Origin: Octopus vulgaris
Taxonomy: Eukaryota
Direction of reading: 5' to 3'
Assembly: GCA_951406725.2 (NCBI GenBank)
Contig: OX597819.1
Coordinates: forward strand, 76,260,001 to 76,324,000
DNA: 64,000 bases
The position numbers and the translations under genes are program-made. The notes beneath the pieces were generated by a model that had not been told where the DNA came from, ran no database searches, and was given only the letters and a program-made list of their open reading frames with translations. Below are positions 1 through 64,000 of the stretch, in pieces (positions within the stretch are counted from its first letter, which is position 1; every line of letters starts with the position of its first letter).

Positions 1-113
1 ACGACTCTATATTTTTGCTTCCGACTATTTTGGATGCCCGCAAGGAAAGGCTTTTACAGTAACGTACTCAGTTTGCAAGATTCTTTATATGAGTTCGTGT
101 GTTGAAGCTTATT

Positions 114-346
114 CTGTTGTGTCTGGGGAGAGTAATTTTCTTTTTGTGCCTTATAATTTGACACACCCATCGGTAAAATTTCCTCTTATTTCTCATTTCT
201 TTTGCGCTAAGAGTCAAGACTATTGAAAAGGTTCCAAGACGCAACGAAAATTTTAGGAAAATAAAAACAAGATATAGTAGAAATGTTACCGGTGAGTGTG
301 TTAAATTATAAGGCAAAAAGAAAATGCCTCTCCCCAGACACAACAG
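114..346. repeat. Imperfect inverted repeat (arms ~114-182 and ~281-346) abutting a (TA)n tract; probable fold-back retroelement remnant
   Basis: ctgttgtgtctggggagag..ttttctttttg..ccttataattt.acacac (114-) is the reverse complement of gtgtgttaaattataaggcaaaaagaaaatgcctctccccagacacaacag (-346). Confidence 0.75.
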
Positions 347-360
347 TATATGTATATATA

Positions 361-898
361 TATAATTTCAACAATTGAGGGTAAAATTAATTAGTTATTA
401 ATCAATTTCACCAAGTGTTCAGTATGCAAAGGGACCATTTAAGGCGAATTCAAATTATTACATTATATAAAAGGGCTTAGTAAAATAAATTACTTCGCCG
501 CATACTGAACTCATTAGAAATAGCAGCTAAAAAACTTTTTTAAAGCTATTTCTAATACTTAAAGAAAATCTCTCTCATATATAGCGTTTGCTTAATTCAA
601 CTCACAAAAGTTTGGGGTAAGGACATTAAAAAATCAAATGCTAAGGTTATTTGAGTACGTACGTTTCAAGATTAGTCAAAACAACATTTCTCTCTTCAGC
701 TCAGAAATTCCTTGGTTTGGATTTGGAAACACTGAAAGCAAGAACATACCCTTTCGAAGATCCGCTCTTAACTAACAGTGCCAACAAACCCAAAATAAGC
801 AAGTGAATCATTTCTGTTCTCCCCTTTCCACCAGCGTGGGTTAAAATCATCAAACGCTATGCTTATTTCGGTAAAATCCGAAGCATTAATTAGAGGGA
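361..898 (-). mobile_element. Inverted, nearly full monomer of the 546-bp hammerhead-bearing repeat
   Basis: Reverse complement of the unit in 898-2618 (circularly permuted, ~8 nt short); outer end runs into (TA)n at 347-360. Confidence 0.92.
652..703 (-). ncRNA. Type I hammerhead ribozyme (inverted monomer copy)
   Basis: Reverse complement of tgag-CTGAAGA-gaga...tctt-GAAA-cgtacg-TA-ctca. Confidence 0.75.
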
Positions 899-1280
899 AA
901 AAAGTTTTTTAGCTGCTATTTCTAATGAGTTCAGTATGCGGCGAAGTAATTTATTTTACTAAGCCCTTTTATATAATGTAATAATTTGAATTCGCCTTAA
1001 ATGGTCCCTTTGCATACTGAACACTTGGTGAAATTGATTAATAATTAATTAATTTTACCCTCAATTGTTGAAATTATAATGAATCTCCCTCTAATTAATG
1101 CTTCGGATTTTACCGAAATAAGCATAGCGTTTGATGATTTTAACCCACGCTGGTGGAAAGGGGAGAACAGAAATGATTCACTTGCTTATTTTGGGTTTGT
1201 TGGCACTGTTAGTTAAGAGCGGATCTTCGAAAGGGTATGTTCTTGCTTTCAGTGTTTCCAAATCCAAACCAAGGAATTTC

Positions 1281-1332
1281 TGAGCTGAAGAGAGAAATGT
1301 TGTTTTGACTAATCTTGAAACGTACGTACTCA
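1281..1332 (+). ncRNA. Type I hammerhead ribozyme, unit 1
   Basis: Stem I tgag/ctca; core CTGAAGA 1285-1291; stem II gaga/tctt; GAAA 1317-1320; palindromic stem III A-CGTACG-T; predicted GUA cleavage after 1328. Confidence 0.8.
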
Positions 1333-1826
1333 AATAACCTTAGCATTTGATTTTTTAATGTCCTTACCCCCAAACTTTTGTGAGTTGAATTAAGCAAACG
1401 CTATATATGAGAGAGATTTTCTTTAAGTATTAGAAATAGCTTTAAAAAAGTTTTTTAGCTGCTATTTCTAATGAGTTCAGTATGCGGCGAAGTAATTTAT
1501 TTTACTAAGCCCTTTTATATAATGTAATAATTTGAATTCGCCTTAAATGGTCCCTTTGCATACTGAACACTTGGTGAAATTGATTAATAACTAATTAATT
1601 TTACCCTCAATTGTTGAAATTATAATGAATCTCCCTCTAATTAATGCTTCGGATTTTACCGAAATAAGCATAGCGTTTGATGATTTTAACCCACGCTGGT
1701 GGAAAGGGGAGAACAGAAATGATTCACTTGCTTATTTTGGGTTTGTTGGCACTGTTAGTTAAGAGCGGATCTTCGAAAGGGTATGTTCTTGCTTTCAGTG
1801 TTTCCAAATCCAAACCAAGGAATTTC

Positions 1827-1878
1827 TGAGCTGAAGAGAGAAATGTTGTTTTGACTAATCTTGAAACGTACGTACTCA
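1827..1878 (+). ncRNA. Type I hammerhead ribozyme, unit 2
   Basis: Identical to 1281-1332, +546. Confidence 0.8.
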
Positions 1879-2372
1879 AATAACCTTAGCATTTGATTTT
1901 TTAATGTCCTTACCCCCAAACTTTTGTGAGTTGAATTAAGCAAACGCTATATATGAGAGAGATTTTCTTTAAGTATTAGAAATAGCTTTAAAAAAGTTTT
2001 TTAGCTGCTATTTCTAATGAGTTCAGTATGCGGCGAAGTAATTTATTTTACTAAGCCCTTTTATATAATGTAATAATTTGAATTCGCCTTAAATGGTCCC
2101 TTTGCATACTGAACACTTGGTGAAATTGATTAATAACTAATTAATTTTACCCTCAATTGTTGAAATTATAATGAATCTCCCTCTAATTAATGCTTCGGAT
2201 TTTACCGAAATAAGCATAGCGTTTGATGATTTTAACCCACGCTGGTGGAAAGGGGAGAACAGAAATGATTCACTTGCTTATTTTGGGTTTGTTGGCACTG
2301 TTAGTTAAGAGCGGATCTTCGAAAGGGTATGTTCTTGCTTTCAGTGTTTCCAAATCCAAACCAAGGAATTTC

Positions 2373-2424
2373 TGAGCTGAAGAGAGAAATGTTGTTTTGA
2401 CTAATCTTGAAACGTACGTACTCA
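2373..2424 (+). ncRNA. Type I hammerhead ribozyme, unit 3
   Basis: Identical to 1281-1332, +1092. Confidence 0.8.
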
Positions 2425-3467
2425 AATAACCTTAGCATTTGATTTTTTAATGTCCTTACCCCCAAACTTTTGTGAGTTGAATTAAGCAAACGCTATATAT
2501 GAGAGAGATTTTCTTTAAGTATTAGAAATAGCTTTAAAAAAGTTTTTTAGCTGCTATTTCTAATGAGTTCAGTATGCGGCGAAGTAATTTATTTTACTAA
2601 GCCCTTTTATATAATGTATATATATATATATATATATATCGTTACTATTGTGTTAAACTGTAGTATGTCCAAATTTGGCTAAATGCGATTTTTTTCAATA
2701 TTTATTTTTGCTTGGAATAGCCGGTTCTTTTGGTCAAACTATCGTATCTCCAGCTGCTTCAAATGCCAAGATATCAAAACTTGTCAAAGTGTAGTACAGT
2801 AGCTTGTGACTCGATACAATTGTGAGGAATACGAATATTTTATCTTCCTACACAATGAAAGTGATTGCGTTTATTCCACCGAGTGATCTTCTGAATGCTT
2901 TTCATTTAGAGGAAGAAAATTTGAGTAAATATCAAAATCAGATAAGAGTAGGATATGCTCTGTATGAAAACATTTTTTTGTAATCGATGTTCAGTTTTAG
3001 AAAGCAAATTAGTTCAGAATTTCATAAAATTGTGAAGAGCTGATATATGTTTATTCTTGATTTTTTTTTCATGTGTCAACAAAGATAGCGAAGAGAAATA
3101 TTTGTCTGGTAAATTTAATATATTCGATTTCTATCTCAGTAATCTGACATTTTTCTTGAGCAATTCAGTATAAGATATTTGCTTTTGTTCAAATATTACT
3201 GGGAGTATCTTTTTCCGTGACACATCTGGTTTCATATCCGTTTGTTCTATCACCCAGACTCATTATTCTCTGGCACTCTTTTTATAAAGGGAAATAATTC
3301 TTCGTAACAGATTGTTTTGTGAAAGAGACTTTGCGTAATAAATGTTAGTAATATTATTAATCAATTTTATATTCATTTTAAATGGATACATGCTTCAATA
3401 TTATAACATTTCATCAGTAGAAAACAGTTGTAATGAACTGACAATTATCCATCATCTGTAATTATTT

Positions 3468-3555
3468 GTGTGTATGTATGTATGTATGTATGTATGTATG
3501 TATGTATGTATGTATGTATGTATGTATGTATGTATGTATGTATGTATACGTATAT

Positions 3556-3647
<92 letters not shown>
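3468..3647. repeat. (TATG)n-(TA)n microsatellite
   Basis: Direct inspection. Confidence 0.95.
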
Positions 3648-3651
<4 letters not shown>

Positions 3652-4214
3652 TGGTGAAATAGAAAGATGAATAATCTTGTTGCAGATTAATCAAAAGTTT
3701 AACCGATACCTTGGTAGCAAAAATCACAGGAGAAGAAAGCACGGTTGGAGGTACAACCATATGGTGTTGCAACCGTGCGTTGGTGCGGATAATTGAATTT
3801 TAATATAATTAGGGAATTGAAGAAATGGAGTTGAACGAAGATTGAACAGAAATCCTTTTATTGCATTCTACATTCGTGTTTCGAAAGCCACAATTTACCA
3901 AATTCCGATTGAATAAGGAGACCATATTGTGTCTTTCTCTTCAGGAAGAAATAGGAATTCCATTGGCAGAACAAAAACAGAACAGAGGCGCAGCAAAGCA
4001 AATCGAACGAGGAGGCTCATAAGAGCCCATGGCCATGGGCTCTTAGGAGCGCCTCTGTTCTGTATTTGTTCTGCCAACGGAATTCTATTTCTTCCTGAAG
4101 AGAAAGACACAATATGGTCTCCTTATTCAATCGGAATTTGTAAATTGTGTATATGTGTAGAATGCAATAAAAGGATTTCTGTTCAATCTTCGTTCATCCA
4201 TTTCTTCAATTCAC

Positions 4215-4216
<2 letters not shown>
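3648..4216. mobile_element. Fold-back non-coding retroelement remnant (arms 3810-3991 / 4049-4216) between two (TA)n tracts
   Basis: Inverted arms ~180 bp; perfect 26-bp palindrome taagagcccatgg|ccatgggctctta at 4020-4045; hammerhead in left arm. Confidence 0.8.
3866..3947 (-). ncRNA. Type I hammerhead ribozyme with long stem II insert
   Basis: Minus strand: ttc-CTGAAGA-gaaag...ctttc-GAAA-ca-cgaa-tg-TA-gaa; the plus-strand copy (~4092-4162) has lost the GAAA segment. Confidence 0.65.
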
Positions 4217-4257
<41 letters not shown>

Positions 4258-4451
4258 TAGTAAATCCCCAAAAAACAAACACTATAAAACACAACACCGC
4301 GAGGAAGTGGTACATGAAAAGTATTAGCAGATGTTCAGGAAAGGAAAGAAACATAGTTTAACGTTTCGAGCAACACTCTTCTTCATAAACATAGGAAAGT
4401 CCAGTAGAAAGGAAGACGGAGGGAGAAAATCACCAATGATTCACATGTGGC

Positions 4452-4526
<75 letters not shown>

Positions 4527-4842
4527 CCGCGCGCCCGTGTATGTGTATACACATATTCGCTATGGTTTTTTCCCTCATATTATTGCTCATTCGCTGTTGT
4601 CTTTTGTTTTCAAAATTTGACGACAGTTATGCTTACTCGTTAATAATGACAGATATGATTTTTTTATCGTGGTCACAGAACTCCTGACTCACTCATAGGG
4701 CCCCCTTGACCTTTTCTTGTGTATTGCTGATTTTCTGAATTTCGTGCGTTTGTTTCACTATGTTAGACAATGTCTTGCTTTACCAAATTTGAATATATTC
4801 ACCATCGATTAGAACTCCACCTCATATACTGGGCATTTTATA

Positions 4843-5766
4843 TCCTTTTCTATTCTAAGCACAAGGCTCAAAAGTTTTGGGGAAGGGGCCATTCGATTAG
4901 ATCGACCTCAGTATGCAACTAGTACTTAATTTATCAACCCTGAAAGGATGAAAGGCACAGGTGACCTCGGCAGAATCTGAACTAAGAACGTAAAACAGAC
5001 GAAATACCTATTTCTTTACTACCCACAAGCGACTAAACATAGTAGACAAACAAGGACAGACAAGGGGATTAAGTCGATTACATCGACTCCAGTGCGCAAC
5101 TGGTACTTAATTTATCGACCCCGAACGGATGAAAGACACAGTCGACCTCGGCGGAATTTGAACTCAGAACGTAACGGCAGACGAAATACCTATTTCTTTA
5201 TTACCCACAAGAGGCTAAACACAGAGGGGACAAACAAGGACAGACAAAGGGATTAAGTCGATTACATCGACCCCGAAAGGATGAAAGACACAGTCGACCT
5301 CGGCGGAATTTGAACTCAGAACGTAACGGCAGACGAAATACCGCTAAGCATTTCGCCCGGCGTGCTAACGTTTTTTATTTCTTTATTGCCCACAAGGGGA
5401 CAAACAAGGGCGTTAGGTCGATTACATCGATGCCAGTGCGTAACTGGTACTCAATTTATTGACCCCAAAAGGATGAAAGACAAAGTCGACCTCGGCTGAA
5501 TTTGAACTCAGAACGTAACGGCAGACGAAATACCTATTTCTTTATTACCCACAAGGGGCTAAACACAGATGGGACAAACAAGGACAGACAAAGGTATTAA
5601 GTCGATTTTATCGACCTCAGTGCGTAACTGGTACTTAATTTATCGACCCGAAAGGATGAAAGGCAAAATCGACCTCGGCGGAATTTGAACTCGGAACGTA
5701 GCGGCAGACGAAATACCGCTAAGCATTTCGCCCGGCGTGCTAACGTTTCTGCCAGCTAACCGCCTT
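4843..5766 (-). mobile_element. Tandem cluster (~5 partial units) of a tRNA-derived SINE with Meta-like core
   Basis: Head aaggcgg..agctggcagaaacgttagcacg, B-box-like gagttcaaattcc, core ctttcatcctttcggggtcgataaattaagtaccag repeated about every 150-190 bp. Confidence 0.85.
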
Positions 5767-6773
5767 AGGATATTTTATATCAATTGAGAGCAACAAACGA
5801 AAGAAATTCACATTCATGTCTACTGTAAAGGTTCACCTTCACCAAGCAAAATCATGTCACCAATAATGCTTTCATATTGAAATTTAACACTATGGTTATG
5901 AGATTCCTTAAATATATCTACCCTCCCGTCATTTTTTTTTTACATTTATTCTTTAGAAAACATACGTCAGTTATTCACACAATGTCTCTTCTCAAAAACT
6001 AATTTAAAATACACCTCGTATCTTTCTTTATTGAAGACCATGTATCACTTTCATTCCGAAAACCTCATTAAGTATTTCTTTAGATTTTTCAGTAACCCAA
6101 CTGTCTCACATCATACAGGTTTCTTTTGTAACGATGACAAGTAGTCATTAAATGTCTTTATTCTTTGCAAAACCTCAACGATGAAGTAAAAGTACTTCAT
6201 ATACAAATGGGAACCACTTGACATAATCTATTTTCACTTTTTTGACATATTTCCATGAAGTTTTTCTTTGATGGACGAGAATACATGCACACATACACAC
6301 ACACACACACATATATACACATATATATATTTAGAGTGAGAGACAGAGAGAGAGGTGGGGAGACAGATACACACATACGTACATACATGAATACATACAT
6401 AATACATAGATTCTACACAATAACACACACAGGCACACACGCACATACATGCTCACATATACACATACACACGCATATTGATATACAACCGTATACACAT
6501 AAAGACCCGAGACTGACTTGTATTATTCAAAGAAAATTTTGGTGTATCTTTTACATTCTTTAGAACAAATATTTTCGCTTACTTCTACAAGAAATAATGA
6601 CACAGAGGTAGAAAGAAAAATGAAATTGGAAGAAGAAATTCGACGCCGGTAAAGGACTGGAAATTGATTTAACGACCCTGACAGAAAGGCGGAACAATTA
6701 CCCGGAAACAATTTACCTAACGTTCTAATAACGACGCTGTCAATCAGCTGCAAGGTACATACATACATATATT

Positions 6774-6844
<71 letters not shown>

Positions 6845-7147
6845 GAACTTACCCACAGCCATAAGTATATATACATGCATATATATATACATATATTTAT
6901 ATATATATGCATATGCATATGAAGTTTTTCATTTCTCCATTTTTACTTCAATCTTCATATAATTATGTATATACACATATATATCTGTTTGTGCGCGTAT
7001 ATGTATGTGTCTGTGTGTGTATGTGTATGTATGTGTGTCTGTTTGTGTCTGTGTGTGTGTCCATGTTAAACTGAGATTGTTGATTTCATTGTAAGAGACC
7101 AGACGAAACTGCTATAGCACCGGGCTGTAAAATTAATTGTTTTACAA

Positions 7148-7179
<32 letters not shown>

Positions 7180-7244
7180 ACACACATACACACACACACA
7201 TACACTCACAGGTACATACACACAAGCGATCGCGTGCATGCTAA

Positions 7245-7887
7245 CTCTATTATAGCAAAGAAGCAACCAAATTCTCGTGTGCCTCTGTGTGTGTGTGTGT
7301 GTTTGTGTATTTGTGCATTTCGTTCCTCGTTACCTTCGGAGCTGAAATTCCGCGCAGGTCGACTGTTTGTGCCTCTTTTCCTGCGGGTTGATGAAATAAG
7401 CACCAGTTATTCACTTCGGTCGGTGTTATGGATTTTCTCAATTCCAGGGACAAGCTCGTCATTGTAGCCTCCTTCAATTTGTGACGTATGTTGTGATTTC
7501 TCATCAAAAATTCTCACATAGCAACGCTAAATATATTTATATACATGAATATCTCTCTATTATAGCAAAGAAGCAACCAAATTCTCGTGTGCCTCTCTGT
7601 GTGTGTGTGTGTGTGTGTATTTGTGCATTTCGTTCCTCTTTACCTTCTGAGCTGAAATTCCGCGCAGGTCGACTGTGCCTTTTTTTCTTGCGCAGTTGAT
7701 GAAATAAGTACCAGTTATTCATTTCGGTCGATGTTATTGATTTTCTCAATTCCAGTGACAAGTTCGTCTAGGGCAGCCTCCTTCAATTTGTGACGTATGT
7801 TGTGATTTCTCATCAAAAATTCTCACATAAAAATGCTTTATAGTTATTTCCCTTACAAATCCGAGCAACGCCGGGCGATACTGCTAG
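7245..7887 (+). mobile_element. Non-autonomous Helitron-like element with duplicated 5' part (7245-7528 and 7552-7887)
   Basis: 5' TC(TC)TATTATAGC start, internal (TG)n, 3' GC-rich hairpin ccgagcaacgccggg followed by CTAG at 7884-7887 and T. Confidence 0.7.
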
Positions 7888-7974
7888 TATTGACTAAACC
7901 CTTTTTATACATAATCCTTCCCAGTTATATGTTATATGTTATAGTGCAATAAAACGTGTGTATATATTTCTGTT

Positions 7975-8385
7975 CTTTTATTTCTTTCAGTTATTTGACT
8001 ACAGCTACCCTAGGCAGCACTTTGAATAGTTTAAATCGACCAGATAAGGCTCAATACTTAGTTGTAAGGCCTGGTACATTTCTATCGGTCGCTTTTGTCA
8101 AAACGCTAAGTTATAAGGACATAAATTTACCAACACCAGCTGTCAAGTATTGTGGGATAGCAAACGCTGACTCATACACATATTTACACACACACATACA
8201 CATACACACACACACAGTCACACACACAGACGACAGGCTTCTACGTAGATTCCGATTTTCTGAATTCACTCACAAGGCATTGGACGGTCCGGAGTTATAG
8301 CAGAAAGCACTTACCCAAGGTGCCACGCAGTGGGATTTAACCTGAAAGCACACGATTGCAAAGGAAGCTTTTTGACCACTCACAT
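7975..8385 (-). mobile_element. Degenerate copy of the tRNA-derived SINE family seen at 53120-53532
   Basis: Shared blocks cactcacaaggcattg, gccacgcagtggga, cgctaagt, tttcagt.atttgact. Confidence 0.7.
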
Positions 8386-10087
8386 GTCTATCATGATATT
8401 AACATTACACATTTTCTGGATGAAGAATGTTCAATTACTACGATATTTGTCCTTGCCCCGTATTAATTTCAACTGTCGACGAAAGAAAGATATTGCAATG
8501 TCATAGCTGACTCTACGAGAATTCAGAAGCTAGAATGTTACCACTAAACATTGGTATAAAATGCAATGCCCATACTGAATGGCAGAATTGGTTATTAATC
8601 AACGAAATTAATTACTGCTTAGCGTGTTACTATCTGTGCCACCTTTGCAGCACTGATAATTTCACAGAAAATGTGTTCTGATAATAGTAATAATAATAGC
8701 TTCAAATTTTGGTTGAATGTCAATAATTTTGGGGAGTGGGCGTTAGTTACATGACTATGTACTTCATGATTCAAGTTTCCGTGTTTTAGAAATAACCAAG
8801 GACTGAAGTTAAAAAAGTTACAAATTTGAGTGGATTAATAAAGTTCATTGAGTAGCTGTTATTTGTCATATTTATGCAACACCTTGCAAGAAGCAAATCA
8901 ATCCTTTAAAAGTTTTCTCAGTGCAGAATAGCAAACGAACTTGCTAGTATTTCTATTATAGCCCCCAAAAAACGCAACCAAATTCATATTGAAATTACAC
9001 CGTTCTTTTTAAAATGTTTTCTTACAATTTAGTTTTGAAGAAAGCAAGATTTTTTACAGGGCCTCAGAAACAGGTGAAAAGGAGGAAAATGGAAGCTTGG
9101 CTCTAAAGCTTGCGACAAAGTGAACTCTGCAAAAAGAACCTAAGGTGTTAAATGATGGTATTCAACTCCTTAGGTGCTGAATACCATCATTGTGTAATGG
9201 ATAAAGTTTACCAGCCGGTTTTCAAGTCAAAACTCAATGACCAGGAGCAAACACTGTTCCCACAATTCTGCCAATCCACCGCTCTGACTGGTACGTTTTT
9301 ATCAATCCCTCTAACGACTAAATGTAGAGTTTAACCTCCGTGGGCTACGAGCTCAGAGCGCAGATATTCAGAATAAATGCTGCGAGATATTTTATCCGAT
9401 CCCCAGAAGATATATCTACTCTCCTGCAGCGAATAAAATAATGCAGGTGAGTCACTGATATATCGAACGCCACAGTGTTTCCGAGAAGGGTGTCCATGAT
9501 CATACGTCTACTTAATTGGGACTTCCCAACAGAAACAACCATGAAACTGTTCCATTTAAATAGTGTTGATATTTATACCCAGGTCATTTAAATTTGCTGA
9601 TACATGATGAAAGAAGGTTCATATATCATTATCCTATTTCTTTTATGAATTGCATGTCTAGAGGTACTATATCACGTTTTGTAAGACGAAAGGCTGTAAT
9701 ATGAAAGATATTTGGCTTCTACTTCAAGCACATCTTGCGATCAGGCAAACACTCCCTTTGGCCTCATGGAATATTGTTTATTATTCTAGCATCATGATTC
9801 TAATTTATTCCTACTTTTACAATGCTGGAAGTGATAAACATCGACCAGCTGTTATCTGATTGAATGTTTTACGCATTCCATTATGTTATGTGCATTTGAA
9901 GTGTAAGCATTCTAAACATTTTCTGAATTATTTCAAAGCAAATGATGCTTTTATAATTTATGATCCATAGAGAAATCAGCTAAGGGAATTTATTTTCCAA
10001 AATACATATTTTCACATATCAGATATGAAAATGCCTAAACATTTATGAAATGAAGTAAAAGAAATATATATATATATAAATAAATAA

Positions 10088-10158
<71 letters not shown>

Positions 10159-10311
10159 TGCATGGAAACAAGTACAGAATTCAGCTTACAAACATCTGCT
10201 CTCTATAATCTACTTATAGTATTTCAATGTAATAAGCTCATTCGCCTCCTCTGCAAATTTATGCCCTTTTGCCTAAACTAGAAATCAATATGAAATGTAC
10301 ACAGACAGGTC

Positions 10312-10373
<62 letters not shown>

Positions 10374-10589
10374 CCAATATATTTACATAAATACATACAC
10401 ACATACATGCAAACTCGCGTATTTATTTATTCATTTATTCTTTTACAAGTTTCAAGTATTGGACAGCGGCCATGCTGGAGAATATACGTGAATGGTTTTA
10501 ATCCTTACAACTCGTTCTTTTGTTTGGAACATATTTTATCGATTTCATATGATAGAATGGTAAAGTCGACACGGTCGTAAAGAGACATA

Positions 10590-11900
10590 AGCAAAAACAA
10601 ACTGATTTGTTCTTCATCGTACCGATTCTGCCATCCCATGGTTCTTCTGAATAACAAATATTTATGCAATATGTTTGGTCGTTCCGAAGCAACGGAAGAG
10701 GTAGAGTTGTTTTGAAGCTAAGAACTGTCTTTCTGGATTCCGATGAGAGGTTTATCAACCTGAACTTCAAAAGCAATATTAGCAATATTTTCAATTTCTT
10801 TAGGCTAGTAGTCGTTCATGTACAAAATGATGAAATGTCAGATTTTTGCGTCTCGAGGTATTCTTAGGAGTATACACTTGTTACAGATGGAAACTGAAAT
10901 GGCATCTTAGACACACTAGAAAATCTATGTAAAAGGAACGTGCAGCTGCTCCAATTAGTATCCAGTGGACACTAACTAGATTTTCCGAATATGCTAGACT
11001 GGAGTTGGAGAAATGACATCAGGTCATACAAATCTTATTGAAATTGCAATTTTGATAGCTCAACGGGTGTGTATAGCAGCGGTTTCTGAGCTACACAGTC
11101 TAGTGTGTGGTCTATATGTCAAACATAAATAAAACATGTACACAGAGACCAGTTGCTCAAATAAAAAATCAATATTTCCGACAGGCGTAGCTTACAAAAG
11201 TGAGTTAGTGTATTATTTAAAAGGGTGCCTATAGGACTCGTGTCCCAGTCACCAATCACAGGTCTCTAAAATATAAGGGTGTGTTGTGCGAACTGGACAT
11301 GGCAGAACGAATGCTGTTCGATATATTCAGAATCGAAAGGAGCGAGGTGTTAAGAAATCAATATTACCGGACTGTTATAAGTAAATATCTGATTTGAGGC
11401 AGATGTTAATTATTGTTCAGTGAAAGTCTTCACAATTATGCGGTCGAGTAAAAGTGGAAAATTCCAATCCATATTTTAATACCTTGCTACAATAGTTACC
11501 AGGACGATAGATTAATCCGGTAAAATCAGTCGAGTTATGGGTGATCTGATCAGTATTGCAAGTGCAAAGACCTAGCTGTAAATATGTTATGTCAGAGTTT
11601 GTACTAAATCTACAGATTTTATACTAAATACTATAATGGTGACAGAAAGTGGTTGGACTAACTATATGTCCAACCGGTGAGTATGTATTTTTTATTTGAG
11701 TGTGATTTACGTTAGTGGATTAAATTGGGACCATGTGTGTATCAAGACCTTTCGAATACATGTGAAAAATCTTCTAACCGGTTCCTATTGACATGGTCAT
11801 GTATTTTCTTCTCTTTGTCAAGCTATCATTGCGTTAGGGTTTCTACGTCATCGTTGCATTTAATTCTTGATTTCATGATAGATTCTCTGTTGACTTTAGA
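10590..11900 (-). pseudogene. Possible highly degraded Penelope-like RT/GIY-YIG relic
   Basis: Fragmentary minus-strand translations resembling PLE motifs (VFALAI..SPIT near RT motif GxAMGSP; IA..VQVDKPLIGIQK near the GIY-YIG C-terminus); many stops. Confidence 0.3.
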
Positions 11901-12083
11901 ATTCTGATTATTCTCTTGTCGAAGCTGAGCTTTTTAATTTTCTGCAATTAAAGCTTTTATTCATCGATTATTTTCAACAAACCAATTGGAGATACTTTTT
12001 CTATGAAGCGAATCAAAAGTTCATTGTGCAGCCTTAAATACAGCCGACCTCTGGATCACCGTAAGGCAACAAAATAACATGTT

Positions 12084-12159
<76 letters not shown>

Positions 12160-12519
12160 ATGTTCAATAAATATGAAAAACGAATTAATAACCAATTTTC
12201 ATCTTTTAGGCTCAAGCATAAGGCGAATTGCACACCCGTTATCTAGCAAGATTAGGGAACTGAAGTTAACTACAGCACTGGAACATTTTAGCTCTTATTT
12301 CTAGCAATGTAGGTGCTTTTTAGCACCCTAGTCACATTTAGTGACAATTATATATATATATTAGGTCTGGATATATAATACAGGTATTATATATTAGAAG
12401 AAATAAGGTACTCAGAAATCTGGAAAGTTTTATATTTTCTGATTTTTATTAATATGTCACATATTTTTATAAATCATATATTAGCGCTTGCATCCACTCT
12501 AGTGGATTCTTCAGATTTG

Positions 12520-13099
<580 letters not shown>

Positions 13100-13718
13100 C
13101 AATACACACACACACACATTCGAATTGGACAGAGCACAAACATTTGATAGCCGATACGATCTATAGATTTGACAATAAAACTAAGTTGTAACATCAAGAC
13201 AGAGCTATACTACAATCTCCAGTAGACTTAGCACGCACTTCCAAGATGGAGCTAATGCACAACATTACACCACACACACACAGACACACACACACACACA
13301 CACATACGCACACACACGCACACATCTTACAACACAAAACAAAATTACATAATTCACTAACAGAGGAGAGTTCTTACATTCTTATAAATAGATTAATTAT
13401 GGAAACCGTTTTCATATCGCAATACGCTCACAAAACTAACACGCAAACATATACAACAAACATTTAACATGCGGCTGACGGTATGAAAAAAAGCAAACTT
13501 CTCAATTTTTGGCTACGAGATACAAATGAACACGTGACTACTACCTCATGAAGCTAAACGTCAAAATAGTTCCGGTGGGAAAGTCTGCACGAATTTTAAA
13601 TACTATATAAGAAACAACACAGACGCCAAATAAAATCGATATGAGACTGCAAAATTTAGATTCATAAAATATGAATTGAAGAACTCTATTGTTCCAAAGG
13701 AATTATAAAACTGACAAG

Positions 13719-13765
<47 letters not shown>

Positions 13766-13779
13766 GATAAGCGTCACTC

Positions 13780-14041
13780 TTTCCCGGTTTCTGTGGCGTA
13801 TGTGTTTCCCCCAGCTGGACGGGATGCCAATCTATCGCAGCGTTACTCAAGAAACAGGAAGAGAGAGTGAGAGAAAGTTGTGGCAAAAGAGTACAACAGG
13901 GGTCGCCACCACCCCCTGCCGGAGCCTCGTGGAGCTATTAGGTGTATTCGCTCAATAAACATGCACAACGCCCGGTCTGGGAATCGAAACCGCGATCCTC
14001 CGACCGCAAGTCCGCTGCCCTAACCACTGGGTCATTGCGCC
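13780..14041 (-). mobile_element. tRNA-derived SINE with V-domain-like segment
   Basis: Head ggcgcaatgacccagtggttagggcagcggac...gtttcgattccc (A/B boxes); gctgcgatagattggcatcccgtccagc; second copy at 52305-52593. Confidence 0.8.
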
Positions 14042-14054
14042 TGCACATACACAC

Positions 14055-14086
<32 letters not shown>

Positions 14087-15215
14087 ATGAATACAAAAAA
14101 TGGAATAAGGACGTAACGGACGACAATAAAAACATACGGACACATATACGATACAAAGACGGACAGTAAAACCCAAGTCGGAACATTTGTGGCTTTCTTT
14201 CATCAGTCAAGCTTCCAATCATCATTACAGTTTTGGTTTGTTACACTTCAAGCTGTTCAAAATTGGTAGGCCTCAAAAATCTAAGCTAAGGGCATTAAAT
14301 TTTTGGAAGAAAGCAAGCGAATATTTGCGACAACACAGACAAAACAACGAGAAAACGGAAAAAAATATTACACAATTACAAATACAAACAACACGAACAA
14401 CAACAGATGTCTTCTGACTAATAAGGACAAGTTAAATTGAGATGGCGTGTAAAGTGGAAGCTTTATGGTACAAATTTAGATGAAAGTCAGGAGGCAGGAA
14501 AATAAAGTGTTGTGCGGGCGGTGGTCAAGCCAAGAAAGAAAGATCATGTTCGGCCGAAACACACACACACTCACACATACTGGCCATACATCCAAGTATG
14601 TAATATATATTTACTCCTCTTCGTAAGTGGTTTAGGAACTTAATGTCATTTCTGATAAATCTAGAGGTTAGTATGCATAATGGTTTCAAAATTATGGTCA
14701 GTAAATTACTGGTAAATTACAGTAAATTAAGTTGGCTGCCCGATATAAAATTACCGCATCTTAACTTCTAATAAAGGTGCTTTGAAATACGGGTACTACA
14801 GCGATCGTACATAAGCAACAACTCAAAGGTCCATCTCTCGGCAATGATCCATGTAATGAGAATCTAGACATTTGCACGAGTAGAAAATTCAAAATGATCA
14901 TGTAATAAATACAAAAGAAGAAATAATATATAACAACTGTCAATCCGAGATTAAAAAGGAAATAGCCAACCCCGGTACTATGAAGAGCTACCTCTTCTCA
15001 GGTTACTATGCAAAACTTGTGTTCGAAAAGCTGAACATAGTTCAATCCACCGAAGACAACACAGTAAGTTCCTTTCGTAAGTTTTGTGTCATTCTGTGCG
15101 TCCAGACCCACGTTCTCTCGAAAATCAACAAACTTTTATGGCCTCAACAACATTCTCACACGCTCTGTCTCTGTCTGTCTGTCTCTCTCACTTCTCTCTC
15201 TGTTTCTCTCACTTA

Positions 15216-16012
<797 letters not shown>

Positions 16013-16892
16013 TATGTATTTATATATATATATTGTAACTCTAAAAGTGCTATAGAAGTGTAGAATTTAATATATTGTATCTACTTAATTTCGATTTTCT
16101 AACAGTACATTTTGCATTTGAGCAGATGGTCAATATTTACCGCATTTCATAATGTCTGGAAAGACAAACACATCTTTCCATACCACATATAATTAGTGAA
16201 CATAACTACAATGTAAATATCGCATGGATATTCTCACCGGACTTATATAAATCGAGAAATATATTGCACAGAATGTAATTTAAAAGTCGTAGCAAATTTT
16301 TTCTTGATATGTCTACTTTTGTAATCCGTGGAGAAATTAGTTTTGAAAAATAATAAAAACCCCAGTATATATAAAAGCTGAAGAGAACTTATCGTATATA
16401 AACGCTGTTTAATTGTTCGATCCTGCCAAAATATCAGCCAAATAACGATAGATGTAACTTAAGGGTTTTATAGGCTTGATCTTGAGCTTACTTGGGGTTA
16501 AATAGCGATAACCACAAAATACAGGTGCAATATCATTTTTGAATAATTTGAGTATTTCACCATCTAATGATCTTATCATGAAATATTTTCTGGATCTAGT
16601 AGTGAGTTGCATAGAATAAAAATGAAAATACAGATTAAACCAACTTCGATTCGGTTTTCCACTCGGAATATGACTGAAGCTGATGGTCAATGTCTTGCCC
16701 TGGTAATCTGAAGTTGCTGACTTATTAATTGTATTCTAATATACTGGGAACAACGTCAAGCACTATAGTGTAAGGGCTAAAATTATACGCATGAAATAAT
16801 GTTTTAAATTGAACAACTAGTTTCAGATCCTTATTCCTATAAATGTATCTCGAAAACATCTTAACAAAATTAGATATATATATATAAATATA

Positions 16893-17485
16893 AACCATGA
16901 GGATATTTGTCCTCGGCCCTTTGGATTACCGCTCCCAACTATGGTCACCAAACAGTGTAAAATTAACTCCGGAACTTGAGGCAATCCAGCGAAGATACAC
17001 AAACAAGATCGTCTATATACGACATGTCAGTTACTGAAGGCTGAAATTGATAAGAATTTATCTCCTAGAACGAAGGCAGAAAGATATGCAGTATTATAAA
17101 TCTGGAAAATCCTAGAACCTGTGCCAAATTTGGCATTGTCAATTAGACAAACAGCAAAACGGGGCGTTACTGTATACTGCCATAAATCCCAAAATTACCA
17201 TCATGATACAGGACCAGGTACTGCAACAGCATGCGCTTCAAATGCCCAGAGCTCCTCAGTATCCTCCCAAAAAGCCTGATATACCTACATTGGGATGGAT
17301 GTTGGTGACTTCAAAACAAAACTGCCAAGACTTCCAGATGAATCTATCTCGAGGCAAGAAACGCAGATGAGGGCAGCAACATCAAACTCACTCATTCACC
17401 AAATACCACAAACCAGAGGAGGTTTAATTAAATTGTTTCAAAACAAACAGTGGTGCTTCAGCATGGCCGCAGTCCTCGGACGGAA
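16893..17485 (+). mobile_element. Degraded 3' end of the CR1-group LINE family seen at 60070-62062
   Basis: Shared blocks gcaatccag, atctggaaaatcct, gtgccaaatttggcattg, cagcatggccgcag. Confidence 0.75.
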
Positions 17486-17541
17486 AATATTAAAAGAATA
17501 CATACACATACGCACACACACACACACGTCTATCTATTTAT

Positions 17542-17635
<94 letters not shown>

Positions 17636-19464
17636 GTCTGTCTGTCTATCTATCTGTTTGCCTGTCTGTCTGTTTGTCTGTCTGTCTCTCTGCCTGTTTC
17701 TCTGTCTGTCTATATATATCTCTGTATGCGCGTATATATATATATACGCATATATATGTGTGTGTGTGTATTTATTTATATTTATATTTATATATACATA
17801 TACAATATACTTATATACCATTGAAAAATAAATAGATAGATCTATACATGCATACTTGCATACAAACATACATACGTATGTACATGCATAGATTTCACGC
17901 GGATGGTTGTAGTCATCTACAGTAAGAAAGACATCCATGTTATACGCACTGTAGCTTTCATGCTTTTTATTGTCTTCTAACAAAGTTGTTTCAAGTTTTA
18001 ATTTATATCTTCTGAGAAACACATATATGCGTGTGTTCCAATTTTGATTCATTTGTTCATTGAATCTTTAGTATTTAGTGAGAAAACTAAACTGAAAGTA
18101 ATGCTAAATAAGTGTGTTTTGCTAAATATCTAACGGGGCTCATCTCTGTTGTAATTAAGTTGTAACTCCGTTCGCCAAAGATCAAGCAACTTGATAATCA
18201 ATTAGAAGTCTATGGTAAAGTACGGTTGCCTAAGATGTCATGCAGTCGGATTGAAACCAGTATCTAATCCTTGCGAAAGAAATTGTTTACTATTAGGCCA
18301 TGCATGATTCCATTCACACACATATAAAAAGACTGGTGTATATATTTTCAACGAATTATAGCCCATTCCCGATACAGTTTTTATTTCAAAGTGATTTTTG
18401 TTACTAGTAGCTTACCAGATGCCACACATTGTACCACTCCCCAAAAGTCTTGTTCTAGTGGTATGTTTGAGAATTTTACTCGGATCTTCCACCGCCCCAA
18501 GATTATCAGAGCAAAAACATCAGTTATTTGTAGTATAATAGTGTGCTTCTGATTTAAGACATCTCAGGGGTAAATAAATCTGATATATCCGAAATTATGA
18601 GCAAATTAATGTGTTCCCATAAGTTTCTTAGTGTTAAGCTTGCTCTGAAGGCATACGCTCAAACTTGTGTCTTTTGATCTATATGCCTCTATACAAAATT
18701 GTTTTCTTTTCTGTTTTGTCAAAAAAGAATTGCGGTATATTAAGCGCAGTTTTCTCTCTTCTAGCCTACTGATGTACTTCATCTTTTCGAAACGTTCTTG
18801 CATTTTGCCGAGTGAGGTGAGGTTAAGGCAGTAGTAATCTGAGTAAAAGATATATTTGTTGGTTATATTTTCTCCTTTACTGCTGCTGATGTTAGTTTCA
18901 TCGTAGTCGCTGATGTTATTGCTTCTTTTTGGAATGGTGGTGATTTTGTTGGAGCTGCTATGATTTGATGCTATAGCAATGGCAATGCACAAATATTTGC
19001 TGCTGGTGAATTTGCTAGCTTCTTTGATTGACATGTCATTGTGTAGCTGCTGCCAGTGTTGTTGGTGCAGGTATTGCTGTTACTGTTGTTACTATTGTTG
19101 TCGCTACTGATACTGCACATAGTGCTTACACTATGCCTGTAGCACTGAGTGGTCGGAGATGATTGTGGAAAACTGTTTCACTCACAAAATCATCTCCAAC
19201 CTTACTTTCTCTCTTACTAGCTGGTTGGAGATGACTACTCTACTTTGAAAACATTTTCTATACTTCAAAAAAGATTTTTGTTCTTTAAAAATTTGAGCCA
19301 TAACTCAAGTAATGGAAACGCTTAATCAGTTCCTTTTGGTTATGATGAAGAAAATAAGGTCAAACAATAAAATGAACACAAATAAACTTTTGAAAATAAA
19401 AACAAGGCTCAGACTCACAGAACCTCCGAAGCGATAAACAAGAACAACACACGCAAGAATAATA

Positions 19465-20391
19465 ATGGTTTCAAATTTTTCCACGAGGGCAGCAATTTTG
19501 GTGGCGGAGATGAGTCGATTTTAACGACCCCCAGTGCTCAACCAGTACTTATTTTATAGATCCCGAAAGGATGAAAGGCAAAGTCGACCTCAGCAGAATT
19601 TGAACTCAGAACGTAAAGACGGATGAAACGCCGTTATGCATTTTGCCCTCCGTGCTAACGTTTCTGCCATTTCGTCCCCTTATATACAAGAATAATGATT
19701 TCAAATTTTTGCCACAAGGGCAGCTCGGGGAGGGTTTGAAGTCGATAATATCTACTCAGTGCTAAAATTTCTGTCAGTTTTCCGTCTTATAAACAACAAT
19801 AATAATCCTTTCTACTAGAGGCACAAGGACTGAAAACTGGTGGGAAGAGGCCAGTCGATTAGATCGTCCCCAGTACACAACTGGTACATAATTTATCGAC
19901 CCCGAAAGGATGAAAGGGCAAAGTCGATCTCGGTAGAATTTGAACTCAGAACGTAGCGGCAGACGAAATACATTTTTCATTACTACCCACAAGGGGCTAA
20001 ACAAAGAGAGGACAAGCAAGGACAGACAAACGGATTAAGTCGATTATATCAACCCCAGTGCGTAACTGGTACTTATTTAAATCGACCCCGAAAGGATGAA
20101 AGGCAAAGTCGACCTCGGCGGAATTTGAGCTCGGAACGTAACGGCAGACGAAATACTTATTTCTTTACTACCCACAAGGGGCTAAACACAGAGGGAGCAA
20201 ACAAGGACATACAAACGGATTAAGTCGATTAGATCGACCTCAGTGCGTAACTGGTATTTAATTTATCGACCCCGAGAAGATGAAAGGCAATGTCGACCTC
20301 GGCGGAATTTGAACTCAGAACGGAACGGCAGACGAAATACGGCTAGGCATTTCGCCCGGTGTGCTAACGATTCTTTCATTTCACTGCCTTA
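19465..20391 (-). mobile_element. Tandem cluster of Meta-like tRNA-derived SINE units
   Basis: gaactcagaacgta.cggcagacgaaatac block recurs at ~19600, 19940, 20127, 20311. Confidence 0.85.
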
Positions 20392-21353
20392 TAAGCAGCA
20401 GTATTAATAACAGCAATTACTATGTATAGTAACGTGTACTGTATCCTACAAATAATCTATAAAGTAATATAAAAGTAAATTGCTGGCAGTAACTTCGGAT
20501 ACGGCGCACATAATAAAAGACCAGTCTAGATAAGTAAGTAGATTTAATTTGAATCCTCCCACGCGTATAATTTTTCGAATGCTGATGAATTAATTATATT
20601 TCATGCAGTAAAGTCCAGGAGATCAACTAGACTAGGTTCTATTACGAAGCAGAAAGTGGCTAGTCACTGACAAAACCACTATATATCATAAAAGCTTCTA
20701 AGCTTGTTTATCAAAGTATAAATGGATATAATCGTAATCATATTATATGTTCCGTTTAGATATCTTGGTGGTAGTTATTACAGTAAAAGTTACTTTTATG
20801 TATTATTTGATATTTAGATATCTATCAGTTATTCTCTTCCATTATTTTCCAGCATTCTCGCATCGTAACTTATTGTGTCATCATGCACCTGGAATATGTC
20901 CAACTCATATTCTGCCAAATTTGATCGATATATTGACTCAGTCAGTTTATCAGTCCTAAGAATCCAAAAATGTATCTTCCCTTTTTTTTCTCTCTGTGAT
21001 TTTTCAACTAGAATGCAACATTGGTTGCTCATCTAGTTTCCCGCTAATATATGCAAAGTTTTTGTTTACTTGGTTATAAATATATTTGTTTATTTTCTTT
21101 CACATTTTCTCAAGAATCACTAAACTTGTAGATTTAGTTTTCCTTTTCAAAATTTTGTTGTGTTTTGTCATTGCTTTTATTTCTTACTCACTGCTTCTTT
21201 CCATCACTCAGAATCAGTATCTAAATTCTTAAAATGTTAACATATACAAAACCAATATGAATGTAAAGATGTTTACACTGGAATCTCAAAAGAAATACGA
21301 AGAAAAACATGATGGAAAATAGCTAAAATATAGGATGAGAAACACAGAATGAA

Positions 21354-21389
<36 letters not shown>

Positions 21390-21445
21390 AGCAGGAAGAG
21401 GGTGAGAGAGAGGGAGTAAAAAGGGTAATATAATATATATATATA

Positions 21446-22018
21446 CAGGGGTTGGACAAAATAATGAAAACACCTTAATATTACAAACGAATTTATTCTA
21501 ATATGGGGTAGGATTGCTTTGGCAGTAATTACAACTTGAATTCTACGAGGTATGCATTCATACAAAGTTTTTATCCATTTTTCAGCTAAAGGAGTCTCCA
21601 GTTCTTGTAGTGGTGGTGGTGGAGGATATCAACCCCTTACTTGTTTTTCTCAAATGCACCTTAAATGTTCAATAATATTGAGATCTGGGGACTGTGGTAG
21701 CCAGATAAGATGTTCAATTTTCACTAGAATATTCCTCGTGCCATTCAGTAACAGCTTTAGCTGTGTGAATTGGTGCATTATCATTGTGAAAGATTGCGTT
21801 TCCCTCCTGAATCAGTTCTGCAGACATAGGAGGAATTTGAGAAGATATAATGCTTAAATAGACTTGTCTATAAATTCTGTCATGAAGGGAAACTATTGGG
21901 CCGGCAGGTTTCCAAGATGTACCATCCCCAGATCATCACAGATCCTCCTCCATGTTTAACAGTTGGAAGAAGGCAGTTATTTTAGTTGTCACCATACGTA
22001 TACTTGGCCGGTGGTCAG

Positions 22019-22020
<2 letters not shown>
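21446..22020 (-). mobile_element. Tc1-family DNA transposon, right part (degraded transposase)
   Basis: TA|CAGGGGTTGGACAAAATAATG terminus; minus-strand motifs VKHGGGSVMIWG and WLPQSPDLNIIEH. Confidence 0.85.
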
Positions 22021-22060
<40 letters not shown>

Positions 22061-22831
22061 CACATGTGTGTGTGTATGCATATGATTAAATACATATGTG
22101 TGTATATATATCTCTTTCTCTCTATCTCTTTGTCTCTCAGTTGCTCTCTCTGTGTTTCTCTCTTTCTCTCTCCTTATATATATGTGCGTATATATATATA
22201 TATATAGAAAGGAAAGAAGAGAAAGGAAGAAAGAGAAAGAAAGAGATGATGGAATATTTCCAAATCTTGCTATTTTTAACTTAGTAATTTAATTTCATTG
22301 TTTGTAGTTGCGTAAATCTGGGGAAAATTCGACAGTCTAATCTGTCTCGTTCAATAATCTCTAGCTGGAAAATATCAAGATACACAAATTACAAATCTCC
22401 AGAAAACGAAAACATAATTCCGCTAACTTTCTACTATATGAATAAAACAGACCTCGATCTATCATATTCACTGCAACATTTATGCATAGAATATTCCAAT
22501 ATAATTCATAGGGATCGCATTTTCTGTACTGCAAAAATGCTGTAAAATTCGAGTGTAAAGAAATAATGTTTTTAAACTGCAATTTAATTTTATCCGTATT
22601 TTTATTCCGTGCCGTACTGAACATTGTTTCGTTCTTTGATGATTCCAGAAACTTTTCGGTTTTCTTTTTCTAAGAGAGGGAGTTACTTAGTGCCTCGGTC
22701 ACCTTTTACCCTTTCCGGAAACGTGACTACTATACTATCTGTGGACCTCCCTGACCATTTCTACAGCGAAAGTCTGTCCGTTCCATATACATATGCATAT
22801 ATAACACACAAACACGTGCGCGCGCACACAC

Positions 22832-23162
22832 ATAATGAAATCAAACAGTCTTCGATTAATCGAAGACTGTTTGATTTCATTATTTTTCTTCTTTTTTTTT
22901 TGCCATATGTGAGTCGCAAATATTTTTGTCTCTGGAGACATATTTTTGTAGAAAAAGGAAATAGTAGTCTTTTGGCTGCTATTTCTAAAATTTTCGGTAT
23001 ATGGTCAAGCAACTTGTTGCAAAACCCTTATTGTTATAATTATATATAAAAAGACTTTTTGTATAAGTTTTTACCGAATATGGTCCTTTTCCATACCGAA
23101 ATACTACGAGGTGAAATTTGTTGATTTTATTGAATTAATTATCTTTCACCCTATATCTGTAA
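22832..23162 (+). mobile_element. Penelope-type 3' fragment with a 52-bp perfect 5' palindrome
   Basis: Palindrome 22832-22883; 22970-23155 homologous to the 3' module of the 546-bp unit; ends in (TA)n. Confidence 0.7.
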
Positions 23163-23174
23163 TATATATATATA

Positions 23175-23305
23175 CGCTGTCGAAGAGCGTAGGCTCGAAA
23201 CGTAAAAGACTTTTTCTATTTCTATTCCTGAGCGCTATACTAATACATTTGTTTGTTTGTACTCCATCTGCCTTCGTCTTTTGTTCATTTTCGTAAACTT
23301 TCCCG

Positions 23306-23308
<3 letters not shown>
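23175..23308 (+). mobile_element. Short pLTR-like repeat with partial hammerhead (gagc-gtag-gctc-GAAA-cg-TA), ending in (TA)n
   Basis: Related fragments at 4260-4400 (-), 56463-56570 (-), 59658-59690 (+) share ...ttttc.taaa.ttcccgtt-(TA)n or gctcgaaacgt. Confidence 0.6.
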
Positions 23309-23382
<74 letters not shown>

Positions 23383-24134
23383 TATATGGGGTGGAGGTAC
23401 GTTTCGTATGTTTCGTATGCACACACGCACTCACACACACATATATTATTGAAGTGATAGTGATGAGTCGTAGTGATGTCAACGGTTGTCGCCGGTAATT
23501 AACAAGATCCCTATAAAAATAAACAAACGTCACTGCTTCGCTCACTCGCTCTTTTTATTTCCACTATCAGCATCATTCATGTCGCTCCTGGAGACAACAC
23601 TGCCATGCCTACCAGCAGCCACTTTGACTTACTTCCTTTGGCGTTACGGATTTTTCTCACTAATGGTATAATAACGGTTTTAATACTTTAATAGAAATGG
23701 AGAGAACATAGTTGATTCTGAATTACAACAATATTGCTGACAAAGAAAGCAAAAAGACAACCCCCCCCCAAAAAAAAATACAAAATGTAAATATCTTAGC
23801 TGAGAGATATTTCTGCACAATAATTACAAATATCATATGGCTTCACACGTATGGAATATAGAGAATTATAAAAGTCAGTCAAGCATCCAAAGTTGCATGT
23901 GATATCAGAAATTGCAGTCAACGTTCTTTTCGTATGACATATATTCTCGATGTTAGATGTGATTTTACAAACAAAATTTCGATGCAGTTAAAAAAATCTA
24001 CCACCATCAACTAATTGGTGGGCTTATTTGAGATCACTCGAACCATTTGATATCACTCGCACATTTCTCTCAATGAACATAAAATACTAGAAGCGACATT
24101 CATGACAGAAAATACTTTTGGTAACTTATCACTT

Positions 24135-24470
24135 CAAAATTGGTTTTTGAAATTGTAGTACAAGACCACAAAGTTCGGGGAAGGGTGTAAGTCGATTACG
24201 TATACCCCAGCGTTACACTGGTACTTATTTTGAACTCAGTGCGTGAAGACGGTCGAAATGTCGCTAAGCATTTTCCCAGCGTACTAACGATTCTGCCAGT
24301 TCAATATTGGCTTCAAATTTTGGCATAAAGCCACCAATTCCGGGAGAGGAAAGGGTTGAGACGATTATATCGACCCCAGTGCTAGACTTATACTTATTTT
24401 ATCGGACCCATGGTGGGAATTTTAACGCATAACGTAAAGACGGACGAGTGGCAATAAGCATTTTGCGTAC
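24135..24470 (-). mobile_element. Two degenerate Meta-like SINE units
   Basis: Similarity to 4843-5766 blocks. Confidence 0.65.
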
Positions 24471-24976
24471 CACCTCATATCAGTTCAGTATTAAAATTAC
24501 TTTACATTAAACAGCAACTGAAGCAACACAAAGAATGTCGACATAACGAGCATAACGGGCGAGAGATTTATAGAGATTGCAAAAATAACAGTGTTGTTCC
24601 TGAGTTTGAATAACTTTGTAACCTGTGAAAAATCACAGTATCTGTCCTATGGATTATAGTGTTCATAAATATGAATTATAGTGTTATAGCAAAGTGATGA
24701 CTGAGTATAGAACGATAATACGAAAGAGATAACCTAGGAACTTATTATCTTATGAACTTCATTCGCTTATAGCTGTTTCTGATATATGATACAGTGGACT
24801 CATAGTTGAGTGCCTGAATAACACCCTATAGTTTATTCGAAGACTTGAATATGAGGTGCAATTTATTGACCTGTAGGGACAGTGTATTTCGGAATGGATT
24901 AGATGCATTAGGGGAAATATATGTATATATATGTACGCACGCAGTCTGAGTACTCACAAATACTAAGACACACGCA

Positions 24977-25056
<80 letters not shown>

Positions 25057-25681
25057 TACACACATATACATACACGCACATGCACACACAAGCACACACA
25101 TAAATACCCAATTCGCAGGCACACAAGACACGCACACGCACCGGGATAAACGTACACGTGCGTTTCCGTGTCTATGCGAGTTAAGATTTTGAGTGTGTGT
25201 GAGTGTGCGTAAGTGTGTGTGTCTTTCTGTATCTGTGGGTGCCTTAGACTGAGTGCGTATATATGTAGAATATATTTCCAGTAATGCAGCTAATTACTTT
25301 TTGGACATATACTTTTTCAGATATACATCTATATACGCCTATTACCCATTTTTCATCTTGAGCCTCGTTGTTGTTTACATCAAGCGTATATGTGTGTATA
25401 TATATACACACATATGTGCGTGTGTATACATACATATACATATACCACACATTTATTAAATAATATAACTCTCTCTCTCTCTCTCTCTCTCGCTCGCTCG
25501 CTCTCTCTCCCCACGCACACACATATACACCATACCGTTATTAATATATGTAAGCCCTCACACGTACATGTATACATATATAATTTAGATTCAGATGATA
25601 TCCTTATTGCTTATTTTGATTATACATACATACATACATACATACATACATACATACATACATACATACATACATACAGAC

Positions 25682-25752
<71 letters not shown>

Positions 25753-26346
25753 TTATATATATATATATATTATATATTATATTATATATATATAATATAT
25801 AATATATATATGATATATATATATATATATACATAAATATAAATACATATATATATGTATATATATATACATAAATATAAATACATATATATATGTATAT
25901 ATATATACATAAATATAAATACATATATATATGCATATATATATATACATATATATATATATTTATGTAGATCACGTGAAATCAGAGGGAAGCGTATCAA
26001 ATTCTGCATTAAATTTTCAATTTACAATCTACGACATATCTCATAACTTTTTCTTCAAATAACAACGCCAAGTGAATGCACATTTTTCATCTTTATATAA
26101 TGTAATGGGTTGATTGGGTTGCGTGGTGAAGTGTTTCAATAAAAATTGATCAGTGTCACACTTTCTGACATATCGTAGTATTTATCTTTTTCTTTGAAGA
26201 ACCTACAAAGAGAAACACTATTGATGTTCTATATAGATGGTATGAAATCGAACTAAAGTAGGTGCCTTTGTCCAGTCGATTAGCTCACTAGAAATAGCGG
26301 CCAAATCTATCTAAAATGACATTAGATATCATTATTAGGAAAATAT

Positions 26347-26785
26347 AAGGCGGTGAACTGGCGGAATCGTTAGCATACTGGGCAAAATGCTTAGAGCTAT
26401 TTCGCCCGTCGCTACGTCCTGAGTTCAAATTCCGCTGAGGTCGTCTTTGCTTTTTCTTCTTTCGAGGCTGATAAATTAGCTACAAGTAAAACGGTGGGAT
26501 CGGTGTAATCGGGTAGTCCCCTCCCACCGAATTTCAGGCCTTGTGCCTATAGCAGAAAGGATTATTAGGAAAATATAGGGATAGTGATCTGGTAGGAAAG
26601 TTACTTCACTGGATAAAATGCATAGCGGCATTTCGTTCGTATTTGCGTTCCGAGTTCAATGTCTGCCGTGTTCAACGTTGTCTATCGTCTTTTCGGGGCT
26701 GATAAAATAAGTGGCAGTCGCTGTAATTGACTACACACCTCTCTAGAATTTTCAGGTTTTGTGCTTATTGTAGAAAGAATTGCTA
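26347..26785 (+). mobile_element. Two Meta-like SINE copies in tandem
   Basis: aaggcggtgaactggcggaatcgttagc...gagttcaaattccg...aggccttgtgcctatagcagaaaggatta. Confidence 0.75.
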
Positions 26786-27265
26786 GTAATAGGTAACATG
26801 CGTGTGTGTGTATAGAGAGAGTGTTCGAGCTAAATTTGGCAATTTTCAACACCGGGAAATAACACACATCATAGCGTATCCGTAAATAAAATGAATCCTG
26901 CTGCCTTCCAGCAGCAATCCTCTCCATCCGGGTATTGGCTAGTGTCCAGCAGCTTCACATACCCGTCTGAATTATGCTTATGGCACTTTTCAAAATTAAA
27001 GAGATGATTTCCGGCGCGCGGATGCAGTGTTATGTCGTATAGTTTTTAAAATGCTCAGAAAACATTGAGCAACAGTCACGATCTCGGTATTTCGCAGCGA
27101 ATAATCATAGCATAGATAACTTCTTTCCAATATTCAGATGGCTACCAGTTTCCCATGCCAACTTACTTTTTCTCTACAACTTTAATCTTTATGCTTTAAG
27201 AAGAATGCAAAGCACTATCAAATTTAGCCCAAACATCCATACACACGCGCGCGCGCACACACATA

Positions 27266-27440
27266 TCTATTATATAAAATCCTTTCTGTCTGTCTGTGTG
27301 CGTGTCCTCTAGGATCTCGGGCATCCTCCATCCGATTGCGCTCAAATTTCATATGTAGATACCGACGGTATCGGGGCGTGTATAAGTCTTGAAAAAATTA
27401 CAAAATCAATTCCAGGTGAGAATGTGAACGATTAAGTATA
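27266..27440 (+). mobile_element. 5' end of a non-autonomous Helitron-like repeat
   Basis: A|TCTATTATATAAAA start, (TCTG)n, ccgatt..ctcaaattt motif typical of such elements; 3' end not located. Confidence 0.45.
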
Positions 27441-27598
27441 TCTTTACGTCTTCTTTTGCTAATATTTCAAATTTAGGTTAAATCAGTGTTTCTCAAAGGG
27501 GAGGCCTATGGGACGGTCGGACAAGTTGTTGCGAGAAAATTTGGTTTAAATGTCTGACAACTCAGCACCGTCCATCGGACGGTGGGGCCTTTTGCTCG

Positions 27599-27697
<99 letters not shown>

Positions 27698-28694
27698 AGA
27701 TAAATGTGAGTGGTGTTTCTCTGTCCGTTACGCTTTATGTTCGTTAACATCTCCTAGACCGTTGGTGCAAGGACAACGAAACTCAAACCACCAACTTCCC
27801 TAATCCCAGGGAATGTCCTAAGTGGATCTATTTTAAGGGCCACCGAATTGGGGTATCTCTGACCCCTCTATTTTTACTGTATTTTAAACTAAATACATGG
27901 CATTGGCGACCAAATCGGAGCAATGACAATGCATTTCATACTAGGGAGTATCGCAAAGAGGTTCAATTTCTGAAGAGCCGCTTAAATGAAGTCCCATTGA
28001 CCCCCCACTATTTTTACTGCATTTACCTCGCTTCTACGCTTATTAATTGAACTGTGATCAGTATCAGTGCTTAACACATTTGCAGAAATAAGTTTGGGCA
28101 TTCTAAACACTTGCACCTACATTCAAATCGAGATAAAGGGTTATAACAGGTAAGTTTCATGTGTGGTAGTGTGAATATTTATATTTTATAGTTTATGAAA
28201 CTTATGTCTAGGTGGAAAACTAATATTCCCGTTCTGGTTACGGTAGCCCCCTAAAGATTTCTAATAGAAGATAGAATGAGGTTGAGATGAAATGGATCCT
28301 ACTCATTTTATCTCAATCTCATTTAAATATAGCTTTCTGAAATGGTGAAGTGATGGAAAAATTATGATAGGTATGACAGTCATACATAGCAATTGCTTTG
28401 TACCAATGGAGGTTCAAGTCTAAAAATATGAACTGAATTAATTACTACTTGGCGTTTGGAAGCACACACGTAACTCCGTGAAAGTGTCGCAAATTTTCAT
28501 CGTCAGAATAAAATGAAAACAGAAAAAAACATGGAAATGGTTCCCGAAGGCTTCAATGGTGCGCTACGCAGGAAGTGAGCCCAATGCCGCCCGAAGGGCG
28601 ATTTCAAAGGTAGTATATATATATGCGTTTGTGTGTGTGTGTGTGTGTGTATGTGCATATATATACATACATGTATATATATGTATATATATAT

Positions 28695-28746
<52 letters not shown>

Positions 28747-29274
28747 ATATATGTGTGTGTGAGTGCATGTGCGTATGTGCACGTGTGTGTATGTATGTAT
28801 ATACGTTTCTATATATCACAATAAGAATGAAACTAATCGGCTGTTTGCTTGTTGCTCAAACGTTTATGGAAAAAAACAGTACATGATGTCATTTGACATT
28901 TAAACATATGCAAAACCATCTAACATCATCTAAGATTATGATTTCATAACGTACCACTTCTTCAGGTTATACTTTTAGATGAAATGAAGCGAAAGCACCC
29001 GTTCATTTCATTGTTGGTACAATAATCACTATGCGTCAAATATAACAGTTAATTTTGTGACACATGCTTGGATTTATAGGATACCAGTCTACTGACCTTT
29101 CTTCACTCTATTTGACCACTGACTTGAATGTTCCATTTGCCTGGAATTTTCAGAATATACAATCTAATCAAAATACACAGAGGGCTTCACTATTGGATTG
29201 CCTTGATCTAATTTCATCATCTCAATATTCTACAAACACCCCCACATACATGTAAACTTAGTTGTAGAGAGCAC

Positions 29275-29460
29275 TCACCCATAATTTGGGAGGTACAGAG
29301 TTTGATTTTCTGTAGGGGCTTCCTGGCTACTTTTTCTCGTTTTCTAAAGGGTTTTTATGCGATTTTCTAAGCTGTCTTCACACCTACCCTGTTCGAGAAT
29401 TGTTTTATTTTCTGTAGGTTATCGCTTCACTATGCGCTAATAAGTTTGTTTACAAAATGT
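29275..29460 (+). mobile_element. Degenerate copy of the tRNA-like-containing repeat at 41630-41845
   Basis: Colinear blocks agagcactca.cc.at..ttggg.g...gagtt.ga, actttttc, aaggg, gctgt, gttcga. Confidence 0.5.
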
Positions 29461-29570
29461 TCTCATGTATACATACATAGAAATATACATAAACACACAT
29501 ATATTACATATATTTATATATATATATACATACATATATATGTATGTGTGTGTGTCTATGTATATATGTT

Positions 29571-29763
29571 CGAGGGATGGTGCTGAAGATTTCCTGGTTT
29601 TAAGGGTATCGCGAAAGGCCTGGTTGAAGTTCCAAACTTTCGAGTTCTTTTTCAGGACTTAGAAAAACTGAAGGACCGCTGCAATAAGTGTGTGAATCTG
29701 AGAGGGGAATATGGTGAATTGACTGATCTTTCTGTATTGTATTTTACCCAAAGGAAACCCTCG
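29571..29763 (+). mobile_element. Mariner-derived miniature element
   Basis: Termini cgaggg...ccctcg|ta; internal LEKLKDRCNKCVNLRGEY resembles a mariner transposase C-terminus. Confidence 0.6.
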
Positions 29764-30589
29764 TATGTATGTATGCATGCATGCAGGTATGTAATTATCG
29801 TTAGGTGAGGTGTATTTAGAGAAAAATACATATACCGGGAAATAGAGACACGAGGCGAGCTAGGAGAAATGTTAGAGTGTCAGGAAAATCATTAGCGACA
29901 TTTCTCCTGCCACTTAATATATTCTGAGTTCATATGCCGCTGCAGAGGTCCACTTTGCCTTTCATCATAAATACATAACAGATGTGTATTGGGAACCATG
30001 TAAATGAAATTGCTATTTCCTCGCCATTGCTGTCCTAGCGCCAAACTGAGAAACATTTATTAGAAAATGGTGCAACGTACTAAACACTTCGTAAATATTA
30101 GTTATTGAATTCAAAGTGAAGTAGATTCCATATTGATTTTTATCGTTGTATTGCCTTATCAATATATTAACTACCAACATTATATGCTGTCTCTTGTCAA
30201 TAAACTATAGTATAATAATATATTACTAATATGCGGCCGACGATACTTATATGCATATATGTTAATGACCAGTCACGGCGAATCTATACCTTATACACAA
30301 TTCAGAACACTATGCGTTTGGATTGGTGTATATACACCTTTGTACCTCGGACACAGTTCATGCGAATCAAAACATCACGTTGGTTTATATTTATTACATT
30401 TCTGTCACCAACTTTTCTCTTTCTTTCTGTCTCACCACTATATATTTATATTTATGTGTATATACATACATTTCTTACTACATACTTACGTACACTCACA
30501 CACACACACACTAGCGTATATAGCCTTGCAGAGAGCGCCCCAGAACAACTCCAATTAAATGAGTTGAAACAGTAAACGAGTATGTGCAT

Positions 30590-31450
30590 AGATCCTTACA
30601 CCTTTCAGAACGAGAGAACAAGAAAACATGATGGCCCTTTGGTGGACATTTGTCCTCAGCCGATTGCAATTCTGCTCCCAATTATAGTTATCACACTGTG
30701 TAAAATTAACCGTGGAATTCGAAGCAATCCAGCGAAGCTACATAAACATGATTTGTGATAGCGATAGAGGTAGTATTAACGCCGAGAGGTAATAGTTATC
30801 CCTACTTAAACGTGGATGTTCTGGAAGAACAAACTATACTGCTCTTGATACCATGAAAGGAATTTTTCATATTAGTTTTTGGTGTAAAAGGCTGTCTTGT
30901 TTATATAGCGAATAACCAGTGAATATGTATTAATACTTCCACTCTCGCTACTATATATATTTTTTATAAACTCACTGGCTAATCACGACACCAGCGTCTG
31001 TTTGGTACTGTTATTCTATACAGCGCTGGCAGGGCGATAATTCTCTGCTATCTCTAGCGGCCAAGCATCAATCAATGACAGGACCGAAGAGGGTCGAAAA
31101 CACGTGGCCTGGAGGTCTTGGCGCGGAAGGTGGCAGGTATTTATCTCCCCGCTAGCGATATAAACAAGAATGAATTTTAAACCAAAAGTCAATATGAAAG
31201 TTTCTCTCATGGTATCTACCGCAGTAGAATTTGTTCTAGCAGTTTGTTCTATGTTTAAGTGGGGTTAAAGAAAATCGTATCGATGCGACGTGTCAGCTAC
31301 GGGGGAAAGCTGAGAGATGTGCATAGGCTGGATCTCCTCCTATCAACAGTCCCGGATAAACGTAACTCGCGGCAGGAAATAAAGATGTGAGCAGCAACAT
31401 CAAACTCCCTTATTTACCAAATGTCATATAGCAGAGGAGTTTTACAGTAG
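30590..31450 (+). mobile_element. Two fragments (30590-30755, 31325-31450) of the CR1-group LINE separated by unrelated sequence
   Basis: Match to 61400-61560 and 61878-61990. Confidence 0.6.
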
Positions 31451-31891
31451 TGAAAGTAGAAAACATACATATATATATATATATATTTAAACATTTCCAT
31501 GTGCTTCGCCGGAGAGAGCAGATGTCTGTTCGACTTCGCCAGGTATATTGATCGTTTATTTATGATGTGTTCAGAATCAGTTCTACTGATGAACATAGAC
31601 GTATTTGATGCGTTGAGTGTGAAATCACAGGTGATATAGAACTAAATTCATTTTTTAAATGTCCTGCTTTGAAAACTGCATTAGGTACGATTAGTGAAAT
31701 TTTGGTAGTAATGACTTATGTCCCTCTTAGTGTGAGGCATTTATGTGTAATAATGCCCTCTATACAATATAAATTAATATTTTCAAAAGAAAAAAAGTTA
31801 TTTTCGAATTTTTTCCCCTATGAGGTTTTTCACGCTAACTACCTGATAATCTCTTGTTAAGATTCCTTATTAAGAAGTTATCCTTAATTGT

Positions 31892-31952
<61 letters not shown>

Positions 31953-32861
31953 GTGTGCGTGTGTGTCTTTGTCTGTGTGTGTCTGTGTGTATGCCTGTGT
32001 GTTATTGTGAGGATATAGAACCCTCTTAAAAGGGATGTTAGCATTCAAGTTCCCCCAGTTTAATCCTATATATACATAAATGAAATACTCATGAATCAAG
32101 TATTACTTAGTAATATTGGTGATTATTATTTAGTAATACGCACCAAATGACACACTACGGAGTTCAGATATGTTTAATAGACTTTTGTTACACTACGATA
32201 TATATGGGTATATTTTAATAGATTATATGATAAGAAGGAAGTCTGTTGTGAATCATTCAATCAATTAAGATGCAATTCCTTTTTATGTCAATCTTTCGCT
32301 CTGAAGAAATATTTTTAATCGCTATTTTCAAAATGCAATTTTAATTTATAAATTTGTAATTTGCATGATTTGGATATGGAAACTACTCTATGCAACTGGA
32401 ACTTGACAATATGTTAATAAATTGGTGTTTATCTGTGAAAACTCTCCATTTTCTTCCAATCATATACTATATTGATAAATGTGTGTGTGTGTGTGTGTGT
32501 GTAATCTACTGGTGGTCTGCCCTTGGGCTAATCCTGTGAATGTGAAACTTCTCCAGTACTCTCTGGATGGCCGAGAAGGGGTTGTACTCTCCTATGCCGC
32601 ATTAAGTAAATTACTTGTCCTTTAGTCACCATGAGGATACCTGGTGGGATTTGAATTTAGAATGTAGAGAGCCGGAAGTTATAACATAAAGCATCTCTGC
32701 CGACGAAGGACAATAATATTACTTTCCTAACCGCAGAGCAGCATGAAATGAAGTATTTTGCTCAAGAACTCAATGCGCCGCGCCGTCGGCAAATTGAACC
32801 GACGATCGAGCTATTTTGAGTTCAAAACCCTAACCTCCAGGTCACGCGTATACATACACAC

Positions 32862-32926
<65 letters not shown>

Positions 32927-33059
32927 AAAATAGTAAAGTGTGAAAAAACGACAGAAGGCTTAAATGTTAAAAAATATATATATTTGTGTCAAAATGTCTG
33001 GAGAATATTGGAAAAATTTTTTTCCCTTTCCTTAAAATGACATGATTTTAAAATTTTTT

Positions 33060-33099
33060 AAGAAATTACCGGTTTCGCGTGTAGCTTTTCAAATTTCTT
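33060..33099 (-). ncRNA. Minimal hammerhead ribozyme variant (U3-A8) in Penelope 3' repeat
   Basis: Reverse complement of 35536-35575. Confidence 0.7.
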
Positions 33100-33234
33100 G
33101 TGACGTTATGTTTATATTGCATGGAATTATCGTTGTTTTTATTTCCAGGAGATTTCTAAATAAGGGGAGGTAGTGAGTGATTTTTTCCGGTGTAGGGGAG
33201 ATAATCGCTTAAAAATTTTTTTCCCTTTTCCTTG

Positions 33235-34692
33235 TTAATTTCTCTGTGTCAGTATGTTCGGATGGTTGAGTCTGGGTTTGTACTTTTCAATGAAGAATGT
33301 TTCCTTGTTCAGTCTCATTTGTATTGATGATCCGAAAGTACATTGGTAAAATGGGAAGATTAAAAATTGTGGCAGTAGTTGCTTTGCGCATTTCTCAATG
33401 TGCTCACTAAAAGGTATCATTCTATTTTCTGGGAATGCAATCTGTTGTCGATGCAGTGTGCATCTGCGCCTGAGTGATAGTCCCGTGGAACCCACGTAGT
33501 CTTGGTGGCAGCCCGAGCATTTAATAACATAAATTATGTTTTCAGAGGCACAAGTAAAGTTAGATTTGATCTTAAATTTCTGTCCCTCTTTAAAGAAGAA
33601 TTCTGATCCTTCCAATAGGTTAGGACATGTTGCACAGTTCGATCTACCACATTTTTTTACTTTTGCATCCGTAATTTTAGAAGACAATTTTGCCTTTGTG
33701 AGAATCTTTTTAAGTGATTTAGGCTGTTTGTAGCTTTTAATGATTTGGTGTATGTTTAGAATTTCCTTTAATTTTGGGTTTTTATGAAGTATTGGTAAAT
33801 TCTGGGTGATGATGGTGAAGGCTTCTTTGTTTCTGGGGTTGTATGTAGATATGTAAGGTAGTATTTTCGGGGAAGGTGTGTTGTTGTGTTGAACTTTTCT
33901 TAAAGTTTCTATATTGATTTCTGTTGCACGTCTGATCCCATCCTCTATGAGTTGAGCTGGGTAATGTCTGTCAATTAGGGTGTTTTTGAGTTCTTGCAGT
34001 CTAAAGTTCCTGGTATTTTGTTCTGACACTATTGTGCATATCCTTCTTGCAAGGTTGAAGGGGATGTTTGTTTTAGTGTGTCTTGGGTGGCATGAATTAA
34101 AAAGAAGGTATTGTCTGGCGTCTGTGGCTTTGTAAAAAATGTCTGTTTCTATTTTAAGGTTAATTTTTTTAATTAGTATATCCAAGAACGGGAGCTCCTT
34201 TTGGTTGTATTCCATTGTGAACTGTATATTTGGGTTTATGCTGTTCAATAGGTTTTTAAATTTTAGGAGTTTATCTATGTTTTCATTCCAGAGAATGAAA
34301 CAATCGTCTAGGAATCGTTTCCAATTCTCTTTTATGTATTGAGAGAGGGAGTTTCCAAAGATTGATAGAGATTCCTGGTAAATGATTATTTCCATGTATC
34401 CCATTGTTAAGTTCGCAATGACTGGTGCTGCCCTTGTACCCATAGCAATTCCGGATTTTTGACGGTAAAATGTATTGTCAAACATGAAGTGGTTATTGTG
34501 TAGGATGAATTCAATTGATTTAGTAATGAATTCCTTACTGATCCTTTTTGGTATTTCTTCCGGAAATTGGTCTAACCAGAATTGTATTGCCTCCAGTCCA
34601 TAATTATGAGGTATACTGGTATACAAGTTGACTACATCAAATGAAACCAGGATTGTTTCTTCCTTGGTTTTTTTTGGAAGGTGGTTTAACAT
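33235..34692 (-). CDS. Penelope-like reverse transcriptase + GIY-YIG endonuclease (N-terminally truncated, frame intact)
   Basis: LVSFDVVNLYTSIP, QKSGIAMGT, KRFLDDCF, LPFLDI, YLLFNSCHP; Cys linker CGRSNCATC; IIYVIKCSGCHQDYVGST..LRRR..H. Confidence 0.93.
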   Translation of the reverse strand: MLNHLPKKTKEETILVSFDVVNLYTSIPHNYGLEAIQFWLDQFPEEIPKRISKEFITKSIEFILHNNHFMFDNTFYRQKSGIAMGTRAAPVIANLTMGYMEIIIYQESLSIFGNSLSQYIKENWKRFLDDCFILWNENIDKLLKFKNLLNSINPNIQFTMEYNQKELPFLDILIKKINLKIETDIFYKATDARQYLLFNSCHPRHTKTNIPFNLARRICTIVSEQNTRNFRLQELKNTLIDRHYPAQLIEDGIRRATEINIETLRKVQHNNTPSPKILPYISTYNPRNKEAFTIITQNLPILHKNPKLKEILNIHQIIKSYKQPKSLKKILTKAKLSSKITDAKVKKCGRSNCATCPNLLEGSEFFFKEGQKFKIKSNFTCASENIIYVIKCSGCHQDYVGSTGLSLRRRCTLHRQQIAFPENRMIPFSEHIEKCAKQLLPQFLIFPFYQCTFGSSIQMRLNKETFFIEKYKPRLNHPNILTQRN

Positions 34693-34716
34693 ATCTAAGT
34701 CATCTCTGATATGGCT

Positions 34717-35399
34717 ATCAACATAGAAACTTTAAGAAAAGTTCAACACAACAACACACCTTCCCCGAAAATACTACCTTACATATCTACATACAACCCC
34801 AGAAACAAAGAAGCCTTCACCATCATCACCCAGAATTTACCAATACTTCATAAAAACCCAAAATTAAAGGAAATTCTAAACATACACCAAATCATTAAAA
34901 GCTACAAACAGCCTAAATCACTTAAAAAGATTCTCACAAAGGCAAAATTGTCTTCTAAAATTACGGATGCAAAAGTAAAAAATGTGGTAGATCGAACTGT
35001 GCAACATGTCCTAACCTATTGGAAGGATCAGAATTCTTCTTTAAAGAGGGACAGAAATTTAAGATCAAATCTAACTTTACTTGTGCCTCTGAAAACATAA
35101 TTTATGTTATTAAATGCTCGGGCTGCCACCAAGACTACGTGGGTTCCACGGGACTATCACTCAGGCGCAGATGCACACTGCATCGACAACAGATTGCATT
35201 CCCAGAATATAGAATGATACCTTTTAGTGAGCACATTGAGAAATGCGCAAAGCAACTACTGCCACAATTTTTAATCTTCCCATTTTACCAATGTGCTTTC
35301 GGATCATCAACACAAATGAGACTGAACAAGGAAACATTCTTCATTGAAAAGTACAAACCCAGACTCAACCATCCGAACATACTGACACAGAGAAATTAA
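34717..35399 (+). pseudogene. Inverted duplicate of the Penelope linker + GIY-YIG domain, one frameshift
   Basis: ORFs 34711-35100 and 35019-35399 reproduce the C-terminus of 33235-34692 with a few substitutions. Confidence 0.9.
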
Positions 35400-35535
35400 C
35401 AAGGAAAAGGGAAAAAAAATTTTTAAACGATTATCTCCCCTACACCGGAAAAAATCACTCACTACCTCCCCTTATTTAGAAATCTCCTGGAAATAAAAAC
35501 AACGATAATTCCATGCAATATAAACATAACGTCAC

Positions 35536-35575
35536 AAGAAATTTGAAAAGCTACACGCGAAACCGGTAATTTCTT
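35536..35575 (+). ncRNA. Minimal hammerhead ribozyme variant (U3-A8) in Penelope 3' repeat
   Basis: aagaaat-TTGAAAA-gc-tacac-gc-GAAA-ccgg-TA-atttctt: 7-bp stem I, 2-bp stem II, palindromic A-CCGG-T stem III. Confidence 0.72.
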
Positions 35576-35749
35576 AAAAATTTTAAAATCATGTCATTTT
35601 AAGGAAAGGAAAAAATTTTTCCAATATTCTCCAGACATTTTGACACAAATATATATATTTTTTAACATTTAAGCCTTCTGTCGTTTTTTCACACTTTACT
35701 ATTTTCTTATATATTCACCCACGTGCTTTACCAAACAAACTTTCTTATC

Positions 35750-35784
<35 letters not shown>

Positions 35785-35791
35785 GTATGTA

Positions 35792-35883
<92 letters not shown>

Positions 35884-37509
35884 CACACACACATGCACAT
35901 ATACATACATACATACACATATATAATATATAGATATAAGTGTGTGTACGTATAGGTAGAATGGGAGTAACATTCCGTTATTGGCAGGACCACCAATATA
36001 TATAATACATATAAATATGTATCATATTGCACACACAAACATATATGTATGTATGCAACAGATATCTAACGTGTAATATAGGTAATATAGCGAGTCGAAA
36101 TTTTCAAATACATATACCATTAACTACTAGCTAACATACACATTTATAGTTTATCAATAGTTGCTTAAACACTTTCTTAATACTCAGTCAATAAAAGAAG
36201 GCTTTTAACCATTTACCGGGCGTCTATCATGGATAGAAAGAAGGAAATATCTACGTATGATGTCTAGCAATAATGCTTGCAATAGAATTGACTCGTCCCA
36301 GGCCTAGGAAGTAGTGTTCAAACAAGCAATTTCATACAACTACAGCTCAAAGAGTTACAGATTGAGCTCTGACACAAAAATCGACTATATGTTTGTTATT
36401 GAACAGTTAATGAAGATGAATGTAACTTGAATATATAAGCAGTGTATAAATCGGCTGGAAAATAATAAAGACCAGCTGAAAAACTCCTTGAGAATAAATA
36501 TTTTATAATGAAATGAAAAATTTTGACAAAATAATAAAGAATTTAATGAAAATAGATATATTTGTACAAAACCGATAGAGTTGCACATATACGTACATAC
36601 ATAGAAATGCACACATGTATATACTTACATATGTGTGTGTATGTATGTGTGTGTGTCTTTGTGCCTGTGTGTTTGTGTGTAAGGCTTGCAGCTCTAAAAC
36701 CAATCACAACTCTTAATCGTACACTCTTAAAACATACATGCTATACACACTATTCATATATAAAGAGCTTATGTGAGTTACATAAAAACACACCGTCACT
36801 CACAATAACATAAGAGTAAAAACACATACACAGCAATAATCACATACATACGTACACATATACAATCATCTGCGGTTCTCTTAGAACCAGCGCAATACCC
36901 ATACAGTTCTCATTTAAATTCAGCTAACATGTAGTTACACAAATACCAAAATTTGACAAGCACAGATATTATCAAACAGTTTCTGTTGTCGCAGATGTGT
37001 GTGTGTGTGTACATGTTTATAGGAGATGCGGGTTCGAGACCCACGAGTAGTCTTCGACTACAGTTTCATGGCATATAGTGGGTTCACAGACATTCGAGTA
37101 ACTGGGTTATTCATGCAGAAGGTACACAAAATAGTTCTAGATATCGTTATAATCTGGAGGGGATGAACTTGTGAGGTGAAATTTAAGAGTATCAGTCAGT
37201 GGGTACATTTTAACACAAAAACACAAAGATTATACACTTAAGAGACACTCTTTTCTTTAAAATCAAATTGTGCAACAAATAGTCCGGCTCTCAGATTATT
37301 AGATAGGAGGTCATTTGGAAAGACAGAGTGGGATCAGTGGATAGAAATGTAGTGAACATATATATAAAGGGTGTCCATAAAGTCTCTTAACATTCGATTG
37401 AATATAATTCCACATCAGACATTCTCCTATTTTGGTGAAGTTTTCTAGTCATAAGGGGTGTTCTGATTCCCAGGTCTCACACTATATATATTCAGTTTCC
37501 CTGAAACAT

Positions 37510-37648
37510 GAAAGCAATTTTTGGCTGAACCCTATTTATAATTATACTCATAATTAAAGAATTTTTGTATAAGTTTACCGATAATGGTTCTTTAACATAC
37601 CGAACTACTTGGTAAAATTATTAATTATTAATTATTTTTCCTTTATTA
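37510..37648 (+). mobile_element. Penelope-type 3' fragment, same family as 38062-38250
   Basis: Near-colinear with 38100-38250. Confidence 0.65.
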
Positions 37649-37667
37649 CACACACACATACATGTAC

Positions 37668-37778
<111 letters not shown>

Positions 37779-37792
37779 CATACATATATATA

Positions 37793-38250
37793 TATACAAA
37801 AATTCTATAATTACGAGCATAATTATAATTAGGGTTCAACAAAAATTTACTTCACCACATACCGAAATTTAAAAATAGCACTTAAAACTAATTATTTCAT
37901 TACCATAAGAAAATCTCCTAGACAGCAATACTAAACAACTTACGCTGGTAAAGAGAAAAAAATAACAAATCCACCCGGTTCTGATTAACTGTATACGCGT
38001 TTCGGAGTTAGAGAGATGTGAAAAATGAAAAATCATATTTCTACTCTCCCATTCTCTTCTTAGTTAGTTTTAACTGCTAATTCTAAATATCGGTGTGTGG
38101 TGAAGCAAGTTTTTGCTGAACCTTAATTATAATTATACTCATACTTATAGAATTTTTGTATAAGTTTACCGAAAATGATTCTTTAACATACCGAACTACA
38201 TGGTAAAATAATTAATTATTAATTAATTAATTTTGCTCTTTATTATTACG
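37793..38250. mobile_element. Fold-back Penelope-type remnant (left arm minus, right arm 38062-38250 plus) between (TA)n tracts
   Basis: 37793-37892 is the reverse complement of 38064-38162; minus strand has ctcc-GAAA-cgcg-TA (3' half of a hammerhead) at ~37994-38007. Confidence 0.7.
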
Positions 38251-39070
38251 TATATATATATATATATACACTTTCATCCTTTTGGGGTCGATAAAATAAG
38301 TACCAGTTGGACACTGGGATCTATGTAATCGACTTACCCCCTCTTTCGAATATGCTAGTCTTGTGCCAAAATTTGAAACCAGCATTTAAATTATTTGAAA
38401 TTTATCTTAGGTTTCCTATGCACATTACCTTGTACATAAATATTTATAATTCAATCACGCTTCTGATAAAGGATAAATATGCAAACTAACCTAAGCATTT
38501 CATATAACTTTTAGTTTTTTGATTTATCGAAATAGCTAGTTGATATAATTTTTCTTCGTGGGCAGGGGAATGAGGTGTAATTATAATTTGATAAATGCTC
38601 AATGAACCGTGAAATATTCAGGACAATCCTCTTAATCTTTTTGAGCACAAAGAGATAAACAAAATATATTCACATCAATTTAAATTTACATTGCGAAAGA
38701 ATATACTGTAGCTAGCTACTTTAAAATTTATCTCTTTTTATGAATGCACTCTCTGTTGCGAATATATATATGTGTGAGTATTTAGGTGTATATAAGACTA
38801 TTTGTGAACGTTAAGATTGGTAAATATTTTAAATAACAACTGCAAGAAGGGAAACAAGTATTTCTGTATATGGGATATGTAACGGAATAAATATAAGCTT
38901 TCTTAAGTATGGGTAAATGGGCAAAGATACATTTTCCATGTACAGGAAAAGAATAATTATTTTAATCATCTTATCTATATGTGTACCGGCAAGCATACAT
39001 ATGATTAAAGTAATATATTTATTTACCGATATATGCCTGAATGCCTACCTACATTCCTGTCTATCTACTA

Positions 39071-39120
<50 letters not shown>

Positions 39121-39133
39121 TATAATATATATA

Positions 39134-39219
<86 letters not shown>

Positions 39220-39326
39220 CTATCCAGCAATGTATTTATCAATCGTAATAACTCTTTGCAGACACACACACACACACATAATTTATTAATGTATATTAAT
39301 TCTCGCCGCCCCCTGCCATACCATCG

Positions 39327-39364
<38 letters not shown>

Positions 39365-39755
39365 TTGCGCGTGCATGTGTTTATATGCGAAGAAAATATG
39401 AAATAGTTTAATCAGTTAATCAGTTAAATGTTATGCATGCTTATATGCTTATGTGCATATTTACGTACTAAGGAACATGGAGAACACTACATATAAATGT
39501 GTGATTATGTGCTTTCATTTTTGAACATCCAAACAACCGCACAAAGAATCACGCACAAAGAATGCACACATAAAAGACTATAAAAATATATTTGTATATG
39601 TATACAAATATCTAAACACATGTTTGTGTATATATACACACACACGAACACACACACTCACACACATTCATGCACACGTACACGCGAAATTTATTTCCCT
39701 AACTCTGATATTTATCTATAACCTCTCTCTATCACATCGATCTCTCCTCTACATC

Positions 39756-39825
<70 letters not shown>

Positions 39826-40060
39826 ATGTGTATGTGTGTGTTCGCGGGCGGATGTAAGTACAGATGAATAGGCGTATAATTGAACTCACATATTCAGATT
39901 TATGCAAAAATGTTTCTACGTAACTAAATCTCTTTCCATCGCTCGCTCTTTCTATACATCCACACACTTCCCTAAACGAATACTTATATATTTATATATT
40001 ATTTATGTAGAAATACATTGACGTATTAATGCATGATTAAGCATGTATATACAATTAATC

Positions 40061-40095
<35 letters not shown>

Positions 40096-40362
40096 AAGCA
40101 CTTCAGTGTATCATCTAATGACCTTCAGAAGTTAGCTCGAGTTCTGATTAAGTGGATTTTGCTTCGTAATATCTATCTCTGCATTCTCTGTTTTGAACAA
40201 ATATTGGATTTAATAATTGAAAAGAATACAGATGGAAATCTGTATCGAATATAGAAGAAGTAATAATGAAAGCATTAACCAAACTAAGAAGTCCTTAATA
40301 TTTCGCAACAAGCTACAAATTAAATAAAATTATTCCAATACGCCTGTACGCACACATACACA

Positions 40363-40402
<40 letters not shown>

Positions 40403-41427
40403 GTGTGTGTGTATACACTCTTTCCCCAACAAAGGCACCGTATATATATATATATATATATACGGTGCGTTTGTTTGGGAAAAGTTTGCCTTTGTTGTAA
40501 GCGTGTGTTGTATATCTATCTATCTATATATATATCAATCTATCTATCTGTCTTTCTATGTATCTAGATACACTCTTATGTTCATATGCATATGTGTGAA
40601 TATATACATACGTATACATTTATATATATATATATATTGAAGTATTAAGAAGATCAATAAAGTTCTCATTACATATTAAATTGTAGAATTAAGTTATAAA
40701 TCAATACAAGCTCGTTTCAACTTAAATCTATAAAGTGGCTTTATGAAATAAATCTAAGATCTTACGTTATTACATTTCATAAAATTTAATAATGAGTAAA
40801 ACTCGTCAAGAAAGCAGCATCAACGTCCCTTTTCCAGGAAAAGAAAACCTAAATTCTTTTTGGTGTCCGAAAATAATTTTTCCAAAGATATTATTTAACA
40901 AATACAAACAAAATATATGGCATAGATAAGGAGGTAATCGGTCAGGCATATAACTTAACGGACAGTTCTGCAATTTAAGCACAGATTATAAAATCTATAT
41001 TATGTTATGAAAGCTATATTAATGGAGATCTGGTTAATTAAGGCAGTGGATTTGTAACTTATGTAATTTTCAGTTAAGAGGGTACTTCAGGCCATTGTCA
41101 TTATCCTAATAATATAAATTGGTTATATTAATTATTTTAATTGAGAAATAAAAGTTAATGACTTCTTTGATGATCACTCGTTAAATAAAATAGTCCAACT
41201 TATATTTAACCTGGATAGAATATGGTTAATATGGATAAATTCGAATTGAAAAACGATTCTACACACTAACGAGAAGAGAATGCTGTTTAAATTATTCTGT
41301 CGGCAATATTTAATTTTTAAATAAATTCTATTATGAATAACGTGTCATAATCAGTTTCATTACACTATAGATATTTTTATACTATTGTCGATATTTCAGG
41401 CTAAAATATCAATTCACATATCAATTA

Positions 41428-41845
41428 TAACGGCTGAGTGCGTTACCATTATATTAAAATACCCGCTAACAACTCTTTCGCCGATTTTAGGCGCTAAATA
41501 ATTCCTTGAACACAACCAAGTGTGCATATATAAACAAACTTGTTTGCATCGTATAATACATATTCGAAGGTTTCTAATAAAAACAAAGGTAAATTTGGTT
41601 CTATGTACATTCGTGGTTAATCAATTACCTATTTAACGCCTAAAATCGGCGGCGTATTTCTCAGCGGGGAGTTTAGCTTATTGGTAGAGCACTCAACCGA
41701 TGTCTTGGGGGATGTGAGTTCGACTCCCATGGTTGATTGTTGACAACTTTTTCGGGGTTGTAAGGGTAATTTACCCATTATCTTTGCTGTTCTAAAGGCA
41801 ATGTTTCGTTCGAAAAAATATCATCTTGTTTATATCGTACAATGT
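41428..41845 (+). mobile_element. Repeat with internal tRNA-like segment (41666-41735) and inverted partial duplicate (41428-41500)
   Basis: A box tagcttattgg, B box gagttcgactcc, D/anticodon/T-like arms, no acceptor stem; 41428-41500 is reverse complement of 41630-41700. Confidence 0.6.
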
Positions 41846-42061
41846 ATGTATGTATATATATATATTATATATATTTATTCGCGATGAAAGCAGTATTAAA
41901 TCAAAGCGCAATCTTTCTATCCAAGTACACACGGATATCTTGTAATAACATCGAATACAACATTATAAGCCTACTGAGATCTTCTGGCATAAATTCATTT
42001 TGCAATAATGTAAATAATTATGCCTATTAATCAAAACATTATTAGTTAGCATTAATGTGTA

Positions 42062-42133
<72 letters not shown>

Positions 42134-42172
42134 CACATACATACAGAGAGAGAATGAGAGGAGACGCAAATA

Positions 42173-44420
<2,248 letters not shown>

Positions 44421-45035
44421 GCTATCATTATCATTATCATTATAATCATTTCTACGCTTTACATGAATCTGAGACTGGAAATGAGTGATAAATTGATTTT
44501 ACTAAGACTAAATGTGATTTCAGTTAATTTACATAATGGGTCGTAACCAAATTGGGCATTTATGTTGAATGCGAAATTAATTTAATCTAAATAACCATCA
44601 TTTATCATCATCATCATCATCATCATCATCACCATCATCATCATCGTCATCATTATCATTTTACTAATTAAGATCTATGGAACGTAATGGTTATAATTTA
44701 TAGGTTATAATCTACTGATGAAATAATCAAGATAATTTATACAATTTCTAAAAATTAATGGTGTTCTTTTCTGTTATTGCACCAAATGTACTCTTTGAGT
44801 CATGTCACTGGCTGTTCAGTATACTGTATATCCTATAATTTTCCTTCTTAATTATGAAAATCAATTCTTTTCAAATTTAGCTCAGGATATTTTCCGGAAA
44901 AGAATTAATGAATATTTCTAGTTTCCTGATTTTTGATATATGTTTGTATTCTTTTCTGAATTTAAGCATTTATAAACTTATGCTTCTTCTCTTGAGAAAT
45001 TATATGTAAAAATAATTTAATGTATTTATATATTA

Positions 45036-47329
45036 CTAGCAGTAAAACCCGTGGTTGATCGGGTAATTACTTTTACTGTTTATCGGGAGCCACATTAAAA
45101 GTTTTATTATATGTATAATTTACTCCTCTTGTATGTGTGTAGTTTTAGAAGAGGAAAACATGTAACAATTGAAGTAGGATAAAGATCAATATTATACATG
45201 AACTTGGGTTTGTTTATGATATGACAATAATAAAGTGTTGAATGTATTATTTTTGTCTATCTATACAGTAATGGCAATGATACAATATTTTTATAAGAGA
45301 AGAACATGTAATAACAGAAGTAGAAAAATATCATTTTTATACATGAAGTTCTGTTTGTTTATTACATGATAATGATAATAATTGAGATTGTGTTATTTTA
45401 TTTATCAATACAGTAGTGACAATTATATGATACAGTTCATTGAAATAGGTAATTTATTCATTCTTGAATATAGTGATAGTGTTGGTAAATGACGTTATTG
45501 GAATATTCATGTTGCATTAAGAATAAATATTTCTGCGTGAACTATGTGTTTTGTTTTATTTCGGGGTATATAAGCCTTTACTACAAACAGTGAGAAAGTT
45601 TGGGTGAATGAAGTTTATGCGCAATTAATCTTGCATAATTTTGGTTGAGACATAAGAGGAGTCCCTTTTTTTTTCAACTGAAGACAATGAGGCGCTGTTG
45701 CTGGTGGTTGTAGTGAGTTAAAGAATTTGATGGGGTAGTTGACACCAACCTGATCATCAATTAAGTTATAAATGAAGACTTCTGGAAGTTTATTCAATAG
45801 CTTATTATTAATAATATGTAGAGGAACATATGTAATCTGTGTTCTTGTTATTATAAAGAAAATTAGGAAATGTTTCATACATCAGATCATCAACGGAATC
45901 ATATTATATTCTGCATTGAGTGTAATAAACACTTCTTCATCAAATTCGAACTCTCCTTTCACCGAGTTTCAAAAGCTGCCCTGCTGACTGATCTCTTGAA
46001 AACGTCAAAAGTGAGTTTATACTTTTATTATATTTATCAATACAGTAATGAGCTTTTAATATTTATCATACAGTAATTATATAATGTAGTTCACTGAAAT
46101 AGGTAATTTAGTCATTCTTGAATGTAATGATATTAATGGGAAATTAAGTTATTGAAATATTGAAACAGTGATGTTGCATTAAGAATGAATATTTCTTTAT
46201 AGACAATGTTTTTTTTGTTTTGATTTCGTGGTGCATAAGCAAAATGATTTGCTTTATACTCCCACATAAATTTGGCCATGTGAAAAGCATGGTTCTTAGT
46301 TGCAATCTAGAAACTTTTAGTGTTTGGCCCTAATTTTATTAATGCTCATGGCAAAGGAAACTCAGGAAACTGTAACCATTTAAATTGGAATGGACATCAG
46401 ATGGTATTACTTGCATGCGAGGAATGAAAACAGTGTCACACTTACCACAACCAGTGAGAATATTTGCCGCATTGTAGTTCCTCATAAGTCTATGCACAAT
46501 TAATCTTGTCCCATTGCATAATTTCGGTTGATAAATTACGCAATAGCATGATAGGAGTCCTTTTTTTTTCAGCTGAAAACAATGAGGAAGTGTACCTGGT
46601 GGTTCTAGTAAGTTAAAAAATTCGATGGGGTAGTTAACACTATGCTGATCATCAACAATACTGTCAATTGAGTTATAAGTGAATATTTCTCTTGGAAGCT
46701 TATTCAATAGCATATTATTAATGCTAAATACTGCAACATATTTTGGAGCCAGGATAGTCCGCTCACAGATCCAATCTGTATTGTTGTAATTATGAAGAAG
46801 ATTGGGAAAGATGTGTGTATGTGTGTGTTCTTTTGGTGAGGGAAAGAAAGAAAGAAGAAAAGGAGGAGAGAAACAAAGAGGGAGAGAAAGGGAGAAAGGA
46901 AGAGAGAAAGAAAGAGAGGGAAATAGACAGCTAGAGAAGAAAGAAAATCATACAGGGGGCGAAAGGTTATTGAGCTAGATAACTTAGATCAGGGATACGT
47001 GTACAAAGACACGCACACACACACACTCACACTTTCGCCCGTTAAATATCATAGCCTGCATATATATCTCTCCCTTCCTTTTTCTAATAGTATTCATCTG
47101 TTTTAAACCCAATGTAACTCAATCCATCCCTATCCATCCATTAACTTCCCCTACGAACTTTTTTTTATCCACAATTGTGTGTCTATATTTAAAAGAGATT
47201 GCAACTCATTGAAAACAGATAATAGTAATATAATATTGTAGTGATGCTTTATTCCCGAACCAGACGGGCATAATAACATGACAGTCAAAACTCGGGATCT
47301 TTAACGAAACACACATTTTTATGTATAGA
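45036..47329 (-). mobile_element. Internally deleted Helitron with both termini and two tandem PIF1-helicase C-terminal fragments
   Basis: 5' A|TCTATACATAAAA at 47329; 3' hairpin acccg..cgggt + CTAG|T at 45036; helicase motifs YPIEFFN.L.PPG..PH, PKLCNGTRL, VFIPR at 46200-46810 and again at 45560-45880. Confidence 0.82.
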
Positions 47330-47649
47330 TGTATCTCATGAGACTCGGACTGCAAAATTGTTGCAACTCATCTTGAAAGTAGGCCCCACTGATAAGGGAC
47401 AGTAGCAGGATGGGTCGAAACGACCGTTGTACGAAATAGAGATTAATACAAAATTCATCTTCTCGTTACTAAAGCAATAATTATTATCTCAGCTAACTCT
47501 GCAGTATTCTTGAAGTAGATCCAACGAAAATATAGTCCGACCGTGGATGACACCAGGTAGCCCAAACTGTGCCAGTGCTCTACTCAATATTTCAACACAT
47601 TAATCGGCATATACCCATTAGTCCCAATATATATACACATATATATATG

Positions 47650-47805
<156 letters not shown>

Positions 47806-48327
47806 ATGGGTTCTGATCTTAACTGATTGAAGTGTTATCATGTACATTGTTTTGTCTTGGTATAAAAGATGGGCTACAGCAAATATTCTGCTCAATACCA
47901 CAGATTTGCTTGTCAGTTGTTTGACCTTAACCAGTTGAGCATGTCCCTTGGTGGCTGACGATATGTGCATCTCTGATCACGAGCAGAAGTAGTGGGGGAA
48001 CATCATAGCCATGTGTTGAGAGGGATTCTTTGGGGTTTGAATAATTCACCTCTGGAAACATGGGTGGTTCTTTCAACATCCTTAAACAACCCTTATTCAG
48101 GGACCTTTTGAGCGGGATGGGCTACTCAACCTGAAGAAATTTCTAACTGGGCCCCACCTGCAAGGTCATGTGCTGGTAATCTTATATGAGATCACCATGT
48201 CGCGCACATATGGTTGTGATGCATGTGCCTGGTGTACCCTTATCAGACGGGTAGTCATGATGGGTATATTGGGCTTCGTATTTTTTACCCCAGTGTCACT
48301 TTGATGGCATGAACTGCTCTCTCACTC
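47806..48327 (+). mobile_element. GC-richer non-coding insert bounded on both sides by (TAA)n; probable TAA-targeted non-LTR element segment
   Basis: Sharp compositional boundaries, (AAT)n on both sides, adjacent to R4/Dong RT fragment. Confidence 0.45.
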
Positions 48328-48348
48328 AATAATAATAATAATAATAAT

Positions 48349-48743
48349 CCTTGTAAGAGGCAAGGTCAGGCATACAACTTCAATTAAATTAGATACCGAC
48401 ACTGCCATCAAGGAGCTTGGCCCACAGTAAAATTACAAATACTTGGGGATAAACAAAGTAGATGGTACACAACATGCTACAATGAAGGAAAAAAATAAGA
48501 AAAGAATATTACAAGAGATTAAGATTCATACTAAAAGCTGAACTCAGCTCTAAAGATCACATCGAATGCACTAACACCTTGGAACTTCCTGTAGACCAAT
48601 ATAGTTTTAACATCATTAAATGGAATCTTACAGAGCTCCAACGCCTCGAGAGGAAGACAAGAAAAATACTAACTTCTAAGAACATGCACCACCGAAAAGC
48701 AGATGTCAATCATCTGTACCTACCTAGAAGTAATGGGGGAATA
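48349..48743 (+). pseudogene. R4/Dong-clade LINE RT-thumb fragment
   Basis: YKYLGI..MKEK/IRKEYYKRLRFILKAELSSK..YSFNIIKWN..LERKTRKIL..MHHRKADVNHLYLPRSNGG, with stop and frameshift. Confidence 0.8.
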
Positions 48744-49109
48744 ACTGTGCTATAAGATCATCTTCACAATAGCAAGGTTATTACACATATATAAATTTTT
48801 GAATTTTGGAGGCACTAAATTTAGGAACAAAAATAGGACAGTGGAAACCTATATATATATATTATTTATATTATTATTTTATTGAACGCCATACATCCAT
48901 TTCCAAGTAAGTTTATCTTAACCTTTTTAAAGCGACTCTACTCTATACTGTTTTCTTCCCCTTCCCTTTCACCATTTTCATTTATTTTCGTAGTTCATGT
49001 TGTTTACTGTTGGTGACGTCCTTACACATATATGCATATATATATATATATATATATATATTATTTATATTATTATTTAATTAAATTTTATGTATCCATT
49101 TCCAAGTAA

Positions 49110-49144
<35 letters not shown>

Positions 49145-51537
49145 TGTGCGCGTGCCTGTGTATAAGTGTGTGCACATACGTTTGTGTGTGTGCGTGTGTG
49201 TGTATTTGTGTGTGTGTGTGTGTGTGTGTGTTTTGCATGTATGCTCGCCTGTTGGAGCCATGAGAATGAATTACTCATTTCTAAGGACGACTGATGAAAG
49301 ATTCTCGAAAGAATTTACATTAGAAGTATAACGAATGTCGATAGCAAAGCATTTTTAATAACAAATATTAGCTTTAAGAGAAAGAGACAGCAAAGATCAT
49401 TAGTGGTGAAATTCCTTGTAGAAAAACATTCTATGCCGAATGTTGGATTACTTTTGATCTGCATTTACAATCCCACTTAAAATATAACTAGGGAAGATTT
49501 CTGGAGGATTGTTTCATATTTTGGAAAACAAAAAGGAAGACCGTACAAGATTACTGAACTTAATAAAAGGCATTCATATATTGATCCAGTGGCTGCTTTA
49601 TTTACGAATGGTTAAGAAGTCACTTCATAATCACGAATTATCGAGCATTTTCCTGGAGTCTCACCAAGGCTTTTCGAAAGGTAGTGAGTTGAAGGAATAC
49701 GTGAATGAGCTCCTCTGGTGGAATGTAGCAGCGATTCAAACATAAGACATTGTCAGATAGGGTATAACACCGATTTCGTCAAACGTTAAACCGTTTACAC
49801 GCTAAAACAATGTTGATCGATCAACTGAAACGTCATCATTGGAAGTGACTGATATCCATGTACTACATACATTTTTTAAGTATTCAAACAGTAAGAACGA
49901 GAAAGACGTCAGAGAGAGAGAGAGTGAGAGAGAGAGAGAAAGAAAAGTGAGAGAGAGAAATAGAGAGATGTAGGTATGTAGGGATAGAGTGCTGTCGTGC
50001 GTGTGAGGGAGCGAAAGATTATGTGGAGGTGATTAGTGATGAATGGTAAAAGAAATGTGTCATTTGCCAGCGTATCGTACCAGAAGCTGATGTACTTTAA
50101 GAAATATGTTGAGGAAAATCGCCTTTTATTTTATTAGTCATATGGCTGAAGATATTGAATCATTCTTCTTTCATTGTCTTTGATCAATTTGAGTAGTTTC
50201 TGTAATAGGGTTCCCTTAATTACAATGATTTTATCGATCGCAGCTGAACTAAAATGTAATAAAGTAAACAAATGCATTGATCTGGAACAGAATTTTGTGC
50301 ATTGATATAAATGGAATAATGCTTGCATTTAAGCTTGTATGCGAGTGTGTGACAGTGTGTGTGTCTGTGTGTGTGTGTTTGTGAGTGTGTGTGTGTACGT
50401 GTATGTGTGTATGAGTGTCCGTGCGTGCATATGTGTGTGCGTATGTGTGTATCTGTGTATCTATATATCTATCTACCTATCTAAATATTTCTTTATTTTT
50501 TTACGTTGATATATAATTTTCTCCCTTTATATCTCATCCTTCTCTCTCCCCCTCACTCCCTCTCTCTCTCATATATATGTGAGTGTGTGTGTATGTGTAT
50601 GTGCGTGTGTATGTTTGTGTGTGTGTAGAGAGAGAGAGAGAGTGAGAGAGAAAGAGAGAAAGAGAAAGAGAGAGAGCTGCAAAATGTCTGGAGAAAATGA
50701 CTACATAATCTCCTGATTGGTAGATTCACTGCATGCGTACAGCTGTACGTTTATGTACATACTTGCGTACGTTATATATCTCTGTCAAACACGTACACAC
50801 GAGCATGCACACGCACACTCACACAAACACAAAACATACAGTACTTGCGAATGAACAGGTGTATGTCGTATCATCTCGGTCTGATGTCTCACTCTGCCTG
50901 TACTTTGCAGAAGATATATATGGTCCCTCCATATAATGTGTAGAGAAAGCTCCAGATTTTAGTTTGGCTTCATAAAAATAATTCTGCCATATAGTGTTAC
51001 AGAAACTTAGTCTAAGGACCTGTTCAAAGATGTAAAGCGACATGACGTCACATCACTGGAGTATCACCCAAAGGGCCTCACAGTTTGGGCGACTTGGTTT
51101 TTCATAAACGTGGGACAGCACATGGATTGAAGGAAGTCACCTGCCATAAAAAAGAACAATTGATGCAAATCAGAATAACAGACTGAACATTATCATAAAA
51201 GGGTCTGATTATAAATACCTGTAATTTTTTGTTTCTCTACCGGTGGACATATTGAGAAGGTAGATGGACTCTGAGGAAGACACCAGCTAGATTCGAAACC
51301 GCTCGGAACGATACCATTAACGAGGGTGGGATGAAAAATGAGATTCGTTTTTCATATGTCAACGCATACCCGAATACTCATAACATATTCGATTACAAAT
51401 TCCGACACAAATACATACACATACTTGTGTACTTTTTCATACACAAATGTGCATAACTAACGTTTATTTTGTTTACCATTAGAAATAACTAAGATTAAAC
51501 AACATTCATAGCGTAGGGCAACACTAATACGCATAGG

Positions 51538-51664
<127 letters not shown>

Positions 51665-52177
51665 ATTTGTGTATACAAACATATATACACACATCATATA
51701 CATTGATATAAATAAACTAGGTCAGTGCTCTTTCGTGGAAGAAGAGAAATTATCGTTGCTGGTCTATTAAAAGTTGAGGAAAGGCAAACCCTTGGATGTT
51801 ATTTTTATCCTGTTAGAAATGAATTTAATTTATTATCGACTTTCTGTATTCCTTGCATTTTATTATTCTTGGTTGATGAGAATTTCTTTCCTTCTTTCTT
51901 CGTTTTCCACAGTTCCCTTCTTATTTCTCTCTTTTGTTATATCTACTTTTCGTTCCACTTGGCAGTGAAACTGCTCTGCTGTCAGCTGGATTAACGCCAA
52001 AATCTTTGCTAAGTTTCATTTAGTCCATATACACTCGAAAGAACTACACAAAATAATAACGTAAAACATCAGAAAAATAAAAGTACTTAAAATAATTGGA
52101 ACAATGAAAACCTTCCGTGAAATGTTATTATCAATTCCATCTTTACTTTAGTGTAAATAATTTCAGTTACACACACT

Positions 52178-52281
<104 letters not shown>

Positions 52282-52304
52282 AAGAAAGAGAATAACGATA
52301 AACG

Positions 52305-52593
52305 AAGCCCTTTTCAAGCTCATGGGCCCGGTTTCCCTGTTTCTGCGGCATATGTGTTTCCCCAAGCTGGACAGGACGCCAGTCCATCGCAGCGTTACTC
52401 AAGAAACAGGAAGAGAGAGTGAGAGACAGTTGTGGCGAAAGAGTACAACAGGGGTCACCACATCCCCCTGACGGAGCATCGTGGAGCTTTTAGCTGTTTT
52501 CGCTCAATAAACACACACAACGCCCGGTCTGAGAATCGATACCGCAATCCTCCGACCGCGAGTCCGCTGCCATAACCACTGGGTCATTACGCC
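52305..52593 (-). mobile_element. tRNA-derived SINE with V-domain-like segment
   Basis: Highly similar to 13780-14041. Confidence 0.82.
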
Positions 52594-53119
52594 TCCACAT
52601 ATACATAGAATAGAAAAGCGAAAATGGTAATACAAAACGCAAGGTTACCTGTGCTTTGACTTACGTTAAAACGTTTAAAACTTACATTTATAAACAAAAT
52701 ATGGAATATTTAAACTCGCCAATGAGTGATTACAATTTATAGTCAAAGATATGCTATTTGTGCCTGTTCCACATGATCCTGCACATAGAATTATGTTACT
52801 GAAGACTTCCACGCTTCTTTTGTTAAAATTCAAGTGTGGGATTTTGCCAAATGCATGATATCCAAATTAGCTTGGTATTTGATTTCAATAGCAATTAGCT
52901 ATTACTTCTCTTCGTCGACGAAAAAAAAAAAAAAGAAAATTATGCAATTGTTTTCTGGTAAATGTCAACAAACCATGAATCCCGCGAGTGAAATCTATAT
53001 TTAAGAATATAGAAAGAAAATAAAAAGATGCAGTTACATACTTTCAAATTTCCATGGCCAAAATGTTAAGCACTATTTTATTCATGTATCTATGTACGTG
53101 TGTATATATATATATATTT

Positions 53120-53532
53120 TCTCTTTTATTTTCTCTTTTACTTGTTTCAGTCATTTGACTGCGGCCATGCTGGAGCACCGCCTTTAATCGAGCAACTCGA
53201 CCCCGGGACTTATTCTTTGTAAGCCCAGTACTTATTCTATCGGTCTCTTTTTGCCGAACCGCTAAGTGACGGGGACTGAAACACACCAGCATCGGTTGTC
53301 AAGCAATGCTAGGGGGATAAACACAGACACACAAACATACACACGCATACATATATATATACATATATCCGACAGGCTTCTTTCAGTTTCCGTCTACCAA
53401 ATCCACTCACAAGGCATTGATCAGCCCGAGGCTATAGCAGAAGACACTTGCACAAGATGCCACGCAGTGGGACTGAACCCGGAACCATGTGGTTGGTAAG
53501 CAAGCTACTTACCACACAGCCACTCCTGCGCC
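53120..53532 (-). mobile_element. Full-length tRNA-derived SINE with LINE-derived 3' tail
   Basis: Head ggcgcaggagtggctgtgtggtaag...gggttcagtccc; tail ggcggtgctccagcatggccgcag...ctgaaac. Confidence 0.88.
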
Positions 53533-53596
<64 letters not shown>

Positions 53597-53911
53597 GTGT
53601 CACAAGATACATATCGTTGGCTGCTATGATGCTACTATGCTACTAGGTACAGAGCGCAATACAGAGCGAGATCACGTGATGTGGCAGTTACTGCAGCCGT
53701 AGCAGACGGTTTTCGCCTGTCAACGGTATAAATAAGAGTGTTCTTATGGACCATGGGTCAATACAGCAGGTTCTCTCAAGATAGATAATGCATATTCTGT
53801 ATTCTAACACAACCTTCCCGTTAGGTTGGAGATAAAGATTACTTTCTGGTATTCATGCTCATATGTCAATGTTAATTTTAACCACACATACACACACAAA
53901 TACATGTATGG

Positions 53912-54078
<167 letters not shown>

Positions 54079-56359
54079 ATAATATGAATGCGCGTTTTTA
54101 TTTGTGTGAAAGGGAATAGATAACTTCGTAAAATTGTTGTATGTTCTTCTGCATATAAACTTCTATTATTTTTTTTTTGTTTTACTATTTTCCATTTCTC
54201 CATTAAGAAGTGTGTATAGTTACTATTTTTTCGGATAAATACTTTCTCATACAGGTACGTATATATATATATATATACATATATAAGTGCTGCCGTAACA
54301 GTCTGTCTTAATGGAAATGTGCGGTAAATATCTCAATGGCATCGGAAACTCATACCACGATAATGGCCAAAGGAGAAAAACAAAAGTGTATCTTTACTTT
54401 CGCATTATGCTTTAAAGTAGTTCGTACCATTTACAAGGCTTATAGAGGCTGCGGTTGTTCACTTATCTCTCATATTTCATTCAACAAATTTGTGTACAGC
54501 GGTTTTATTAGATGAATACAAACATAACCGTGCAAATAAACATTATGAATAAATACGTAATACATAATAATATATACTTACATGAATACATACACAAAAT
54601 TGATTGTGTGTATACTCACAAATACTCCTATATATATATATACACACATATTTGCGTGTGTATATGTATATTTTTTCCCATTTGTTTGTATATTTCTGTG
54701 CGGTGGGGTTGAAATACTACCATGTTTTGTATGAGCTGAGTCGTAAACTTCTACTGAAGAAAGTCTAGTTGGCTTTAAAATTCCATGTAGAAGAATTCAA
54801 GAGGCCACAGCGCACTGCCGCATGATGCTGCAGGTTTCGACGTATCCCATCGTAAATTTGTTCCAACCAAGATTATTGACCAGAAAGAAATGGATCGTGA
54901 AAGGAGTTGTTTGTGTGGTAGAGACTATCCTGCAAATGATATGGATGACATATACGCTAGACAGAGATGTATAAAGGAAAAATTAATGTGTTACGAGAAT
55001 AACATAGGCAAATGAAATATTGAGACGAAATAACTTCGTCATATGGAAGAGGAATATACGATGAAAAGTGTGCGGTTTGGAAGTTAATGTGCATGAAAAA
55101 GAACAATGAATCATACTACGATTATATAATGGAAAAATTTTACTATCCTGGTTTTAATTCTTCCTAAAGGTTCTGTACAATGTATTTCTATATCTTGTTC
55201 ACATTAGACAATGGGTCTAGAATATTAATGATATTCATTTGTGCAAACTTTAAACATTGTTGGAGTTTGTTTTTGTGACATATGCTTCATCCAATTTAAA
55301 TACGCTTGGTATTCCAGTTAAGTATCGGATTTTCATTCAATTACTCTAAAACAATAATGTGACAGCAATGTATTAAGAAACTCCACAGAAGCGTGAACAG
55401 ACCGGAGTGAAAATTCGGATTTCTGAACGGTGCTAATGACTGGAAGATGCAAGTAGATTTCAAGGAAGCTCTCGTATTCATAAACCAAATAACAATAACG
55501 ATGACACGCCCTGGCAATATTGAATGGACTGACTTGACCGACCAGAAAATTTATTGGTGAGAGAGCAATGCATTGTAAATAGATTAAACGAAGGGATGAA
55601 GATGAATATCAGAGCAGGGATACGCAAATATGACATGGAATAAAAACAAAAGTTTCAGATAGGATTTGAAGAAGTCATGTATCAGAAAAGCAATGATCAA
55701 AGCGAAGAAGAAACTCACACCGAGCGGTAAAAAATGACAGATATTGCATCGATAGTATGGTAACACCCAGTTTGCTATTCTGGCTGCATAGATAAAGACG
55801 GAATTAAGCATGCCAAAAGAACCAAGACATTCTCGAACAGCCACAATGCTATTTAAGGCTAGTGGTGAGAACAATACTATGGAAAAGTGTCGAAATCGTT
55901 GTGACCGTCAGAGAAGAGATAATGAAGTATGTATATATGTATGTGTGTGCGTGTATACCATACATATATTAATACATACAATATATAATAATATAATGCA
56001 AACAATATGTAGAATAAGTTAAAAACGTAATGAATGCACAAACAAACCTGAAACATGTCACCAAATATAGAAAAAGAACAACATTAAAAAATTATGGCAG
56101 CTATCACGTAAGATCTCGGTATAAAGGAATAATATTAAATTTCCAACAAGTAGATACTAGTGAATGTATGTAGGATACAAATCCCAAGTAAATATTCATG
56201 TATGGCAGGTAAATCCAAAATTCTCATGCTGAATTTAGGAAATTCAGAGTATTAACAACAATTAATATGTACCAAGAAAATAATAGCTTTGTATCAGATG
56301 ACACCTTAAAAATCCAGTATTGTTTCAAATGCATTAACATACATACACACACACAAGCA

Positions 56360-56451
<92 letters not shown>

Positions 56452-56643
56452 TATATATATTCAACGGGAAGCTTTATGAGAATAAAAAAAGACGAAGGCA
56501 GGTGGAAACAAACGAACAATTGTATTAGTATGGCGCTCAGAAATATAAATAAACAAGTCTTTAACGTTTTATGTATTCATATACACATATAGATATATGT
56601 TAAATGAAAGACGGAAGGTGGAATGCACGAGGATATATTATTA

Positions 56644-56749
56644 ATCACTACAATTGTTTCGACACATCTAGCATCGATCCCTCACGGGTGGGACATTTAA
56701 AAGGTGATTCAGGAGCATCCAGTGGTGCAAATGTGTCTCATCGAATGAT
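56644..56749 (-). ncRNA. Degenerate hammerhead motif (core TCGATGA)
   Basis: atcat-tcGATGA-gacacat...atgtgtc-GAAA-caattg-TA-gtgat; stems intact, first two core bases altered. Confidence 0.5.
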
Positions 56750-57152
56750 AAATACATAATATTATTAATATTAATAAAAAATATGCTCGAAAATTTATGT
56801 CAACATAACACTATCAAGCTAATCTTTATTGGTTAAATATTAACCGAACATCAGAAAAAAAATTTATGTATATGTATATACATATATACACACATATATA
56901 TAAATGTATGGATATAGGTATGTGTGTATATGTAATCTTTACACTTTAACTATTACGCTTATATTCTACATATGAGTTAAGCAATACCGTAACTGTTGAC
57001 AGGCAAGGTTAAATGCAAACGAGAAATGGTGCTGCCAGGTCAAGGTATGTGTTTCTTAAAAACATAAAGACCTGTTAAAGTTTTACTGATATCATTTCTA
57101 TCATTGAAAATTGTTTACTTTTAATAGATTTAAAGTACATGTTTGTAAGTGT

Positions 57153-57231
<79 letters not shown>

Positions 57232-57244
57232 CCCTCTCTCTCTC

Positions 57245-57289
<45 letters not shown>

Positions 57290-57353
57290 TGATAGAACTG
57301 GTAAGACAACAAAAGAATTTAAGAGACCTCGATATTATGTAAATAGAGGAATT

Positions 57354-57537
57354 TATCTGTAAATGTAATACGTGACAATTATTCGGTAGCCATGATAAAA
57401 CTCCAAGTTTCGGATGTTGGGGCGGAAATCCCCGCTGCCATCTCTTCAGTTATCCGGCCGGCGTGGGTTTCGGCCTCGACATCCGAAAATCGGAGTTTTA
57501 TCATGGCTACCGAATAATTGTCACATATTATATTTAC

Positions 57538-57542
<5 letters not shown>
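57354..57542. mobile_element. Fold-back element (arms ~57354-57428 / 57464-57542) ending in (TA)n, with hammerhead-like motif at 57394-57454 (-)
   Basis: Inverted arms; minus strand gataa-CTGAAGA-gatg...catcc-GAAA-cttggag-TT-ttatc. Confidence 0.7.
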
Positions 57543-57583
<41 letters not shown>

Positions 57584-57585
<2 letters not shown>

Positions 57586-58045
57586 AGAAAAAGTTAGTTT
57601 TAAATCTCTGAGCGAGAAATATGTAGTAACAGTACTACAGAGTAAAGTCTAGTTGTCAACGTAAAGTGGCAGTCCTGATTAGGAGGGTATTACTACCTTT
57701 TTAGCACCAGGAAAACATCTTTTCCAGCTGGTTATCGACGCACAACTGCGTCCTTACACCTCGAAGGGAGCTAATGTTCCCACTCGGCCCTATACGTTAC
57801 CTGCAGACCAATGGGTCCTGGGTTATTTTTCTTCATCAGCACAGGATAACCGCTGGCTAGAGGTTGCAGCTCTAGGCCTTGCTTGAGATATATAGTTTTA
57901 GTCACACACAATTACGGATCTCGTAAGGAGTAAAAATAGTTTTAAATCTCTGGGCGAGAAATAAATAATGACAGTACTACAGAGTAAAGACTATTTGACA
58001 ACGTAAAGACCTGACTAGGAGGGTGTTACTCCCTTTTTTTGGCCT
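57584..58045. repeat. Diverged direct repeat (~57584-57705 and ~57928-58045), pLTR-like
   Basis: ttttaaatctctg.gcgagaaata..acagtactacagagtaaag.cta.ttg.caacgtaaag..cctga.taggagggt.ttact twice. Confidence 0.7.
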
Positions 58046-59070
58046 CCTTACTAAATTACTCATGAGAAATTTACAGTGAGGACATGATATGTTTTGGGAT
58101 GTGTTGTATCCGTATTCTTCATTCATGCTGATTCATTCAACTTGTTTAACATCCAAAGTTTCCGGACATTTTGACTGCCATAAATTTTCTTGTTTTTATT
58201 TCTCTCAAATTCTGTATCACTTATATATAGAAAGTGTTTAAATCATGAATGTTTTGCCAAAATAAAGCAATACGCCTGGAGTAGAATGAGAATGTCATTG
58301 ATGTGGTTGTGAAAGGACCCAGACAAACCTGGAAGAGTGACTGATTGACTGAACAATTAATTTTAAAAATTGACTAGTTAATTGGTTAATTAGTTAATTG
58401 GCTGACTAATAATAATAGCAGAAGTGAAATAGAACCCGTGCGTGGAATTATTATTGGCCTTATTACCTTCCACATGTACAACAAATATTGTGTGTAAATT
58501 TGGTTCCAATTTATATTTAGTTGAAATGGATCGCTATATCCATCGCCTTTTAGGCAAACAGCCAGCAATTTAGCTATGAAATAATATTCAACGCCTTAAT
58601 GATAAGACCCACTCCCACTCCGCCGCTGTTATTCTAGTGCAGATTAATTAGTTGAATGGAAATGAAATCTTAGTACTATAAATCTATTTGCAAGTTTGGC
58701 GTATTTTCTGGTGACTTATTGTGTGCAATCGGTGTACATAACTTTTAACCTGAATGAATTTATATAAAGCATGGATGGGTGTACTTTTATTCGACCAACG
58801 GAATTAGTGTTTCAATCGAAGCTTCACTAATAACTAAATCATTGTTGAAATTCTACATCTGCGTGAGTATAAATCAACAGTAGAAGCCATAATATTTCAA
58901 TTCAATGAGCAAACACTGTAGTTTAATGAAAACTATAAAAGTGCAACATTTACAGATTTCGAGTTCGTTTTCCTGCATTGCTTTATAGAACTGTATAAAG
59001 AGTGGAAGTTCTATATTTAAGAGAAGAGGAATTATGTACATTATATACATTACTTACATTTGAGCGATAT

Positions 59071-59116
59071 AACACAACGTTTCGGCTGATATACCCTTCA
59101 GCCTTCATCAGGTGTC
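59071..59116 (-). ncRNA. Minimal hammerhead ribozyme motif
   Basis: gacac-CTGATGA-a-ggctg-aagggtatat-cagcc-GAAA-cg-TT-gtgtt; stem III reduced to palindrome ACGT. Confidence 0.65.
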
Positions 59117-59162
59117 TTGGGGAAATTTCGAACTGGGTTCTCATTCCTGAGATATTTTTCTA

Positions 59163-59485
59163 TCTTCTTCTTCTTCTTCTTCTTCTTCTTCTTCTTCTTC
59201 TTCTTCTTCTTCTTCTTCTTCTTCTTCTTCTTCTTCTTCTTCTTCTACTCCTTCTTCTTCTTCTTCTTCTTCTTCTTCTTCTTCTTCTTCTTCTTCTTCT
59301 TCTTCTTCTTCTTCTTCTTCTTCTTCTTCTTCTTCTTCTTCTTCTTCTTCTTCTTCTTCTTCTTCTTCTTCTTCTTCTTCTTCTTCAACTTCTCCTTCTT
59401 CTTCTTCGACTTCTCCTCCTCTTCTTCTCCTTCTTCTCCTTCTTCTTCTTCATCTTCTCCTTCTTCTTCTTCATCTTCTCCTTCT

Positions 59486-59532
<47 letters not shown>

Positions 59533-59600
59533 TTCTTCTTCTTCTTCTTCTTCTTCTACTTCTTCTTAATAATAATAAAATAATAATAATAATAATAATA
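59163..59600. repeat. (TTC)n microsatellite (~400 bp) followed by (TAA)n
   Basis: Direct inspection. Confidence 0.95.
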
Positions 59601-60069
59601 TCATTAAAAAATAACAAGATCATGACAGATATCCGTCAGATGTAAGTAATGTATATCGTCTTTTGTTTATTTTCATAAAGCTTCCCGTTATATATATATA
59701 TATATATACATACATATATATGTATGTATATTTTAAAAATCTTAGGGAATAATAAGTATTCCAGGTTATTAGGACATTTACTATTTTACTCTTTACTAAT
59801 GCAATATCTTCTTTCCCCACAGACTAATAACAGCTAAGTTATATATATATTGTTCCAAATATTTTTTTTAACTCATTTAAAAAAAATAAATTTATTGTAT
59901 TTTATAGTAGGTTTTTTAAATGCTTATATTATTTTCTTTGATATAACTGTCTATGTGCATTCCATACAATAATGTCATCCTGAAACAGGAGTTGCGGTTC
60001 CATTGGTAAAATCCCAATTTTGTAATAATATTATATATGTATGTATATATATATATATAGAGAGAGAGA

Positions 60070-62059
60070 ATTGAATATTCTGCTACGAGCATGGGCGATT
60101 GCTAGTGGCGATTCGCCAAGCAACATTACCGCTGCACTAAAGAACAATGGCTTTCACAGAACCATTGACCAGATAGAGCGGAAGAAGAGAGAATTTATCC
60201 CGTCTTATACGAATTTATCCGGTCTATATGAGACCACACATCAACAACTTCGATAACATAATGGAAAATTATTGCGGCAAGGCTAATAAGGATGGAGAAG
60301 ACGAAAAAGAAAAGGAAACAAAACCAGGAAGTCTCTGTAATCCAGAGGTTCCTCAAGAAAATGGATCACCCGCCCGGTGAACGACCAGGCAGAAAAGGAT
60401 AGGGGAATCAAGGAAGCAGTAACTGGAAGCCCTCCTGTGCCAGTGGTCCTACAAAGGAACGGAGCCCCACCTCATTAGAAGCACAGAAAAAAAAGGAAGG
60501 ACGGAAAACGAAAATAAAAAAGGAAAGGAAGGAAAAGGCAAAACAACCAAAACCCAAACCCAAACCCACCAAACAAACAACAGAAAATCCCATGGAGGAT
60601 CCAATGCCACCCAAAACCATACTGGAAAGAAGAAATCTGGAAGGCACCCAAGAACCTGTAAATTTTACCTGCAGGGCAAATGTTGACATGGGGAGGACGG
60701 CAAAAACTGCAGGTTTGCCCACCCGGCACCCCGCCATAACTACAGGGGCCTTAAATAGAAAAACTTTACTGAGGAAAGACAAGAAGTGTCACCCAGGAAA
60801 ACATTCAGAAAAGAAGTGTGCTCCTCAGATGTTCTGCGCAACGCAACAGCTGAGCAAGAGTCTTTTGTGTGCATGGCGCAAAGGATTGACCTTGGCAGCG
60901 CTGGAAAACTTGGAGAGTGGTTACATGACTTCCTGAAAGATAGGAGACAGGCAGTAGTGGTTAATGGAGCCACCTCTATGAACACATAAATAGTGAGCGG
61001 TGTTCCACAGGGCACTGTCTTGGGACCACTGCTTTTTATAGTGGCCCTCTCAGATATGCCCTCAAATGCCCGGATAGCCACTCTGGCAAGCTATGCAAAT
61101 GATACGAAAGTTTCGCAGAAAATACAGAAACCCAGCAATGTCGCACACCCGCAGCAGGAGTTGGGCTCAATTTACAGATGGGCTGAGGATAATAATATGC
61201 AGTTTAATGCTGAAAAATTCCAGGCCCTGCGCTACCAGCATCCAAAACTGAATATTAACCTTACAGAGTATACCGGTCCACAGGGAATTTCAATCCCAGA
61301 GCCTAAGTTAGCGAGTGACCGGGGTATCGACATGAGTGATGATACCTCTTTCCAAGTGCACATTACCATGATGGCGACAAAGTTCAGACGACTTTGGATC
61401 CTAAGAACATTCAGAACCAGAGATAAGGAAACCATGATGGTCCTCTGGCGGACATTCGTCCTCAACCGCCTGGATTACTGCTCACAGCTATGGTCACCCA
61501 CTAGTGTGAAATTAACAGCGGACCTTGAAGCAATCCAGAGAAGATTCACAAAGAAGATCGTCTCTTTGCAACAGCTCAGCTACTGGGAAAGGTTGAAACA
61601 GCTAAGACTCTACTCCCTGGAGAGTAGACGGGAGAGGTATGCAGTAATATATATCTGGAAGATCCTGGAAGGAATTGTGCCAAATTTTGGCATTGAAAGC
61701 TACACCAATGCCAGAATGGGATGACACTGCATAGTGCCAAAGATCCCAGCACTGCCATCATGCACCAGGACCAGTTACTACAACAGCCTGGGTTTCAAGG
61801 GCCCACAGCTTTTTAATATTCTCCGAAAGAGCCTGAGGAACTTCAACAAAGTAGATGTAGCGGTTTTTAAATCAAAGCTGGACCTCTTCCTGTCGAGCGT
61901 CCCAGATGAACCTACCTCACGGCAAGATGTGCAAATGAGGGTAGCTATATCAAACTACATTCTTCACCAAGTGCCACATATTAGAGAAGGCTCTTAGTAA
62001 TAATAGTGTAGCACAAAACGGCGGTGTATCAGCATGGCCGCAGCTCTGAACTGAAACTA

Positions 62060-62062
<3 letters not shown>
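60070..62062 (+). mobile_element. CR1-group LINE, internally deleted: ORF1 remnant with CCCH finger joined to RT, plus 3' UTR
   Basis: CKFYLQGKC*HGEDGKNCRFAH at 60657-60722; GKLGEWLHDFLKDRRQAVVVNG, SGVPQGTVLGPLLF, YANDTK, LDYCSQLWSP, LYSLESRRER. Confidence 0.88.
60888..61997 (+). pseudogene. LINE reverse transcriptase C-terminal half, inactivated
   Basis: In-frame stops at ~60989 and 61724; catalytic YADD changed to YAND. Confidence 0.88.
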
Positions 62063-62154
<92 letters not shown>

Positions 62155-62157
<3 letters not shown>

Positions 62158-62684
62158 TAGTTTCAGCTCAGAGCTGCGGCCATGCTGATACACCGCCGTT
62201 TTGTGCTACACTATTATTACTAAGAGCCTTCTCTAATATGTGGCACTTGGTGAAGAATGTAGTTTGATATAGCTACCCTCATTTGCACATCTTGCCGTGA
62301 GGTAGGTTCATCTGGGACGCTGACAGGAAGAGGTCCAGCTTTGATTTAAAACCGCTACATCTACTTTGTTGAAGTTCCTCAGGCTCTTTCGGAGAATATT
62401 AAAAAGCTGTGGGCCCTTGAAACCCAGGCTGTTGTAGTAACTGGTCCTGGTGCATGATGGCAGTGCTGGATCTTTGGCACTATGCAGTGTCATCCCATTC
62501 TGGCATTGGTGTAGCTTTCAATGCCAAAATTTGGCACAATTCCCTTCCAGGATCTTCCAGATATATATTACTGCATACCTCTCCCGTCTACTCTCCAGGG
62601 AGTAGAGTCTTAGCTGTTTCAGCCTTTCCCAGTTGCTGAGCTGTTGCAAAGAGACGATCTTCTTTGTGAATATTCTCTGGATTG

Positions 62685-62685
<1 letters not shown>
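62155..62685 (-). mobile_element. Inverted near-identical copy of the LINE 3' end (61530-62062), tail-to-tail across (TA)n
   Basis: Reverse-complement match with a few substitutions and indels; (TA)n at 62063-62154 and after 62685. Confidence 0.9.
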
Positions 62686-62736
<51 letters not shown>

Positions 62737-62996
62737 GTGTGTGTGTGTTTTATCTTGCTTTAATATCAAAAATATAATACCTGAAAACTACTTGTATCTC
62801 AATTTTAAGATGCAAACTTTATTATTACATTTTAACACAATTTCCTTCGCTGTATTTAAATTACATCTTTATTTTTTAACCTACTGTTTGTATTTCAGGA
62901 GAGGTTTCCAAGCAGTTCGTTTAGTAACAAAATTCACTGTATCAGAGAACATTTGTTAGATATTCCACGCTTATCCGAATTATATGACGAGACTTT

Positions 62997-63051
<55 letters not shown>

Positions 63052-64000
63052 CACAGACACACACGCACATTTATAGATACATGAATGCGCGCATATATGT
63101 ATGTGTATATGTTCTTATAACTTCTATGTTTTTTTTAATTTCTGATATATAGTTCAGCTTTAAAGACCACGTAAGTAAATAAAACTGTTCTAAGTTTAAG
63201 ATATAATCAACATAGTAGAAATATTTTTTAAACATTTTGCAAGGATTTTAAAAATCGTTATTTGCACTGTATACAGAGAGATCTAAAGCGATTATTAATA
63301 TGTTCCAGACATTCAAACACATGTTGTGTCTCATCTAAATTTCAGCCTAAACAAGCTAGTGGCTTTGTTCATAATTTCAGAAAACAAAATTGTTTGCTGA
63401 ACAGTGCTTATATCTACCACCCGATAAAAATCGTTATTTGTACTGTGTAGAGGGAAATCCTCAAAGATGATTTGCATATTCATTACTAATGTTATCCGGC
63501 AGAGTGAACGAAAAAATGCCATGTGGTCTTATATACTTCACAAGAGAATAATTCCCACTTTGTACAGATTGTATATAAAACATTTGACTTGGTTTTGATT
63601 AGCAGTTATTGATGTACATCTCGTCTTTAAAACACAATATTATGAAAACCAATGATATCATTTGGAATATAGTGCTATTTTCAAACATATAATCCAACTA
63701 ATAACATTCATAATCACTTTCCCTAAACAACCATATATTGTTGTATAGGAATTCAGTTTCATAAATCTATTCAGTACTTATATCTTGTTGAACAAGAAAG
63801 GGGAACGTTAGTCGCAATATCTAACAGCACCTAATGTCTTGACGTAAAACGCCTTTCAATATATTCAATAAAATCCGTGCTAATACATGAAAAACTAATA
63901 TATACGTACCATTTAATGATAATCCACTTTTATTTTGTTAGCTCACTCATTGGCTCTAACAAAGAAGATTATAACTTCATTTCAGATATGTTGATTTTAT

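What the first reader, a model, noticed from the sequence alone, without database searches (positions are those of the whole stretch)
929..1059. Covarying structured 3' RNA module shared by three diverged non-coding families
Seen in the 546-bp unit: P1 gttcagtatgc(929-939)/gcatactgaac(1012-1022), stacked P2 ggcgaa/ttcgcc, a bulge aaatggtcccttt, then a 14-bp hairpin P3 (1027-1059). The same layout recurs at 22970-23155 (tttcggtat/ataccgaaa, A-U changed to G-C; bulge aatatggtcctttt; ggtgaaa/tttcacc) and at 38068-38240 (tcggtgtgt/acataccga; ggtgaagc/gtttacc; bulge aaaatgattcttt). The 3' part alone is at 37510-37648. In the three full copies it follows ttt..ctgcta.ttcta and precedes the (TA)n junction or unit end. 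Primary sequence has diverged but pairing is kept. Inference: a cis-acting RNA element, such as the RT/endonuclease loading or priming signal for this retroelement group. I do not recognise it as a named RNA family.
Basis: partly seen in the sequence, partly recalled or inferred. Interest (0 to 1): 0.78.

Follow-up and report, generated by a model that had tools for sequence, protein, structure and literature searches.

The report
Retrozyme RNA fold marking two ends
The repeats are hammerhead-bearing jumping elements (retrozymes) that share one predicted RNA fold despite very different sequences, and their genome insertions stop about ten bases past either of two of its hairpins, so the fold likely tells a borrowed reverse transcriptase where to start copying.

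Summary
Each host repeat is a 450-650 nt ORF-less tandem unit with a type I hammerhead, i.e. a non-LTR retrozyme; all nine families whose unit I retrieved carry one. The module starts 80-130 nt after the predicted cut. Eleven family modules, 48-77% identical (shuffled baseline 51%), were folded without constraints; all give P1 enclosing a junction, and 10 form local hairpin H1, with compensatory changes and G-U bias on the ribozyme strand. Insertion ends sit about 8-14 nt past H1 or past P3 (119 of 123 microsatellite-abutting ends in three families). Two-armed insertions pair one long with one short end (91 of 127; long+long 0). Best reading: a cis signal that positions two internal priming sites for a Neptune-type Penelope-like reverse transcriptase, the structural basis of an unusually long 'tail'. 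No Rfam match; not found in eight literature searches. The autonomous partner was not found and expression was not tested.

The parts
361..898 (-). Inverted arm: one full 546-nt retrozyme unit (family f1), ending at the long end against (TA)n
   Evidence: (99.8% identity to the unit)
898..2618 (+). Direct arm: 5'-truncated unit, two full units and a partial unit that stops at the short end, then (TA)n
1281..1332 (+). Type I hammerhead: stem I 4 bp, core CUGAAGA at 1285, long loop II, palindromic loop III, predicted cut after 1328; repeated at cores 1831 and 2377, and at 699 on the minus strand
   Evidence: descriptor; 226 hits in 651 kb of held, partly overlapping loci, 0 in reversed and complemented controls
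1428..1473 (+). P0 hairpin whose 3' arm is the conserved CUGCUAUUUCUA-like motif; 5' arm variable (missing in the 929 copy because of the inversion junction)
913..924 (+). Conserved motif just 5' of P1
   Evidence: 84 of 111 descriptor hits carry a loose version though it was not required
929..1022 (+). P1 (929-939 with 1012-1022) closing a junction that holds H1, an AU-rich variable hairpin and H2
940..965 (+). H1, local hairpin with an internal loop, followed by CU; the short insertion end lies about 11 nt further
994..1005 (+). H2, small hairpin (RCC-N6-GGU here; other sequences in other families; not seen in f7)
1027..1059 (+). P3 hairpin after a short conserved linker, followed by CU; the long insertion end lies about 13 nt further
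12572..12725 (-). Module of diverged family f7 (497-nt unit with hammerhead elsewhere in the genome), long end
12794..12884 (+). Inverted arm of the f7 insertion, stopping at the short end
22832..23165 (+). Family f2 copy: fold-back palindrome at its 5' end (22832-22883), module 22976-23152, long end
37501..37648 (+). 5'-truncated family f3 copy
37793..38061 (-). Inverted arm of the f3 insertion, starts inside the hammerhead region, stops at the short end
38061..38250 (+). Direct arm of the f3 insertion, module 38074-38239, long end
32925..35740 (.). Two-armed insertion of a young autonomous Neptune-type Penelope-like element (RT + zinc-finger linker + GIY-YIG; hammerhead with U3:A8 core in each pLTR). 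Candidate type of helper; its pLTR lacks the module

Best explanation
The module is a conserved folded segment inside tandem, hammerhead-containing non-coding retrozyme units, and it likely works as the cis signal that docks a Neptune-type Penelope-like reverse transcriptase and sets two internal start sites for target-primed copying into (TA)n. Shown: ORF-less tandem units, a type I hammerhead pattern in nine families, the same predicted fold at near-background identity, insertion ends about 8-14 nt past the CU that follows H1 or P3, and one long plus one short end in two-armed insertions. Inferred: multimeric transcripts self-cleave and probably circularise; the helper protein binds P0/P1 and the conserved unpaired motifs; each hairpin acts as an anchor that measures the start site; one complex primes both cut strands of the target, one at each site; run-round copying of a circle gives the tandem arrays and joining of the two cDNAs gives the head-to-head inversion.
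For: Retrozyme identity: arrays of up to 12 consecutive units at 97-99% identity on many contigs; hammerhead in f1, f2, f3, f4, f5, f6, f7, f10, f12; no RT/EN frame joined to a unit in 215 loci (6 loci had hits, read as separate insertions). Fold: 11 modules at 48-77% identity, z -1.6 to -6.1, all more stable than their opposite strand, 10 with P1+H1; two-sided changes at 6 of 7 P1, 2 of 3 H1 and 2 of 4 P3 positions in 12 families; family-majority pairs 183 Watson-Crick, 8 G-U, 1 A-C, 4 other of 196, against 35 G-U and 38 A-C among rare decay variants; descriptor 111 hits against 1 control in 1.72 Mb, 88 of them followed by a microsatellite that was not required. Ends: 22 of 23 (f1), 60 of 62 (f6), 37 of 38 (f2) in two windows of about 40 nt; f6 has no TATA word in either window and its three TATA words elsewhere are unused; 91 long+short, 12 short+short, 0 long+long, 24 other or unresolved of 127. 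Precedent: a Poseidon element starts reverse transcription at two internal sites that bound the tail, downstream of its hammerhead (PMC11167929).
Against: The module was not found in the pLTR of any sampled autonomous element, so the helper and its own signal are unknown. No expression, cleavage or binding data. In f1, f2 and f4 TATA-like words do lie in one or both end windows, and end offsets are broad in f3 and f10. The arms are paired by construction of the descriptor, and helix ends were chosen on the plus strand; the majority G-U cases are about 6 independent events. No tree-aware covariation test was run. H2 is missing in f7. Loci were fetched with module queries, which favours ends at or beyond the module. 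All data come from one genome.
Confidence: 0.6

Rival explanations
1. The fold is selected for RNA stability, circle formation or control of the hammerhead, and the two ends are set only by U-A microhomology between the RNA and the nicked (TA)n target.
For: Retrozyme circles are generally predicted to be highly paired (PMC7229834); TATA-like words lie in the end windows of f1, f2 and f4; the rest of the unit also folds into long rods.
Against: f6 has no TATA word in either window yet 60 of 62 ends fall there; better TATA words elsewhere in f1, f2 and f6 are unused; microhomology alone does not explain 0 long+long of 103 resolved pairs.
Confidence: 0.18
2. The units are dead-end pLTR pieces of an unsampled autonomous Penelope-like element, each made afresh, and the module is that element's 5' leader structure (the reading an earlier follow-up gave for another genome, e1-9873284).
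For: Short two-armed pieces in (TA)n are normal for Penelope-like elements; my sample of autonomous families is incomplete and many copies were decayed.
Against: Long copies run unit-to-unit, never unit-to-ORF; arrays reach 12 units; at least nine families with their own unit lengths exist, several 97-100% identical across contigs.
Confidence: 0.09
3. The signal is read as DNA (single-stranded cDNA or the integrated tail recognised by the GIY-YIG endonuclease), or copying runs on an antisense template that self-primes.
For: The Drosophila Penelope endonuclease needed the tail for recognition (as cited in PMC11167929); antisense self-priming was proposed for head-to-head inversions (PMC3846280); a fold-back palindrome is at 22832-22883.
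Against: G-U bias and lower energy are on the hammerhead-sense strand in all 11 families; cDNA would be the opposite strand.
Confidence: 0.08
4. The module is itself a second, unknown ribozyme or nuclease site that cuts the RNA at the short and long ends.
For: Multi-helix junction with conserved unpaired motifs and two defined ends.
Against: No Rfam match; ends scatter over several bases; the junction nucleotides turn over between distant families; tandem arrays read through both sites.
Confidence: 0.05

Closest known systems
Metazoan non-LTR retrozymes (Cervera and de la Pena 2020, PMC7229834; Li et al. 2026 bioRxiv 10.64898/2026.07.22.740005)
   Same: Non-coding tandem repeats, type I hammerhead in each unit, low GC, monomers to multimers dispersed in the genome, coexisting with Penelope-like elements.
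   Different: Units are 450-650 nt (typical 170-400; the 2026 preprint reports 51-972). Hammerheads have loop II of about 20-55 nt. In the parts I read, neither paper describes a conserved second RNA domain, fixed insertion ends or inverted arms. No homology to a sampled pLTR beyond a short TCTCCCC word, whereas 24 of 57 Xenopus families matched known elements.
Tail and internal initiation of Penelope-like elements (Poseidon PAc, Frangieh et al. 2024, PMC11167929; Craig et al. 2021, PMC8557442; PMC3846280)
   Same: Two alternative ends downstream of a hammerhead, tail present at one end of an inverted insertion, AT-rich targets, 5' truncation with inversion.
   Different: Tail is about 90-130 nt, not 30-40; it is in a non-coding element; both ends follow a hairpin + CU at a similar distance; PAc starts in an AC-rich stem-loop inside its ORF and showed no difference in start site between strands.
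3' stem-loops shared by LINE/SINE pairs (eel UnaL2, PMC1636434, search listing only)
   Same: A conserved RNA structure near the priming site that recruits a reverse transcriptase in trans.
   Different: Here the structure is internal, multi-helix, serves two sites, and no autonomous partner with the same structure was found.

Membership tests
Non-LTR retrozyme | Short tandem repeat without a coding frame | tested here: met
Non-LTR retrozyme | Type I hammerhead in consecutive units | tested here: met
   Four units in the window; nine of nine families whose unit was retrieved. Cores include CUGAAGA, CUGACGA, CUGAUGA and variants U3:A8, U4C, UCGAUGA. Units of f8, f9, f11, f13-f16 were not retrieved.
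Non-LTR retrozyme | Dispersed copies from monomers to multimers | tested here: met
Non-LTR retrozyme | Self-cleavage of the transcript | not testable with these tools
   Only indirect: 5' ends within 10 nt of the cut in 1 of 34 (f1), 7 of 56 (f6), 8 of 44 (f2), weak
Non-LTR retrozyme | Expression as linear and circular RNA | not tested
   No sequencing runs were obtained
Non-autonomous derivative of Neptune-type Penelope-like elements | Insertion signature: (TA)n target, 5' truncation, head-to-head inversion, optional tail | tested here: met
   the same pattern in the autonomous family (21 short, 18 long ends)
Non-autonomous derivative of Neptune-type Penelope-like elements | Sequence homology to the pLTR of an autonomous element | tested here: inconclusive
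   No homology in sampled loci; sample incomplete and model built from the closer families only
Any Rfam family | Covariance-model match at gathering score | tested here: not met
   Window 300-2700 and seven loci: nothing near threshold; only microsatellite-driven microRNA noise. Rfam also missed the hammerheads, so it is not a sensitive test here.
DNA transposon with long terminal inverted repeats (MITE/foldback) | Two equal inverted termini | tested here: not met
   Arms end at different sites (91 long+short, 0 long+long) and the inversion point varies

The most novel reading that the evidence does not exclude
Retrozymes in this genome carry their own RNA platform, absent from the helper's pLTR, that hijacks a Neptune reverse transcriptase: two hairpin anchors each measure a start site about a helical turn downstream, like the boundary anchor of telomerase RNA, and one complex primes the two strands of a cut (TA)n target in fixed fashion, one at each site.
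Probability: 0.3. Interest if true: 0.85.

Novelty: new variant of a known kind. Interest (0 to 1): 0.66.

Why it matters
How animal retrozymes are recognised and primed by a helper reverse transcriptase is an open step in the published model (PMC7229834 discussion; 2026 preprint discussion). This locus supplies a candidate signal with natural compensatory variants from more than a dozen families and two mapped start sites, next to a young, intact Neptune-type family that could supply the protein. That makes the question directly testable, and it bears on how the closest relatives of telomerase reverse transcriptase choose a template position. The elements are abundant: 4566 exact matches to one strict pattern and about 6 insertions in an arbitrary 400 kb, i.e. 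tens of thousands genome-wide by rough extrapolation.

Tried and rejected
Rfam: no match. Known small ribozymes other than the hammerhead (twister, pistol, hairpin, HDV-like) and SECIS: compared by eye from recalled consensus, order of motifs or conservation did not fit; not a formal test. An apparent CUGAUGA...GAAA in the apex of the f2 rod: rejected, many copies read CCGAUGA and stem I is lacking. MITE, foldback or Helentron reading: rejected by unequal arms, tandem units and the hammerhead. MAFFT and model-fitted alignments put H1 of f1/f5 and H2 of f6 out of register, so helices were counted with anchors in scripts instead. The f4 rows were dropped because the reference ran into a TA run. 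f1 and f5 are absent (descriptor did not return their H1); their pairs are. One descriptor hit in the arbitrary sample (L370) looks false. Metagenome scan: 2 hits, both chance matches in unrelated DNA. Helper search: two endonuclease-motif patterns (5868 and 413 hits; 80 loci read) plus 38 loci of the window's Neptune family gave no module in a pLTR. No solved structure related to the Neptune protein. Earlier-findings look-ups by place and by sequence were empty.

Full report
Setting. The window lies in a 2.8-Gb animal genome rich in microsatellites. From recall of its repeats and size it is probably an octopus; no call names it.

Check of the observation. The stated helices P1 and P3 and all four sites are present at the given coordinates and the three regions fold far better than dinucleotide shuffles. 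The first locus is a two-armed insertion in (TA)n: one unit on the minus strand (361-898) and a tandem run on the plus strand (898-2618).

What the repeats are. Searches of the own genome gave 1246, 2709 and 2221 first-look candidates for the three families (not copy numbers), with arrays of up to 12 units. The three units align over their whole length. A type I hammerhead descriptor found a motif in all four window units, cut predicted after 1328, 1874, 2420 and 656 minus, with 226 hits in 651 kb of partly overlapping loci and 0 in controls. Further families f4, f5, f6 and f7, f10, f12 have it too, with different stem I pairs. These are non-LTR retrozymes by sequence criteria. The module starts 121-131 nt after the cut in f1, f2, f4, f6 and about 80-120 nt in f7, f10, f12, and keeps its fold in the cut-to-cut monomer, linear or circular.

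The fold. Pattern searches (4566 and 2146 hits, 0 in controls), a covariance model and a structural descriptor (111 distinct hits, 1 control, 1.72 Mb) uncovered about 16 subfamilies in at least seven distant groups, one in the window itself (12572-12725 minus). The shared layout is P0, a conserved motif, P1, H1+CU, an AU-rich hairpin, H2, P1', a short conserved linker, P3+CU. Eleven natural modules are 48-77% identical against 51% for shuffled partners; unconstrained folding gives P1 in all and local H1 in 10, and each is more stable than its opposite strand. In 12 families, two-sided changes occur at 6 of 7 P1, 2 of 3 H1 and 2 of 4 P3 positions; with one family from each of six groups, 79.5 of 84 cells pair against 66.1 after column shuffling, 0 of 20000 shuffles as high. 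These arms are paired by construction, so the weight lies on features that were not required: the upstream motif (84 of 111), the microsatellite behind P3 (88 of 111), the hammerhead upstream, and family f16, found by the model, whose H1 is closed by A-U pairs. Family-majority pairs were 183 Watson-Crick, 8 G-U, 1 A-C and 4 other of 196, while rare decay variants were 35 G-U and 38 A-C; about six of the G-U cases are independent. H2 has different sequences in f6, f9/f10, f12, f13, f15 and is not seen in f7. No tree-aware test was run.

The ends. Of 215 distinct ends downstream of the motif in f1-f6, 78 were short and 109 long at a microsatellite, 20 at the same sites without one, 8 elsewhere; most lay 8-14 nt past the CU after H1 or P3. 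Mapping over the whole unit, 22 of 23 (f1), 60 of 62 (f6) and 37 of 38 (f2) microsatellite-abutting ends fell in the two windows; f4 rows were dropped as faulty. f7 and f12 behave alike; f3 and f10 are broader. Of 127 two-armed insertions 91 were long+short, 12 short+short, 0 long+long, 24 other or unresolved; among loci fetched with H1-only queries 16 of 16 resolved were long+short. Loci were fetched with module queries, which biases the first arm but much less the second. 5' ends are scattered, with a weak excess near the cut in f2 and f6 only.

The helper. The window holds a young Neptune-type element (RT, CX5CX2C linker, GIY-YIG) with an upstream frame of 495 codons and an 811-codon RT/EN frame, a U3:A8 hammerhead and its own pair of ends about 40 nt apart (21 short, 18 long). 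Neither it nor the other sampled families carry the module in a pLTR. The model was built from the closer families only and scores f7 at just 23.9 bits, so a diverged helper could be missed.

Mechanism. Shown: units, hammerhead pattern, conserved predicted fold, end positions, long/short pairing. From the literature: retrozymes self-cleave, circularise and are thought to be copied by Penelope-like enzymes; a Poseidon enzyme starts at two internal sites that bound the tail. Inferred: the module is the binding and positioning signal, and one complex primes both target strands. I put this at 0.6; rivals are a stability role with microhomology-set ends (0.18), dead-end pLTR pieces (0.09), a DNA-level or antisense signal (0.08) and a second ribozyme (0.05).

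Literature seen. PMC11167929: parts 1-2 of 4. bioRxiv 10.64898/2026.07.22.740005: parts 1-3 of 5; its supplements are closed and could list related families. PMC4209133: part 1 of 4. PMC7229834: passages and Discussion; supplements not read and may include cephalopod retrozymes. PMC8557442, PMC3846280, PMC11722881, PMC6962438: passages only. PMC1636434: listing only. Eight searches showed no description of this module or of retrozymes in octopus; Repbase and subscription journals were not searchable, so the repeat families may be catalogued. Family labels f1-f16 and helix names are mine; the telomerase comparison is recalled.

Verdict. Real, structured and function-linked by position; host class known, module apparently undescribed. 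New variant of a known kind, interest 0.66.

Noticed in passing
window 32925-35740; L121 3460-7860: Young Neptune-type family (98-99% identical copies, 30343 first-look candidates) with two overlapping frames, a 495-codon upstream frame and an 811-codon RT/EN frame, suggesting a frameshift; hammerhead with U3:A8 core.
   Followed up: partly
L073, L079, L082, L130, L205, L244: Hammerhead core variants in active-looking families: U3:A8, U4C and UCGAUGA; loop II up to about 55 nt.
   Followed up: partly
start of retrozyme units (window 1084) and of several Neptune pLTRs (L121, L134, L138, L139, L290): A shared TCTCCCC-like word, possibly a promoter or boundary element and the only link seen between units and autonomous pLTRs.
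   Followed up: no
L136, L146, L299, L065, L074, L229: Retrozymes often sit in the (TA)n run at the end of another retrozyme or of an autonomous Neptune insertion, forming nests.
   Followed up: no
window 23177-23295 and 59076-59111 (minus): Further short hammerhead-like pLTR fragments of other Penelope-like families next to microsatellites.
   Followed up: partly
window 60400-62300: Decayed CR1-like LINE whose 3' end is mirrored tail-to-tail across a (TA)46 run.
   Followed up: no
window 4893-5750 and 19853-20340: Tandem copies of a 181-192 bp SINE-like repeat.
   Followed up: no
L146 1-200, L010 350-900 (minus), L290 1540-1710: Three more diverged module-like families seen by eye in single or partial copies (f8, f14, f11); units and hammerheads not retrieved.
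   Followed up: partly
units of f1, f2, f3 upstream of the hammerhead: A long rod-like hairpin is predicted in the other half of each unit; its conservation was not tested.
   Followed up: no
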